From the NCBI GenBank assembly GCA_017445475.1, contig JAFSUB010000005.1:20124-84123 (forward strand): a stretch of 64,000 nucleotides of DNA, given 5' to 3'. Positions 1 to 64,000 of the stretch are shown here, piece by piece. The notes beneath the pieces were generated by a model. It was given only the letters and a program-made list of their open reading frames with translations, made no database searches and was not told the DNA's origin. The position numbers and the translations under genes were made by a program. Origin of the DNA: Alphaproteobacteria bacterium (GTDB taxonomy: Bacteria; Pseudomonadota; Alphaproteobacteria; RF32; CAG-239). The stretch's first letter is position 1. Each line of letters begins with the position of its first letter.

Positions 1-872
1 GGTCAACAAAAAAAATCACAACGGCGATGAAACTTGTGGCGGCTTCGCGTTTAAGAAAAGCGCAAACGGCACTCGAAAAAAACAAAACTTATCAAAAGCT
101 TGTCGCAGATGCCGTGAAACGCATTTTGATTTCATATAAAAAAGAAGAAATCGAAAAGAAAACAAAACATATTCTGCCCAAAACTTTGGTGGAAAAGCAA
201 AACCCGAACACCTATCTGCTTGTTGTGTTTTCTTCCGAAAGAGGGTTGTGCGGCAGCTACAACCAAAATGTGGCCAAAGTGGCCGCAAATCGGTTTGATG
301 AACTGACAAAACAGGGCAAAAACGTGAAACTTATCTGCTATGGCAAAAAAGCCTATAATGCTTTGAAAAAAAACTTTGGCGCACACATTTTGGAACATGA
401 GCCTTCTTTTGCAAGCGGTGGCATTTTTTATCAGGAGGCGGTTGATATGCTTGAAAAAATGATGCATTATTATCAAGAGCAAAATTTTGATGTTTGCGAA
501 ATTGTGCACAGTCGGTTTCAATCGGCCTTGTCGCGGCAAATTGTTTCTCAGCGGCTTTACCCGATTGATGTGGCCTTAAATGAACATTCAGATGACATGC
601 TTGACCATGTGGGTGATGCTTATTTCGACTATAAACCTTCGCGCGAAGAATTGCTTGAAAAAGCCGCCTCGAAACTTTTGCTCGGACGTGTTTTTGAAGC
701 AATGCTCAACGCAGAAGCTTCCGAGCAGGGCGCGCGTATGACCGCTATGGATAACGCCACACAAAATGCTCAAGATATGATTTCGGATTTAACCTTAAAA
801 TACAACACACTTCGCCAATCGGCCATCACAACCGAGCTGAGCGAAATTATTTCGGGCGCCGAAGCGCTTTAA
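1..872 (+). CDS. atpG: F0F1 ATP synthase subunit gamma (5' end outside window; in-frame upstream codons STKKITTAMKLVAASRLRKAQ)
   Basis: ORF 27..872 is open in frame back to the window edge. N-terminal KLVAASRLRKAQ and C-terminal LTLKYNTLRQSAITTELSEIISGAEAL are typical of gamma. Followed by atpD. Confidence 0.9.
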   Translation, partial: STKKITTAMKLVAASRLRKAQTALEKNKTYQKLVADAVKRILISYKKEEIEKKTKHILPKTLVEKQNPNTYLLVVFSSERGLCGSYNQNVAKVAANRFDELTKQGKNVKLICYGKKAYNALKKNFGAHILEHEPSFASGGIFYQEAVDMLEKMMHYYQEQNFDVCEIVHSRFQSALSRQIVSQRLYPIDVALNEHSDDMLDHVGDAYFDYKPSREELLEKAASKLLLGRVFEAMLNAEASEQGARMTAMDNATQNAQDMISDLTLKYNTLRQSAITTELSEIISGAEAL

Positions 873-884
873 CAAAAAGGATGA

Positions 885-2369
<1,485 letters not shown>

Positions 2370-2375
2370 AGGAAA

Positions 2376-2639
2376 ATGACGATTAAGCTTGAAATATCTT
2401 TGCCTGACCGTGTTTACGCCACAGCAAGTGCCGACAAGGTTGTTTTACCCGTTAAAGAGGGAAATTTGACGGTTATTTTGGGGCGTGCACCACGTTCGCA
2501 GCTTTTAACCGAGGGCATTATTGCGCTTTTAGATGTGCAAAACAAAACTCTTCAAAGCTGGCGCATTGGCGGCGGCATTGCCGAAATTGCAAACGATGTA
2601 TGTAAGGTTGCCGTCGAACAAATTGAGCAAATTTTGTAA
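2376..2639 (+). CDS. atpC: ATP synthase epsilon subunit, short form (N-terminal beta-sandwich only, 87 aa)
   Basis: Immediately follows atpD. Sequence IKLEISLPDRVYATASADKVVLPVKEGNLTVILGRAP resembles the epsilon N-domain. The C-terminal two-helix domain is absent. Confidence 0.7.
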   Translation: MTIKLEISLPDRVYATASADKVVLPVKEGNLTVILGRAPRSQLLTEGIIALLDVQNKTLQSWRIGGGIAEIANDVCKVAVEQIEQIL

Positions 2640-2644
2640 AACAT

Positions 2645-2680
2645 ATCGCCCCAACAAAAACATTGGGGCGATGCGTTTTA
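2645..2680. terminator. Rho-independent terminator shared by convergent atpC and carD
   Basis: Inverted repeat ATCGCCCCA..TGGGGCGAT (2645-2653 / 2664-2672) followed by GCGTTTTA. Confidence 0.5.
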
Positions 2681-2692
2681 ATGAAGTTTATT

Positions 2693-3199
2693 TTACTTTG
2701 CAAGCATACTTAAAAGTTTTTTACCGGCTTCTTCAACAGATGTGTTGTCAAAAATTGCCACTTCGGAAGCCAAACGCTCAAAGGCTTGATCATATATCTG
2801 ACGCTCACTGTATGACTGTTCGGCCAAATTTTCACTGCGATACAAATCGCGCACAACTTCCGCAACAGCCACCGGATTTCCCGAATTGATTTTGTTTTCA
2901 TATTCTTGCGCACGCCTTGACCACATAATTTTTTTGACCTTCGCCTTGCCTTTTAAGGTTTCGAGCGCTTGATTGATGGTTGCGCTTTCGGAAATTTTGC
3001 GCAAACCGACCTGCTCAATCTTGGCAACCGGTATGCGAAGCGTCATTTTATCTTTGTCAAAATTAACAACCAACAATTCCAGCTCAGAACCGGCAATTGT
3101 TTGCTTTGAAATGTCCGAAATTTTGCCGACACCATGCGTCGGATAAACAACATATTCGCCGGAATTAAAAGAAACGGTTGGTAATTTTTTTGTGCTCAT
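2693..3199 (-). CDS. CarD/CdnL family transcriptional regulator (probable start at internal Met MSTKKLPT)
   Basis: YVVYPTHGVGKI N-terminal RNAP-interacting motif. Size and architecture of CarD_CdnL_TRCF proteins. Confidence 0.8.
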   Translation of the reverse strand: MSTKKLPTVSFNSGEYVVYPTHGVGKISDISKQTIAGSELELLVVNFDKDKMTLRIPVAKIEQVGLRKISESATINQALETLKGKAKVKKIMWSRRAQEYENKINSGNPVAVAEVVRDLYRSENLAEQSYSERQIYDQAFERLASEVAIFDNTSVEEAGKKLLSMLAK

Positions 3200-3288
3200 T
3201 TTCTTCACCTTTTGTTCTATTTTTCTACCAAAACAAATGGAGTGTATCACATTTTTTGGTTAAAATCTAGTCGAAAAATGAAAAAAAA

Positions 3289-3759
3289 TTAAATTTTTGG
3301 AAAAAGCCCCGTTTGCCGTAGGGCTTCACCCACAACCATAACCGCCGAAACCGCAACATTGATTGAGCGTGCTTTTTTTGTCATAGGAATTAAAAGGCGT
3401 GCATCGGCTGTTTGATGGACAATTTCAGGCACGCCGGCACTTTCTCTGCCCATTAAAATGATGTCGTTTTTTTCAAACTTAAAATCGGTATACGGCATTA
3501 AAGCGTGAGTCGTCAGCAAAACGATTCTGCCGTATTCTTCTTTGTTTTCCGCGCGGTATGCCAAAAAATCGTTCCACGAAGCGTGTCTTTTGTATGTTGC
3601 CATATCAAGATAGTCCATCCCCGCACGGCGCACCGATTTGTCAGCAAAGTTGAAACCGCAAGGTTCAATAATGTCAACAGGCAAATCAAGGCACGCCCCC
3701 AAACGAAGAAGCGTGCCTGTATTTTGTGCAATATCCGGCTGAAAAAGCGCCAATCGCAT
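3289..3759 (-). CDS. trmL: tRNA (cytidine/uridine-2'-O)-methyltransferase, SpoU/TrmL family
   Basis: 156 aa. SPOUT signature: LLTTHALMPYTDF, IILMGRESAGVP, LLIPM. Confidence 0.75.
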   Translation of the reverse strand: MRLALFQPDIAQNTGTLLRLGACLDLPVDIIEPCGFNFADKSVRRAGMDYLDMATYKRHASWNDFLAYRAENKEEYGRIVLLTTHALMPYTDFKFEKNDIILMGRESAGVPEIVHQTADARLLIPMTKKARSINVAVSAVMVVGEALRQTGLFPKI

Positions 3760-3761
3760 TG

Positions 3762-4262
3762 TCAGTTTTTGCCCTTTGCGGCAAGGCGCGCCGCATAAAC
3801 AGCCGAAAAATCAATCGGGTTTAGCATCACGGGCGGCAGACCGCCTTCCATTAAGCACTGTGCAATGATGTTTCTGGCAAACGGAAACAAAAGTGTCGGA
3901 ATATCAATGTTTAATATTGAATCAACGTGTTCCTCAGGTGCCTCCAAATCAAGAATTGCGGCATACGTCAGCTCTAAAATAAAAAGTTTTTGACCGTCAA
4001 CATCGCTGTTTAAGGCAAGCGTTAAGGCAACATCGTGCGTTAAATCGCCCAATTTTTCAGCCACAACATTTACATCAACCGTTAAGTGCGGTTGCGATGA
4101 AATGTTTTGAAAAAGTGTCGGCGCCGTCGGAATTTCAAATGATAAATCCTTAATATATTGGCTGCGAATCGCAAGCGACGGACTCTTGCTTTCTGTTGCG
4201 GCGGCTTGTTTTTGTGCTTTTTTTTGCTCTTGTTTCATTTTTGTTTCCCCTGTTGTAATCAT
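3762..4262 (-). CDS. secB: protein-export chaperone SecB
   Basis: SLAIRSQYIKDLSFEIPTAP and later tetramer-interface region are typical SecB. Conserved neighbourhood with tim44-like and mltA. Confidence 0.85.
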   Translation of the reverse strand: MITTGETKMKQEQKKAQKQAAATESKSPSLAIRSQYIKDLSFEIPTAPTLFQNISSQPHLTVDVNVVAEKLGDLTHDVALTLALNSDVDGQKLFILELTYAAILDLEAPEEHVDSILNIDIPTLLFPFARNIIAQCLMEGGLPPVMLNPIDFSAVYAARLAAKGKN

Positions 4263-4382
4263 ATAAACGATGACATCTATTTAGCGCAAATATTTTTCCG
4301 CGTCAAACAAAATATAACTGTTGATAAAATCAACAAAATACGTTATATATGTTTTAAGGTAAAAAAACTTGTAGGGAAAAGA

Positions 4383-5024
4383 ATGTCTGCGTATCTTGAT
4401 TTGATTTTTTTGGCACTGCTCGTGGTGATTGTTTTGCTTCGCTTAAACGGTGTGTTGGGCACAAGGCCCGAAAAAACACAGATTAAAATTGTGAGCAAAA
4501 AAGAATTTGAAAAAATTTATAATATGATTCAAAACGGCTTGGAAGAGGCTCAAACACGTGAAAAAGCGCATGTTCTCACGTCGCCTGTCGATCATATTTT
4601 GATTCAAATTCCGAATTTTAACAAAGCCTCGTTTATTAGGCGCGCCGCTCAAGTTTTTGAAATGCTGCTCACCGCATTTGCCAATCGCGACAAAGAAACG
4701 CTTAAAATGCTGACAGCCCCAAAGCTTTATGAAAAATTTGCGCAAATTATTGATGAACGCGAACAATTGAATATCACGGCCGAAACGGATTTGATTAAAA
4801 TTGAAGAGGCAACAATTGAAGACGCAAAAATCACCGGAAAGGGGCTTGCAAAAATTTGCGTTAAGTTTATCTCCGATCAAATCAATTTGCTTAAAAACGA
4901 CAAAGGCGAAGTGATTGAGGGCGACGAAAACTTTGTGCAGAAAATTACCGATGTGTGGACTTTTGAAAAACAACTTGGCAACCCCTCGCCCGTTTGGCTT
5001 TTAACATCGACAAAGAAAAAATAA
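4383..5024 (+). CDS. Tim44-like domain protein (N-terminal TM anchor)
   Basis: The ORF track start at 4158 overlaps secB and is low-complexity. ATG 4383 gives MSAYLDLIFLALLVVIVLL TM helix plus a Tim44-like C-domain. This gene is adjacent to secB in alphaproteobacteria. Confidence 0.7.
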   Translation: MSAYLDLIFLALLVVIVLLRLNGVLGTRPEKTQIKIVSKKEFEKIYNMIQNGLEEAQTREKAHVLTSPVDHILIQIPNFNKASFIRRAAQVFEMLLTAFANRDKETLKMLTAPKLYEKFAQIIDEREQLNITAETDLIKIEEATIEDAKITGKGLAKICVKFISDQINLLKNDKGEVIEGDENFVQKITDVWTFEKQLGNPSPVWLLTSTKKK

Positions 5025-6158
5025 ATGAACAGACTTTTGCCTTTTTTACTCGTTTTTTTTGTGTTTGCCTGCAAGATGGAAGAAAAGCCGAGGCAACCTG
5101 ATGTTTCTCTCGTTTTGCAGAAAAAATCTTTTGCAGACATAGAAAATTTTGAAAAAGACCGTTTTTTCGAAATCGGCGGTGCTTTTGAAAAAAGCTGCAA
5201 AGCCATCAGGCAAAAGCCGGCTTTGTTTTCTTCTTCTCAAATTAAGGTTGATGCAAAAAAAATGAGCGCGATTTGTGCAAAATTTGAAACTTTAAGCAAA
5301 AAAGACAACAAGAGTGTTCGAAAATTTATTGTTCAAAATTTTGAACCGTATTTAATTTATGCAAACGGTTCGACCTTTGGAAAATTTACGGCTTATTACG
5401 AAGCAGAGCTTAAGGCCTCGAAAACCAAACACGGAAAATATCAATATCCGATTTACGGCAAACCGAACGATTTGGTTGAAATCAACCTGAAAGATTTTGA
5501 TGAAAGCCTGCCAAACAAGCGGATTTTGGGCAGGGTTGAAAACAACAGGCTCATTCCCTATTTCACCCGAAGCGAAATTGAAAACGCGGGCATTGATGCA
5601 CCCGTGATTTTGTGGGGTGATGACAAGGTTGATATTTTTTTGATGCAAATTCAAGGTTCGGCCGTTGCGCTTTTGGACGACGGGACAACCGTGCGTGTCA
5701 GCTATGCCGACAACAACGGACACCGGTTTGTCGGAATCGGAAGCATTTTGCTTCAAAAGGGACTTTTGCAAAAAGGCGAGGCCTCGATGGATAAAATCAG
5801 AGATTGGCTCAAACAAAACCCGCAAATTGCCGATGTGAATATGAAAGAAAACCCGCGCTTTATTTTTCATAAAATATCCGGACAATCAGGTCCTGTCGGC
5901 GCGCTCGGTGTTCCCCTAACGGAAGGTCGGAGTTTGGCTGTTGATACAGACTATATTCCGCTTGGATCGCTTCTTTTCTTAAATACGACATCGCCAAACG
6001 GAAAGCCTTTGCAAAAGCTTGTTGCGGCGCAAGATATCGGCGCGGCGATTAAAGGGCCGATTCGCGGCGACTATTTTTGGGGCCATGGTGAAACAGCCCT
6101 TCTTCAAGCCGGAAAGATGAACGCTCAAGGCGAGCTCTACATTTTACTTCCGAGATAA
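5025..6158 (+). CDS. mltA: membrane-bound lytic murein transglycosylase A
   Basis: 377 aa. Signal/lipobox-like N-terminus. MltA and 3D-domain motifs (GQSGPVGALGVPLTEGRSLAVDTDYIPLGS). Confidence 0.8.
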   Translation: MNRLLPFLLVFFVFACKMEEKPRQPDVSLVLQKKSFADIENFEKDRFFEIGGAFEKSCKAIRQKPALFSSSQIKVDAKKMSAICAKFETLSKKDNKSVRKFIVQNFEPYLIYANGSTFGKFTAYYEAELKASKTKHGKYQYPIYGKPNDLVEINLKDFDESLPNKRILGRVENNRLIPYFTRSEIENAGIDAPVILWGDDKVDIFLMQIQGSAVALLDDGTTVRVSYADNNGHRFVGIGSILLQKGLLQKGEASMDKIRDWLKQNPQIADVNMKENPRFIFHKISGQSGPVGALGVPLTEGRSLAVDTDYIPLGSLLFLNTTSPNGKPLQKLVAAQDIGAAIKGPIRGDYFWGHGETALLQAGKMNAQGELYILLPR

Positions 6159-6162
6159 AACG

Positions 6163-6687
6163 ATGCTTGAAAAAGATGATGAAAAAGTTTGGAAAGAGGC
6201 GCTCGAAGGCGTGCAAAAATTAAGCCAACCTGATATTGTCCAAAGTCCAAAAAAGAAAGCCTTAAAAACAAGGCAAACGCAAAAAACCTTGCCCGCCGAT
6301 GTGCAACATTTTGACCGCAAACTTGAACTTGGCACATCATCTGATATTGACAAGCAAACGCTTCGCCGCTTTAAAAAAGAAGAAATGGGTGTTGAAGCAA
6401 CGCTTGATTTGCACGGCATGACTTTGGATCTTGCTTTTGAGGCTGTTTGCGGGTTTATCCTTAATGCATATCATCAGGGCAAAAGGGCGATTTTAATTAT
6501 CACCGGAAAGGGGCTTAATCCCGACAGCGCCGATATTTTTGAAACCAAAGGCGTTTTGCACAAAAGCGTGCCGCTTTGGCTTGAAAGCGAAAATTTGCGG
6601 GGGCTGATTTTAACCTATATCCATCCTTCTTCAAAGCTTGGCGGCGAAGGCGCTCTTTATCTTCTTATCAGGAAAAAACGCTCTTAA
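6163..6687 (+). CDS. Smr domain-containing protein
   Basis: C-terminal DLHGMTLDLAFEAV...ILIITGKG Smr signature. Follows mltA as in other alphaproteobacteria. Confidence 0.7.
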   Translation: MLEKDDEKVWKEALEGVQKLSQPDIVQSPKKKALKTRQTQKTLPADVQHFDRKLELGTSSDIDKQTLRRFKKEEMGVEATLDLHGMTLDLAFEAVCGFILNAYHQGKRAILIITGKGLNPDSADIFETKGVLHKSVPLWLESENLRGLILTYIHPSSKLGGEGALYLLIRKKRS

Positions 6688-7442
6688 ACCTTGTGCGGCA
6701 GGTGCGCATATATAAAATTGCTGATACAGTTGGGCAACACCGAAAGAAGATATGCCCCAAAGCGCATCAGCAAAGGAAAAGCAATCAGTCCCGTGTTTTT
6801 TTCAATGCCTCTTGCGATGATGGCGGCCGCTTTATCCGCTTCCATTAAAAACGGCATCGGACACGTGTTTTTATCGGTGATGCGCGAACGCACAAAACCG
6901 GGGCAAATCACATTGATCTGTATGCCTTCTTTTTGAAATGATGCCCGAAGAGCCTCGCCGTATGCTTTAACGCAGGCTTTGGTTGCGCTGTATGACGGAC
7001 ATGCCGCAAGCCCGTGATAGCCGGCAATTGAGGCTGTTATGGCAATTATTCTTTTATACCTATCTCTTCTGTATCGAAATATCTCAAGTGCCGGCATGAC
7101 GGTGTTCAAAACACCGAAAATATTTGTTTCAAATGTTGCATAGATGTTTTCGGGTGTTTCAAAGCCCGTTGATACGCCGGCATTTGCAAAAACAAGTTCA
7201 AGCGGCGCTGTTTGATCTGCCTTTTCAATCCAATTTTCCATTGCCTGTCGATCGGTTACATCTAAAACTTTTTCTTCAACCTTTGAGCCCAATGCGCGGC
7301 ATTTTTTCGCCACATTTTTCAAACGGTCCTGATTTCGGCCACACAAAAAAAGATTTTTTGCCCCGCTTTTGGCATAATAAATTGCCAAAGCTTCGCCGAT
7401 TCCCGATGATGCGCCGGTAATTAAGATGTTTCGTATCTTCAT
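6684..7442 (-). CDS. SDR family NAD(P)-dependent oxidoreductase
   Basis: TGASSGIG Rossmann motif, NAG, catalytic YxxxK (YSATKAC). Confidence 0.8.
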   Translation of the reverse strand: MKIRNILITGASSGIGEALAIYYAKSGAKNLFLCGRNQDRLKNVAKKCRALGSKVEEKVLDVTDRQAMENWIEKADQTAPLELVFANAGVSTGFETPENIYATFETNIFGVLNTVMPALEIFRYRRDRYKRIIAITASIAGYHGLAACPSYSATKACVKAYGEALRASFQKEGIQINVICPGFVRSRITDKNTCPMPFLMEADKAAAIIARGIEKNTGLIAFPLLMRFGAYLLSVLPNCISNFIYAHLPHKV

Positions 7443-7518
7443 TGCAGTTTTCCTTTAAGTAAATCTTTAACATATTTGTTTTAGGATAACACAAAAATAT
7501 CAGAAAAGGAGATTTTTT

Positions 7519-8421
7519 TTGAACATATTAAGTATGACCGGTTTTGCAAGACACACAGGCGAAATTAAAACACCGACATCATCATATGATTTTTGCTTTG
7601 AGCTCAAAAGCGTGAATGCCAAGGGGCTTGACATTAAAATCAGGCTGCCTTTAATGCTTGAAAGTTTGGAGGGCACGCTGAAATCCAAAATAAGCCAAAA
7701 ATTTTCGCGCGGCACAGTCGGCGTTTCGCTTAGCCTGCAAAACCAAAATCCATGCTCGGAAATTAAAATTGATACTGATTTTCTGGCTTTTTTGGCGCAA
7801 AATGCCAAAGAGATATATTTGAGTAATCCACAGGTTTTTGAAAAGCCCTCGCCCGCCGAACTCTTAAATGTTTCGGGCGTTATCAAACATCAGGACACAT
7901 CGTTAAACGAAGCCTCTTTTGAGGCTCTGAAAGCCGAACTTTCAAAAGCTTTTGACGAAGCGCTTGAAAAACTTTATCAAGACCGATTAAGCGAGGGCGA
8001 AAAGATGTGTGCCGCACTACTCAAAACGCTTGATGACATCGAGCTCAAAATTTTAAGTGCCGAACAAATTGCCTTGAATACAGCCGAAACGATTCGGCAA
8101 AAAGTTTTGGCTGAGGTTGAAGAATATCTTACAAACACTGCCGTTTCGCCCGAGCGCTTGGAACAGGAAATTTTGTTTTATGTTTTGCGTGCCGACGTTA
8201 AAGAAGAAACAGATCGCCTGAAAGCCCACGTTTTAAGCGCCCGCGAAATTTTCAAAAACGGCGGTGCTGTCGGCAGAAGACTCGACTTTTTGTGCCAAGA
8301 ACTCAATCGCGAGGCAAACACCTTGTGTTCAAAATCAATGGATTTAGATTTAACAAAGGCCGGTATGGACTTAAAAGCCTTAATTGAACAATTTAGGGAA
8401 CAAGTGCAAAATATGGAGTAA
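7519..8421 (+). CDS. YicC family stress-induced protein
   Basis: MTGFAR N-terminus and C-terminal DUF1732-like region. Upstream of gmk, as is usual. Confidence 0.8.
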   Translation: MNILSMTGFARHTGEIKTPTSSYDFCFELKSVNAKGLDIKIRLPLMLESLEGTLKSKISQKFSRGTVGVSLSLQNQNPCSEIKIDTDFLAFLAQNAKEIYLSNPQVFEKPSPAELLNVSGVIKHQDTSLNEASFEALKAELSKAFDEALEKLYQDRLSEGEKMCAALLKTLDDIELKILSAEQIALNTAETIRQKVLAEVEEYLTNTAVSPERLEQEILFYVLRADVKEETDRLKAHVLSAREIFKNGGAVGRRLDFLCQELNREANTLCSKSMDLDLTKAGMDLKALIEQFREQVQNME

Positions 8422-8429
8422 AAAACGCA

Positions 8430-9098
8430 ATGGCAGATATTATCGATTTTTTAAATAGAACGCGACAAGGCGTGATGTTTGTGATTGAGGCCCCGTCGGG
8501 CACAGGCAAAACAACCATTATCAAAGAACTTTTAAGGCAAGATAAAAATCTGAAATTTTCGGTTTCGGTTACAACCCGCAAAAAAAGAGAAGGCGAACTT
8601 GAGGGCGTGGATTATTATTACATCTCCGATGATGAGTATGACAAGCTCTTAAAACAAGACGCCTTTTACGAATATGTCGATTCGCAATACGGCAACCGTT
8701 ACGGCACCTTAAAATCGGAAGTTGACGGTTTTATCAACACCGGACAAGACGTTATCTTTGATATGGACTGGATTGGCATGCACCAAATTAAAAGCAAAGC
8801 CAAGAGCAAGGTTGTGTCAATCTATCTGTTGCCGCCGTCAATCAAAGAAGTAAAAAAACGGCTTGAACACAGAGGCACCGACAGCGTTGATGTGATTGCG
8901 CAGCGCATGTCCGTTATCGGCGAAAAAATCAAACACTGGAACGAATTTGACTATGTGCTTGTTAATGCTGATTTGAAAGAAACAATCGAAAATATTCAAA
9001 ACATTATTTCGGCGGAAAGATTGAAGCGCAGACGCCAAAGGGGCTTAAAGACTTTTGTGGGGCAGCTCATCAAAGAAGCTCAAAGCGAACAATTTTAA
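8430..9098 (+). CDS. gmk: guanylate kinase
   Basis: APSGTGKTT P-loop. YYYISDDEYDKLLKQDAFYEY GMP-binding region. Confidence 0.9.
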   Translation: MADIIDFLNRTRQGVMFVIEAPSGTGKTTIIKELLRQDKNLKFSVSVTTRKKREGELEGVDYYYISDDEYDKLLKQDAFYEYVDSQYGNRYGTLKSEVDGFINTGQDVIFDMDWIGMHQIKSKAKSKVVSIYLLPPSIKEVKKRLEHRGTDSVDVIAQRMSVIGEKIKHWNEFDYVLVNADLKETIENIQNIISAERLKRRRQRGLKTFVGQLIKEAQSEQF

Positions 9099-9112
9099 CA
9101 AAGGCGGAAAAC

Positions 9113-10048
9113 ATGGCAAAAATTTATCAATCCGTTGAAGAACTTGTCGGCGACACACCTCTTTTAAGGCTCAAAACTGTTGAAAAAGCGTGTCGGCTTA
9201 AGGCAAAACTGTTTGGAAAATGCGAGTGTTTTAATCCGGCTTTTTCAATTAAAGACCGAATCGCTAAAAATATGCTTGAAAAAGTGCCTTTTACAAAAAT
9301 CGGAAAAGACACGGTTTTTGTTGAGGCAACATCGGGAAATACAGGTATCGGGCTGGCCGCGATGTGTGCGGCAAAAGGTTATAAGCTTGTGATTATTATG
9401 CCCGAAAATATGAGCATTGAGCGTGTTAAGCTCATTCGCCATTTTGGCGCCGAGGTTATTTTAACGCCCAAAGAAGACGGTATGAAAGGTGCGATTCAAA
9501 AAGCGCAGATTTTGGCCGATAAAAACAAAAACGTGATTATCTTAAATCAATTTGAAAACGAGGCAAACCCCGAAGCGCACAGCTTGGGCACGGCGTCTGA
9601 AATTTTAGAGGCAACACAAGGCAACATTGACGTTTTGGTTGCGGGAATCGGAACGGCCGGAACAATTACCGGTATCAGCCGCGTTTTGAAAACGTATAAT
9701 CCTGACTTATATGTGATTGGGGTTGAACCGCTTTCAAGCCCCGTTTTAAGCGGCGGACAGGCCGGTGCACACAAAATTGCCGGCATAGGCGCAAATTTTG
9801 TGCCGCCGTTTTATGATAAAAATCTTGTCGATGAAATTATTGCCGTTTCAGATTCGGACGCATTTGAAAACGCAAAAAAATGTGCCTCAAGTGTTGGGCT
9901 TGCCATCGGCATATCATCCGGTGCCGCATTAAAAGCCGCAATTTCGTATGCAAAGCGCGATGAGGCAAAAAATAAAAATATTGTGGTTATCTTTCCCGAC
10001 TCGATTGAGAGATATCTTTCATTGAGTTATTTTAAGGACAACACATAA
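9113..10048 (+). CDS. cysK: cysteine synthase A (PLP-dependent)
   Basis: SIKDR PLP lysine motif. TSGNTGIGLA, GIGTAGTITG. Confidence 0.85.
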   Translation: MAKIYQSVEELVGDTPLLRLKTVEKACRLKAKLFGKCECFNPAFSIKDRIAKNMLEKVPFTKIGKDTVFVEATSGNTGIGLAAMCAAKGYKLVIIMPENMSIERVKLIRHFGAEVILTPKEDGMKGAIQKAQILADKNKNVIILNQFENEANPEAHSLGTASEILEATQGNIDVLVAGIGTAGTITGISRVLKTYNPDLYVIGVEPLSSPVLSGGQAGAHKIAGIGANFVPPFYDKNLVDEIIAVSDSDAFENAKKCASSVGLAIGISSGAALKAAISYAKRDEAKNKNIVVIFPDSIERYLSLSYFKDNT

Positions 10049-10065
10049 CGGACACAAAAAGGAAT

Positions 10066-11178
10066 TTGATGAAGTTTAACTCAATACTCGGGCGCTATTT
10101 ATCCAAACAAATCGTCGTTACGTTTTTGATGGTTCTGGCCGCCATTGCGGGCGTGATTATGATGTTTGACGCCATTGAGGCCTTGCGCCGCATTTCCGGA
10201 CGCGATGATACGGGTATGAATTATGTGATTAAATACGCCATCACAAAATTGCCCGAAACCATTGATAAGGTTTTGCCGTTTGTGATGATGGTTGCCGCAA
10301 TGATTTGCTTTTGGCGGGCAAGCAAACACAACGAATATGTCATTATCAGAGCATCGGGCGTGTCGATATGGGGTTTTTTATATCCCGTTTTGGCCGCCGT
10401 GTTTGTTCTCGGGGCATTAAACATTGCGCTTATCAACCCGATATCTTCAAAAATGTATGAAATGCACGCCACATTAAAATATCGGTTTATCACACGCGAT
10501 CCAAGCGCCATGCTTTTTTCAAGCAAGGGTTTGTGGATTAGGGAAGCCCTAAATAAAGATCAAGTGCTTGTTGTTAAGGCAAAATCCTTAAAACAAGAAA
10601 AAGATGAAACGCTTTCCATGCAAGACATCAGCATTATCGAAATGGACAGAAACTCTCAAATTACGCAACGCATTGAAGGTTTGGTCGGCGCACTTAAAAA
10701 CAAAACCTTTAAGTTGCGCGGGGTGCAGATTTTTAAAAGCGGCCAAAAAACTTTAACCTTGCCGACGTATGAGTATAAAACAACCATTACACCTCAACGC
10801 ATTAAAGAAAATTTTGTTGATCCGGACGCCATTTCGTTTTGGGAATTGCCCGACACAATCAAGTTTTACGAATCGTCGGGTTTTTCGGCGGCAAGGCACC
10901 AAATGCGCTATCTCTCGCTTTGGGCGTCGCCGTTTTTGCTGGTGGCTATGGTTTTGGTTTCCGCGCTGTTTTCACTGATGCCGAGTGTGCGTCAGGGCGG
11001 CGTTGTTGTTATGATTACAACCGGTATTGTCGTCGGTTTTGTTGTTTATTTCAGCTCGCAGCTTATTTATGCCTTCGGGCTTAATGGCTATATTCCGATT
11101 TGGCTGGCGGTTTGGTCTCCGACAATTATTGTTTTGCTTTTATCCGTTACGGCCATGCTCATTAAGGAAGAGGGCTAA
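10066..11178 (+). CDS. LptF/LptG family LPS export permease (YjgP/YjgQ)
   Basis: 370 aa, six predicted TM segments with a large periplasmic loop. YjgP/YjgQ architecture. Confidence 0.75.
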   Translation: MMKFNSILGRYLSKQIVVTFLMVLAAIAGVIMMFDAIEALRRISGRDDTGMNYVIKYAITKLPETIDKVLPFVMMVAAMICFWRASKHNEYVIIRASGVSIWGFLYPVLAAVFVLGALNIALINPISSKMYEMHATLKYRFITRDPSAMLFSSKGLWIREALNKDQVLVVKAKSLKQEKDETLSMQDISIIEMDRNSQITQRIEGLVGALKNKTFKLRGVQIFKSGQKTLTLPTYEYKTTITPQRIKENFVDPDAISFWELPDTIKFYESSGFSAARHQMRYLSLWASPFLLVAMVLVSALFSLMPSVRQGGVVVMITTGIVVGFVVYFSSQLIYAFGLNGYIPIWLAVWSPTIIVLLLSVTAMLIKEEG

Positions 11179-11273
11179 AAAGCACTTTTTATGTGAACAT
11201 ATTTAAAAACCGTTGAAATGTCGACAAATAAGCTTAAAATAGGTTTCATGTATTGATATAAAGGTTTAAGAAC

Positions 11274-13349
11274 ATGACTGACAACGAACGCTCAATTCCC
11301 GCCTTTTTGGAAGACGCACCGACGCCATCGCCGCTTGAGGCGGATATTTCAAGGCCCCGCCCTTTGCAAAAAACTTTTTTTGCCTTGTCCTTTTTTTGGC
11401 TTGTTTGTGTTTTGGTTTATTTGCACTTTTTTTACGGTTGGGAGAGCTTATCTGTTTTGATGCCGTCTGAATTTGTTTTGTTTTTAGCCGGTTTTTTTGT
11501 CTGTCCTTTGCTCATTTTTTTGCTCATCGCGTATGTTAAAAAAACCTATTCAATACTTGAACAAAACGAGGTTGTCGCACAAACCTTAAATAAGTTTTTG
11601 CAAACAAACGATGAAAATCTGCTTTCGAAAATTATCAACAAGGCCTTGCAAAACCAAATTGCGGAACTTAACGGCACATTGCAGTTTTTATCGGCACAAA
11701 CGGATATTTTAAAAAAAGAACTCGACACAAAAGCCTCTGATTTTGCAGACATATCCGAAACTTTACAGACAACCGTTAAAAACAACCTTTCAAATTTAGA
11801 TGAAAACAAAAATGAATATGTCGAGCTTTGCAGAAGCTTTTCAAGCGAGGCTGTGTCGCTTGCCGATGCTTTAAGGCAAAACACGCAAAATCTGCAGGAA
11901 AGCGCTGATGCACTGCACGAAAAGCTTAATCCGTTGATTGATGAAACAATGGTTACCGCAAACCACTTAAAAACAACGGTTGATGAGGCTCAAACACAGA
12001 TGGCGCAAACAAAGTCAGACCTTGATGCTTTCACACGCAGCGGCAAAAAAAGTATGGGAGATGTTGCCGAAATGTTGCACGTTCAAACCGCAAAGTTTGA
12101 AAAAGCGATGTTGCAAACCGCTGACAGCTGTGAAGCCATTTACGGCAAAATCGACAGCGGTATCTCGCACATTGAAAACAGCTTAAAAACGCACAAAGAT
12201 TTGGCTTCCGAACAGGCGGCGCTGATTGACAAGAACGCAAACTTTTTGGACGCCAAGCTCGGGCAATACGGCAAGCTTATCAGCATGGAAGTTTCCGCAA
12301 TGGTCGAACGCGCCTCTTCTTTCGATTTGAACTTAAAAGAGCAGATTGAAAAACTTAAAACTGCGAGCAAGAAAATTGATGAGATTCTAGGCGGTGCAAA
12401 CAACAGTTTAACCTTAAAATCGGAACAGGCCGTCAAAAACATTAACGGCGTTCTTTTAAGTCTTTCAAAAGAAATTCAAAAGCTTTCAAGCTTCATTGAA
12501 AACACCGAAAAGCAAAACCAGCAGGTGCAAACCGCCGCCGAGAAAATCTCCAAGCGTATTGCCGGCGTTTCTTCCGATTTGGGGCTTAAGGTTGACGACT
12601 TAAAACTGCGCTCGGTTGAGGCGATTGACCGTTTTAACGAGGTGAGCGCCGTGATGGAAAAAAACACCGTTATGCTTTCTGAAAACGCCAACACCCTTAT
12701 CAGCAAAGGCAAAGAGGGCGCCGATGTTATCGGAAGCCATCAGGCCATTATTTCGAAAACCGGCGAAAGTATCAGGCAAGCCAAAGAGCAAATTCGGGCT
12801 TTATCTGAAAACTTGGAATTGGCGCAGAAAAAATCGGTGCAGATTTTTGATGATTTTAAGGTTCAAATCGAAAATTATCGGCAGGCTTTCGATGCGCAGT
12901 TTAATCATATGGAAGAGCTTAAAGAAAAGGCCGATGAACATTTTGAAAAAACAAAGGCAAAATATCAGCAGCTCAGTCTTTCCGATTTTATGAATCAGAT
13001 TGCGTTTATGATTGAAAATTTGGAAAATCTTTCGATAGACATCAACCGCTTTTTTGACAAGGACAGTGAAGATGCTTTGTGGAAAAAGTTTTATAACGGC
13101 GATCATGGCGCTTTTGCAAACCATATGGTTAAAAAACTGGGACGGAAAGAAGTTCTTAAAATCAGGGAGTTGTATGAAACCAATGCTGATTTCCGCGAAA
13201 TTACGGACAGATATTTGCGCGAATTCGGAGCATTGCTTGAAGCCGCCGAACAATCACAAAACCCGCAAACCGTTCTTGCGATGCTTTCAAGCTCGCAGGT
13301 TGGTAAGATATATTATGTTATGGCGCGCGCTTTGGAAAAATTGGATTAA
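11274..13349 (+). CDS. hypothetical membrane-anchored long coiled-coil protein (691 aa)
   Basis: Two N-terminal TM helices, then about 550 aa of heptad-rich Q/E/K/L sequence. No recognisable catalytic motif. Confidence 0.5.
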   Translation: MTDNERSIPAFLEDAPTPSPLEADISRPRPLQKTFFALSFFWLVCVLVYLHFFYGWESLSVLMPSEFVLFLAGFFVCPLLIFLLIAYVKKTYSILEQNEVVAQTLNKFLQTNDENLLSKIINKALQNQIAELNGTLQFLSAQTDILKKELDTKASDFADISETLQTTVKNNLSNLDENKNEYVELCRSFSSEAVSLADALRQNTQNLQESADALHEKLNPLIDETMVTANHLKTTVDEAQTQMAQTKSDLDAFTRSGKKSMGDVAEMLHVQTAKFEKAMLQTADSCEAIYGKIDSGISHIENSLKTHKDLASEQAALIDKNANFLDAKLGQYGKLISMEVSAMVERASSFDLNLKEQIEKLKTASKKIDEILGGANNSLTLKSEQAVKNINGVLLSLSKEIQKLSSFIENTEKQNQQVQTAAEKISKRIAGVSSDLGLKVDDLKLRSVEAIDRFNEVSAVMEKNTVMLSENANTLISKGKEGADVIGSHQAIISKTGESIRQAKEQIRALSENLELAQKKSVQIFDDFKVQIENYRQAFDAQFNHMEELKEKADEHFEKTKAKYQQLSLSDFMNQIAFMIENLENLSIDINRFFDKDSEDALWKKFYNGDHGAFANHMVKKLGRKEVLKIRELYETNADFREITDRYLREFGALLEAAEQSQNPQTVLAMLSSSQVGKIYYVMARALEKLD

Positions 13350-13354
13350 GGACA

Positions 13355-14326
13355 ATGGTTTTAACAGGCCGCAAAGTTTTTTTGGCTCCGATGGCCGGCA
13401 TTACTGACGCACCGATGCGTCGGATTGTGTTTGAAGAAACAGGCGGCAAAGTCGGTTTTTTTTCGGAAATGGTGGCCGTTAATGCCCTGTCTTATAAAAA
13501 CGCTAAAACCTACAAAATTGCAGATGTTCGCAACGAGCCCTACCCTGTTACGGTTCAGTTGATGGGCGGTGAGCCTGCTCTTTTTGAAGATGCGGCCAAG
13601 CTTGTGGCTGATTTTGGGGCCGTCGGCATTGACATCAATATGGGCTGTCCTGTTCGAAAAATTATTGCAAGCCGTGCCGGCGCCGATTTGATGAGAGATA
13701 TCAAAAGAGCCGCCGAGATTATTCAAACAACCGTTCGTGCAACAAAGCTTCCCGTGAGTGTGAAATTTCGCAAAGGTTGGGACAGTGAACACGCAAATGC
13801 GACCCAATTCGCAAAAATGTGCGAAGAAAGCGGCGCTTCATTTATTACCGTTCACGGGCGCACAAAAGTGCAAGGTTACGGCGGAACGGCCGATTGGGAT
13901 GTTATCAGGCGCGTTAAAAGCGCGGTGAAAATTCCCGTTATCGGCAACGGCGATGTGGCAAGCAAAGAAGCCGCATTGAAATTGCTTAAAACAACGGGTG
14001 TTGATGCTGTGATGATTGGACGGGCCGCGCTCGGAAATCCTTGGCTTTTGCGCGATGCGGCCGATTTTTTGGCGCAAAATGATGTTTTTCCCGTGTCAAG
14101 CCAAACGTTATATCAAACGCTTTTAAGGCATATGGCATATCTTCGCGATTATTACGGCGACAAAACAGCCTTGGGCTTGTCGCGCAAATACATTTGCTGG
14201 TATTCGAAAAACTTTTTTGAGGCCAAAAAATTCAGGGAATTTTATATGAAAATCAACGATTTTGAAACGGCGACAGATACCATTAAAACTTTTTTTGAAA
14301 GGGCACTGAAAGGAGAAGTGTTATGA
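13355..14326 (+). CDS. dusB: tRNA dihydrouridine synthase
   Basis: FLAPMAGITDAPMR, NMGCP catalytic Cys, TIM-barrel Dus family. Confidence 0.8.
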   Translation: MVLTGRKVFLAPMAGITDAPMRRIVFEETGGKVGFFSEMVAVNALSYKNAKTYKIADVRNEPYPVTVQLMGGEPALFEDAAKLVADFGAVGIDINMGCPVRKIIASRAGADLMRDIKRAAEIIQTTVRATKLPVSVKFRKGWDSEHANATQFAKMCEESGASFITVHGRTKVQGYGGTADWDVIRRVKSAVKIPVIGNGDVASKEAALKLLKTTGVDAVMIGRAALGNPWLLRDAADFLAQNDVFPVSSQTLYQTLLRHMAYLRDYYGDKTALGLSRKYICWYSKNFFEAKKFREFYMKINDFETATDTIKTFFERALKGEVL

Positions 14327-15684
14327 AGATTATTGTCGGCGGTGCCGGAAATGTCGGGCGGAGCATCACGTCATATTTAAGCCGCGCAAACAATGACATT
14401 ATTGTTGTTGACATCAATCAGGAAAGGCTTGATGAAATTGCCAAAGAATTTGATGTTCAAACGGTTTTGGGCTCTGTTTCACACCCTGATGTTCAGGAAA
14501 AAATCGGCGCTAATACGGCTGATATTTTGATTTCGGCAACCGACAATGATGAGGTCAATTTGGTTGCTTGTCAAGTTGCCTACACCCTGTTTAACGTGCC
14601 CAAAAAAATTGCGCGTGTCGACAGCGAATATTTTTTAAGCCCCTTATGGAACACGCTTTATAACGAAAAGAGCCTGCCTGTTGATTTGGTGATTTCGCCC
14701 GCTCAGGAAATTGCCGAAAACATATTAAAAATCATTTCAACACCGGGGGCAAAGGAAGTTTATGATTTTGCGTCAAATATGCTTGAACTCATTTGTCTGC
14801 AATGCGGGAAGGATTGTCTTTTGTGTCAATTTCAGCTTTCAGAGCTTTATGAAAACTTTAAAGACCTTAAATTTACCCTCATTCAGATTGTGCGTGATGG
14901 TGTCAACTTTTATCCGAAGCCAAACGAACACATCAAAGCCGGCGATGAAATTTATATTTTAAGTGCAACGGAAGATGTTTCAAAAGTTTTGCACGCCTTT
15001 AATGCGGCGCAAAAAAACACGGAAAATGTCGTTATTTTCGGCGCAAACGCAATTTCTTATGACATTGCGCGCCACTTGGAAGAAAACGACAACATCGCAA
15101 GCATTAAAATTATTACAAACAACATTGACGAGGCGCATAGATTGTCGGAAAATTTGAACAGATCGGTTGTGATATACGGCGAAATGATGAGCGATGTGAT
15201 TTTAGGTGATGCCGATTTTAAAAGAACAGACACTGTGATTGCCATCACAAGCCAAGACAAAGACAATCTCTTGATTTCGCTTTTGGCACAAAACAATGGC
15301 GTTTTGAACACCATTTCGCTTGTGAACTCGCGTATGTATGATTATTTAACAAGTCAAATCAGCGGAAACATCATTGTTGATCGTTCAACGGTTACCATTT
15401 CAAAAATTTTGCAAGACATACGTTATGCCAACATTTCAAACGCTTATTCTTTGGGACGCGGTTTTGCGGAAGTGTGGGAATTAAGGCTTAAGCCGGACAC
15501 CTTGCTTGAGGGCAAAAAAATTGCCGACATAACGCTGCCCGAAAAATGTAAGGTTTTGGCGCTTGTGCGCGGCAGGCAGGCAATTTTCAACTTAAACGAG
15601 GCCACACTTTGTCCCGATGATGTTTTGATTATGGTTGTTTCGCCGAACGGCATTAAAAAAGTGGAATCAATTTTCAGCATTTAA
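14323..15684 (+). CDS. trkA: Trk system potassium uptake protein TrkA
   Basis: Two NAD-binding GxGxxG regions (IVGGAGNVG; VIFGANAIS) each followed by an RCK_C region. Confidence 0.85.
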   Translation: MKIIVGGAGNVGRSITSYLSRANNDIIVVDINQERLDEIAKEFDVQTVLGSVSHPDVQEKIGANTADILISATDNDEVNLVACQVAYTLFNVPKKIARVDSEYFLSPLWNTLYNEKSLPVDLVISPAQEIAENILKIISTPGAKEVYDFASNMLELICLQCGKDCLLCQFQLSELYENFKDLKFTLIQIVRDGVNFYPKPNEHIKAGDEIYILSATEDVSKVLHAFNAAQKNTENVVIFGANAISYDIARHLEENDNIASIKIITNNIDEAHRLSENLNRSVVIYGEMMSDVILGDADFKRTDTVIAITSQDKDNLLISLLAQNNGVLNTISLVNSRMYDYLTSQISGNIIVDRSTVTISKILQDIRYANISNAYSLGRGFAEVWELRLKPDTLLEGKKIADITLPEKCKVLALVRGRQAIFNLNEATLCPDDVLIMVVSPNGIKKVESIFSI

Positions 15685-15754
15685 AATTTTGTTGTTTTTA
15701 AGATTATTTGCTGTATAATCGCTCCGGAAAAAGAATAAAGAAAGGGGCTTAAAA

Positions 15755-16543
15755 ATGTTTTTGAAAACCGTTGTGTGTTCCGGCGTGAATGAAAAAAACA
15801 AAATTGATGAGGCTGTCGATTTTTTGAAAAAATATCCGAATGTTGAATTTGGCGTTCAATGTTCGCCCAAAAAAGCCGGATTCGGCACAGAGCGTTTTGA
15901 TTGGCTTGAGGCGCTCACAACGGCACTTGACGAGGCACAAATACACGGGCGTGTTGCCCTGCACTTAAACGAGGGGTTTGCTGTTTCGTTTGCAGACGGA
16001 ATTGTCCCCGATGAGGTTTCCTCTATTTTAAGCAAAACTTCTGCCATCGGACGCTTGCAACTCAATTTTAAGCTTGGGCGTGAAGTTTTTGAAAACGGCC
16101 GGATTGCTCCAAATCTTTCAAAACTTCAATCGGCAATAGAGCAAGTTGACGGCCATAAGCTGATTATGTCGGCAAGCAAAGCAAACCTGCCGCTTATTGC
16201 CAAAATGCACCACCGGAAAATGAAGTTTGATGCCTTATTTGACGACTCGTTTGGCGAAGGTTTGTTGCCCAAGTTGCGTCAAGAACCCCTTTTTGATGAT
16301 GTGTTTCAAGGTTATGCCGGCGGCATATCTCCCGAAAATGTGGCATGTGAGCTTGAAAAAATTGCAAAAGTTGCAACAGGCGCCGTTTTTATTGACGCAG
16401 AGGGAAAATTAAAAGACAACGGTGTGTTTTCGATTGAAAAAGCCGAACAATATGTTCAAAATGCGCTTCTTTGGCGCGAACAAAACCCCAACCAAATTCA
16501 ACAGGCTTTCTTAAAATCTTCGCCGCATGATTTCACATCATAA
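15755..16543 (+). CDS. hypothetical TIM-barrel protein, phosphoribosylanthranilate isomerase (TrpF)-like
   Basis: C-terminal GYAGGISPENV...IDAEGKLKD resembles the TrpF phosphate-binding region. N-terminus is divergent. No other trp genes nearby. Confidence 0.35.
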   Translation: MFLKTVVCSGVNEKNKIDEAVDFLKKYPNVEFGVQCSPKKAGFGTERFDWLEALTTALDEAQIHGRVALHLNEGFAVSFADGIVPDEVSSILSKTSAIGRLQLNFKLGREVFENGRIAPNLSKLQSAIEQVDGHKLIMSASKANLPLIAKMHHRKMKFDALFDDSFGEGLLPKLRQEPLFDDVFQGYAGGISPENVACELEKIAKVATGAVFIDAEGKLKDNGVFSIEKAEQYVQNALLWREQNPNQIQQAFLKSSPHDFTS

Positions 16544-17259
16544 AAAAAGTCATACACTTTGGCAAAGACAAGGTTGAAATAAATTAAATAAACGGAATAA
16601 AAACAGACTGAAAGCCAGCCATGGCAACCAAGCCCATTATCCGCCAAAAAAATTAAAAAACACGGAACTTGAAGCAAAAACATCAGCTTGAAAAACTGAA
16701 CGTTATTGCCTCGGGTTTTTTGGAAAACCTTGCGCATTAGTCCGCTATAACCTTGCAGCGCGGAAATCCACGCCAAAAAAGGGCGACTGAAAGCAAAGGG
16801 CGAAATGCTCAAAAAAATCAGCGAAAAAATCCCTATGTTGATAAGGCCTGCTTCCGGTGCCTGCAAAAGCGCCATATACTTTTCAAAAAAGGGCAGATAT
16901 GCGTTGTCAAACCCGAGCAACAACGGCAAAAAAGGCACAAAAAGCAAAAACAATAAAAGCGCAACCGTAATAAAAATCATTTTAGACGATGGAACGGCGC
17001 TGGCCAAAATTTTGCGCCCCTCAAAGTATGGCTTTTTTTGATAATAAAACCTGAAAAAAACGCACCAAAAAATGTAGTAGAAAATACAAACAATCAAACT
17101 TAAAGGATTTGAAAGCCCGTTTGAAATAACGTTGAACAAAGCACAAAATACCAAATGAACAAGCCAAAAAGGGCGCAACTTTTTTTCGTGCTTTGAAAGA
17201 TATGCGTATGCCTGTTGCAAAATGCTTAAAATCGGCAATGTTTTTGTTGTTTCAATCAT
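16498..17259 (-). CDS. hypothetical polytopic membrane protein (253 aa)
   Basis: Six or more hydrophobic segments. Lies immediately downstream of the TraG-like gene on the same strand. Confidence 0.4.
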   Translation of the reverse strand: MIETTKTLPILSILQQAYAYLSKHEKKLRPFWLVHLVFCALFNVISNGLSNPLSLIVCIFYYIFWCVFFRFYYQKKPYFEGRKILASAVPSSKMIFITVALLLFLLFVPFLPLLLGFDNAYLPFFEKYMALLQAPEAGLINIGIFSLIFLSISPFAFSRPFLAWISALQGYSGLMRKVFQKTRGNNVQFFKLMFLLQVPCFLIFLADNGLGCHGWLSVCFYSVYLIYFNLVFAKVYDFFYDVKSCGEDFKKAC

Positions 17260-17261
17260 TG

Positions 17262-19478
17262 TTATCCTTGCCGAACCACGGCCGGTTCATCTTCTTCAAA
17301 CGTGTCCGTTTCTGCCGTTTCGTCATAATCTATGCCGAGTTTTGAAAGCATATCATCATTGACATCTTCGCGCTGTGCCACAATCCAATCCGGAACATTC
17401 GGCGCCGGCTTTAAGGCCGCTAATTTCCGCATTTTCGCATCTAAATACCATCTGGGCGAATCTGCCATAATCGGCCTGTCGATATAGCTTTGCATCAACA
17501 CAACCTGCTTTAACATCGGCAAACTTAAAAGTTCGGTTGTCGAAATCACCGAAATACCTTGCAAATTATATGTAACATTTTTTGCAAACGGGTTGTAGTT
17601 CTTGCCCATTGAGCCTTCGTTTCTGGAAAACGAGGTTGTTTGAACCGTTTTATTGCCAATCATCTTTGAAAAACGCTGCGCCGTAACTTCGTTGTTTTGC
17701 GACAAAATCACTTTGCAAGCCGTTGTTGAAATCACCGTTTCCAAATCATCCTTGCCGTATTTGCCCGAAATTTGCCCCAAATCTTGTCCGATTAAAAGAT
17801 ATGAAACTTTTTGACCGCGTCCGACGGCCGGTCCGTCAATCACCGCTTTGAGTTTGGGCATTTGCGGAAACTCGTCCAAAACAAACAAACACGGGAACGG
17901 CCCCATTTTGCCGTCCGTTTTGTTTTCGTGTCTCGGCGGATTTGAAATCAGATATGAGCTCATCAGCTCAATAAACACCGAACTGATAACCCCGAGCGCC
18001 CGTGCGTCTGTTTGGTTAATCGACAAATAAACCGAAATCGGCTTAAATTCGCCGGTTACCGGATCTTTCATACCGCGCAAATCCTTAAAGTGCAAATCGG
18101 AAAAACTTGTTCTGGCAACAACCGCCGCGTTTTTGAAAATGTTGATTCCCGCAAATGCCGTTGAAATCACCGAACCGCGCTCTTTATCGGGCATTGCGGA
18201 CAATGCGCTGAGTTCCGTATAGCAACGCTGTGCATAGCCGTATTTGCGCGCCTCTTCAACAGCTTCGTCAAGCAAATCATGCATCGGGTCTGCCATCGCC
18301 GCCATTTGATCGCCCTCCGCCAAGCGGCGCTTGATTTCTTGCGCCTGTTTAATTTGCGCCTCGGTCAACCACTCCAAAATCATGGCAATACATGATTCGC
18401 GCCCAATCCATTTTTCGGGCAGCAAATTCCACGTGCCAATCGGCACATAATTGTCGATGGTTACCGTTCCGCTCTTCAAATCATTTAAGGCTCTGGGCAC
18501 CATTGGATCGCGCATATCCTGATAATAACTTTCCAAAACACGCTTGTCTTCTTCATCAAGTTTGCCCTCATAAATTCGGCCGATAAAATAGTCATTCGCG
18601 CGTGCGCGCTCGCACTTTGAAGTGATAAAGTGAATAAAGCCGTTCAACGCCGCACGGCCCGTTTGCGACCAGTGCGGATCAGCACCGCCTTTGGGTTCTT
18701 CAACCAAAATGTTGCAAATTGAATCAACATACATATCTCTGTCCGGCCCCATTTCGGGAAGCGCATTCGGTGACAACGGATTCCAGCTCGGGTAATATAT
18801 GCCCTCTGAAGGCTTATCTTCCGCACCCCAGTTGATGATGAACACCGGACCTTCTTTAGCACGTGCGCCGGATGTTTTGTAACAAAGCTCAGGCTTCGGA
18901 TCGTTGATAATCAAACTCATTCCTTTGGAATAAAAAATCGTCGGCATCACAACACCTGCCGTTTTACCTGTTCCCGGAGGTGCACAGCAAAGCGTTGAAA
19001 GCGTTTCTTTCATCAAAAGCATTTTACCATTAAACTTGCCAACCACCTGACAAAAGCCGTCATAACCCAAAAGCTCCATTCTTTCAACATCACGCGCAGT
19101 TGCAATGCGCGCCGAACCGTGAACGTTTGATTGGAAACGATACGGACACGAAATGCCACCCAAAATGAGCCCGAAAGGAAGAGAAATTGCCGGTAAAATC
19201 GGTATCCAGCGACTGATTGAAAATTCGTGTGAGCTTGAGAGTTTGCGAAACCAATTCGAATATTGTGAAAATAAAAACGTCGGCCGGTTGAAAACCTCGT
19301 TTAAAAACATCTTAACACTTTGGATATTTTCACGCGAAATGCCATGCTCAAGTAAAAAAGAAAACGGCAACGAAAAAATCGTGAGCAACACGGTAACGGT
19401 TAAGGTGATAATCATTGTCATCGCCATCCATCGGACGGCTTTATCATATTCTTCCCACTCAACGCCTCTTTGTTTCAT
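17262..19478 (-). CDS. type IV secretion/conjugal coupling protein, TraG/VirD4 family
   Basis: N-terminal TM helices. HGSARIATARDVERMELLG (TraG/VirD4 GSARwA motif). Walker A PPGTGKTAGVVMPT. Acidic C-terminal tail. Confidence 0.85.
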   Translation of the reverse strand: MKQRGVEWEEYDKAVRWMAMTMIITLTVTVLLTIFSLPFSFLLEHGISRENIQSVKMFLNEVFNRPTFLFSQYSNWFRKLSSSHEFSISRWIPILPAISLPFGLILGGISCPYRFQSNVHGSARIATARDVERMELLGYDGFCQVVGKFNGKMLLMKETLSTLCCAPPGTGKTAGVVMPTIFYSKGMSLIINDPKPELCYKTSGARAKEGPVFIINWGAEDKPSEGIYYPSWNPLSPNALPEMGPDRDMYVDSICNILVEEPKGGADPHWSQTGRAALNGFIHFITSKCERARANDYFIGRIYEGKLDEEDKRVLESYYQDMRDPMVPRALNDLKSGTVTIDNYVPIGTWNLLPEKWIGRESCIAMILEWLTEAQIKQAQEIKRRLAEGDQMAAMADPMHDLLDEAVEEARKYGYAQRCYTELSALSAMPDKERGSVISTAFAGINIFKNAAVVARTSFSDLHFKDLRGMKDPVTGEFKPISVYLSINQTDARALGVISSVFIELMSSYLISNPPRHENKTDGKMGPFPCLFVLDEFPQMPKLKAVIDGPAVGRGQKVSYLLIGQDLGQISGKYGKDDLETVISTTACKVILSQNNEVTAQRFSKMIGNKTVQTTSFSRNEGSMGKNYNPFAKNVTYNLQGISVISTTELLSLPMLKQVVLMQSYIDRPIMADSPRWYLDAKMRKLAALKPAPNVPDWIVAQREDVNDDMLSKLGIDYDETAETDTFEEDEPAVVRQG

Positions 19479-19489
19479 TTTATCACCTT

Positions 19490-20923
19490 TTATGCTAACC
19501 TTTTCAACATCTTTTTAAGCTCGGAGACATCGTTTCTTGGAAGGCGACCGTCTGCCTTACCGATGGCTTTCGACAGCGGCCTTAAGTCTGCCGGACCGCC
19601 TTTGGCAAAACGAACAACCTCAATGTCCATATCGTCCCAAACATCAAGCATATCTTCGGCATTGATGATGTTTGCTTTTGTAACTATCAGATAGGGCTTA
19701 ACGCTCAAATCAAAGTCAGAATCGTCAAGCGCGTCTTCAAGCTTTTGCCGCGCCAAATCAAGCTTTCGAACAGGCGAAACGCGGTGCGAATTTTCAGAAA
19801 ACCACAACGGCTCTTCATCGTTGAAACGCTCTTCATCGGCAAGCCAATCGCCGCTTTGATTGTCAATAAGGCAAAGCACAACCTGCCCCTCGTCAATTGC
19901 CGCATAGTTAATCGCTGTTTTTTGAATTTGAACATCTTTAAGAACCAAATAGCCCTTATCTTCCAAAATTTCTTCAATCGGAGATGAAGGCGTATCAAAA
20001 TCATCATCTCGCAAAGAGGCTCGGCGGGAGGTTCTCTCAACACGATCCTCGCTTTCAAAACGCCTTTGCTTGTCTGCTTTTTCTCTTTTAGATGAGCGCC
20101 TCGATGGACTGCGGCTGTCATCGGCATACACTTCGCGCCGTTTTTCAACCCTTGCTGATTTTACAGACCTTCTCGGCGTTGGCTCATAAGCCTCTAAATC
20201 ATCATCATCTTCATCGTCCAAATCAAAACTTTCCGTTTTTGAGGGCTTTCGACGCACCCTTTCCGACGCATAACCTTCATCCGCGTTTTGTTTGTTTTTT
20301 GGCGCGGTGTCTATTTTAAAAATGTCGGCTTTATCAAACGAATCGATATCCAAATCAAAATCATCATCTTCATCATCTAAGTTGAAAATGTTGTGATTAA
20401 GTGTTTCGCGCGCCGTAACAGCTTTTTGCTTCACCGGATTTGGATTTTCGGACGCAACGGTTAAGGCATTTTGCGTTGGCACGGGTGCGTTTTGCGGCAC
20501 GCTGTAATCATAAATCGGCGTGCGCTTGCCCACCGGCCGAACCTCCTTATACGACTTCTTTTTAACCACAACCGGTGTTTGCGGCACAACCATTTTAAGA
20601 GGCGCTGTCGACTTTTTCAAAATTTTGAAAGGAAGGCTTATGATGCGCCAGACGATGCTCTCCCACGGAACTAAGCTCAACGCAATCCACCCCGTGAGCC
20701 ACAAAGGAATAAACGCAAGCAAAATCAAAATGAAGGCCCATTCTTTCGGCGTGTCGATAATCCAGCCGGATTGCCACAAATTCCACGCATACACCCAGTG
20801 CGGCGGCCAAAAAATGTCAAAACGCCAGTTTTCAAGCACAATAACGCGAATGCCCTCAATGAAGACGATGCTCCACAGGCCGCCGACAAATGTTATCCTT
20901 GCAAGAACGAGTAAGGGTTTCAA
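19490..20923 (-). CDS. hypothetical membrane protein with extreme charged low-complexity linker (477 aa)
   Basis: Two N-terminal TM helices, proline-rich stretch, D/E-runs (DDEDDDFDLDIDSFD; DDEDDDDLE) alternating with R/K/S-rich stretches, and a folded C-terminal domain. Directly upstream of the TraG-like gene. Confidence 0.5.
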   Translation of the reverse strand: MKPLLVLARITFVGGLWSIVFIEGIRVIVLENWRFDIFWPPHWVYAWNLWQSGWIIDTPKEWAFILILLAFIPLWLTGWIALSLVPWESIVWRIISLPFKILKKSTAPLKMVVPQTPVVVKKKSYKEVRPVGKRTPIYDYSVPQNAPVPTQNALTVASENPNPVKQKAVTARETLNHNIFNLDDEDDDFDLDIDSFDKADIFKIDTAPKNKQNADEGYASERVRRKPSKTESFDLDDEDDDDLEAYEPTPRRSVKSARVEKRREVYADDSRSPSRRSSKREKADKQRRFESEDRVERTSRRASLRDDDFDTPSSPIEEILEDKGYLVLKDVQIQKTAINYAAIDEGQVVLCLIDNQSGDWLADEERFNDEEPLWFSENSHRVSPVRKLDLARQKLEDALDDSDFDLSVKPYLIVTKANIINAEDMLDVWDDMDIEVVRFAKGGPADLRPLSKAIGKADGRLPRNDVSELKKMLKRLA

Positions 20924-20979
20924 CGCTTTCTCCTATTTTCCTGATAGGATATTATATTTTAAATTCATTAACAAGTGTT

Positions 20980-21516
20980 TTATTTTCCTTTTCGCTCAAT
21001 TATTTTTTGCGACAGCGTCTGCCTCAAGTTGTCGGCCTCTTTGAGGCTTTGCGCAGCATTTTCTTCTTTGATTTTTTCATCAATGACTTCATCTAACGTC
21101 TTTTTTTCACCAACAACCAAATTTTTAATCACCACGTGTTTGCTCTCGTTTTCATACTTTTCAATTTGTTTTTTGGAAAAATATTCAAACGGTGTCAGAA
21201 AAAATTTGGCATAATCGGCTTGATAAAGGCGCTTTAACCCCTTATACCACAAAAGCACAATCAAAAAAAGCGTTAAAAACAGCATATAGTCCGAAAAACT
21301 TTGAATTGTGCCGTTTTTTCGCCAAAACTCACCGACAAACTGCCATTGACCTTTTGAAACATAGTCAAAGTTCCAAACAGCAAGCACAATCTGACGCGTC
21401 AATGTCAGCCAGAAGGCAGACCAAAGCGTGCAGATTAAAATAAATTTTATCAGTTTTCCAATCCGTTGAAACATAAACTTAACGTCCCTTGTTGTTTTTT
21501 CCAAAAACCGACGCAT
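20980..21516 (-). CDS. hypothetical small membrane protein (178 aa)
   Basis: Two or three TM helices followed by a K/E-rich tail. Overlaps the upstream gene end by 38 nt. Confidence 0.4.
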   Translation of the reverse strand: MRRFLEKTTRDVKFMFQRIGKLIKFILICTLWSAFWLTLTRQIVLAVWNFDYVSKGQWQFVGEFWRKNGTIQSFSDYMLFLTLFLIVLLWYKGLKRLYQADYAKFFLTPFEYFSKKQIEKYENESKHVVIKNLVVGEKKTLDEVIDEKIKEENAAQSLKEADNLRQTLSQKIIERKGK

Positions 21517-23701
21517 ACAAAGGCGAATATTCGGAGCTGTTTTGAGCGTTGCGCTTTGCTATTCTTTCCTTAATTTGTTGCAAAAAGGTTTTCCGCTCGG
21601 AAGCTTTTGCCTTTCTGGCCGCAACATTTCCGAGATGCAAATCGACAATATCCGCAGCTTTTTGCATAACAAGCGGTGCGTTGACCTCAAGCGCTGCATC
21701 CAAAAGGCCTTTTTGAGCCTCAACATTCTCCGATACGGCGTTTTTGGTTATGTTTTTCACGCTTGTATCTGCACCGGCAATCATACTGCGGACATCTTTA
21801 TTCGACTTTTTACCGATGACATCAAAACGGTTTGCCTTAATTTTTTCTTCCTGCTTTGTTTGAATATTGCGAGCACGGCTGATCATATCCTGCAGATGAA
21901 GATTTGCTTCAAGCGCCGCATATGTTTGATACACAAGCTCTGCCTGCGCTTCGGGCTTGTTTTGATATTTGCCGTAATAGCTTGTTTCAAACGCCTTTTT
22001 CTTTTCTTTAAGCTGTTTGGCCTTGGCTTCATCCATATGCGGATTGGCAAGCAATGCGTCAAAAGAAGCCATAATTTGCTTTTCGATAAAACGCTCTTTT
22101 TGCTTTGCGTCGCCTATTACAAAATATGCCTCAGATGTGACGCGCGCGTCATCAATAACAGCGGCAAGCGAATCATTAATTTCTTTTTGGCGTTTTAAGG
22201 CTCTGTCTTGAAGCTCTCTTTGCAAATCGGAATTCGATTTATATTCGCCGTCCCTTTTCCACGCGTCTTTGTTTTGCATCATCTCATCAATCATTTCCGC
22301 ACTTGTCAGCAATATGGCAACATTTCCCGTTTGTGCAAGCGCGCTCAAAGAAAGATTAATCTCTTTTTGCGAAAGTCTTAAAAAGCCTTGTTTATCTTCG
22401 GCTTGGTCAAGTCGGCGCATAAAGTCTTTACCACAGCGTCTTTCAAACTCTTTACGCTTTTCGGGATTGGCATAATTTGCCTCTAAGTCGGCATATAACG
22501 CGCCATATTTTTGAAGCTCGTTATCGGCTGATTTTCCAAGTTTTTGTGCAACCGCAGCCACACCTTCTCTGAAAGCATCAAGCTTTTTGCGTGCGGCTTT
22601 AAGATCGGCGTCTTTGATTTTTGCCGTTTCGGCAGCCGCCGCCGTGCTGAACTCTTTATATGATGTCCAGCCCGAATTGAGCGCTGCTGCCGCAAGCCCT
22701 TCCGCTTTGTCAAAGCCCCAAGACATTAAAGCCAAAAACCATTCTTCATACATATATTGAACAATATCTTGTTCTTTAAACTTTTCACCTTTTTCCGTTT
22801 TGTCGGGAAGCTTTGATTTGTCGCCGTCAAATTTTTCAACCGCACCTTCTTTCTTTTTCTTATTGTAAAGCTCGTGTTGCGCAGCCGTCAATGTTCCGCG
22901 ATAAGCACCTTCTTTGAGCTGCTCATCTGTTAGTTCCTGATTTTCGGAAATTTCCAGCGTTTTCCCGTCAAACATACCCACAATGCGCTCATCGCGCGTA
23001 TTTTCAACATTTTCAGGCGTCGCCATGCTCATCAAAGTCGAATCTTTTAAAGTTTCAATCGTTTCAGGTGCTTTTCCGAACCGCCCCTCATGACCAGCGT
23101 TATAAAGCGCCATCAACTCACCAACTTTTTGTCCGGAAGCGTTTCGGCGTGCACCGTTTGCGCAATATCCGTCCGGCTTTTCATACAGCTCTTTATAAAA
23201 ACTGCCCATCTGATTTAAATGCGCACTCAAAGCGTTTCTTGCCGCCTCATTTTTGCCCTCATCAATATAAAACTGATGCGCTTTGTCTTTTTTGGCCGTG
23301 CCTAAAAAGTGTATGTTTTTGACAAGCTGTGTGCCGACAAGCTCGCCGTTTTCAAGCAAAGCTTCATCCAAAAACAGAGCCGCCGCCGTTTTTTCTTTGC
23401 CACCTTTTATTTTGATTTTGACTTCTTTTAAGTTGTCTAAAATCTGCCGCAAATCTTGCTGTGCTTTGGCGCTTTTGAAAACCAAATCATTGATATCGCC
23501 GCCGTTTTTGTATGCCGTGTTTAAATCAAACATATTCAAACCCGCGACAAAATCTTTTTGCAAAATGAGTTCCGGCTTTTCTTCAAGCATTGTTTTAAGC
23601 TCGTTTTTATTTTCTTCTGAAAGCTCTTTTTGCTTTAAGAGCGCAAGCAGTTTTTCGCAATTTTGCTTGACCTGTTCATCTTCTCTTAATTCTTCTGCCA
23701 T
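21479..23701 (-). CDS. hypothetical large K/E-rich coiled-coil protein (740 aa)
   Basis: No TM segment. Pervasive lysine/glutamate heptads. No enzymatic motif recognised. Confidence 0.5.
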   Translation of the reverse strand: MAEELREDEQVKQNCEKLLALLKQKELSEENKNELKTMLEEKPELILQKDFVAGLNMFDLNTAYKNGGDINDLVFKSAKAQQDLRQILDNLKEVKIKIKGGKEKTAAALFLDEALLENGELVGTQLVKNIHFLGTAKKDKAHQFYIDEGKNEAARNALSAHLNQMGSFYKELYEKPDGYCANGARRNASGQKVGELMALYNAGHEGRFGKAPETIETLKDSTLMSMATPENVENTRDERIVGMFDGKTLEISENQELTDEQLKEGAYRGTLTAAQHELYNKKKKEGAVEKFDGDKSKLPDKTEKGEKFKEQDIVQYMYEEWFLALMSWGFDKAEGLAAAALNSGWTSYKEFSTAAAAETAKIKDADLKAARKKLDAFREGVAAVAQKLGKSADNELQKYGALYADLEANYANPEKRKEFERRCGKDFMRRLDQAEDKQGFLRLSQKEINLSLSALAQTGNVAILLTSAEMIDEMMQNKDAWKRDGEYKSNSDLQRELQDRALKRQKEINDSLAAVIDDARVTSEAYFVIGDAKQKERFIEKQIMASFDALLANPHMDEAKAKQLKEKKKAFETSYYGKYQNKPEAQAELVYQTYAALEANLHLQDMISRARNIQTKQEEKIKANRFDVIGKKSNKDVRSMIAGADTSVKNITKNAVSENVEAQKGLLDAALEVNAPLVMQKAADIVDLHLGNVAARKAKASERKTFLQQIKERIAKRNAQNSSEYSPLYASVFGKNNKGR

Positions 23702-23784
23702 TTCTTTTCTCCAAAATGCTTGAAAATTTAATTTATACTACCACCTTTTTTTGTTTTTGTCTATTACTTTTTTATGACATTTTT

Positions 23785-24747
23785 TTAAGCTTTCACCTTT
23801 TTCAAAAACGAACCTATTTTATGATTTTCTCTGATCCCGTCTTGCGGCGTAACCTTGACAAGGCCGAAAAACCTCGGCTTGATTTTGTCATTCTCAATCG
23901 GCGCATACATTGCCGGATTGGTTGTTAAAACCTCAAAAGCCGCGGGTGCGTCTTTTGAAGCCGTTTTGAAATAGTTGTTGATTAAACGCTCACTGTCAAT
24001 CGGAAAATTCTTGGCTTGAAGCACCTCAATAAAACGACGCTTGCGCTCCTGGCGGCGCATATATTCTTCATACAAAGCCCGCTCAACGCGTTTGCGCTGC
24101 GATTTTAAACGGCGCTCTTCATACGAAATTTCACAATTTTCAATATCAATTAAAATTTCAACATACGAAATCACCGCAAGCTGCAAATTTTGATCGGCCA
24201 ACCCTTCGGCGAAATTCAACAGCTGTTCATCACTTGCATTCGGATTGAGCGTTGAAAGCGTGTCAGGAAAAGCGGCAAGCATAATGTCCCAGCAGGCAAG
24301 CGTATCGCTCACGATTTTTTTACCCAAACTCGGCTTATAATTCGGAACCAAGCTTTCGGGCACAAACGAAAGCTTCGGAAACTCAATTTGACGCATTGCC
24401 GCAATGGCCGTTACCGCATCAATAAAGTTCGTGTATGCCTGCGCAAGCTCGCCTTCATCATTGCCGTAAACAATTTTCGGCTCCTTTTCAAGCTGCTTTT
24501 CAGACTGTTCCACGATTTGTTGTTTTTCTTCGTTTGTGTCGCTGTTTTCGGCGGCAATAAAGGTATTTAAGAGTTTTTCAAACTCATCATCTTTTTCGTC
24601 TTCTTCAATTTCCACGCTTGTTGCATCGGGGATGTTCTCAAGCCGGCCCATAATGTTTGCATTAATGTCTAAAAACGGATTTTCCTCATCTTTTGCCATA
24701 TCACCCTCCACAATAAAACTAACGCTTGCTTTTTGAAACATCTTCAT
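23785..24747 (-). CDS. hypothetical acidic protein (320 aa)
   Basis: Acidic N-terminal third (EEDEKDDEFEK). No recognisable domain. First gene of the minus-strand block ending at 16498. Confidence 0.45.
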   Translation of the reverse strand: MKMFQKASVSFIVEGDMAKDEENPFLDINANIMGRLENIPDATSVEIEEDEKDDEFEKLLNTFIAAENSDTNEEKQQIVEQSEKQLEKEPKIVYGNDEGELAQAYTNFIDAVTAIAAMRQIEFPKLSFVPESLVPNYKPSLGKKIVSDTLACWDIMLAAFPDTLSTLNPNASDEQLLNFAEGLADQNLQLAVISYVEILIDIENCEISYEERRLKSQRKRVERALYEEYMRRQERKRRFIEVLQAKNFPIDSERLINNYFKTASKDAPAAFEVLTTNPAMYAPIENDKIKPRFFGLVKVTPQDGIRENHKIGSFLKKVKA

Positions 24748-24796
24748 GTATTTTCCAAAAAGACGTTCATAAACTTATCTTTTGATTTTACTTTGA

Positions 24797-25771
24797 ATGG
24801 AAAAAGAAAACAACATTTTTTTATCGGTTTTGGAAAGTTTATCGGAAGGCTTGCGGCTTGATAAATTTTTAAGCTCAAATCTTGATTTGTCGCGCACTCA
24901 AATTCAGCGCCTTATTAAAAATGGGTATGTTACCTCAGATGAGCGAGAAATTGTTGATTGCGCTTATAAAACAAAGCTCGGCGATGTTTTTGAAATTCAA
25001 ATTCCGGAGCCTTGTGAAGCAGAGCCGAAGCCGCAAAACATTGCGCTTGATATTGTTTATGAAGATGATGATTTGATGGTAGTCAATAAACCATCAGGTA
25101 TGGTTGTTCATCCGGGTGCGGGTGTTTATGACAATACACTTGTTAACGCCGTTTTGTTTCATGCCAAAGGGCAGCTTTCAGGCATAGGCGGGGTTAAAAG
25201 GCCGGGAATTGTGCACCGAATTGACAAAGAGACATCAGGCCTTATTGTGGTTGCAAAAAACGATTGTGCTCATCAGGGGCTTTCCGAGCAATTTGAAAAG
25301 CACAGCATCAACCGCACGTATTACGCCCTTGTTTACGGTGTTCCCTCTCCGTTAAACGGCACCATTGAGGGCAACATCGGCCGTTCAAAATTTGACCGAA
25401 AAAAAATGGCGCTTGTTTCTTCCGGCGGCAAACACGCCATCACACATTATCAAACACTGGAAGTGTTTTCAAATGCACTTTCACTTATCAAATGCAACCT
25501 TGAGACAGGCCGAACACACCAAATCAGGGTTCACCTTTCAAGCATCGGTTGTCATTTAGTCGGCGACAAGCTTTATGTTGCCCCCAAAAAAACAGCGCTT
25601 AATCTTGACGCCGATTTAAAAAAAGCCGTGAACAACTTTGACCGTCAGGCGCTCCACGCCGCAACACTCGGTTTTGTTCACCCGAAAACAGGCGCGCATC
25701 TGTTTTTTGAAGCCCCCTTGCCGCAAGATTTGGCCGACTTAATTCAAAAACTACATAACCTTCTGTATTAA
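24797..25771 (+). CDS. rluD: 23S rRNA pseudouridine synthase, RluA family (RluD-like)
   Basis: N-terminal S4 domain. HRIDKETSGLIVVAKN catalytic Asp motif. Confidence 0.85.
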   Translation: MEKENNIFLSVLESLSEGLRLDKFLSSNLDLSRTQIQRLIKNGYVTSDEREIVDCAYKTKLGDVFEIQIPEPCEAEPKPQNIALDIVYEDDDLMVVNKPSGMVVHPGAGVYDNTLVNAVLFHAKGQLSGIGGVKRPGIVHRIDKETSGLIVVAKNDCAHQGLSEQFEKHSINRTYYALVYGVPSPLNGTIEGNIGRSKFDRKKMALVSSGGKHAITHYQTLEVFSNALSLIKCNLETGRTHQIRVHLSSIGCHLVGDKLYVAPKKTALNLDADLKKAVNNFDRQALHAATLGFVHPKTGAHLFFEAPLPQDLADLIQKLHNLLY

Positions 25772-25801
25772 ACTTTTCTTATATTAGAACTTTTTGTTAT
25801 A

Positions 25802-25829
25802 TTGCGAAAACGATTTTTTTGCATATCAT
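25802..25829 (+). promoter_or_regulatory. sigma-70-like promoter for rpoH (TTGCGA-16 nt-TATCAT)
   Basis: -35 TTGCGA at 25802-25807 and -10 TATCAT at 25824-25829 with 16-nt spacing. AGGAG RBS at 25849-25853 precedes ATG 25861. Confidence 0.4.
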
Positions 25830-25860
25830 AGACTCGGTCAGTTGGCAAAGGAGAGCAGTG

Positions 25861-26736
25861 ATGAATCATGTTAACGAACTTCTTGAACTTGACTTTTCCC
25901 CCGAACACAATCTGTCGCGCTATTTGCAAGAAATTCGCAAATTTCCGATTTTGGAGCCCGATGAAGAATATCGCCTCGCCCTTGAATATCAAAAAACGCA
26001 CGATGAGGCTGTTGCATATAAACTGATTACATCGCACTTGCGGCTTGTCGTTAAAGTTGTTTCAAAATACAGAGGCTACGGGCTTTCAGTTTCGGAAATG
26101 ATTTCGGAAGGAAGTTTGGGGCTTTTATCGGCAATTGAAAAATTTGAACCTGAAAAAGGTTTTCGATTTTCAACATATGCCTTGTGGTGGATTAAAGCGT
26201 CGGTGCAAAAATATATTTTAAATTCGTGGTCGCTTGTCAAGCTCGGCACAACCGCCGCACAGAAAAAATTGTTTTTTAACCTGCGTAAAATCAAAAACAA
26301 GCTCAATTTAACAGATGACCGCGAAATGTCCGAAGATGTTTTAAAACATATTGCAGACCTTTTAGACGTTAATGTTTGTGAAGTTACCGATATGAACACG
26401 CGCCTTAAAGCACACGACGGCTCGCTCAATATCACACTTGATGACAGCACGGACGGCGGCGCCGAATGGCTTGATTTTATTTCCGACACAAAACCCAATC
26501 AGGAAGAAAGTTTTGCGCACCTCGAAACGCTTAAATATCGCAAAAAATTATTCAACGAAGCTCTTGTCGTTTTAAATTCGCGCGAAAAAGACATTTTGTT
26601 TAAGCGCAGACTTTTAGAGCGCGCTGCAACGCTTGACGATTTAAGCAAAACTTACAACATCTCGAAAGAACGCGTGCGTCAAATCGAGCTCAATTCAATT
26701 AAAAAAATCACCAAAGCCGTCGGTATGTTGCAATAA
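25861..26736 (+). CDS. rpoH: RNA polymerase sigma-32 factor
   Basis: Regions 2 and 4 of the sigma-70 family. RpoH box-like QKKLFFNLRKIK. The start at 25861 is preferred over the 25819 ORF-track start, which lies inside the promoter. Confidence 0.85.
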   Translation: MNHVNELLELDFSPEHNLSRYLQEIRKFPILEPDEEYRLALEYQKTHDEAVAYKLITSHLRLVVKVVSKYRGYGLSVSEMISEGSLGLLSAIEKFEPEKGFRFSTYALWWIKASVQKYILNSWSLVKLGTTAAQKKLFFNLRKIKNKLNLTDDREMSEDVLKHIADLLDVNVCEVTDMNTRLKAHDGSLNITLDDSTDGGAEWLDFISDTKPNQEESFAHLETLKYRKKLFNEALVVLNSREKDILFKRRLLERAATLDDLSKTYNISKERVRQIELNSIKKITKAVGMLQ

Positions 26737-26821
26737 AATTTTTTCATTTCTCTTTTTTTAAGAGCATTGACTCTTGAGCAAAATCAGTTTAAGCTGATAG
26801 GTCTGAACTGAAAGACTTGAC

Positions 26822-27532
26822 TTGATGGATACAGAGAAACAAGAAAAGAAAGACTATGAAGGACATCGCCGGCGTTTAAAAGAACGTTTTTTGAAAGATT
26901 TGGGCGCTTCGATGCCGGAATATGAGCTTTTGGAGCTTTTGCTGACCTACTGTTTGCCGCGGTGTGATGTAAAACCTCGTGCAAAAAAGTTAATCGGCAC
27001 TTTCGGTTCCATCAGCCAGCTCTTGTCCGCTTCCGACGAACGTTTGAAACAAGCCGGAATCACGGACAATATGCGCGCTTTTTTGAGACTTGTTTCTCTG
27101 ATATCCTCAATGTCAAACTGGCGTCGACTAAACGGGCAAGACAAGCCCGTGCTTTCAAATCAGGATTATGTGATTGATTATTGCCGAAGCAGGATTCCCG
27201 TTTCAGATGTTGAGGAATTTCATGTTATTTTTCTAAATGCCGGCCTGACACCCATTGAAGACAAGTTGATGCAAAAAGGCACGGTTGACGCCGTTTTTGT
27301 GCATCCGCGCGAAATTTTGAAACAAGCCTTAAACAATGGGGCAACTTCGGTTATTTTATATCATAATCATCCCGCCGGAAGATGTCGGCCTTCAAAAGAA
27401 GACATCATCACAACCTCCGAGATTGTCAAATGCTTGAGCGCTGCACAGATTAAGGTTTGGGATCACATCGTTTTGGCCGATGGCAACCATTTCAGCTTTC
27501 GCGAAAACGGTTTAATTGATACAAAAAAATGA
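26822..27532 (+). CDS. RadC-like JAB domain protein
   Basis: N-terminal HhH/UPF0758 region. C-terminal JAB/MPN motif HNHPAG. Confidence 0.8.
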   Translation: MMDTEKQEKKDYEGHRRRLKERFLKDLGASMPEYELLELLLTYCLPRCDVKPRAKKLIGTFGSISQLLSASDERLKQAGITDNMRAFLRLVSLISSMSNWRRLNGQDKPVLSNQDYVIDYCRSRIPVSDVEEFHVIFLNAGLTPIEDKLMQKGTVDAVFVHPREILKQALNNGATSVILYHNHPAGRCRPSKEDIITTSEIVKCLSAAQIKVWDHIVLADGNHFSFRENGLIDTKK

Positions 27533-27563
27533 GCTGTAAAGCTTAAACGACACACTTTTTAGT

Positions 27564-28286
27564 TTAATAAAAGTTTTTACCGTCTTCAATTTTGAGCGTT
27601 GTTTTTTGCTCTGTCAAAGCACCGTCTTTGAGCAAAAGCTCTCGATCCATTTTGCCGGCCAAATCCATATTATGCGTGGCAATCAAGGCAGACAACCCCG
27701 TTTCTTTAACAATATTTAACAGCTCTAAAAACACATTGTCCGACGTGTTCGGGTCTAAATTTCCGGTCGGCTCGTCGGCAAGCAGAATTTTCGGTGTGTT
27801 GGCAAGAGCTCTTGCAATTGCCACTCTTTGCTGTTCACCGCCGGAAAGTTCTGCCGGTCTGTGTTGCAAGCGTTCTTTCAAACCGAGCCTTTCTAAAAGC
27901 CACCCTCCTTTTTCTAAAGCCTCTTTTTTGGATTTGCCCGCAATCAATTGAGGCAACATCACATTTTCAAGCGCGTTGAAATCAGAAAGCAGATTGTGAT
28001 ATTGATACACAAAGCCCAAATAATCGCGCCTGAGCGTTGTTCGAAGAGCGTCCGAGGAGGCGCCGCAATCTGTTCCGTCTAAAAAAACCTGACCGCTTGA
28101 GGGCTGTTCAAGCAATCCGGCAATCTGAAGCAACGTTGATTTGCCCGAACCGGACGGTCCGACAAGCGCCACAATTTCTTTGGGCTTGATTTCCAAATTG
28201 AGTTTTTTTAAAACATCAAGCCTTTGACCGCCCTGATAAAAGTGCTTTGAAATGTCCGAAAGTTTTAATGTTGGTGTTTTATTCAT
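27564..28286 (-). CDS. lolD: lipoprotein-releasing ABC transporter ATP-binding protein
   Basis: Walker A GPSGSGKST, signature LSGGEQQRVAIARAL, Walker B ILLADEPTGNLD. Adjacent to the lolC/E permease. Confidence 0.8.
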   Translation of the reverse strand: MNKTPTLKLSDISKHFYQGGQRLDVLKKLNLEIKPKEIVALVGPSGSGKSTLLQIAGLLEQPSSGQVFLDGTDCGASSDALRTTLRRDYLGFVYQYHNLLSDFNALENVMLPQLIAGKSKKEALEKGGWLLERLGLKERLQHRPAELSGGEQQRVAIARALANTPKILLADEPTGNLDPNTSDNVFLELLNIVKETGLSALIATHNMDLAGKMDRELLLKDGALTEQKTTLKIEDGKNFY

Positions 28287-29529
28287 ATCTTAAGGCCTCC
28301 ACCGGATCATATTTTGCCGCACGGTATGCCGGATAAATCGTTGCAAGAAGTGATAAGCCGAGAGCAACCAAAACCACCACGGCAACTTCAACAAAATCAA
28401 GCTCGGCCGGCAACTTTGACAAGAAATATATTTCCGCTGAAAATAAATCGCGCCCAGACAATTTTTCAAGAAATTGCCTGATATGCTCAATGTTTTCGCA
28501 AAAAACAATTCCGAGAACCGAACCGATGAGTGTGCCGATAATGCCTATGTAGGCACCGTCCATCATAAAGATTTTCATAATCATTGCCTTTGTCGCACCC
28601 ATCGTGCGCAAAACGGCAATGTCCCTTCCCTTGTCTTTAACGAGCATAATCAGCCCCGTGATAATGTTGAACGCCGCAACCAAAATAATCAGCGTTAAAA
28701 TCAAAAACATCACGTTTCGTTCAACATCAATGGCATTAAAAAACGCGGCGTTGCTTTGTTTGAAATCATAAACATAAGCGTCTAAACCCACACTGTTTTC
28801 AATTTCTTGACGCACCGATGCTAAGTCGTCGTCGCTTTGAAGTGTTACGTCAATCTGCGAGGCCGCACCGTGCAGCGAAAAAAACTTTTGCGCCGCACTC
28901 AACGGCATAAAGATGAAATTCGAATCATATTCATACATACCAACGTTAAATGTTCCCAAAACGGTATATGACTTCATACGCGGAACGGTGCCGAATGCCG
29001 TTACTTTGCCGTTTGGAAAAATCAGCGTTACTTCATCGCCGACCACAACGCCGAGTTTGTCGGCAAGCCTTTCGCCCAAAATGACATGATCTTCTTCAAA
29101 AGCCTTGATGTTGACATTGCTCATGGCTGTGCGTAAAACATCTTTTTTGATAATGTCTTCCTTGCTCAATCCCCGAACAATCACCCCTTCGGCAGCCGCA
29201 CCGGTTGAAACAAGAAGTTGCTTTTCAATCATCGGTGTGGCAATTTCAACACCTTTCATGTTTTCCAAGCTTTGAACCGCGTTTTGATAGTCTGTAAACG
29301 GATATCCCGGCGTTGAAGCAATGAGAATATGCCCGTTCAAACCCAAGATGCGCGACATCAATTCGTTTTTAAACCCGTTCATCACACTCATCACAATAAT
29401 CAGTGTGGCAACACCCAGTGCGATTCCGGTGAAAGCAAAACCGGTGATAACCGAAATAAAGCCTTCTTTTCTTTTGGCGCGCAAATAGCGAGAGGCTACC
29501 ATACGTTCAAATTTCGAAAACATCATCAA
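28279..29529 (-). CDS. lipoprotein-releasing system permease LolC/LolE
   Basis: 416 aa. MacB/FtsX-like permease with N- and C-terminal TM bundles and a large periplasmic domain. Overlaps lolD by 8 nt. Confidence 0.8.
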   Translation of the reverse strand: MMMFSKFERMVASRYLRAKRKEGFISVITGFAFTGIALGVATLIIVMSVMNGFKNELMSRILGLNGHILIASTPGYPFTDYQNAVQSLENMKGVEIATPMIEKQLLVSTGAAAEGVIVRGLSKEDIIKKDVLRTAMSNVNIKAFEEDHVILGERLADKLGVVVGDEVTLIFPNGKVTAFGTVPRMKSYTVLGTFNVGMYEYDSNFIFMPLSAAQKFFSLHGAASQIDVTLQSDDDLASVRQEIENSVGLDAYVYDFKQSNAAFFNAIDVERNVMFLILTLIILVAAFNIITGLIMLVKDKGRDIAVLRTMGATKAMIMKIFMMDGAYIGIIGTLIGSVLGIVFCENIEHIRQFLEKLSGRDLFSAEIYFLSKLPAELDFVEVAVVVLVALGLSLLATIYPAYRAAKYDPVEALRYE

Positions 29530-29540
29530 CCCCCTTTGTT

Positions 29541-30671
29541 TTAAGAAAACAAGTCCTTTATCTTGTCAAAAAAACTTTTTGTTTCCGGCTGGCAACCGTC
29601 ATCTTTGCTTAAAAGCCGGAATTCTTCCAAAAGCTCTTTTTGTTTTTTGTTCAAACGCGTGGGCGTTTCAACCTTAACCATCACAAATAAATCTCCTCTT
29701 TTTTGCTTGTCGCCCGCGGGCATTCCTTCACCTTTGATGCGAATTTGAGCACCCGTTTGTGTGCCCTCTTTAATTTCGACAGCAATTCTTTTGCCGTCTA
29801 TGCCCGGAATTTCAATTTTACCGCCGAGTGTTGCACACACCATCGAAACGGGAACCGCCGTATATAAATTGGCCTCGCTGCGCTCATAAAGCTTATGCTC
29901 TTTGATGAAAACATAAATATATAAATCACCGTTTGCACCGCCTCTTAAACCTGCCTGACCTTCGCCGGCAACACGCATGCGCACATTGTTTTCAATGCCC
30001 GCCGGAATTTTAACTTTAATTGTTTTTTGAACTTTTACCACGCCTTCACCATGGCACTTAAAACATTTGTCTTTGGCAACTTTGCCCTGCCCATGACACG
30101 TTGGGCAAACCGTTTCAAAAACAAAAAAACCACCCTGTTGACGCCTGATTTTGCCCCTGCCCTGACATGTCTCGCAAATCGGAGCTTCTTTACCGTTTGC
30201 CGTGCCGTGTCCGTGGCACACATCGCACAACTCGGTTGTTTTGATTGTGATTTCTTTTTGCGCACCTTCGTAAGCTTCTTCCAAAGTGATGCTCAAATTA
30301 TAGCTCAAATCGGCGCCGCGTATGTTTTCATATCTGTTCTGGCGTTGCGTTCCGCCCCCCATAAAGTCGGAAAAAATGTTTGAAAAAACATCGGACAAGT
30401 CTTCGGCATTGAACCCAAAGCCGAAGGGATTGCCGCCCATACCGTTTTGAAAAGCGGCCTTGCCGTATCTGTCATAGGCGGCACGCTTTTGATCATCTTT
30501 TAAGACTTCATAAGCCTCGTTGATGTCTTTAAATTTTTGTTCCGCAACTTTATCGCCCGGATTTCGGTCGGGGTGATATTGCATGGCCTGCCGGCGAAAC
30601 GCATGCTTAATTTCATCTGCACTTGCCGATTTACTTACACCCAAAACGTCGTAATAATCTTGATCTGACAT
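29541..30671 (-). CDS. dnaJ: molecular chaperone DnaJ
   Basis: J-domain with HPD. G/F region. Four CxxCxGxG zinc-finger repeats. Confidence 0.95.
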
Positions 30672-30679
30672 CTTTTTCC

Positions 30680-31570
30680 CTATTTGTTTTGTGTTAAAAG
30701 TTTCGGGCTAACCCACATTGTTCCTTTTTGCAAAAATTCGGGCAATTCCTTTAAGGCCGAAGCACCGGCGGCCTTCGCGTGTCCGCCGCCGCCGAATTTT
30801 GCTGCCAATTTTGACACGTCAACGTCATCTTTTGCCGTGTAAAACGACAAATTCCAACAGTTCTTTTTATTCATAAAAAAGTTTATCATCACGTCGTATT
30901 CTTTGATGTCGTCTAAACTGTCGTAAAATTCCGAATAGCCTTGCGCAATGTTTGCACAAATGCAGCGCAGTCCGTCAAGTTCGGTAACAAAAGCCTGCGC
31001 GCGTGAAAGCCTGTAATTGCGGTTGTGAATGTATGATAAAATCGCCCGTCCTTTTTCAACCATCGGATTGATTTCAACCTCATCGGCAATCAGCTGTGCC
31101 CAAATGGACTCACCGGGCTTGTTCACACCAAGCGACTGCATGGCATATTCAAATGGGCGAACGCGTTTGTCTTCTAAATCAAACACATCATTTAGGCCCA
31201 AAAGCTTGATGCCGAGCGGCAAGTTCTTTTTGGGATAAAAATAGTTCCACGTCAAGATGATGGCCGCTGTTCCGACTTTTCTTATGCCCTTAATCGGTGC
31301 TTCACCTTCTTTGATTTTCTGCTCATATTCCTCTATCACGGAAACGTGATGGTCTATCCATATCAAATCTTTCGTCGCGTTTAACTCAAACATATACTCA
31401 AGCGGCAATGCAATGTCGCAAATAACGATTTTATCGTGTTTTTCTATCTCTTTATAATTGATTTCGCTGTCGTGGTTTAACGGCATAAATTCAACTTCGG
31501 GATAAACGCTTTTGACAATGGCTGCCGAACCTTTTCCGTCATGGTCTGCAAGATGATAGATACATAGCAT
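30680..31570 (-). CDS. DHH/DHHA1 family phosphoesterase (NrnA-like)
   Basis: [15 protein letters not shown] motif. C-terminal [15 protein letters not shown]1 motif. Confidence 0.7.
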
Positions 31571-31588
31571 TTTTTCTTTTTCCTTTAC

Positions 31589-32383
31589 TTAAAATTCAAC
31601 GACCATATTGTCATAGGCAGACAGAACATTTTCGGGCGTTAGAGCATTAAGCGCGTCATAATCACACTCCACCGCCATATGATTGATAATCGTTTTTTCG
31701 GGCTTGATCAGATTAACATATTCTAAAACTTTATCAAGCCCCATGTGCGAACACATTGCATAATCCGAGTTAATGGTTGTCAAAGGCAATATCATCAGTT
31801 TCGGACGGCGTTTGATTTTAGAAATCGCACAATCGCAAATCAATCGGCAATCGGCAATGTAAACAAGTTCGCCGTCGTTGAACAGATAGCCGTTTGAGGG
31901 AACCATGTGTCCGTCAAGTTCCAAGAGATTGACTTTAACACCCTTGAAATAAAAGTCTTCATCAAAAGAAAGTGTGTGCGCGTTTAAGCTTGCTCTAAAA
32001 ATTCCGCCGTCCGGACATTTACCGTTGCAAATTAAATATGAAAAACGCTTTGTGATTTGCTCCATCGTTTGGGCAGAACCATATATGTCAAGCGGTTTTC
32101 CCGTTAAACGGTTGAACTCTCGTAAATCGTCAATACCGTCCAAATGGTCGGCATGTGCGTGCGTATAGAACACGGCATCAATGTGTTTGATGTTGTTTTC
32201 CAAAAGCTGCATTCTTAAATCGGGCGATGTGTCAATCAAAATTTTCATCTCACCGATTTCAAGATATGTGCCGATACGTTTGCGCCTGTTTTTCATATTG
32301 TTCGGATTGCAATTTCCCCAGCCTTTGGAAATTGACGGCACACCGGGCGCCGCGCCCGAACCCGTTATGACAATTTTACTCAT
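31589..32383 (-). CDS. MBL-fold metallo-hydrolase (PhnP-like)
   Basis: HAHADHLDG metal-binding motif. Overall beta-lactamase fold size. Confidence 0.75.
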   Translation of the reverse strand: MSKIVITGSGAAPGVPSISKGWGNCNPNNMKNRRKRIGTYLEIGEMKILIDTSPDLRMQLLENNIKHIDAVFYTHAHADHLDGIDDLREFNRLTGKPLDIYGSAQTMEQITKRFSYLICNGKCPDGGIFRASLNAHTLSFDEDFYFKGVKVNLLELDGHMVPSNGYLFNDGELVYIADCRLICDCAISKIKRRPKLMILPLTTINSDYAMCSHMGLDKVLEYVNLIKPEKTIINHMAVECDYDALNALTPENVLSAYDNMVVEF

Positions 32384-33157
32384 CTATTTTGCCTTATCAA
32401 ACAAATCAAAAAAGTTTTTTGTTGTTATAGCCGAAATTTGATTTAAATCAAGTCCCTTAATGTCGGCAAGCACCTGTGCCGTATAAAACACATTTGCCGG
32501 CTCGTTTGTTTTTCCCCTCACCGGCACGGGCGCCAAATACGGCGTGTCAGTTTCAACGAGAAGTCTGTCCAATGGTATTTTTTTGAATATATCCCTTAAA
32601 GCTTGTGCATTTTTGAAGGTTATCATGCCCGATGCCGATATATAAAAACCGATATCGAGCGCCTCAAAAGCCAAGCGTTCGGAAGAACTGAAACAATGAA
32701 TAACGCCCTTAAAGGCCTTTTGTTTATAGGCTTCTTGAAGCATTGATATTGTATCATCATCGGCATCTCTTGTGTGCACGACAAGCGGCAAAGCGCTTAT
32801 TTGCGCTGCCTCAATCATTTTTAAAAAAACGCTTTTTTGAACATCTTTCGGCGCAAAATCATAAAAATAATCAAGACCGCACTCGCCTATGCCGACAACT
32901 TTTGCATTTTTTGTTTGGCTCACCACATCTTGCGTGCTGACATTTTGATAAGAAAGCGCATCATGCGGATGAACACCTGCAAGTGTCCACACGTTTTTAT
33001 ACCGCTCTGAAATGGCAAGCTGAACGTCAAGCTCGTCAAATTTTGAACCCGCGTTCAAAAAGGCCGACACACCGTTTTGTTTGGCACGTGCAAAAACGTT
33101 TTCCAAATCGTCATACACCGGTTCGCTTGAAAGGTGGCAATGGCTGTCAACAAGCAT
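32384..33157 (-). CDS. TatD family hydrolase (probable start at MLVDSHCHL)
   Basis: DSHCHL motif. TatD-size TIM barrel. The upstream part of the ORF-track ORF overlaps holB and looks non-coding. Confidence 0.8.
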   Translation of the reverse strand: MLVDSHCHLSSEPVYDDLENVFARAKQNGVSAFLNAGSKFDELDVQLAISERYKNVWTLAGVHPHDALSYQNVSTQDVVSQTKNAKVVGIGECGLDYFYDFAPKDVQKSVFLKMIEAAQISALPLVVHTRDADDDTISMLQEAYKQKAFKGVIHCFSSSERLAFEALDIGFYISASGMITFKNAQALRDIFKKIPLDRLLVETDTPYLAPVPVRGKTNEPANVFYTAQVLADIKGLDLNQISAITTKNFFDLFDKAK

Positions 33158-34199
33158 TTGAAACCTCTTTTGAAATGAGATAAAGCGTGTTGAGCAAAGC
33201 TTGCTTCTTGTCCATATTGAGCGCAACGACTTCATTTTTGAGCCGCAGGATATACGTATATATCTCGGCAAATTTTGATTTTTCTTGGCCATCAAGCGCC
33301 ATCTGAAAAACAAATTGCGACATCAGCGATATCATCAGCTCAAAAACTTCATCGTCTGCCGCGCCGGTATTTGCCAAATCAAGCGCCGTTTTTAAATTAA
33401 AACGCGTGCCGGCACCAAACACGGATTGCATTTTTTCATATAAAGCCAAACCGTTGTTTTGCGCATAGTTGAGCGCATCGCCGATGCTCCCCCCGCTGAT
33501 TTTTGCAAGCCCTGAAACCTCTCTTTCGGAAAGCTCGGGCGCATAGCGGCGAAGAAGCGTTGCAACGTTTTCTTCAGACAACGGCTCTAAATTCAAACGC
33601 AGACAACGTGATTTAATGGTTGCAAGCAAAGTGTTCGGATTGTTGCACACAAGCAATATCATACTTTTGGCCGGCGGCTCTTCCAAAACTTTCAAAATGG
33701 CGTTCGCGCTTGCCGGATTTAAATCATCTGCACTGTCAATCAAAACCACGCGCCACGAACCGTCAAATGATTTCTTGCTGAAAAACGAGCGTATCTCCCG
33801 AACATCATCAATTTTAATGACCGATGATTTTTTTAAATTTTGCAGTGATGCCTCATCTAACGGTTCGCCGTCTTTGATGGCTTTGATGATTTTTTTCTTA
33901 TCTGTTTCAATATAATCTTTTTCTATGGCCTTAAAATTGGGATGTGCACCGTTTGAAATTTGCAAAAAAGCCGAGCTTGTCGGCGAAACGTCAAGCGTTT
34001 GCCGATTTTCCGCGCCGGTTCTTTCTTCAAGCAAAAAACGCGCAATTTTATAAGCAAATGTTGCTTTTCCGATTCCTAAGCGGCCCTCAATTAAAAAGGC
34101 GTGATGCAGTGTGCCGGCGCGATATGCCTCTAAAAAAAGCTTTTCTGCTTTTTCGTGGCCGATTAAATACGGGTTGTCTTTGGGCAAAATACGCATCAT
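33147..34199 (-). CDS. holB: DNA polymerase III subunit delta'
   Basis: HAFLIEGRLGIGKATFA P-loop-like motif. Size and organisation holB-tmk as in many proteobacteria. Confidence 0.8.
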   Translation of the reverse strand: MMRILPKDNPYLIGHEKAEKLFLEAYRAGTLHHAFLIEGRLGIGKATFAYKIARFLLEERTGAENRQTLDVSPTSSAFLQISNGAHPNFKAIEKDYIETDKKKIIKAIKDGEPLDEASLQNLKKSSVIKIDDVREIRSFFSKKSFDGSWRVVLIDSADDLNPASANAILKVLEEPPAKSMILLVCNNPNTLLATIKSRCLRLNLEPLSEENVATLLRRYAPELSEREVSGLAKISGGSIGDALNYAQNNGLALYEKMQSVFGAGTRFNLKTALDLANTGAADDEVFELMISLMSQFVFQMALDGQEKSKFAEIYTYILRLKNEVVALNMDKKQALLNTLYLISKEVSNAC

Positions 34200-34202
34200 C
34201 GT

Positions 34203-34847
34203 TTATATTCCAAACCTTTCGCAAACAATCAGCGCAATTTCTTTTTGCAAATCTTCAACACTCTTGTTTGCATTTAACACGACACATCTTTCTTTGTTTT
34301 GCCGCGCAATTTCAAGATAGCCCTTGCGCAAATTTTCGTGAAATTCAAGTGCACGATTTTCGTTTCGGGTTTCTTTAACCGCCATCGTTTCCGCTTTTTT
34401 GAACGAACGTGCAAGACCGATTTGCGGGTTAATGTCCAAAATAAGCGTTAAATCGGGCGCAAAATGACCGACACTGAACGCGTAAAGCATTTCAATGTCT
34501 TCTTTTGAAAGCCTTTTGTTTTGCGCATAATATTGATATGCCATGGTTGAATCGGCAAAACGATCGCTTAAAACCCACTTGTTTGCGTCAAGAGCCGGCC
34601 AAACTTTGCTTGCCATATGAATGCGCCTGTCGGCAAAAAACAAGAGTGCTTCCGCTTTGGCGTCAAGCTTTTCGGCATCGCCTTCAACCAAAAGACGGCG
34701 CAAATCTTGCCCCAAAGTGGTGCCGCCGGGCTCTTTTGTGAGCAAAACATCAATGCCGCGCGTTTTTAAAAATTCACCGAGTAACTTGATTTGCGTTGAC
34801 TTTCCGCTTCCTTCTCCGCCTTCAAAAGTGATGAACTTTCCGCTCAT
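34203..34847 (-). CDS. tmk: thymidylate kinase
   Basis: FITFEGGEGSGKST P-loop, DRF motif. 214 aa. Confidence 0.9.
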   Translation of the reverse strand: MSGKFITFEGGEGSGKSTQIKLLGEFLKTRGIDVLLTKEPGGTTLGQDLRRLLVEGDAEKLDAKAEALLFFADRRIHMASKVWPALDANKWVLSDRFADSTMAYQYYAQNKRLSKEDIEMLYAFSVGHFAPDLTLILDINPQIGLARSFKKAETMAVKETRNENRALEFHENLRKGYLEIARQNKERCVVLNANKSVEDLQKEIALIVCERFGI

Positions 34848-35983
34848 TATTTTTCGCCCTTAACATAGTGTTTCAAGTTTGCAAAAAATCTTCCAACCAA
34901 ACCGACTTTTGAAACGTCTTGAGCAGCCAGCAAATCAATTTCCTTAACGTTTTGTGCCGCATCCGTAATGTGAAGCTTGCCCACAACATCACCCTGTTTA
35001 ACAGGCGCTTTCAGCGGCGTGTCATAAACCATTTTAAGCTCATATCCTTCTTGACCGTTTTTAGGCATTGTTTCGACAACATCTGTTGCAACAACCGCGT
35101 CAACAAAGGGCTGTTGACCATACCAAACCTCAATTTGCCCGACAGCCTCGCCTTTTGAAAACAGCTTAACGTTTTTAAATTCTCTAAAACCGTAATTCAT
35201 CAGATTTTCCGCTTCTTCAGAGCGCTCTTTGTTGCTCTCCAAGCCTGCAATCACCTCAATGAGGCGCCTGCCGTTTCTTGTTGCCGATGCGGTTAAGCAA
35301 AAGCCTGCTTCCGACGTGTGCCCCGTTTTAAGCCCGTCTGCGCCGGACATGGAATATAACAGCGGATTGCGATTGCCTTGCTTGATTCCGTTGTGCGTGA
35401 ACTCTTTTTGACGAAACAAATGATAATATTCTCCGTGTTCTTTGATGATGGCGCGCGCCAAAATTGCCAAATCTTCAACACTCATACGCTGATTTTCGTC
35501 GGGAAGTCCGGTTGAATTGGCAAAAACAGAATTTTTAAGCCCGATTTTTTTGGCCGTTTCATTCATCAAAACCGCAAAATCTTCCTCAAAACCCGAAATG
35601 TTTTCGGCCGCAACAATGCACGCGTCATTTCCCGATTGAATGATAATGCCTTTGAGCAAATCTTCCACATTGACTTTTTCGCCGATTTTCAAAAACATTG
35701 TGGATCCGCCACTTGCCGCGCCACCCTTGCGCCACGCATTTTCACTGACAACAAACTCATCATCAAGCGAAAGCTGTCCGCTTTTCAAGCGATTAAAAAT
35801 TATGTATATGGTCATCAACTTGCTCATCGAGGCCGGCGCCATCTGCTCTTCATGGTTTTTGGCATATAGATACGAACCCGTGTCAAAATCCATCAAAATG
35901 GCGTTTTTGGCGCTTGTTTCAAAGGCTTTTGCTTCAAAACAGAGCAAACATATCGCAAACATTAAAAAAAGCGTTTTTTTCAT
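34847..35983 (-). CDS. D-alanyl-D-alanine carboxypeptidase (PBP5/6 family)
   Basis: Signal peptide. SMSKLMT (SxxK), SGN, KTG motifs. C-terminal beta-sandwich domain. Confidence 0.85.
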   Translation of the reverse strand: MKKTLFLMFAICLLCFEAKAFETSAKNAILMDFDTGSYLYAKNHEEQMAPASMSKLMTIYIIFNRLKSGQLSLDDEFVVSENAWRKGGAASGGSTMFLKIGEKVNVEDLLKGIIIQSGNDACIVAAENISGFEEDFAVLMNETAKKIGLKNSVFANSTGLPDENQRMSVEDLAILARAIIKEHGEYYHLFRQKEFTHNGIKQGNRNPLLYSMSGADGLKTGHTSEAGFCLTASATRNGRRLIEVIAGLESNKERSEEAENLMNYGFREFKNVKLFSKGEAVGQIEVWYGQQPFVDAVVATDVVETMPKNGQEGYELKMVYDTPLKAPVKQGDVVGKLHITDAAQNVKEIDLLAAQDVSKVGLVGRFFANLKHYVKGEK

Positions 35984-35996
35984 TTTTTATTTCTCC

Positions 35997-36824
35997 TTAT
36001 TCTTTAATTATCCTCGCATCGGAAAACCCGTTTGAGCGAACTTTTAACAAAAGCTTTTGCGCCTCATCTTCATTTTGCAGAGGGCCCAAACGAACACGAT
36101 AATATTTTCTTTCATCAACATACGCCTCTTTAATCAGCGGCGCACCGAATTTTTCGAGTTTTGAAGCAAAATTTTGCGCCAAACTCTTTTGCCCGAACGA
36201 ACCGGTTTGAATATAATAGCCTTTCAAAAAGTCTGTATCAACCCCTTGTCTTTCTAATATTTCCTTTGTTTTTTCATGCACGGCACTTGTCTGTCCCAAA
36301 AGTGCCGCTTTCAAAGCTTTGCTTTCTTTAGCCATCAGCTCAACCCTGACTTTTGTAATGCCCTTTGTCTGATAGCCCAAAAGTTGTGCGCCGCGCTTTG
36401 AAATGTCGATGATTCGGTCTTTAGCATACGGCCCTCTGTCATTGACGCGAACGACAAGCGAGCGCCCATTTTCCAAATTTGTTACCTTTACAATTGAAGG
36501 AAGCGGCAACGTTCGATGAGCCGCCGTTAACGTGTTCATATCATATTTTTCGCCGTTTGCCGTTCTTTTTGCGTGAAAATCATCGCCATACCAACTTGCC
36601 ATACCGATTTCGGAATATGAATAATCTTCTTTGGGATAATACCATTTTCCGAAAATCTGATAGGGATTGCCAACCTTATACACGCCGCCGTGCTGTTTAA
36701 TCACAACAGCCTGTGCTTCGGGCGACAAACCCGCAAGTTCGGGCGTGCCGTGCGAAGCACATCCGCTTAAAAACAGCAAAAAAAGCAAAATACCGCGCTT
36801 TTGTTTGAACGTCAACATTTCCAA
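35997..36824 (-). CDS. rlpA: septal ring lytic transglycosylase RlpA with C-terminal SPOR domain
   Basis: Lipoprotein signal (LSGCAS). DPBB (RlpA-like) domain. C-terminal SPOR-like region. Confidence 0.8.
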   Translation of the reverse strand: MEMLTFKQKRGILLFLLFLSGCASHGTPELAGLSPEAQAVVIKQHGGVYKVGNPYQIFGKWYYPKEDYSYSEIGMASWYGDDFHAKRTANGEKYDMNTLTAAHRTLPLPSIVKVTNLENGRSLVVRVNDRGPYAKDRIIDISKRGAQLLGYQTKGITKVRVELMAKESKALKAALLGQTSAVHEKTKEILERQGVDTDFLKGYYIQTGSFGQKSLAQNFASKLEKFGAPLIKEAYVDERKYYRVRLGPLQNEDEAQKLLLKVRSNGFSDARIIKE

Positions 36825-36895
36825 AATTCCAACACTTTGAGCCCAAAATATCTTTTTTTTTCGCGTTCGTAAAGCATCAATTCGAGCTTATACAA

Positions 36896-38182
36896 CTATT
36901 TTTGAAGCATTTTTGATTTCTTTTTGGGCTGCACCGGCACCGAAAACCCGACTTTCGGATTGTAGTTTTCAATTTTTTGCAAAAGCTGATAGCTCGGGTA
37001 GCCGTCTTCAGGGAGTTTGGCCGCTTTTTGTATTTTGACAACGGCTTCTTTGGTTTTTGAGCCGAATTTCCCGTCTTCTTTGAGCTTTGAGCGATAAACC
37101 TTGTTGGCAAATTTTTGAATTTTTAAAATGTCTTCGCTTGTTAAAGCATAAAAATTGTTTGAAACAGCGGGCTTATACGGCGCATCCGAACCGATATAAT
37201 CGGCCAAAACACCAATTGCCAGAGCATAATTTTCGGATCTGTTCCAAATCATGATGCGCCTGAAGTTTGAAAAAACAAGATAAGCCTGACCTTTGCGCCC
37301 GTCTGTCACAATAATCGAACCGTTCAAATCGGGATTAAGCTTGAGTTTGTTGCCATGTTTGTCCCGCACGCCGGCAGATGTCCATTTTGAAACACTTTGA
37401 CGCGTTTTATAGCCTGCAAGACGATAATCAAAATTCCACGGCAATTCAACCGCCGTTCCCCACGGCTCATCTTTTTTAAAACCCAAATCATGCAGATAGT
37501 TCGCCGCCGAAGCGATTGCATCATCAAAACTGTCCCAAATGTCGGCGACACCATCGCCGTCATAATCAACAGCATACGCACTGTATGTTGAGGGCATAAA
37601 TTGAAAATGGCCCATTGCACCTGCCCATGAACCCAGCATTTTTTCATGCTTGAGCTCAAACTGATCCATAATTTTCAGAACATTGTAAAGTTCATTTTTA
37701 AAAAACGCGGATCGCCTGTTTTTATAGCTTAAGTTGGTTAGTGCATCAATGAGGTGATATTTGCCTTTGTTTTGCCCGAAATTGGTTTCGACAGCCCAAA
37801 ACGCTGTTAAATAATTTATCGGAACGCCGTATTTTTTTTCAATTTCATCATATTCTTTTTTCAGGTCTTGATAGTGCTGTCTGGCTTTTTGAACACGCTT
37901 TTCGCTGACAATTACATTTAAATAGTCTTTGGTGGTTAAAACAAACTCCGTCTGCTTTTCATCTTTGGCGACAACCTCAGGTTTCGGGTGATAATAGGTG
38001 TTTGTGCCATATGCTTTTTTGATGGTTTTTTTGGAAATTCCCTTTGCAATCATCTCTTTTTTCAAACCATCAACAAACTCGAGCCATTCTCTTGGCGGCT
38101 GAGCTTCCTGCGCAAATGCCAAATGCGCCATAAACAATGCGCAAAACAAAACACCGAAAAATTTTTTAAAAAAGTGAATCAT
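36896..38182 (-). CDS. lytic murein transglycosylase (MltB/SLT_2 family) with C-terminal peptidoglycan-binding domain
   Basis: Signal peptide. SLT_2-type catalytic region (ETNFG). C-terminal PG_binding_1 motif DGKFGSKTKEAVVKIQ. Confidence 0.75.
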   Translation of the reverse strand: MIHFFKKFFGVLFCALFMAHLAFAQEAQPPREWLEFVDGLKKEMIAKGISKKTIKKAYGTNTYYHPKPEVVAKDEKQTEFVLTTKDYLNVIVSEKRVQKARQHYQDLKKEYDEIEKKYGVPINYLTAFWAVETNFGQNKGKYHLIDALTNLSYKNRRSAFFKNELYNVLKIMDQFELKHEKMLGSWAGAMGHFQFMPSTYSAYAVDYDGDGVADIWDSFDDAIASAANYLHDLGFKKDEPWGTAVELPWNFDYRLAGYKTRQSVSKWTSAGVRDKHGNKLKLNPDLNGSIIVTDGRKGQAYLVFSNFRRIMIWNRSENYALAIGVLADYIGSDAPYKPAVSNNFYALTSEDILKIQKFANKVYRSKLKEDGKFGSKTKEAVVKIQKAAKLPEDGYPSYQLLQKIENYNPKVGFSVPVQPKKKSKMLQK

Positions 38183-38253
38183 ATCAACCCCTTCAACGAC
38201 TTTTTAGAGCTTAAAGCAATTTTTTTAATTTTGCAAGAGCGGGTTTTTGTTTT

Positions 38254-39360
38254 TCAAAAACAAAGTTTTTGCGTGATAGCGTCTAAAAGCAAAAAGCCCT
38301 TATCCGTTGCTTTAAGATTTTGGGCGGTATTGCTTAAAAAACCACAGGCAACAAGCTCTTTTAAGTTTTTTTGATTGATAAACGAATCAAAGTTTATGCC
38401 GACCTGATTTTCAAAACGTGTTTTATCAATGCCCTCTTCGAGCCTCAAACCCATCAGCAAAAGTTCTTGCGCACGCATCTGATTGCTTAATATCTCGCCT
38501 TTTTTAGGGTGAACATAGGCCATAAATTTGCCGCCGACATTTAACCTGCCGTGTGCACTCTCACCTATGCCGATGTATTCATCTCCAAGCCAATAGGCCT
38601 TGTTGTGCTTCGACTCAAAGGGTTTTGGTGCAAAATTTGAAACTTCATAGCGCGGGTAGCCGTTTTTTCTTAAAAAATCGACGGTTTCAACATACATTTG
38701 CGCGGCCTTTTCTTCGTCCAAAGCTTTGATATCTTTTTTGAAAAAAACCGTTCCATCCTCAATTGTCAGCTGATAAAGCGAAAGATGTTTTAAGCCAAAC
38801 GAGGCCGCCGTTTCAAGCTCTGAAAGCCAACTTTCAAGGGGCTGGTTCGGACGAGCATAAATTAAATCTATGGAGTTATTGTCAAACGTGTGCAATACAT
38901 CTTCAATGCTTTCAAGTGCCGCTTTTAAATTGTGTGTGCGTCCCAAAAAGCGCAAATCTTGCTCATTTAAGGCCTGGACACCGAGTGAAAGCCTGTTGAT
39001 TCCGGCATTTTTAAGGTTGTTAAACAATGTTTTGCTGTGTGTGTTCGGATTGGCCTCAAGCGTTATTTCAACGTTTTTTTCAAGTTTCCATAAATCGGAA
39101 ATTTTCCTTAAAAGCCTTTCAATATATTGCGGCTCAATCAGCGAAGGTGTGCCGCCGCCGAAAAACACCGAGCGCACCGCGCGATCTGCCGTGAGTTTAT
39201 GATAATACGACAAATCCGCTAAATATGATTCTATAATTTCTTGCTGATTAACGTTTTTTTCAACGCGCTTAAAAAAATCGCAATACGGACATTTGCTCTT
39301 GCAATACGGCCAATGGAAATATACGGCAAGCGGTTTTGTTTTTTTTAAATTGTCCGGCAT
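38254..39360 (-). CDS. hemW: radical SAM family heme chaperone HemW
   Basis: CPYCDF radical SAM cluster motif near the N-terminus. HemN_C-like C-terminal domain. Confidence 0.8.
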   Translation of the reverse strand: MPDNLKKTKPLAVYFHWPYCKSKCPYCDFFKRVEKNVNQQEIIESYLADLSYYHKLTADRAVRSVFFGGGTPSLIEPQYIERLLRKISDLWKLEKNVEITLEANPNTHSKTLFNNLKNAGINRLSLGVQALNEQDLRFLGRTHNLKAALESIEDVLHTFDNNSIDLIYARPNQPLESWLSELETAASFGLKHLSLYQLTIEDGTVFFKKDIKALDEEKAAQMYVETVDFLRKNGYPRYEVSNFAPKPFESKHNKAYWLGDEYIGIGESAHGRLNVGGKFMAYVHPKKGEILSNQMRAQELLLMGLRLEEGIDKTRFENQVGINFDSFINQKNLKELVACGFLSNTAQNLKATDKGFLLLDAITQKLCF

Positions 39361-39361
39361 A

Positions 39362-40285
39362 TCAGCTGATGGTTTTCTTTCTTCTTTTGAACTTTGTTAA
39401 TTTGTCGCTGATTTTTGCCGTATCGCGTCCGGTTTTGGAAAGCCTGTCATACATGCGCTCAATTTCCTTTTCAAGATATGCCTCTTCAATTGAGCTTAAA
39501 AGATGTTCTTTTTCTTGTTTTGTGCCATGCCGCTGTATGCGGTCTGTTTCTTCTATCAGTTCTTCAACGCGCATGCCCGTATCAAGTTGCATTTTAATGA
39601 AATAGGGCATCGAATAAGCAAGCTGGCGTGCACTTAAATATGCCTCAATGTTGTCGGCGCAGTTGTTATATTTGAGCTTTAAAAGCCTGAAGGCAATTTC
39701 AAGCTCACTGCTGTCATCAACCACAATAAACGGCATTTTCGAGGCAAACCCGTTTGAAGCCAGCTCTTTTAGAGCCTCCAAAATGTGGAAAAAAAAGCCG
39801 TTGATGTTGTATAAAATAAAGGGTTTATTTTTCAAAAAACCATCTTGCATAGCAACACAATCATATGCAAGTTCGTCTAATGTTCCGACACCGCCGGGCG
39901 CAAAAACGACAATGTCCGCCGCAAGCAACTTTTTTTTGCGGTTTTCAAGCGTGTCTTCCAATACAACTTCGCTGATTTGCTCTAAAAATTCGTCTTTTTC
40001 ATAAAGCTCATAATATTCTTTTGTTGTAACGCCCACAATCGGCGCAACATTTTCATAGTCGTCCTCTTTTCTGTCATTAAAGGCGTCCAAAACGCCTCTG
40101 GCCACAGCGCCCATCACACCCGAATTTGAAAAGCCGTAATCAAGGCAAAAGCCCATTTTCACAATAAGCTTTCCCATTTTATAACATTCTTCAATGATGA
40201 AAGGATCATTTCCCTCACGGTGGCCGCCCGAAACGCAAACGCGCAGGTTTTTCTTATTTTCGCAATTTGTCTCCATCAAACTCAT
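39362..40285 (-). CDS. LOG family (TIGR00730 Rossmann-fold) protein with C-terminal extension
   Basis: PGGVGTLDEL and GFFFHILE LOG motifs. About 100 aa extra C-terminal K/E-rich region. Confidence 0.7.
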   Translation of the reverse strand: MSLMETNCENKKNLRVCVSGGHREGNDPFIIEECYKMGKLIVKMGFCLDYGFSNSGVMGAVARGVLDAFNDRKEDDYENVAPIVGVTTKEYYELYEKDEFLEQISEVVLEDTLENRKKKLLAADIVVFAPGGVGTLDELAYDCVAMQDGFLKNKPFILYNINGFFFHILEALKELASNGFASKMPFIVVDDSSELEIAFRLLKLKYNNCADNIEAYLSARQLAYSMPYFIKMQLDTGMRVEELIEETDRIQRHGTKQEKEHLLSSIEEAYLEKEIERMYDRLSKTGRDTAKISDKLTKFKRRKKTIS

Positions 40286-40454
40286 CTCCGTTTCAAATTT
40301 TGCCTAAATTTTATGAAACATTTTTTTTTATCGCAAGCATTTTATCACATTTATCATCTTTTCATCTTTTTTAAACGCTCTCAATTGAAAGACCTGTTTT
40401 TGATGATTACTTTTTTGATTGCATATCAACTTTTTTATTTTAAGGAGAAAATAG

Positions 40455-41036
40455 ATGACACAAGGTGTTCGTTATCCAACACTCGCGTTTCACACAGGCG
40501 GCGTCGGCCAAGCAAACGACGGCATTCCGCCGCAACCGTTTGAAACTTTTTGCTATGACAGCGCGTTAATGCAGGCTAAAATCGAAAATTTTAATGTTGT
40601 GCCATACACATCCGTGCTGCCCAAAGAACTATACGGCAACATTGTGCCTGTTGACAAAGTTGCGTCCCATTTCAAACACGGTGCTGTTTTAGAGGTTATT
40701 ATGGCAGGACACGGCGCTTCACGTGATGAACACAAAGCCATTGCAACCGGCGTCGGCATTTGCTGGGGCAAAGACAAATCAGGTGCGCTTATCGGCGGTT
40801 GGGCTGCCGAATATGTGGAGTTTTTTGACACGCATATTGATGATGAAATTGCAAAAGGGCACGCACATATGTGGCTTAATCGATCTTTAAAGCATGAGCT
40901 TGAAATCAGAGGCGTTGAAAAACACAGCGATTTTCAAATGTTTCACAATTATCTCAACATCACCCAAGAGTTTGGTTACAGCTTAACGTGCTTGGGATTT
41001 TTGAACTTTGAATATGCCGAGCCCGTTCAAATTTAG
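40455..41036 (+). CDS. aaxB: pyruvoyl-dependent arginine decarboxylase (PdaD/AaxB family)
   Basis: 193 aa. Self-cleavage site Thr52-Ser53 in [11 protein letters not shown] at the position known for PdaD/AaxB. Strong RBS AAGGAGA. Confidence 0.8.
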
Positions 41037-41047
41037 CGTAAGGATTT

Positions 41048-42538
41048 TTGAAAATGTTTCATCATAAAAATCAAAAAAATGTGTCTTTGCAAACGCCGAA
41101 ATCTTCCACAGGTCTCGGCGTTTGGGCTTTGGCTGCCATTGTTATCAGCTCGATGATTGGCGGCGGCATATACAGCCTGCCGCAAAACATGGCCGCATCA
41201 GCTTCGGCAGGTGCGGTGTTGTGTGCATGGCTCATCACCGGAATCGGTGTTTATTTCATTGCTAATACATTTCGCATTTTATCCGTTGCCAAGCCCGATT
41301 TGACGGCGGGCATTTATATGTATAGCAGGCAGGGTTTCGGGCCGTTTGCAGGCTTCAGCATCGGCTGGTCGTATTGGCTGTGTCAAATTTGCGGCAATGT
41401 CGGCTATGCGGTGATTACGATGGATGCGCTAAACTACTTTTTTGCCCCTCATTTTGCAGGCGGCAACAATTTGCCCTCAATCATCGGCGGTTCGCTCATT
41501 ATCTGGGGGTTTAACTTTTTGGTTTTGCGCGGCATAAAACAGGCAACGCTTGTCAACCTCATCGGAACGGTGGCGAAAATTTTGCCTTTGCTCCTTTTTA
41601 TCATCATGATGGTTTTTGTCTTTAAAACAAGGCAATTTTCCTTTGATTTTTGGGGCGAAAATTTGAGTGTAACGCCACATTTGGGATCATTGCAAGCGCA
41701 AATTAAAAGCACAATGCTTGTAACGCTCTGGGCTTTCATCGGCATTGAAGGCGCCGTTGTCATGAGCCAGCACGCCAAAAGCCAAAAATCTGTCGGCAGA
41801 GCAACGCTTTTAGGTTTTGCCGGCTGTTTGGCAATTTATATTTTGCTCTCGATTTTGCCGTTCGGCTATATGAGCCAACAAGAAATTGCAGGCATTGCAA
41901 ACCCCTCAACAGCCGGAATTTTGGAAAAAATCGTCGGCAAATGGGGAGCGGCCGTCATGAACATCGGCTTGCTTGTTTCGGTTCTGACAAGCTGGCTTGC
42001 GTGGACAATGGTTACTGCGCAGATTCCGCAGGCGGCGGCGCAAAACGGCACATTTCCGAAGGCCTTTGCAAAAGAAAATGAACACCGTGCACCCTCTTTT
42101 TCACTTTTTATAACAAGCGCAATGATGCAGGTTTTTATGCTTCTTGTTTATTTTTCCTCAAATGCGTGGAACACAATGCTTTCAATCACAAGTGTGATGG
42201 TTTTGCCCGCTTATTTTTCGTCTTGTGCATATTTGTGGAAACTTTGCGAAGACCACGAATATCCCTCAAACATCTATATTAAGCGCTCGTCTGCCCTGAT
42301 TTCATCAACAATCGGCGCGCTTTACGCCCTTTGGCTGATATATGCCGCCGGCCTGAAATATCTTTTGCTGGCGGTTATCTTTGCGGCGCTCGGCATACCG
42401 GTTTATATTTGGGCGCGAAAAGAAAACTGCCCAAGTGAGAAAACGTTTTCAAAAAAAGAACTCTGTTTTGCCTGTTTGTTGGTTGTTTTGGCGCTTTTTG
42501 CCATATATGCCATGTGGGCGGGGATCATCAAGGTGTAA
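41048..42538 (+). CDS. aaxC: APC-superfamily amino acid permease, arginine/agmatine antiporter-like
   Basis: 496 aa with 12 or more TM helices. Immediately downstream of the arginine decarboxylase gene on the same strand. Confidence 0.65.
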
Positions 42539-42648
42539 AAAATTTGTGCGTTGATTGAAAGATTATGTTTGACAAATAAATGACAAAGTGTTACCATTGG
42601 ACGCAGAAAGGAATTTTTATCACAATAATCACTTAAAAACAAAGTTTT

Positions 42649-43149
42649 ATGAAACAATCATTAATTCAGGTCACCACTTCGGGTGATTATGTGTCGTTTG
42701 CACAACTCGTCTTTCGGGAAAATCTTAAAGGCGTCTCGAAAGAAGAATTTGAGGAGTTTTACAAAATTGCTCCTTCAAATTGGGCGATGACGGTTTTGCA
42801 ACAAGAAGCGCCTTCGGTTGAGGAACAGGTAATCATTGTCAAGAACCAAGACGCCCGCGTGATAGACTTTTGCGCGCGCCTTTACGGCATCTACGGAAAG
42901 ACCGTATCGCAGATTTTGCGCAAGGGCTCTGACGAAGAATGCCAAAAAGTCATCGCGGCGCTCAGAAGCAAGCCTTCCGCCGAGGTTGAAAAAGAGCTGA
43001 TAGAACGCGGTAATTCAGACCTTTTCGAACTCTGGATTAACAAGTTCAAGAGTTTGGAAGAAGACAACGAACGCCTCATTTGTGAGGATGAAAGTTTATC
43101 TTATTTGAAAAACGTCTACATTGATTTCATTATCAATGAAGACGAATGA
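42649..43149 (+). CDS. hypothetical protein (166 aa)
   Basis: ORF with a reasonable start. No recognisable motif. Followed by a strong terminator. Confidence 0.4.
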   Translation: MKQSLIQVTTSGDYVSFAQLVFRENLKGVSKEEFEEFYKIAPSNWAMTVLQQEAPSVEEQVIIVKNQDARVIDFCARLYGIYGKTVSQILRKGSDEECQKVIAALRSKPSAEVEKELIERGNSDLFELWINKFKSLEEDNERLICEDESLSYLKNVYIDFIINEDE

Positions 43150-43153
43150 CCTT

Positions 43154-43195
43154 ATCCCCCGTTTTGAAAAAGACGGGGGATAAATCGTTTTAAAA
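43154..43195 (+). terminator. Rho-independent terminator
   Basis: Perfect 9-bp stem ATCCCCCGT/ACGGGGGAT with a 10-nt loop. Confidence 0.55.
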
Positions 43196-43237
43196 AAATC
43201 TCCCGTGGATTGCCTTAAAAAAAGCAAAACACGGGAG
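43190..43237 (-). terminator. Rho-independent terminator for the minus-strand gene ending at 43253
   Basis: CTCCCGTG..CACGGGAG inverted repeat (43200-43207 / 43230-43237) followed on the minus strand by TTTTTTT (43193-43199). Confidence 0.4.
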
Positions 43238-43252
43238 AAATTGAGGGGGGAG

Positions 43253-43660
43253 TCAAGAATGAATCTCAACCCATCTTTGCAGCAGCGCTGCAGTTAGCTT
43301 GCAGATAATAATCTCATCATATTTTGATGCATACATCTGCTTTTCGCTGCTCAACGGAACGCGCAAATTTTCAGCGCGAACCGTTCTTGTCATGGCCTCA
43401 TACTCCAGAGGCGCTGTCGTGAGGTTCCAATTTTCGGCAACCTTAACGACTGCGTGGTAGGCAACACTGTAGGCATGAGCCTCAATGTATGCCTCCTCTT
43501 CGGCAGTGAGGTCAACGGCCAGGGCATTGAGCTCTTCGTTTGCCTGTTCAGCCTTTTGGCTGTATTCGGCAATCAGCTCTTGAGCACGCTGCATGTTTGA
43601 CGTGCAAGAAACGCACATCACGCCCGCCATAACAGCGAGCAAAAGAATAATCTTTTTCAT
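43253..43660 (-). CDS. hypothetical exported protein/lipoprotein (135 aa)
   Basis: Signal peptide MKKIILLLAVMAGVMCVSC, then a helical domain. Confidence 0.5.
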   Translation of the reverse strand: MKKIILLLAVMAGVMCVSCTSNMQRAQELIAEYSQKAEQANEELNALAVDLTAEEEAYIEAHAYSVAYHAVVKVAENWNLTTAPLEYEAMTRTVRAENLRVPLSSEKQMYASKYDEIIICKLTAALLQRWVEIHS

Positions 43661-43694
43661 ATTTTTTTAATTTTAAATTTTAATTGTTAAACAT

Positions 43695-43842
43695 TCTAGG
43701 ACTCCCACCAAGGAAATTCACTCCTGGTGCGCCTGTGATAATAGCGCCAAGCGGCGATGGAATTGACGACATATCCAACCACCATCACAACAGCGGCGAT
43801 GGCGCAAATGCCCAACAGGGCAAGGAACATGAATGCGACCAT
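43695..43842 (-). CDS. putative small hydrophobic membrane peptide (49 aa, below the ORF-track size cutoff)
   Basis: Translation MVAFMFLALLGICAIAAVVMVVGYVVNSIAAWRYYHRRTRSEFPWWES: one TM helix plus a basic/aromatic tail. Weak RBS. Flanked by 12-nt direct repeats TTAAACATTCTA. Confidence 0.3.
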
Positions 43843-43939
43843 AACAAAATATTTTTTTTAAATTAAACATTCTATGATAAGATTCCCCTCGGGGGAATAA
43901 TATACATATTTATAAACATAAATAATTTTTTAAACTTTT

Positions 43940-45241
43940 CTATCTCGTGGCGGTGTTTGCGTTTTGGCGCTCACAGCTCAAAGATTTTGCCATCGCTTTG
44001 ACAAGCTGAAATGAAACACCGTCCATTTTTTGTGTTTTCGGCTCCATGCCACGTTCAATTTGAGCTATCGCTTCATCAAGCGAAATTGCATATCCTTTTT
44101 CATGGCACAAATCAAAAAGCTTATAGCAATCGGGGCGTCTTTCTTTATCAATATAATTGCCCGTATAAACAACGCTTGGGATTCCCAAGGCCGCCGCATC
44201 CGACGTATATGAAAAACTGTCGTGCGTGTTCACCACAAATTCACACACATCTAAAACGGCCGGATATATGTTGCCGATGCTTTTCGCCTGCTCTTCAAAC
44301 TCGGCCTTATATTTACCGCTGTAATTTCTAAAATCTTGCGCTTCTTCATCATTTTGCGCGATTTTTTTGGAATTAAAAAATTCCATATGGTAAAGCTTGC
44401 ATCTTTCAAACAAATAGTCCGTCACATCGGATGGCGTGCGTGGCGAGTTTGTGAAAATCACATTATAATCTTTGGACCTGAGCTTAATTGCCGCTTTCAT
44501 CAAATTCTCGGCATCTTTTAAGTCAAAACCGATGGCGCCGTTGTCCGTTATGCCGCCAAGCGAGAACAAAACATTTTTCTTATCGCGGCTGTGGTCTATG
44601 ATGGCACCTTTGGCATAAAGCAAATTGCCGCTTAAAACACGTTTGATTTTGCCATATTTTTCTTTTAAGTGGTTTTCAAAGGTTTCATATTTGCTTTGCA
44701 GTTGATAAACATGGTTTCTAATTGTCGCCAAATTGTTGTTGCCGGCGGCGCCGAGTGTTTCCACAACTTTAGATTTAAGCTTTGGGTTTGATTTTAAGAC
44801 AGCTTCATCTAAATCAGAAAGTTGATGCTTTCCAACGTTAATGAGGTCAACATTTTGATAATCATAAAGGTTGCTTAACAAAACCATTGTCTTAACCTGA
44901 TGACCGCGCGCTTTGAAAGCCTTTTTAACAGCCAAAGAGAGCAAGTCAACATCTTTGTTTTCTTCTTTCTTTTTAGCTTGATCAAAGGGCAAAACAACAA
45001 ACTCCGGTGCTTTGTTTTCCTTTAAGTATGCATCAACACTTGCCTGAACGGCTGTTGCAAAATCGGTTAAAGAAGCAAAATTTTTGGGGTGCAAAAGCGT
45101 GCCGTCAGGCGCTTTTAATAAAGCCTCACGAGACACAGGCACTTTTTCGCCCCTTTTGCGCAATTTGGCACCGGCAACAATCACACCACGCATCTGGTTG
45201 TTTGTGCCTGTCATTTTGCTTTCAATCCCGATAACACGCAT
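43940..45241 (-). CDS. hypothetical protein (433 aa), possible GT-B-fold/ELM1-like
   Basis: C-terminal region LGIPSVVYTGNYIDKERRP resembles GT-B glycosyltransferase C-domains. The assignment is tentative. Confidence 0.35.
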   Translation of the reverse strand: MRVIGIESKMTGTNNQMRGVIVAGAKLRKRGEKVPVSREALLKAPDGTLLHPKNFASLTDFATAVQASVDAYLKENKAPEFVVLPFDQAKKKEENKDVDLLSLAVKKAFKARGHQVKTMVLLSNLYDYQNVDLINVGKHQLSDLDEAVLKSNPKLKSKVVETLGAAGNNNLATIRNHVYQLQSKYETFENHLKEKYGKIKRVLSGNLLYAKGAIIDHSRDKKNVLFSLGGITDNGAIGFDLKDAENLMKAAIKLRSKDYNVIFTNSPRTPSDVTDYLFERCKLYHMEFFNSKKIAQNDEEAQDFRNYSGKYKAEFEEQAKSIGNIYPAVLDVCEFVVNTHDSFSYTSDAAALGIPSVVYTGNYIDKERRPDCYKLFDLCHEKGYAISLDEAIAQIERGMEPKTQKMDGVSFQLVKAMAKSLSCERQNANTATR

Positions 45242-45389
45242 GGCATAAGTCCCTTTTACAAGCTATTTTCCGTAAAAATTATTATTTTCTGTCTAAAAGT
45301 GTAACAAAACCAACGTTTTATGTCAACCTTTTTTTTGCATTTTTTTAAAATTTTTTTTATCACAGAATCAATGGCTTAAAGTTTTTTCA

Positions 45390-45427
45390 ATTTTTTAAAA
45401 ACTGGTCAATTTAAACGTTCTATTAAA
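45390..45427. promoter_or_regulatory. 15-bp perfect inverted repeat (candidate operator) AACTGGTCAATTTAA-8 nt-TTAAATTGACCAGTT
   Basis: Arms at 45390-45404 and 45413-45427 are exact reverse complements. Lies about 150-190 nt upstream of the minus-strand gene starting at 45241. Confidence 0.35.
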
Positions 45428-45519
45428 TTGACCAGTTGAAATGCCAAAAAAACATCGCTGTTTCAAACAATTATACCCCTCCGTTCCTCCACCTAGGGGG
45501 GAAAGTCAAAGGGTAGAAA

Positions 45520-45798
45520 AATAAACGTCATGGCTCGTTTTCTTTAAGAAAACGTCCGGCCATCTTCGTTGTGGTGCAAAGGGCGCAATTTGGATTCTCG
45601 GGACAAGCCCGAGAATGACAGAAGAAAAGAATCGGAAAGGCCCCTTGACGCATTCGCCTGCGGCTTTGCGAGGGGTGACAATCTAATTATTGTCATGGCT
45701 CCACGCGGCACGCGTGGTCAAGCCATCTTCGGATTCTTTTACACCTAACTTGAAGATGCCTTGAATTTTTTGAGCGTGCTCAAAAAATAGGCATGACG
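45520..45798 (+). repeat. about 280-bp structured MITE-like repeat, copy 1
   Basis: About 98% identical to 46495-46779 over roughly 240 bp. Termini ACGTCATG...CATGACGT form short inverted repeats. Internal perfect palindromes ATTCTCGGGACAAGCCCGAGAAT, TGACAATCTAATTATTGTCA, CACGCGGCACGCGTG. Confidence 0.8.
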
Positions 45799-45926
45799 TT
45801 GTTTGTTTTTGGATTTTAGGGGCGAGTCGAAGACGAGTGAACCTGTCGAGCTCCACCCCTGGTATAGACGGAAAAAGAAGGCTTAGGATTACAGTAAAAG
45901 ATGGGCACCCAAGAATTGTGTCAATA

Positions 45927-46385
45927 TTACTTTGATAAAAAGTCGCCCAGCATTTTATTGAAAATTGACTGGCTCAAATTGTTTTCTTTTTCCAAATCGC
46001 TTTTGTTAAGAATATAATCTTCAAAAACTTGCGCAACAGCTTTATTTTGCCTTTCGAGACATGTGCACAAACTTTTGTATTCACCATCCGGAATGCCCTT
46101 ATTTAAATCTGCTGAATATTTTTCAAAATCACGAGAGGCTATAAAGTTCGCCGAAAATAACTTATGTTCATCGCCAAGTCGAAGGTCTATATCATAGTAT
46201 GCTCTTTGATCTGTCACCTGATACTCACCATCTTCATCCTCCACAATCCTTTGTTCTGCTTCTTGTTTCCGAGTAAGTTTGAGATTAAGGGCATCATCTC
46301 CTTTACAAATTTCCGCAGTTAAAGACTGTTCATCCGTTTGCATATTGACCAACGCACCCGCTCTTCTGTAAGTGTATTTTCCCAT
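45927..46385 (-). CDS. hypothetical protein (152 aa) bracketed by the two MITE-like repeats
   Basis: Clean ORF. No recognisable motif. Confidence 0.45.
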   Translation of the reverse strand: MGKYTYRRAGALVNMQTDEQSLTAEICKGDDALNLKLTRKQEAEQRIVEDEDGEYQVTDQRAYYDIDLRLGDEHKLFSANFIASRDFEKYSADLNKGIPDGEYKSLCTCLERQNKAVAQVFEDYILNKSDLEKENNLSQSIFNKMLGDFLSK

Positions 46386-46494
46386 TGTTTTTGCCTTTCA
46401 TTTAAGCGATGATTTCTCATCTTTTTGCCTTTATGTTGTGACTTTAACAAATAAATATTGTTTTGTCAAGATGTTTTTGCATTTTTTTTAGATT

Positions 46495-46779
46495 ATAAAC
46501 GTCATGATTCGTTTGATGCTGAAAGCAGAAAACGTCTGGCCATCTTCGTTGTGGTGCAAAGGGCGCAATTTGGATTCTCGGGACAAGCCCGAGAATGACA
46601 GAAGAAAAGAACCGGAAAGGCCCCTTGACGCATTCGCCTGCGGCTCAGCGAGGGGTGACAATCTAATTATTGTCATGGCTCCACGCGGCACGCGTGGTCA
46701 AGCCATCTTCGGATTCTTTTACACCTAACTTGAAGATGCCTTGAATTTTTTGAGCGTGCTCAAAAAAATAGGCATGACG
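46495..46779 (+). repeat. about 280-bp structured MITE-like repeat, copy 2
   Basis: See copy 1. Same orientation. Differs by three substitutions in the core. The 5' 40 nt diverge. A 37-nt insertion follows CATGACG before the shared GTTGTTTTTGGATT. Confidence 0.8.
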
Positions 46780-46889
46780 GGGTAAACAGTTGCCTATCGG
46801 CAAAAAAGGGGTAGCGGTTGTTTTTGGATTCTTCACTACGTTCAGAATGACGATAAAAAAATCAGAATGACGAGAAAAAAGCGGGAGAA

Positions 46890-47090
46890 TTAATAATGCG
46901 GGGGTGGAGTTTCTTCCGATAACGGCTTAACCGTTTCGCGCTCAATCAAGTTTTTTAAAAGCGCGTTTTCTTTTTTTATGGCATCAATTTGCTTTCCCTG
47001 AAAAATAATCACCTCACTCAAATCATCAAGCATACGCTGCTGTTCTGTGATGGCAAGTTCGATGTCTGTCAGCCTTTCTTCAATGTTCAT
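46890..47090 (-). CDS. slyX: SlyX family protein
   Basis: Coiled-coil about 66 aa from MNIEERLTDIELAI, ending in the SlyX-typical ETPPPHY. Confidence 0.75.
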   Translation of the reverse strand: MNIEERLTDIELAITEQQRMLDDLSEVIIFQGKQIDAIKKENALLKNLIERETVKPLSEETPPPHY

Positions 47091-47100
47091 CCGTTTTTCC

Positions 47101-47715
47101 CTATTTAATTTCCAAAACAGCCTCTTTGGCATCGCCTCGAAGATAAACCTCGATTCCTGCTTGAGAAATGAGCGATTTCAAACAAACAAGCGGTGCATAA
47201 AGCGCGGGATTTTCATCGGGCACGTTGCCGCTTAAAGCTCTTTGCATATTTTCAAGCTTTTGATGGGCAAGCTCAAAATCAGAACGCGCCAAGCAAACAA
47301 GCCCGTCTTCCGATTCGTCAACTTCCATTGTGCCGCCCCTGATAAAAACATCTGCAAGCGACATTAAGCTTAAGAAAACAATTTTATAAAGCGAAACATT
47401 TTGCACATTCCACTCAAGCACAATCGGGTGTTTTTGACTTCCGATTGTTTGAAGATAATCCTCTGCAATTTTTTTGGCCTCATCAACATCTTTCATCAAA
47501 GCATTTTTTAAGCCAAACGCAAGTCTGAAAAACTTGAGGCGTGATGAAAGTGTTTGAGCGCTTGTCTTCAAAAGCGGTTTTAAGTCGTCAATATCCGACG
47601 GATCATCTTCCATCAGCTCAACGGCATTACACATTGCACCGATGTTGCCGATTAAATCGTGGCTGATACGCGTGCAAACAAGCTCTGCAATTTCTAAAGG
47701 TAAAAGATTGGTCAT
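47101..47715 (-). CDS. chpT: histidine phosphotransferase ChpT (CckA-ChpT-CtrA relay)
   Basis: RISHDLIGNIGAM HisKA-like phospho-His motif. About 200 aa with a degenerate HATPase-like C-domain. An alphaproteobacteria-specific family. Confidence 0.7.
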   Translation of the reverse strand: MTNLLPLEIAELVCTRISHDLIGNIGAMCNAVELMEDDPSDIDDLKPLLKTSAQTLSSRLKFFRLAFGLKNALMKDVDEAKKIAEDYLQTIGSQKHPIVLEWNVQNVSLYKIVFLSLMSLADVFIRGGTMEVDESEDGLVCLARSDFELAHQKLENMQRALSGNVPDENPALYAPLVCLKSLISQAGIEVYLRGDAKEAVLEIK

Positions 47716-47724
47716 TTAAGTTCC

Positions 47725-48705
47725 TTAAAAATTATAAACATCCGTGTGGATATAGCGCTGATCCTCGCGCGACATACGATTGACATCAAGCTGTTGCAAC
47801 GACGGATCTTCAAGCCTTAAATAGCCTGTTGAGGCTTTCAAATAGGCTTTATTGCCGCCAAGCCCCCAAACAACATCTTCTTTATTGTCGGGTGCACCGT
47901 ATTTTTGGCTGATTTGTTTCCAAAAGTCATAAACCTTCAGGTTTCGCAAATATATTGCTTTCATACTGTTTCCCTTAAAACTTGAGGCTTCGGTTTTGTA
48001 TATCACTCGATAAACCTTGTTGTTTGTAAAGGTGCTTGAAAGAAAGATGTCAACTGTTTCTTTGGTGTCAAATTTTGAAAATGAGGCCTGTGAAATATAC
48101 TGCGTGTTGCCGGCTTTGGCAAGTTTAACCACGCACCCTTCCAAACGCTCATAGCCCACAACACCCTGATTGCGGCATTTTTCTTCATTGCGCCAGCGAA
48201 TAAAGTTTGGAATATCCATTTTTTGACTGATTTTGCGATAGCCCCTTTTTAAGAGCTGTTCTTCCGCTTGAGGATAGCTCATTTTGAGCATCACACCCGC
48301 CACATTAAACACAGCCGCATTCGAACGCCGGGGCTTGTTTTGGCTTTCTTCCATCAGTTTTTTAACAGAATCGGATTTGTCTTTGCCCTTAAAAAGAGAA
48401 CCTACCCAGCTTTGTGAAGAACTTTTGCTTTCCGATGATTTTTGCTCTTCTTTGTTCGACTTGGCCGCATTTTTTTTCAAATTCTGCGACAGCGACTTTG
48501 ATGTGTCGATTTCAGGCTTTGACGTTTCCGGCTCTAAAGTGTTGCCGAAGGCGTCTTCCGTTAAATCAAAATCTAAATCTTCATCATCCATAACGGGCGT
48601 TTGCGCGGACAAATCGGGCGAAACCAAAACTTCCATATCCGCGGCATATCCGTTTTGCGCAAAAATCAGCGCAAGCGCGACAAATATCAATTTGTTCATT
48701 TTCAA
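47725..48705 (-). CDS. hypothetical secreted protein (326 aa)
   Basis: Signal peptide MKMNKLIFVALALIFAQNGYA. Acidic/Ser-rich linker. C-terminal globular domain. Confidence 0.5.
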   Translation of the reverse strand: MKMNKLIFVALALIFAQNGYAADMEVLVSPDLSAQTPVMDDEDLDFDLTEDAFGNTLEPETSKPEIDTSKSLSQNLKKNAAKSNKEEQKSSESKSSSQSWVGSLFKGKDKSDSVKKLMEESQNKPRRSNAAVFNVAGVMLKMSYPQAEEQLLKRGYRKISQKMDIPNFIRWRNEEKCRNQGVVGYERLEGCVVKLAKAGNTQYISQASFSKFDTKETVDIFLSSTFTNNKVYRVIYKTEASSFKGNSMKAIYLRNLKVYDFWKQISQKYGAPDNKEDVVWGLGGNKAYLKASTGYLRLEDPSLQQLDVNRMSREDQRYIHTDVYNF

Positions 48706-48835
48706 ACCTTATCTTTCGAATCTTTTTTGATGATAGACCTTTGAGCCTTAAAAAAGTTTTAATGTATTGTTTAATTTTTGTGGACATCAACTCAAAAAAA
48801 CGTTACAACAAAAAAACATCAAAAAAAGGAAAAAA

Positions 48836-50207
48836 GATGAGCTCTGAAATTGCAATCGTCGGCGCAGGACTCGCCGGTTCGGAAGCCGCTTGGCAGGCGG
48901 CCGTTCGCGGCGTAAAAGTTGATTTGTTCGATATGAAACCGCTTAAATTTTCGCCGGCACATAAAAACAACAATTTTGCCGAGCTTGTGTGTTCAAACTC
49001 TTTTCGCTCGGACGATTATATGCACAATGCGGTTGGGTTGCTTCACGAAGAAATGCGACGCGCCGACTCGCTTGTGATGTCTGTGGCCGATGAAACAAAA
49101 GTTCCCGCCGGCGGGGCTTTGGCGGTTGACCGCGAATTGTTTGCACAAAAGATAACCGAAAAATTGGCCGCACACAAAAATATCAACATCATCTCAAAAG
49201 AAATTCAAACTTTGGGTGAGCTTGACTATCCGCTCATCATCATTGCAACCGGTCCGTTAACGGCGCAAAATCTGGCGCTTGACATCCAAAAAAGCACAAG
49301 CCACAGCGCTTTGGCGTTTTATGATGCCATCGCACCGGTTGTTTATAAGGAAAGCATTGATTTTTCAAAAGCGTGGTATCAATCGCGTTATGACAAGGGT
49401 GAGATGAAAGACTATATCAACTGCCCCTTGAGCAAAGAAGAATACGAGGCTTTTATAAAGGCGCTTTTAGATGCCGAGAAAGCCGAGTTTCACGACTTTG
49501 AAAACGACGCATATTTTGACGGTTGTCTGCCCATAGAAGTGATGGCAGAGCGCGGCATTGAAACTTTGCGTTTCGGTCCGATGAAACCGGTCGGTCTGAC
49601 AAACCCGCACTCAAACGAAAAACCTTATGCCGTTGTGCAACTGCGCCAAGACAATCTTCAAGACACGTTAAGAAACATTGTCGGTTTTCAAACAAAGCTT
49701 AAATACAGTGCACAAAAACGTGTTTTTTCTTTAATTCCCGGCCTGCAAAATGCCGAGTTTGCGCGCTTTGGCGGCATTCATAAAAACACTTTTATCAAAA
49801 GCCCGATTTTGCTCGACAATTTTTTGCGCCTCAAATCAAACCCGAAATTGATGTTTGCCGGACAAATTACGGGCTGTGAAGGCTATGTTGAAAGTGCGGC
49901 CGTCGGCTTTTTGGCGGGCGTTTTTTCGGGATTTTTTGCTTCAAACAAAACCCCTGTTTTGCCTCCGCGCGCAACTGCTTTCGCTTCGATGTTGGCACAC
50001 CTTAGCAACACTCAAAACATTGACAGCTACCAACCGATGAACATCAATTTCGGTTTGTTTCAACCTTTAGAGCCAATCATCACGGCACAAGGCAAACAAA
50101 AACACCTAAAAGGCCTGCAAAAAAAAGAAGCTTATGCAAAACGCGCACTTTTAAGCCTTGAGGGGTGGCTTAAAGATTTGCACAACGCTTTTTCAACGAA
50201 CGGTTGA
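48836..50207 (+). CDS. trmFO: methylenetetrahydrofolate--tRNA-(uracil-5-)-methyltransferase TrmFO
   Basis: Start at MSSEIAIVGAGLAGSEAAW (FAD-binding GxGxxG). GidA-related fold. The ORF-track N-terminal extension lacks homology. Confidence 0.85.
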
Positions 50208-50261
50208 CAAAAAGAAAAACATAGGATAGTTTTTTTAAAAAGAGTAACGGGAACGGCGAAA

Positions 50262-51098
50262 ATGAACACAATCGGCCAAGTAATCGGAAAACATCGGATA
50301 ACGCTTTTTTGGTGTTTAAGAGGGCTCAAAAAAGCGCAACGCGAGGCTGTTTATACGCTTTTTTCCTTTTGCAGACACATTGATACCATCATTAAAAGCC
50401 AGATGAGCACGGCCTCAAAGCTTGATTTGCTGAACGCGTGGAAGTTGGAGCTTGACAACATATATGAAAAAAAAGTTCCCGCAACCAAAATCGGACGCAA
50501 GATTTATAAAAACTGTATGCGTTTTAAAATTCAAAAAGAAGACTTTTCGCGCATTTTAGAAGCGGCCTTGCTTGATTTTCCAAAGCCTATTCAGGCGCCT
50601 TCAAACGAGGTTTTTGAGGCTTATTGTGAGGGTTTTGCCATCGTGCCGATATACATCACCTTGCTTATCCTCGGCATTATGAACGAGCCCAAAATGCGTT
50701 TGCTTGCCAAAAACTTCGGCAAAGCTTTGATATTGACGGACATTTTGCGCAACATCAAAGAAGACGCACTCAGAGGGCATCTCTACATTCAAAAAGAAGT
50801 TTTACAAAAAGCGGAGATCAACACCACCGATCCAATGGCTGCCATTACCGACGCCAACATCATTCACGCCAGAGAAATCCTCGCAAAACAGGCCGCAATT
50901 TGTTTTCAAAAAACATATAAACTTCTGTTTATGAAAAATGGAAAGGTTTTGCGTCCGCTTCGATTTGTATTCCACACTTATAAAAAATATTTCGACATGA
51001 TGCAAAGCAGAGGCTGGGAAATTATGTCGCCCAAGCCCGAAATCAAAAAAATTGATAAAATCGCCATCGCCTTAAACACAATCTTTGATAAATATTAA
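50262..51098 (+). CDS. squalene/phytoene synthase family protein
   Basis: YTLFSFCRHIDTI (first Asp-rich region analogue) and ILTDILRNIKEDALRGHLYI (second motif) are typical of trans-isoprenyl diphosphate synthases, head-to-head. Confidence 0.65.
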   Translation: MNTIGQVIGKHRITLFWCLRGLKKAQREAVYTLFSFCRHIDTIIKSQMSTASKLDLLNAWKLELDNIYEKKVPATKIGRKIYKNCMRFKIQKEDFSRILEAALLDFPKPIQAPSNEVFEAYCEGFAIVPIYITLLILGIMNEPKMRLLAKNFGKALILTDILRNIKEDALRGHLYIQKEVLQKAEINTTDPMAAITDANIIHAREILAKQAAICFQKTYKLLFMKNGKVLRPLRFVFHTYKKYFDMMQSRGWEIMSPKPEIKKIDKIAIALNTIFDKY

Positions 51099-51186
51099 CC
51101 TTTTCATGCAACACTGACAAAAAGATATAGAATGATATGTGTTTTCTATGTTTTGTGTTCACTCGTTTTTTTAAGGATTTTATGAT

Positions 51187-52059
51187 ATGTTAAAGTTTTA
51201 CAAAGCTCTTTTGGTTTCGGCTTTTGTTTGGCCGTTTTTGCCCGGCGCGGCGCACGCTTTTGATGACGGTGCGAGCAGTTTAACGGCAAACTTAAAGCGT
51301 ATTGCCGTTCAATATAATCAAAACAGCGTTTCAAACAGAGGCGAAGACGCCGAATATCCGGGGACATTCACTTCGGACGAACAAGAGCTTGTTTCTTTTG
51401 TGTTTGACGGCAATTTGGAATATAATATGCAAAAAGCCGTTTGGCTGAACAGCCTGTTTATGGAATATGGCAAAAGCAAATCAACCGAAAACGGCGTCAC
51501 GACAAAAAGCGAAACCGCAGATAAAATTTTGCTGACAACCGATTATACCCTCAAAATGTGGGAGCTCGATCAAGGCTTTGTCGGACCGTTTGCCAACCTC
51601 GGCTATCAAACCGAATTTACCACCTTTGAAGATGAGGACGGCAAAAAGTATCGCACCAAAATTTTGCGTGGCAAAACCGGTTTGAAGCTTTATGAAGGCG
51701 AGCTTTTCAAAGAATTATACATCGCCGCCGTTGAAGAAGCCGACTTTACATACAGCGGCACAAATATGAAAACGGCCGGCGAGCTGGGATATCAGTTTGA
51801 ATATGGCCTCCGTGAGGGCGTCAAATTCGTTTCAAACGGCTATCTTCGCAAGTTTTTTGTGTATGATAAATACCGAAACACCGATTTCAAATATGAGGCG
51901 GAAACAAACAATCGTTTAGATGTTGCCATTATCGGCGGCTTGTCTTTTGCGCCGTTTATCAACTACAAAATCGCCAAAACACGCGGCGCAAGCAAATTCA
52001 GAAGCAACAAAATCATCGGCTTGTCGCTTGGTTATGAAACAGACTATAAATTCTGGTAA
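51187..52059 (+). CDS. hypothetical outer-membrane beta-barrel protein
   Basis: Signal peptide ending AHA-FD. Alternating amphipathic beta-strands. C-terminal aromatic YKFW. Confidence 0.5.
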   Translation: MLKFYKALLVSAFVWPFLPGAAHAFDDGASSLTANLKRIAVQYNQNSVSNRGEDAEYPGTFTSDEQELVSFVFDGNLEYNMQKAVWLNSLFMEYGKSKSTENGVTTKSETADKILLTTDYTLKMWELDQGFVGPFANLGYQTEFTTFEDEDGKKYRTKILRGKTGLKLYEGELFKELYIAAVEEADFTYSGTNMKTAGELGYQFEYGLREGVKFVSNGYLRKFFVYDKYRNTDFKYEAETNNRLDVAIIGGLSFAPFINYKIAKTRGASKFRSNKIIGLSLGYETDYKFW

Positions 52060-52078
52060 AACAAACATTTGCCTAAAA

Positions 52079-52119
52079 AAAACGCCTCAACTTTCAGTCG
52101 GGGCGTTTTCTTTTTTTTA
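52079..52119. terminator. bidirectional Rho-independent terminator
   Basis: AAAACGCC / GGCGTTTT stem (52079-52086, 52102-52109) followed by TCTTTTTTTT. A-run upstream serves the minus-strand gene. Confidence 0.55.
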
Positions 52120-52497
52120 CACAAATTCCGAAATGTCCGGAATTTTATCAAGACCTGTCGGCTCTAAACTGCCGGCCTTGAGATTGCAAAGAAGGCATTG
52201 TAGCGCATCTTTGTTTTCCTCGGCAAGCTCCGGATATTTTTTGAGCATTGCAAAGAACTCCGGAAAGGTGAACTGATCGGAATGGAAGGCATCTGCCCTC
52301 GTTTTGGGAAAATGCTCTTTAAACCACTGCTTGAGCAAATTTCGCGCCTCGACCATTTCTTTGAGGGCTTCAAGCCTTTGAGCCCGAAATGTGTCTTCGC
52401 CTGCTATGGTGATGCACCAATACGGAATTGTGATTAACGCCTGATGGGCCTTAATCAGAGCGGCATATGCCTGCTCGAATCTCTTAAAATTTTTCAT
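52117..52497 (-). CDS. hypothetical protein (126 aa)
   Basis: ORF only. Confidence 0.4.
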   Translation of the reverse strand: MKNFKRFEQAYAALIKAHQALITIPYWCITIAGEDTFRAQRLEALKEMVEARNLLKQWFKEHFPKTRADAFHSDQFTFPEFFAMLKKYPELAEENKDALQCLLCNLKAGSLEPTGLDKIPDISEFV

Positions 52498-52699
52498 CTT
52501 TATTAAAATTATTGGGTTAAAAATTATTCATCGACTCGAATTATACAAAAACAAAACCGTTTGTCAAGACGATTTATCACAAAATGCAAACATCAAAAAA
52601 TGCTGCGGTATAAAATGATTTTAAACATATTCTTTTTGCCCTTTTGCTTTATTATATATGAAAGGACAATCGGTAAAATTTCAAAACGAAAGGAAAAAA

Positions 52700-53260
52700 A
52701 TGACCATTTTATACATCAATGCCTGCGTGCGTGAAAATTCAAGAACCGAAATTTTGGCGCAACATCTTATCAAAAAACTTCAAAAACCCGTTCAACAAAT
52801 CAATCTGGGACAAATTGCTTTGCTGCCTTTTAATCTTGAACTTTTGCAAAAAAGGAACGCTTTAATCAAAGCGGGCGCGCTTGATGATCCGATGTTTTCT
52901 TATGCGCATCAATTTGCCAACGCCTCTGAAATTGTTATTGCCGCGCCGATGTGGGATTTGTCTTTTCCCGCGCTCTTAAAAACATTTATTGAGCACATCA
53001 ATGTCGGCGGCATCGTGTTCAAATATTCAGGTGAAGGAAAAATTGTGCCGCTTTGCAAGGCCAAAACGCTTTATTACGTTACGACGATGGGCGGACATCA
53101 TCAAACCGATTTCGGATTCGGCTACATCAAAGCTTTGTGCCACACACTTTACGGCATCAAAGATGTTCGGCTCATCAAAGCGGAAGGCCTCAACATTATC
53201 GGCAACGATGTTCCGGCCATCTTAGAAGAAGCCAAAGCACAAATTAACACCATGTTTTAA
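52700..53260 (+). CDS. flavodoxin-like fold NAD(P)H-dependent oxidoreductase
   Basis: MTILYINACVRENSRTEIL N-terminus is typical of FMN-dependent NAD(P)H reductases (Flavodoxin_2 family). Confidence 0.6.
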   Translation: MTILYINACVRENSRTEILAQHLIKKLQKPVQQINLGQIALLPFNLELLQKRNALIKAGALDDPMFSYAHQFANASEIVIAAPMWDLSFPALLKTFIEHINVGGIVFKYSGEGKIVPLCKAKTLYYVTTMGGHHQTDFGFGYIKALCHTLYGIKDVRLIKAEGLNIIGNDVPAILEEAKAQINTMF

Positions 53261-54789
53261 CGCCCAATATCTTTGTGCTTGCCGCTTATGCAGTTTTGCC
53301 TTTTGATTTGCTCCCTGTCAACATAAATCACTTTGCCGCAACATGGGTTAAAATCGTCATTATCGTAAATCAGCCAGATGACATTGAGATTTTTCAAATC
53401 TTGACGCGGCATATCACCATATCCGTCCGTCAAAACAATTTTGTTAACTTTTTTATCTTTTGAAAACGCGCGCACAGCCTTGTCAATATCCGTTCCACCG
53501 CCACCTCGAATACGAAATTCATCAATATCTTTATTGGTCTTAATCTCAACAAAATCAAACACGCGGTGGTCAAACATACCGACTTTGAGCTCTGTTTCTT
53601 TTAATAAGGGTTTTAATTGGCGCAAAAAGTCCTTAAGCATATTGTTATCAACCGAACCGGAAACATCAAGCATCACCTCGGTTGTCGATTTATCCTCTGT
53701 TTCAACATCTTCAATGCGCGCACTGTAATCATTTGCACGCGATGCCCTGCGGTATGACCAGCGCTCTTCCTCTTCTTCAACCGATTTTTTCAAGGCTCGT
53801 TTCCAGTTGACAACTGCCTTAGCCTCGCCGACATCGCCAAACGAATCTCCTTCGTTATCAACCCGTTCTTTTGAAAGTTGTTCTTTGGCACGCTCCAAAG
53901 ATTCGATAATTTTTTTGGCAAGTTCTTCTTTTTCTTTTTTATTTTCTTCTAAAAAGCTCTTTTCTTCAGCATTATAATCAACATCTTCCTCTGGCGTTTC
54001 TTCCTCTTTACCATGAATGCGCCTCATAATTTTATCTAAAAGCGAAGGATTTTCACGGCGCTCTTTTTCTTTTTCAGCCTCTTCAACGGCCTCTTTCCAA
54101 ATCTCATGCGACGAATAGCCTGTTTGAGATTGTGCTCCTTGTTGTTGTCCTTCTTGGCTTTGATCTTGCTCTTGCTGCCCCTCTTGGCCGCCTTGCTGAC
54201 CGTTTTGGCCTTGCTCTTGATTCTGTTCCTGCTGCCCCTCTTGGCCACCTTGCTGACCATCCTGTTGTTGGTTTTGGCCGTCTTGGTTTTGCTGTTGTCC
54301 ATCACCTTGCTGACCGTTTTGGCCTTGCTCTTGATTCTGCTCTTGCTGCCCCTCTTGCTCTTTTTGCTTTTCCTCGCGTTCTTTTAAGAGTTTCTCATAC
54401 ATTTCTTCGGCAGATTTGCCCAAAGCTTCCGGCATATCAACACCGCCTTCAATCATCGGCAGATTTTCCGATTTCAAGATTTGATTAATCACCGAATCTG
54501 TTGCAATGTTCCAAAGCCCTGGCTCTTTATCTTTTGAGCGCATAATATGGTCAAATGCCACATGACAAATCTCGTGCGCAAATAAAAACGTCTGCCTACC
54601 GTCGTCTAAGGTGTGCAAAAATGAAGGCGAATAAATCACTTTTTTGCCGTTTGTGGCAGCCGTACCGATATTGTCATTGGCTTCAAAATCAAGACCGCGC
54701 ACAACAGAGCCCAAACGCGGAAATTTTCGCAAAACCGCATTTTTAATCTCCTGCACTTCTTTTTTTTGTTCCAATGTCAAGGCTGCCAT
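53257..54789 (-). CDS. VWA domain protein with N-terminal putative metallopeptidase (DUF2201-like) region and central Q/E/G-rich repeat
   Basis: HEICHVAFDH (HExxH). DVSGSVDNN MIDAS motif in the C-terminal VWA domain. About 100-aa QEQNQEQGQNGQQGG low-complexity tandem repeat. Confidence 0.7.
   Translation of the reverse strand: MAALTLEQKKEVQEIKNAVLRKFPRLGSVVRGLDFEANDNIGTAATNGKKVIYSPSFLHTLDDGRQTFLFAHEICHVAFDHIMRSKDKEPGLWNIATDSVINQILKSENLPMIEGGVDMPEALGKSAEEMYEKLLKEREEKQKEQEGQQEQNQEQGQNGQQGDGQQQNQDGQNQQQDGQQGGQEGQQEQNQEQGQNGQQGGQEGQQEQDQSQEGQQQGAQSQTGYSSHEIWKEAVEEAEKEKERRENPSLLDKIMRRIHGKEEETPEEDVDYNAEEKSFLEENKKEKEELAKKIIESLERAKEQLSKERVDNEGDSFGDVGEAKAVVNWKRALKKSVEEEEERWSYRRASRANDYSARIEDVETEDKSTTEVMLDVSGSVDNNMLKDFLRQLKPLLKETELKVGMFDHRVFDFVEIKTNKDIDEFRIRGGGGTDIDKAVRAFSKDKKVNKIVLTDGYGDMPRQDLKNLNVIWLIYDNDDFNPCCGKVIYVDREQIKRQNCISGKHKDIGR
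54126..54360. repeat. imperfect tandem DNA repeats encoding the Q/E/G-rich linker of the VWA protein
   Basis: Units such as CCTTGCTGACCGTTTTGGCCTTGCTCTTGATTCTG(T/C)TC(C/T)TGCTGCCCCTCTTG recur at 54196-54247 and 54312-54358, with shorter GNCCNTGCT periodicity throughout. Confidence 0.6.
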
Positions 54790-54798
54790 TTTTGCCTC

Positions 54799-55167
54799 CT
54801 ACAACTTCACACTTAAGCACCACTCTTTGAGCTTCGGATTCAGTTTTTTTACACTTAAAACCGGCACGACAATCTGCACCGTATCCGGCAAATAAGCACC
54901 GCCAAGCCCTCTGTTTTTGAGCAAATTTTCAAATTTGAGTTGTTCGGCCAAATCCAAAGCATCTATTCCATCTAAAACAAGATATTTTTTGCCTTTCAAA
55001 AATTTCAGCCACACATCTTTGGTATAAAGCATACGTTCCTCAACACTGCCTGACATCACATACGCGTCTTCAAAATCCCCGGCTTCGGCACCTTCAATAA
55101 TTAAAGGCCACTTGGCATTGTTTTTTAAAACCTCATCCAGTTTTTCTTTTTGCTTTGAACTAATCAT
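54799..55167 (-). CDS. hypothetical protein (122 aa) between the AAA+ ATPase and VWA genes
   Basis: ORF. Overlaps the ATPase gene stop by 8 nt. Likely co-transcribed. Confidence 0.4.
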   Translation of the reverse strand: MISSKQKEKLDEVLKNNAKWPLIIEGAEAGDFEDAYVMSGSVEERMLYTKDVWLKFLKGKKYLVLDGIDALDLAEQLKFENLLKNRGLGGAYLPDTVQIVVPVLSVKKLNPKLKEWCLSVKL

Positions 55168-56692
55168 TATAACCTCCCTCTCTGGCTTTTAATTGGCTGA
55201 TTTGTATCGCGCGCTCGGCATTACCTTGAACCCATTTAGAATCGAACACTGCAAGATTTTCTTTTCCGAGCTCCGAACCGATAAAATCTCGCACTTTTGA
55301 AACATCTTTTTCACTGACTTGGAGTAAACTTAATGACAGGGCTAATCTTGCATCTGCTTCATACGGAATATCATCTCTGTCGTATGTCCCTTCCAACAAA
55401 TCTTCCAAGCCCATCGGCGGATTGAGAGCAAAATCACTCAAATCCATAGCTAGTTCAGCACCTATTTTATTTGCTATCAGCTCTTGCCTTAAAACGCCGT
55501 CGTTGGCATAAATAACATCGGAGATCATTTCCCACCCGCGCGGCGTTAAAGGCAACTTTTCGGGGTTATTTTCATCAAACGGTTGATGAAAAACTTCCAT
55601 GCCTCTTGAGGCTACATAGGCTGAAATCAACGGATGAACATTCAAACGCTCCGGATTATCCTTGCTTTTTTCGGCGCCCCATTCAAGCCATTCGGCAATA
55701 TTCGGCTCTAAATGTATATGCCCGACCATACGATCAATTAAGGGCGCCGGCATATCATAAGCGGCTGTTGAATCGCTGACCTCATTGCCAGCCAACGCAA
55801 TCACCACATTGTCCGGCAACTTTCCTTTATTCTCGGCAATGGAATGCTCCAGCACAATATGATAAATCAGGCTCTGCACGGTCGGTTTGGCATTTGTAAC
55901 TTCATCGATAAACAACACATGGTTTTTATCGGGCTCTTCTTCACATTTTTTCTTTAAGGAAAGGTACCAATCCGGCGCTTCCCAAACGGCGCCGCCGTCG
56001 TCTTTATAACGCGTCTTACCAACCACATCTTCAGGGAGCATTCCGTTGCATAACGTAATCGGTGTCAAATCAGGATCGATTTGTTTAATACGTGCCGATT
56101 TACCGACACCCGCCGGCCCGTGCAACATAAAGCTTTGCTTGGCTTTAACATAAAACGCTATCTGATCTTTAACGCTCATCTCTTTTTCTTCAACCTTAAC
56201 GCCAAACTTTGCGCGTCGGCGTGCCATTTTTTCTTCCCGTGTCATTTTTGGCGCATCATTTTTTGAAACAACCTCCTCGGGTGCCCTTTGTTCCTGTCTT
56301 TGATATTCGCGGCTCGGCATCATCTGCGCTTCAAGCTCTTGCAGCCGCTGATACATATCCGTTTTTTCGAAATCTCCGTCATAGATTGACTTTCTGTCAA
56401 ATTGCACGCCTGCCAAAATCGCCTGCTTGGAAACCCATGTTCCGCTCCTGTCTTTAAGCCATTCGACAGGCTCAACCTTAACCCAATAGGCTTTGCCTTC
56501 CTCAGGTCTTTCGCCGTTTGATAAAATCGAACCTTCATTGGCCACTTTGGCCTCTATTCTGATATATTTTTCGCCGCCGTATGTGTATTCGGCGCTTGAC
56601 CTTTTTTGATATGGTGTGTCATAATCATTTAATTTTGCCGAATCGAAAGTGTAATTCTTTCCCGTTTTTTTAAGCTGTCCCTGCCGATACAA
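55160..56692 (-). CDS. MoxR-like AAA+ ATPase (AAA_5 family); annotated TTG start. The reading frame stays open upstream into the DGR variable repeat.
   Basis: Walker A GPAGVGKS, Walker B VLFIDEV, sensor ALAGNE, about 190-aa N-terminal region of unknown fold. There is no stop codon in this frame between 56692 and the VR. Confidence 0.75.
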   Translation of the reverse strand: MYRQGQLKKTGKNYTFDSAKLNDYDTPYQKRSSAEYTYGGEKYIRIEAKVANEGSILSNGERPEEGKAYWVKVEPVEWLKDRSGTWVSKQAILAGVQFDRKSIYDGDFEKTDMYQRLQELEAQMMPSREYQRQEQRAPEEVVSKNDAPKMTREEKMARRRAKFGVKVEEKEMSVKDQIAFYVKAKQSFMLHGPAGVGKSARIKQIDPDLTPITLCNGMLPEDVVGKTRYKDDGGAVWEAPDWYLSLKKKCEEEPDKNHVLFIDEVTNAKPTVQSLIYHIVLEHSIAENKGKLPDNVVIALAGNEVSDSTAAYDMPAPLIDRMVGHIHLEPNIAEWLEWGAEKSKDNPERLNVHPLISAYVASRGMEVFHQPFDENNPEKLPLTPRGWEMISDVIYANDGVLRQELIANKIGAELAMDLSDFALNPPMGLEDLLEGTYDRDDIPYEADARLALSLSLLQVSEKDVSKVRDFIGSELGKENLAVFDSKWVQGNAERAIQISQLKAREGGYND

Positions 56693-56820
56693 AGACTCAA
56701 GCGCCTTGCCGTTTGAGGCGATTGTTTGCGGAAACTCGCCCCATAAAACGGTTGGAACACCGTTTACGGGCCGCCCTGCCCTCGCTTCGCTCGGGCTGAT
56801 TTGTGATGTGAAAGATGATG

Positions 56821-57096
56821 TTAAAGCAGGGCGAACCGCCGGCAGCCGGGTGCTGGGACCATGGCGTCCTTGCAGCCGTCGCAGCTAACGGTTCGAACAT
56901 CCCCGTCGCCAGACGCCGAAGCCGACCAAAGATAGCCTGCAGGCTTGCCGTCAGAGGCTTGATAATCTTGATCTTGCCAACCACCCAAAAGAACGGCTAA
57001 ATCTGAAAGCGAAGCTGCGCGCATAGCATCATCTCGCATAATCTCTAAAGCCTTACTGCCCCAAAGTTCTTCTGCTTTTAACAGTGTCATTGCCAT
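56821..57096 (-). CDS. DGR variable (target) protein as currently framed: 91 aa with the VR forming its last 36 codons. Likely the frameshifted 5' part of a larger target gene.
   Basis: GAAGGAGAC RBS 6 nt before ATG 57096. The 3' 109 nt are the VR. The stop TAA abuts the end of TR/VR homology. Confidence 0.7.
   Translation of the reverse strand: MAMTLLKAEELWGSKALEIMRDDAMRAASLSDLAVLLGGWQDQDYQASDGKPAGYLWSASASGDGDVRTVSCDGCKDAMVPAPGCRRFALL
56823..56931 (-). repeat. DGR variable repeat (VR)
   Basis: 109 nt homologous to 58401-58510. All roughly 23 substitutions occur where the TR coding strand has A. One base is missing relative to the TR, also at a TR-A position. The GC-rich 3' end GCCGGCGGTTCGCCCTG is conserved in both (IMH-like). 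Confidence 0.85.
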
Positions 57097-57168
57097 GTCA
57101 AGTCTCCTTCTTTGTTTCCTTATATCCCCAGTTTATCCGCCCTTCTCACTTTTGTCAAGAACTTTTTT

Positions 57169-58365
57169 TCATTTTTTTATTTTTTTCATCTTCCGAAAAG
57201 CCTTTTTCACATACCGCATTTCTTTTGTCCCTTTCAAATGCGCTTCAAAAGCATTTTGCCGAACCCGAAGATATTCATCACCGATAAAACCCTGTTTATA
57301 ATTTTTTTCAATCGCTTTAATGTAATGCCGCTCACGCCTTTTGGCCGAACCCCTGAGATTTTTGATAATTTTACCGCTTGCGCTCATTTTGTGGTTAAAA
57401 CCCAAAAAATCCAATCCGTTTTTTATTTTGCCAATCTGCGTTTTTTGGTTAAGTTCCAGCTTTAAATTTTCAGTGCAAACTTTTCTTATCATCTGAAGAC
57501 AATATTGCAAATAAGCTTTATTCTCGCCGAGCAAAATAAAGTCATCCATATAACGCACGTAATATTTCACTTTGAAACGCTCTTTAACCAACCTGTCAAT
57601 TTCATCTAAATATAAAAGCGCAAACCATTGGCTCGTCTGGTTTCCGAGCGGCAAACCGATATTGCCGTGCGATTTAATCAGCATTTTCATAAAAAGCATA
57701 TCATCTTCATCAAAGCCGCATTTTTTGAGTTTTTGAAGCAATATATCGTGATTGATGTTTTGAAAATATTTTTTGATGTCGCACTTTAAAAAATAAAATT
57801 CATTGCTCCCTATCTTGATGAAAAGCCGCCGCATAAATGTATGCAGCCTTTTTATGGCAAAATCTGTTCCCTTGCCTTTTCTGGAAGCCGCATTGTCATA
57901 AATTAAACGATTCTCTAACTTTGGTTCCAAAACATTTTTGCAAAAACTCATCAACACGACTCGGTCTTTATAAGGCAATGCTTCAATCAGGCGAACTTTA
58001 GGGTCATGAATGTAAAACGAGCGGTATTTGCTCACGCAATATTTGGCAGATTCTAAGGATTGATTGAGTTTAACCAAATTTTGCCCAAGCTCAATTTCAA
58101 ACGAAATTGTTGCGCGTTTATGCTGTTTGCTTTTTCGGCAAAGTTTGTGCGCCTTGTGCAGGCTTTGAAATGTCAAAAAGTCCTCTGTCATCGAAAATAA
58201 AAAAAGAAACATCCGATAATACATCAAAACAAAAGCTTGTGTCAATGTATGTGATGTTTCAAAAACACCGAAGCATTTTTTGTTCTTCCTCGCCTTAAAA
58301 AAAACGAGGAAAAGAAAAAGTTTCCTTTGCTTTCGGCTCGGGCGAATTTTACTTAAAACCCGCAA
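57169..58365 (-). CDS. DGR reverse transcriptase (probable true start near MTEDFL, about 58191)
   Basis: RT motifs including LGNQTSQ (the DGR-specific I/LGxxxSQ) and YMDD. N-terminal alignment to Bordetella phage Brt begins at MTEDFLTFQSLHKAHK. The upstream 58 codons are low-complexity. Confidence 0.9.
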   Translation of the reverse strand: MRVLSKIRPSRKQRKLFLFLVFFKARKNKKCFGVFETSHTLTQAFVLMYYRMFLFLFSMTEDFLTFQSLHKAHKLCRKSKQHKRATISFEIELGQNLVKLNQSLESAKYCVSKYRSFYIHDPKVRLIEALPYKDRVVLMSFCKNVLEPKLENRLIYDNAASRKGKGTDFAIKRLHTFMRRLFIKIGSNEFYFLKCDIKKYFQNINHDILLQKLKKCGFDEDDMLFMKMLIKSHGNIGLPLGNQTSQWFALLYLDEIDRLVKERFKVKYYVRYMDDFILLGENKAYLQYCLQMIRKVCTENLKLELNQKTQIGKIKNGLDFLGFNHKMSASGKIIKNLRGSAKRRERHYIKAIEKNYKQGFIGDEYLRVRQNAFEAHLKGTKEMRYVKKAFRKMKKIKK

Positions 58366-58400
58366 TATCTGGCCTTTGACGCATGGTTGCGCTTAAAAGC

Positions 58401-58510
58401 AAATCAGGGCGAACCGCCGGCTTTCGGTTGTTGGGATTATTGTCGTTCTTGTTGCCGTTTTAGTTAACGGTTTGAACATTTCCGTTGTCATTCGCCGAAG
58501 CCGACCAAAG
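58401..58510 (-). repeat. DGR template repeat (TR)
   Basis: 110 nt. On the minus strand it reads in one frame with 11 AAY codons (AAT/AAC) and is adenine-rich at every position where the VR differs. Located between avd and the RT. Confidence 0.85.
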
Positions 58511-58532
58511 TTCTCTCTTATCAAACTTTTTC

Positions 58533-58976
58533 TCAAACCCGTTGTTTGTTTTCTTTTTGAGCCCACCTTTCATCATCGCTTTTTTTCCACGCCGCAGTCA
58601 GGCCGATGACCTCTGAAACCTGAAGCGCAATTTGTTTATATTGCCTTTCCGTAATACATCCGGCGCCCTGCGCCGTCATTGAAACATAAGAAAGCAACTT
58701 TAACTTAATGAGGGCATTGTGTTGATGATTTTCACGCAAAACTTTATTTTCCGGTGTATCCAGTTTGATAAAATTTGCCCTAAGCAAACTTTCAACCACA
58801 TCCAAACAAAAATTTTGCATGCGATTAACAAAGACACCCCTGAATTTTGCCGGCGATTTCAAAGTTATTGTCATCACGTATTCGCCAAGTTTTTTAGCCT
58901 GCGTGATAACAAACAAATCACTGCCGCCGGCGAAAGATTGCATCTCAAAAACACCGGACTTTTCTGACATACTCAT
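58533..58976 (-). CDS. avd: DGR accessory variability determinant (Avd), four-helix-bundle protein
   Basis: 147 aa. C-terminal ITERQYKQIALQVSEVIGLTAAWKK aligns with the bAvd/TIGR02436 family. Positioned immediately 5' of the TR. Confidence 0.7.
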   Translation of the reverse strand: MSMSEKSGVFEMQSFAGGSDLFVITQAKKLGEYVMTITLKSPAKFRGVFVNRMQNFCLDVVESLLRANFIKLDTPENKVLRENHQHNALIKLKLLSYVSMTAQGAGCITERQYKQIALQVSEVIGLTAAWKKSDDERWAQKENKQRV

Positions 58977-60061
58977 TTGCTTTTGACTCTCAGAGCCGTT
59001 TCCATCACTTTTTGCGCAAGATTGCGGTTATTTGTCATCTTCAAATCGGCTTTTTGCATTGCGGTTTCGTAAATTTTTCGATTGTCAAAAACCTTGTCAA
59101 TCACCCTTAAAAACTGCGCCGAATCGGTTAAATCCTCGTCTTTGATGATTTCGCAAAAACCCTTGGCGGCAAAAGATTTTGCATTCAAACCCTGCTCACC
59201 TCGGCTTGAACTTGACGGCAGAGGCACCAAAACCATCGGTTTTTTGAGACTCAACAACTCAAAAATGGCGTTTGATCCCGCACGCGACACCACAACATCG
59301 GCCGCTTCCATTAAATCTTTAAATTCCGTATCGACATAGTCAAACTGCTTATATCCTTTTGCCTTAACGCTTTCGTCGGTTTGACCGCGCCCGCAGATGT
59401 GTATCAGCTGATATTTTTTTGTAAGTGCCTCTAAATTTGAACGCACTGCCTCGTTTAAGGTTTTTGCGCCAAGCGAACCGCCGACAAACATCAATACCGG
59501 CTTGTTTTCATCAAAGCCGCACAAACCGCAGCCCCTCTTTTTGTCGCCGCCCTCGAATCTGTCCGACAGAACGGGGCCGATATAATCTACTTTTTTCTTG
59601 TTTTTCACATATTTAATCGTGTCGTCAAAGGTTGTGAAAAACCGGCTCACAAACGGCAACGACATCTTATTTGCAAGGCCGGGGGTAACGTCCGATTCGT
59701 GCATAACCGACTTAACGCCGCAAACAAAGCCCGCCAACACCACCGGAAACGACACAAACCCGCCTTTTGAAAAAATGATGTCCGGCTTTTCTTTGAGCAC
59801 AATACAAACCGCCTGCACAACACCAACCGGAATTTTGAGCATATCCAAAAAATTCTGCCACGAAAAATAGCGCCTGAGCTTGCCGGTTTGAATGGCGTGA
59901 TATTGAACCTTGTCGAACTTTTTGATTAAATCGCGTTCAATGCCCGTTTTTGAACCGACATACGAAACCTTCCAGCCTTTTTGCAAAAAAAACGGAATAA
60001 GCGCCAAATTGAGCGTTACGTGCCCTGCACTGCCACCGCCCGTAAAGATAATTTTATTCAT
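58973..60061 (-). CDS. murG: MurG-family GT28 glycosyltransferase (UDP-GlcNAc transferase)
   Basis: FTGGGSAGHV, VGGSLGAKTLN, ADVVVSRAGSNAIFELL...VLVPLP align to MurG motifs. Not in a dcw cluster. Confidence 0.6.
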   Translation of the reverse strand: MNKIIFTGGGSAGHVTLNLALIPFFLQKGWKVSYVGSKTGIERDLIKKFDKVQYHAIQTGKLRRYFSWQNFLDMLKIPVGVVQAVCIVLKEKPDIIFSKGGFVSFPVVLAGFVCGVKSVMHESDVTPGLANKMSLPFVSRFFTTFDDTIKYVKNKKKVDYIGPVLSDRFEGGDKKRGCGLCGFDENKPVLMFVGGSLGAKTLNEAVRSNLEALTKKYQLIHICGRGQTDESVKAKGYKQFDYVDTEFKDLMEAADVVVSRAGSNAIFELLSLKKPMVLVPLPSSSSRGEQGLNAKSFAAKGFCEIIKDEDLTDSAQFLRVIDKVFDNRKIYETAMQKADLKMTNNRNLAQKVMETALRVKSK

Positions 60062-61424
60062 TTGAAACCCTTTCTTCATATTCGATTAAAACATTATTAT
60101 CTGTTTTTAAGTCTATGTTTTTACTTGTTTTTGCACCTTTGTCTTTAAGCTGATGCGCAAACGAAATTGCCCCGCCTCTGCCCGAAAGTTTTGTCATTGC
60201 GTTTTCATAGTGTTTGTGTGTTGTTTGAAGCGATTTATCAATCTGTTCCATATCTTTCACAAATCCCGCAAGCTTATCATATATCTTGCCGCCGATTTCG
60301 GCCAATTCGGCCGCGCTTTTGTTGCGCTTTTCTATTTGCCAAAGGTTTTCTACCGTGCGCAAAAGCGGCAACAGCGACGAGGGCGTCGTAATGGCAATGT
60401 TTTTCTTAACTGCATAATCATACAGGCTTAAATCTGACCGAACCGCCTCGACATAAGCGCTTTCAATGGGGATAAACATCATCACATAGTCAAGTGTTTG
60501 ATCTTTCAAAAGCTTCTGATATTCCTTACCGGAAAGCTCGTCGATGTGCTTTTTTATCGCATTGATATGCCGCTTTAAAGCCTCGCTACGCGCCGTTTCA
60601 TCTTCGGCATTCACATAAGCCACATAATCATTAAGCGAAACTTTGCTGTCAACAATAACCTGACGCTCATCAGGCAGACGGATAACCACATCGGGACGCA
60701 ACATTTCATTGTTTGCACCGCGAAAAGTTTCCTGCTCGAAATAGTTGATTCCTTTTTCAAGCCCCGAAATTTCAAGAATGCGCTCAAGCTGAAACTCGCC
60801 CCAGTTTCCTTGAATTTTTTTGTTTCCTTTCAATGCGTTGCTTAAATTAGTTGCTTCTTTACTTAAACTTTGATTCAAATCAAAAAGGCTTTTAATCTGC
60901 GCATCAAACTTGATTCTGTCATCATGGTTTTCTTCCATTTTCTTTTTAAGTTCGGCAAGCTTTCCTTCAAATGGTTTGAGAATCAAATCAAGCGCCGTCT
61001 TTTGATTTTCACCGAAAGCATTGTTCTGCGCCTTGATAATTTCGTTTGAAATGTCCTTAAACTTCAGGCTCATTTCCTCTTTGCTTTTTTCAATAAACGA
61101 AAGTTTTTCGGCCATATATTTTTCACGCAGCAGACAATCTGCCTTGAGGCGCTCGTTTTCTTTGACAAGCTCTCTGTTTTCGCAGGCAAGCTCGGCAAAC
61201 GCCTCCCTTTGAGCCGAAAGCTCATCTTCTTTAAGCCTGCGCCAAGCCTCATGTTCAACATCTTTTATTTGCAACATTTTGAGGCGGCGGTTTTGTTTGA
61301 CGTTCATACACAAAAACATCACCCAAAAGATGAAAAATAAAGCGCAACATATTGTAATTAAGACAAAAACATTTTCGTTTTTAGAGGCAAAAAATTCAAG
61401 CATATCTTTCTCCGTTGCGCTCAT
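60054..61424 (-). CDS. rmuC: DNA recombination protein RmuC (start at MSATEKDML preferred)
   Basis: N-terminal TM helix, long coiled coil. C-terminal RmuC nuclease-like region GNWGEFQLERILE...DVVIRLPDERQVIVDSK. Confidence 0.8.
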   Translation of the reverse strand: MSATEKDMLEFFASKNENVFVLITICCALFFIFWVMFLCMNVKQNRRLKMLQIKDVEHEAWRRLKEDELSAQREAFAELACENRELVKENERLKADCLLREKYMAEKLSFIEKSKEEMSLKFKDISNEIIKAQNNAFGENQKTALDLILKPFEGKLAELKKKMEENHDDRIKFDAQIKSLFDLNQSLSKEATNLSNALKGNKKIQGNWGEFQLERILEISGLEKGINYFEQETFRGANNEMLRPDVVIRLPDERQVIVDSKVSLNDYVAYVNAEDETARSEALKRHINAIKKHIDELSGKEYQKLLKDQTLDYVMMFIPIESAYVEAVRSDLSLYDYAVKKNIAITTPSSLLPLLRTVENLWQIEKRNKSAAELAEIGGKIYDKLAGFVKDMEQIDKSLQTTHKHYENAMTKLSGRGGAISFAHQLKDKGAKTSKNIDLKTDNNVLIEYEERVSNE

Positions 61425-61518
61425 TGTGGCACAGCCTTCATTGATTTTCAAGCAAATTAAAAATTTCTGAACATAAAAAATCCCCCTTTTAATTTGTTTC
61501 AAAAGAGGGCGTTGCGTA

Positions 61519-62736
61519 TTATTTTAATTTGTAGAAAGTTCCTTTCCCGACTTGAATAACCGAATCCGCCGTCAATTTTGGAACAGCCTGCAAATCAACA
61601 ATTCTCTCGCCGTCGATTTTAATCGCGCCTTGCATCAGCAATCTGCGAATTTCAGATTTTGACTTATATTTGCCGCTGTCCATTAAGGTGTTGACCAAAA
61701 TCTGCCCGTTATCTATACCTTCCGTTTTATCTATTGACAAGACAAGCGCATCATCGGGCGCTTTTTGCTGTTGATACGCCTTTTTAAAGTAATCCTCTGC
61801 TTTTAATGTTTCATCTTCCGAATGGTATAGTCTTGTAATTTCCGTCGCCAATTCCATTTTAATGTCCCTCGGGTTTTCACCCGAAAGCAAGCGCGCCTTG
61901 ATTTTTTCGACATCGTCCGGGTGAACGTCCGTTGCAAGCTCATAATATTTTATAATCATATTATCCGGAATTTTCATAACCTTTTCATACATCACATTGG
62001 CAGGTTCGTTAATGCCTATGTAGTTTCCAAGGCTTTTGCTCATTTTTTCAACGCCGTCGATTCCCTCAAGCAACGGCATAAACAAGGTTATTTGAGGATC
62101 TTGTCCGAAATCTTTTTGAATGTTACGCCCCATTAAAACATTAAATGTCTGGTCGGTTCCGCCCAGTTCAACATCTGCTCTCAAAGCCACCGAATCGTAT
62201 GCCTGCATCAAAGGATAAAAAAATTCGTGAACGGAAATGGGCTGATTGTTCGTGTATCTTTTATTGAAATCATCTCTTTCAAGCATTCTGGCAACCGTAA
62301 TTTTTGCAGCCAGCTCAATGACATCTTTAAAACCAAGCGAACTCAACCATTCACTATTAAAGCGCACAATCGTTTTATCGGGATTTAAAATTTTAAATAT
62401 CTGATTTTGATATGTTTGTGCATTTTCTTTAACTTGCTCAGGCGTTAATTGCTTTCTGGTTTTGCTTTTGCCCGTCGGATCGCCTATCATACCCGTAAAA
62501 TCACCGATAACGATTATGGCTTGATGTCCCAAGTCTTGCAATTGCTTAATTTTTCGCAAAACAACGGCGTGCCCCAAATGAATGTCCGGCGCAGAAGGAT
62601 CTAACCCGAGTTTTATTCTTAAAGGACGATTCTCCGTTTGCGCTTTTTGCAACTTTTGCATAATTTCAGACGTTTGTGTGTGATCGGCCACACCTTTAAG
62701 CATAATTTTCAATGTATCGGCAACATTTATTTGCAT
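61519..62736 (-). CDS. tyrS: tyrosine--tRNA ligase
   Basis: HIGH-like HLGH, KMSKS, C-terminal S4 domain. Terminator-like hairpin plus T-run on the minus strand at about 61470-61512. Confidence 0.95.
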   Translation of the reverse strand: MQINVADTLKIMLKGVADHTQTSEIMQKLQKAQTENRPLRIKLGLDPSAPDIHLGHAVVLRKIKQLQDLGHQAIIVIGDFTGMIGDPTGKSKTRKQLTPEQVKENAQTYQNQIFKILNPDKTIVRFNSEWLSSLGFKDVIELAAKITVARMLERDDFNKRYTNNQPISVHEFFYPLMQAYDSVALRADVELGGTDQTFNVLMGRNIQKDFGQDPQITLFMPLLEGIDGVEKMSKSLGNYIGINEPANVMYEKVMKIPDNMIIKYYELATDVHPDDVEKIKARLLSGENPRDIKMELATEITRLYHSEDETLKAEDYFKKAYQQQKAPDDALVLSIDKTEGIDNGQILVNTLMDSGKYKSKSEIRRLLMQGAIKIDGERIVDLQAVPKLTADSVIQVGKGTFYKLK

Positions 62737-62926
62737 TGATAAATTCCCTTCAAATGTTCACATAATTGCGAGAGCTTAACATATTTAAAACCATAGGACA
62801 AGCTTTTTGAAAAACAAATCAAAAACCTGAGCAAAAAAAATTTATGGAAAATGAACTTTTTTTGCGTTATCTTCGTTTATATTTTTGTTGCGCATATTTT
62901 ACAAAGGCTAAAAAGATGAAAAAATA

Positions 62927-64000
62927 TATGAAATGGTTTGTTGCCGCACTCGTTTTTGCTGCTCTTGTTTTTTATTTTTTTCAAGGAAATGAAAACAAGG
63001 CAGAGCTTGTAACATCCGAGGCTCGGCTCGGAAAAATCAGGCAAACGGTTACGGCATCGGGTGTGATTAACCCGCTTTCGACGGTTACAATCGGCACACA
63101 GGTTTCGGGCACCGTTAAAGAGATTTATGTTGACTATAACAGCCAAGTTCATGAAGGCCAGCTTTTGGCTTTAATTGATCCGGACGTTTTTGAGGCAACA
63201 GTTGCCCAGCGCGAAGCCGCCTTGGAAATTGCCAAAGCACAGGTTGATGTTCAGGAAAACGACATCATCTATTATGAAAAAGCCTTAAACCGTATTAAAA
63301 AGCTTAAAGATTCGAAATATTCAACCGACAAGGAGCTTGAGGCCGCCCAGCGCAACTTCGACAACGCCGTGGCGCAGCTCAAACTTCAAAAAGCGCAGGT
63401 CAAACAGGCAGAAGCTGCCCTAAAATCGGCCCAAACGGAACTCAAATATACAAAAATCACATCGCCTGTTGACGGAATTGTCATTTCAAAATCGGTTGAG
63501 GTCGGGCAAACCGTTGCGGCAAGCTTTTCAACCCCGGAGCTTTTTTCGGTTGCGGAAGATTTGAGCCAAATGGAAATTGAAGCCTCCGTTGTTGAGGCCG
63601 ACATTGCCAAAGTTGCCGTCGGGCAGCCTGTTCATTTCAGCGTTGACAGTTTCCCAAACGACACATTTTTGGGAACGGTTAAACAAGTTCGAAACAAGGC
63701 GCTGACAACATCAAACGTTGTTACATACAGTGTGATTATCGCCATCGACAACTCTGATTTGAAACTTAAACCCGGAATGACGGCCAATGTTGAAATTATT
63801 ACGGCTCAAAAAGAAAACGCACTTCTTGTGCCAAACGCCGCGCTTCGCTTCTATATGGACGACAACAAACGCTATCAGGAAAAAGGTATTTGGGTGCTCA
63901 AGAAAGGAAAGCCGCAAAGAATAGCCATTAAAGAGGGCATTTCGGACGATGAAAACACCGAGATTATGTCAGATGAAATATCAACGGGCGACAAAGTGAT
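62927..64000 (+). CDS. efflux transporter periplasmic adaptor subunit (HlyD/MacA-like), 3' end outside window
   Basis: N-terminal TM anchor. Coiled-coil hairpin. Lipoyl/beta-barrel motifs (ITSPVDGIV). Open to the window end. Confidence 0.75.

Follow-up and report, generated by a model that had tools for sequence, protein, structure and literature searches.

Diversity-generating retroelements (DGRs) are best understood from Bordetella phage BPP-1, where the order avd - TR - brt acts on mtd. That element is phage-borne, and its variable repeat (VR) forms the C-terminus of the C-type lectin domain of a tail fibre. Surveys found a VR at the target C-terminus within a C-type lectin fold to be near-universal, and the C-terminal position was explained by the need for homing signals outside the coding sequence (PMC8144416). 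A VR close to the target 5' end has been called rare (PMC10743442); it is found in the tentaclins of phages nd4 and nd12 (PMC10743442) and in targets of Faecalibacterium prophages (PMC11792537). These targets are virion receptor-binding proteins with Ig-like domains. The tentaclins carry an N-terminal DUF6273 (PF19789), a C-type-lectin-like domain that is diversified by DGRs of gut phages. DGR-diversified sensors have also been described in bacterial MoxR/vWA systems (PMC7159879, PMC10907252). In these MoxR/vWA/VMAP ternary conflict systems of multicellular bacteria, e.g., cyanobacteria and Thiohalocapsa, the VR lies in a C-terminal FGS/C-type lectin domain carried by a vWA protein or a STAND NTPase, and the variable domain was proposed to act as a sensor (PMC7159879, PMC10907252). 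Finally, group 2.2 jumbo phages encode a two-gene core of MoxR and metallopeptidase-vWA proteins; in the passage considered here it is described with no mention of a DGR or a variable N-terminal domain (PMC7824862).

The window, i.e., the whole stretch of 64,000 nucleotides analysed here, contains a genuine chromosomal DGR with avd, template repeat (TR), reverse transcriptase (RT) and target, all on the minus strand. An earlier note on this DNA had proposed a complete chromosomal element of this order, and the RT and Avd matches, the adenine-only mismatches and the housekeeping flanks support it. As in BPP-1, Avd, TR and RT occur together with adenine-specific differences between the repeats, a GC-rich 3' end common to both, a hairpin shortly after the VR and a structured spacer RNA after the TR. 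In contrast to BPP-1, the element is chromosomal and its target lies downstream of the RT. On one side it is flanked by genes for MurG, RmuC and TyrS, on the other by genes for a flavodoxin-like protein, a squalene/phytoene synthase and TrmFO. All these are housekeeping functions, and phage genes are absent from the flanks, in agreement with the earlier view that no prophage surrounds the element. A prophage setting is ruled out by these neighbours together with an unremarkable composition.

The avd gene (accessory variability determinant; 58533..58976, minus strand, 147 aa) starts with an ATG that overlaps the stop codon of the upstream murG-like gene (ATGA). Its product matches phrog_3206, 'Avd protein of DGR', with an E value of 1.8e-16, and matches to NF033474 (9e-6) and PF22296 bAvd (1.5e-4) were weak and under the cut-off. 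Related cassettes have an Avd in the same place with 50-68% identity; a sequence comparison with solved structures, including bAvd, gave no useful match. The RT (57169..58191, minus strand, 340 aa) carries the motifs LGNQTSQ and YMDD. Its homologues begin at the ATG at 58191, although the mechanically called reading frame reaches upstream to a TTG at 58365. The protein matches RVT_1 (7e-20) and phrog_1423 (5.5e-91). The best solved relative is 8ub7_A (E 1.7e-33), identical in sequence (100%) to the brt product of Bordetella phage BPP-1, whereas a group II maturase followed at 1.3e-12 in the same similarity search. Identities of 35-40% were found with the RTs of phage nd12 (39%) and of Faecalibacterium phages; nd12 and Lelie have been described as DGR phages (PMC10743442, PMC11792537). 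Judged from its sequence, the RT is of the DGR type and not that of a group II intron or retron. NCBIfam returned group II, Drt and retron models only, all far under the cut-off, but as NCBIfam has no model for a DGR RT, this result says nothing against a DGR. PADLOC, which has no DGR-specific RT model either, gave generic RT matches only, below the cut-off.

The TR (58401..58510, minus strand) comprises 110 nt with 36 adenines and might start 2 nt further 5', at 58512. As described before, it is placed between the Avd-like reading frame and the RT and has 11 in-frame AAY codons; two AAG codons and one in-frame TAA, the latter absent from the earlier note, complete the picture. Its direct-repeat partner, the VR (56823..56931, minus strand, 109 nt), codes for residues from about 55 to 92 of the full-length target. 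When the repeats were re-aligned, 23 of 23 substitutions fell on TR adenines and none on the other 74 positions, with a spectrum of 14 A>G, 6 A>C and 3 A>T changes. The chance of all 23 substitutions hitting adenines is 3.6e-15 (hypergeometric). The adenine-only pattern reported earlier was thus reproduced; however, a 24th difference had been overlooked, namely the deletion of one TR adenine in the VR. This single-base deletion (56861..56865, minus strand) has three equally good placements, each at an adenine, and the repeats are not co-linear, with offsets of 1578 vs 1579. A second VR for this TR was sought within the window and none was found. Because no difference was seen over the 74 non-adenine positions, we argue for a recent homing event. 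The deletion would have arisen during mutagenic homing, and in that case another round of homing would bring the frame back.

The missing base changes the reading of the target. The earlier note had described a small protein with a C-terminal VR that ends exactly at the stop codon. This is wrong, since the TAA at 56823..56821 belongs to the shifted frame alone, and it is the one-base frameshift that makes the VR appear to end at a stop codon. The TR frame reads ...PAVRPALTSS... and is open to 55160. As the target continues past the VR, the element extends beyond the limits first drawn for it to at least 55160, and the functional module to 53257. In the 5' fragment (56821..57096, minus strand), a reading frame of 91 aa, residues 1-78 are genuine; beyond them, 13 residues and the stop codon are read out of frame. 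In the TR frame, the remainder (55160..56862, minus strand) encodes another beta-rich domain, then a linker, an AAA+ domain of the MoxR type and, C-terminally, a helical domain. This AAA+ domain has the Walker A motif GPAGVGKS and the Walker B motif VLFIDE and belongs to the MoxR/dynein/midasin group. In the public record only 56692..55160 is annotated as an 'AAA family ATPase' of 510 aa, and 57096..56821 is a separate gene. With the base restored, the two join to a MoxR-type AAA+ ATPase of approximately 645 residues with the VR in its N-terminal domain. Homologues P0003-P0060 have 640-660 aa, cover 98-100% of the repaired target and are 45-51% identical to it, and in the window their conserved motif ...A.RPALPPSETSKI... 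can be read in no frame but that of the TR. From these sequence comparisons, we conclude that the target gene is split in this genome by a 1-nt deletion inside the VR. By eye, the N-terminus has no signal-peptide-like or hydrophobic stretch, and the target appears to be a cytoplasmic MoxR-like AAA+ ATPase.

Twenty further loci with the same cassette, the TR lying between avd and RT, were found in GTDB representative genomes. They belong to metagenome-assembled genomes of gut and rumen Alphaproteobacteria, Clostridia and Bacilli. Their VRs cover residues 53-92 or 68-100 and differ from the TRs by 9-25 adenine substitutions and 0-4 others. In fourteen of these loci the fusion is intact and the VR falls on the same residues. 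In 7 of the 21 representative loci, and also in several independent samples, the VR is disrupted, and the causes vary: stop codons arising at stop-capable TR positions, the loss of 1 nt at a different TR adenine, or 2-nt insertions. A relative at about 50% protein identity (L088-L090) was present in three samples with one TR and three different VRs, variation that is best read as ongoing DGR activity in that relative.

Could the deletion be an artefact that sequencing or assembly introduced into a heterogeneous VR, the target being intact in the cells and the DGR fully functional? The window stems from a metagenome-assembled genome, VRs vary in populations and consensus assembly is error-prone there. 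The sequence across the deletion is identical in the NCBI, ENA and Logan assemblies, which speaks against an artefact, although all three apparently share one sample. Disrupted VRs moreover recur in the related loci and independent samples with differing causes. We hence consider an artefact unlikely, and take the split gene as the probable state of this genome.

The place of the VR sets this target apart. It is not situated at the target C-terminus in a C-type lectin fold, as is usual for DGRs, but near the N-terminus of an apparently cytoplasmic ATPase, and unlike in BPP-1, cis elements fall inside the coding sequence and the TR has codons able to become stops as well as an in-frame TAA. In this respect the element resembles those of the tentaclins and the Faecalibacterium prophages with their VR near the target 5' end. 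The nd12 RT is among the best phage matches, and distant members of the ATPase family have a true N-terminal match to DUF6273. Here, however, the variable domain is fused to an AAA+ ATPase and encoded on a bacterial chromosome, and it falls short of the DUF6273 model: PF19789 matched neither the VR domain of the window nor those of 23 close relatives. In the distant members P0085, P0092 and P0113, PF19789 positions 52-171 of 172 matched above the cut-off in the same N-terminal place. Aligning the N-terminal alignment with P0092 by hhalign gave an E value of 7e-4 in the expected register with a probability of 26%, and with P0113 nothing, so that the tie to DUF6273 is an indirect one. A search with the N-terminal 261 residues against phage genomes (tblastn) gave no match, and a scan of IMG/VR viral contigs for the ATPase family yielded one weak AAA-only match, so that the family is not typically phage-borne. 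Other members of the family start with LRR_5, ankyrin or DUF6273 domains. Such exchangeable N-termini are as expected of a recognition module.

Two genes follow the ATPase. The first (54799..55167, minus strand) codes for a conserved protein of 122 aa without a match in Pfam, NCBIfam, PADLOC or PHROGs. The second (53257..54789, minus strand) codes for a partner of 510 aa that consists of a HExxH metallopeptidase-like N-terminal domain (PF13203, DUF2201_N, 2.6e-23), a Q/G/E-rich repeat linker and a VWA-like domain (PF09967, DUF2201, 1.1e-14). Located two genes downstream of the ATPase here, the partner gene adjoins it in nearly all related loci, and the three genes make up a conserved module. 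ATPase and partner represent the core pair known from the group 2.2 jumbo phages, the ATPase matching phrog_1297 and the peptidase-VWA protein phrog_1314. A structure model was made for P0003, the closest full-length homologue. Foldseek showed a resemblance of the ATPase to phage dynein-related AAA proteins, and the closest structures are MoxR-VWA pairs of the CbbQ/CbbO and NorQ/NorD type.

We consider it likely that the DGR rewrites a 5'-proximal stretch of 110 nt in the MoxR ATPase gene, and that the variable recognition module so produced works with the VWA partner. Avd, the TR with its structured spacer RNA and the RT would rewrite 110 nt near the 5' end of the next downstream gene. The variable N-terminal domain would act as a ligand- or substrate-recognition module and couple the binding of changing partners, most plausibly proteins of phages or other invaders, to ATP-driven remodelling. 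Recognition by the ATPase would also engage the VWA-metallopeptidase partner, as has been proposed for DGR-linked MoxR/vWA conflict systems. A role in defence or sensing is suggested by the architecture and by published proposals that are themselves untested. Shared with the ternary systems is the DGR-varied binding domain beside a MoxR ATPase and a vWA-peptidase. Here, in contrast, it is the MoxR ATPase itself that carries the VR, in a small domain at its N-terminus, and the vWA partner, a DUF2201-type protein with a HExxH domain at the N-terminus, has no variable lectin domain. No VMAP protein was recognised at the locus in Pfam, NCBIfam, PADLOC or PHROGs, collections without a dedicated VMAP profile. 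We do not place the locus among the VMAP ternary conflict systems, since its third gene is unmatched in these collections and its VR is on the ATPase.

Alternatively, the MoxR-VWA pair might be a housekeeping or assembly chaperone, with the DGR varying a substrate adaptor as its clients, endogenous or environmental, change. CbbQ/CbbO and NorQ/NorD serve as chaperones in maturation, the jumbo phage study proposes virion assembly as the role of the phage pair (PMC7824862), and PADLOC matched neither the ATPase nor the 122-aa protein nor the VWA protein to a defence-system model. A hypervariable binding surface would have no obvious use for a fixed client, however, and null alleles are frequent, from which it follows that the target gene is dispensable. 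Moreover, the N-terminus is swapped for LRR, ankyrin or DUF6273 domains within the family, and the distribution of the family among close relatives is patchy, with a resolvase gene near some loci. A chaperone role seems improbable to us, and we prefer the variable recognition module.

At its 3' end the VR has the GC-rich, IMH-like stretch GCCGGCGGTTCGCCCTG (56827..56843, minus strand, 17 nt), which is also found in the TR at 58421..58405, as claimed before. Directly after it, the TR reads GATTT and the VR GCTTT, and this A/C difference is fixed in 21 of 21 loci. A hairpin of 19 nt, GCCCGAGCGAAGCGAGGGC (56778..56796, minus strand), follows 26 nt downstream of the VR within the coding sequence. 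It is perfect in 19 of the 21 DGR-bearing loci, with compensatory stem changes, vs 12 of 30 homologous loci without a recognisable adjacent TR/VR pair (Fisher p = 3.6e-4, with related loci counted as independent), and is probably a target-recognition element. GC-rich end and hairpin are written into the codons ...RPALPPSETSKISPSEAR...; because the VR is N-terminal, they and the fixed A/C position come to lie inside the coding sequence. Putative IMH-like homing signals in cis are hence present at the VR 3' end.

Between the TR and the RT gene, the spacer part of the DGR RNA (58192..58400, minus strand) is conserved and structured. Its conserved box AAAGCAAAGGAA (58333..58322) has a predicted pairing with the 3' end of the TR, TTTGCTTT, and a long hairpin with a U-run extends over 58260..58206. 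A sigma-70-like promoter lies within this hairpin (-35 at 58245, -10 at 58221) and matches at 11 of 12 positions. RNAalifold predicted 52 pairs for the spacer RNA of 10 loci, 29 of them with compensatory changes, and the single-sequence fold has a z of -3.67. Rfam gave nothing relevant, either at gathering thresholds on the whole window or with a permissive search of 56600-59100. The spacer is about 50 nt shorter here than in the relatives, and its first hairpin is much reduced.

This reduced hairpin, the frameshifted target and the in-frame TAA within the TR might indicate a decaying relic in which homing has ceased, leaving the target as a pseudogene and the adenine pattern as a trace of past activity only. 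Yet the avd and RT reading frames are intact and the catalytic YMDD is present; spacer box, terminal hairpin, GC-rich end and target hairpin are all intact as well. That 0 of 74 non-adenine TR positions have changed argues for recent homing, and TRs with an in-frame TAA occur in relatives, one of them demonstrably varying between samples. We therefore think it quite improbable that the cassette is a relic. A free-standing 91-residue target with the VR as its C-terminus, a real stop codon and an unrelated ATPase downstream is hardly credible: the reading frame 57096..56821 with its stop exists and is called in the public record, but the TR and VR lengths differ by one base, no homologue has anything like the tail CRRFALL before the stop, the TR frame yields the family-invariant RPAL motif and continues into the ATPase, in dozens of relatives there is one continuous protein of about 650 aa, and the 14 related DGR loci have the intact fusion.

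DGR links to MoxR/vWA conflict systems are known already, and the target architecture described here is, on a tentative view, absent from the literature searched. In this search, with subscription journals mostly outside its scope, we found no report of a DGR acting on an AAA+/MoxR ATPase itself or being linked to DUF2201. The ATPase family is a widespread counter-example to the rule of the C-terminal VR and provides a natural test of the requirements of homing signals. With it, DGRs and MoxR/vWA systems are linked not only in multicellular cyanobacteria and purple sulfur bacteria but also in Alphaproteobacteria and Bacillota of gut and rumen. With the VR at the N-terminus, every stop or frameshift produces a null allele, and since one in three representative loci is broken, it should be possible to learn from this family whether DGRs also act as on/off switches. 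We may speculate that the locus is a new kind of DGR-programmed cytoplasmic machine whose N-terminal recognition domain is rewritten again and again, and which with its metallopeptidase-VWA partner serves as an adaptive sensor or protease directed at changing targets inside the cell, e.g., proteins of phages. The stop-capable and TAA codons of the TR would switch it off and on, the null alleles being a reversible phase variation and not decay; this is doubtful, though conceivable. In such genomes the target is hidden by public annotation, which lists its two parts separately, one as a 'hypothetical protein' and the other as an 'AAA family ATPase'.

The element is a real diversity-generating retroelement (DGR), with all of its genes on the minus strand. 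Its reverse transcriptase (RT) gene (57169..58191, minus) encodes 340 aa with an RVT_1 match; its best solved relative was 8ub7_A (E 1.7e-33), to which brt of Bordetella phage BPP-1 is 100% identical, followed by a group II maturase (1.3e-12). The RT also matched phrog_1423 (5.5e-91) and shares 35-40% identity with the RTs of phage nd12 and Faecalibacterium phages; nd12 and Lelie have been described as DGR phages (PMC10743442, PMC11792537). The avd ORF (58976..58533, minus) matched phrog_3206, "Avd protein of DGR" (1.8e-16), and weakly NF033474 and PF22296. MurG, RmuC and TyrS genes lie on one side, flavodoxin-like, squalene/phytoene synthase and TrmFO genes on the other, and the base composition of the locus is unremarkable. 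Together, the DGR-type matches, neighbors and composition bear out the chromosomal DGR that an earlier note had proposed from the sequence alone. The stop codon of the murG-like gene upstream shares bases with the avd ATG (ATGA, 58973-58976), which leaves no gap between the cassette and this cell-wall synthesis gene; the two may be transcribed together.

A repeat search of the window split the two copies into two blocks, offset by 1578 and 1579 nt, so the repeats are of unequal length. The template repeat (TR, 58510..58401, minus) has 110 nt with 36 adenines; the variable repeat (VR, 56931..56823, minus) has 109 nt and aligns to it with one gap. In this alignment, 23 substitutions (A>G 14, A>C 6, A>T 3) and one deleted base separate the copies. 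All 24 differences fall on TR adenines and none on the remaining 74 positions (P = 3.6e-15 for all 23 substitutions hitting adenines by chance). Mechanistically, the element works like canonical DGRs. No further sequence in the window fits the TR. Realignment hence confirmed the adenine-only signature seen previously, although that comparison had overlooked the single-base deletion at about 56861-56865.

This deletion changes the view of the target. The 91-codon ORF 57096..56821 ends ...KDAMVPAPGCRRFALL*, while the TR in the frame of the upstream VR part ends ...NNRKPAVRPDL. Past the deletion, the VR in the TR frame reads ...GPSTRLPAVRPALTSSFTSQISPSEAR..., and this frame is open through the annotated TTG start (56692) down to 55160. 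With one base put back, the gene encodes 645 residues. A search with this repaired protein returned an identical 510-residue entry ("MAG: AAA family ATPase [Alphaproteobacteria bacterium]") and dozens of proteins of 640-660 residues at 98-100% coverage and 45-51% identity. The homologs share the N-terminal pattern ...TDLAV.LGG...WSAS....VR.V...G.........R..A.RPALPPSETSKI..., within which a hypervariable stretch coincides with the VR. The open TR frame and the full-length homologs therefore mark the stop at the VR end, taken in the earlier note as the exact end of the target, as a frameshift product. That account thus holds for the retroelement but not for its target: the VR encodes residues ~55-92 of a large protein, about 645 residues long once repaired.

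Scanning GTDB representative genomes brought up 80 related loci, mostly from gut or rumen MAGs of Alphaproteobacteria, Clostridia and Bacilli or Tenericutes. In 20 of them avd and RT lie directly upstream of the target with the TR between avd and RT, the VR covers residues 53-92 (68-100 in Bacilli-type loci), and TR and VR differ by 9-25 adenine substitutions and 0-4 others. Many other loci carry the module without a nearby DGR. One relative, present in three assemblies from different samples (L088-L090), has an identical TR and three different VRs, which is direct evidence of natural activity in this cassette family.

Throughout the region, the window sequence recurs unchanged in assemblies from ENA and Logan, apparently of the same sample, so the deletion cannot be blamed on a single assembler; all three assemblies nevertheless rest on one data set. 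Disrupted VRs were found in 7 of 21 loci compared, caused by stops at stop-capable TR codons, by 2-nt insertions and by the window's 1-nt deletion. In L088-L090 every VR is disrupted differently, the causes including a 1-nt deletion at another TR adenine. Many gene calls in the 90%-identity clusters of two relatives are truncated at the N-terminus, with 549 or 558 residues in place of ~650. The window deletion is most likely real and most likely arose as a side effect of mutagenic homing; another round of homing would put the target back in frame. VR breakage arises partly because TRs hold stop-capable codons: AAY aside, all family TRs carry AAA, AAG or AGA codons that adenine changes can convert to stops, among them two AAG codons in the window TR. 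An in-frame TAA is present in four TRs, the window's and those of at least three relatives, not always at the same codon position (loci listed for TAA or stop-capable TRs: L005, L007, L008, L088-L090). An unmutated copy of the window TR would hence truncate the target. Two relatives (L017 and L091/L092; L020) show a pattern unlike the window's, with 2-nt insertions within the VR but off TR adenines, TT in one and two separate G insertions in the other; L017 also has an excess of A>T changes and four non-adenine substitutions.

We compared cis elements in 21 loci, the 20 DGR relatives and the window. In all 21 the repeat ends ...GATTTGC in the TR versus ...GCTTTGC in the VR; in the window, the two copies agree only as far as TTT. 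In the VR, the fixed base occupies position 2 of the Ala codon of an invariant RPAL motif, and the difference behaves like the IMH (VR)/IMH* (TR) distinction of the BPP-1 prototype. A 19-nt hairpin follows 25-30 nt beyond the repeat end (window: GCCCGAGCGAAGCGAGGGC, 56796..56778, minus), built from a 4-bp stem, tandem G·A/A·G mismatches, a 2-bp stem and a 3-nt loop. Its stems covary (GCCC/GGGC, GGTC/GACC, GTCC/GGAC, ACCC/GGGT, CCCC/GGGG), with G-C or A-T as the inner pair. Of the 21 DGR-bearing loci, 19 have a perfect hairpin and two have a hairpin with one mismatch; of 30 homologous loci without a recognizable adjacent TR/VR pair, only 12 have a perfect one (Fisher p = 3.6e-4, uncorrected for shared ancestry). 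According to the argument of a large survey, VRs sit at the C-terminus precisely because homing signals can then be intergenic (PMC8144416); here, in contrast, such signals are encoded within ...SKISPSEAR.... Putative homing signals in coding sequence and frequent null alleles set the element apart from known systems.

The 209-nt spacer from TR to RT start is conserved and structured. Among 52 pairs predicted from an alignment of ten loci, 29 show compensatory changes, and the window RNA folds better than 100 of 100 shuffles (z = -3.67). An invariant box, AAAGCAAA / AAAGCAAAGGAA (58333..58322, minus), is predicted to pair with the TR 3' end TTTGCTTT (58395-58403) in ten of ten loci; by analogy with the prototype DGR RNA, this pairing may set where reverse transcription begins. 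The spacer also contains, directly before the RT start codon, a long conserved hairpin with a U-run behind it (58206-58260, minus); this hairpin covaries in the ten loci and resembles a terminator of the TR-containing RNA. Its arms contain a sigma-70-like promoter, TTGACA (-35, 58245) and TATTAT (-10, 58221) spaced by 18 nt, matching at 11 of 12 positions. RNA initiated at this promoter would not contain the 5' arm of the hairpin, and transcription would therefore continue into the RT and target genes.

In the repaired target, AAA_5 and AAA_3 matched residues 323-457, with Walker A (GPAGVGKS) and Walker B (VLFIDE) motifs; by eye, its N-terminus resembles neither a signal peptide nor a membrane segment. 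Downstream follow a gene of 122 codons without a family match and one of 510 codons with DUF2201_N (HExxH metallopeptidase-like) and DUF2201 (VWA-like), an order found in nearly all related loci. The ATPase and metallopeptidase-VWA proteins matched phrog_1297 and phrog_1314, and a MoxR and metallopeptidase-vWA pair is noted for jumbo phages (PMC7824862). The data show an architecture in which a DGR rewrites an N-terminal domain of a MoxR ATPase that is paired with a VWA-metallopeptidase.

Distant ATPase-family members match the C-terminal two-thirds of DUF6273, a C-type-lectin-like domain and known DGR target in gut phages (PMC10743442, PMC11792537), at the position of the VR domain. The window VR domain and 23 close relatives gave no DUF6273 match, and its profile comparison with a DUF6273-type N-terminus was weak (E 7e-4, probability 26%). 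In isolation the VR domain modeled poorly, and a search found no structural neighbors; in a full-length model of homolog P0003 it is confident and packs against a second beta-rich domain. Elsewhere in the AAA+ family (P0086, P0089-P0091, P0002, P0085/P0092/P0113), BspA-type leucine-rich repeats (LRR_5), ankyrin repeats, a full DUF6273 match or a duplicated AAA region replace it. The family suggests that a shared ATPase core takes interchangeable N-terminal recognition modules.

A chaperone role for the module seems rather unlikely to us. Instead, the variable domain would bind changing ligands, with binding coupled to ATP-dependent remodeling and proteolysis, and the system would probably act in conflict with phages or other invaders. 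We infer this role because conflict-type proposals exist for DGR-linked MoxR/vWA systems (PMC7159879, PMC10907252), because the ATPase gene is dispensable and patchily distributed, and because the family swaps in LRR_5, ankyrin or DUF6273 N-termini. The element resembles those published systems in theme; it differs in carrying the variable domain at the N-terminus of the ATPase itself, an architecture that we did not find described in the literature searched. PADLOC gave no match for the target module. In L088-L090, the gene directly before the DGR cassette encodes a serine resolvase (~20-780), and in other relatives (L002/L003) phage-like genes (Mu F-like protein, lysozyme) surround a DGR-less module; these neighbors hint that the module or the cassette moves between genomes. 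The two domains of the DUF2201 protein, metallopeptidase-like and VWA-like, are joined by a Gln/Gly/Glu-rich linker encoded by four tandem 57-nt units (54134-54383; 61-82% identity to the reference copy). Its homologs have 476 to 615 residues, and the linker may therefore differ in length.
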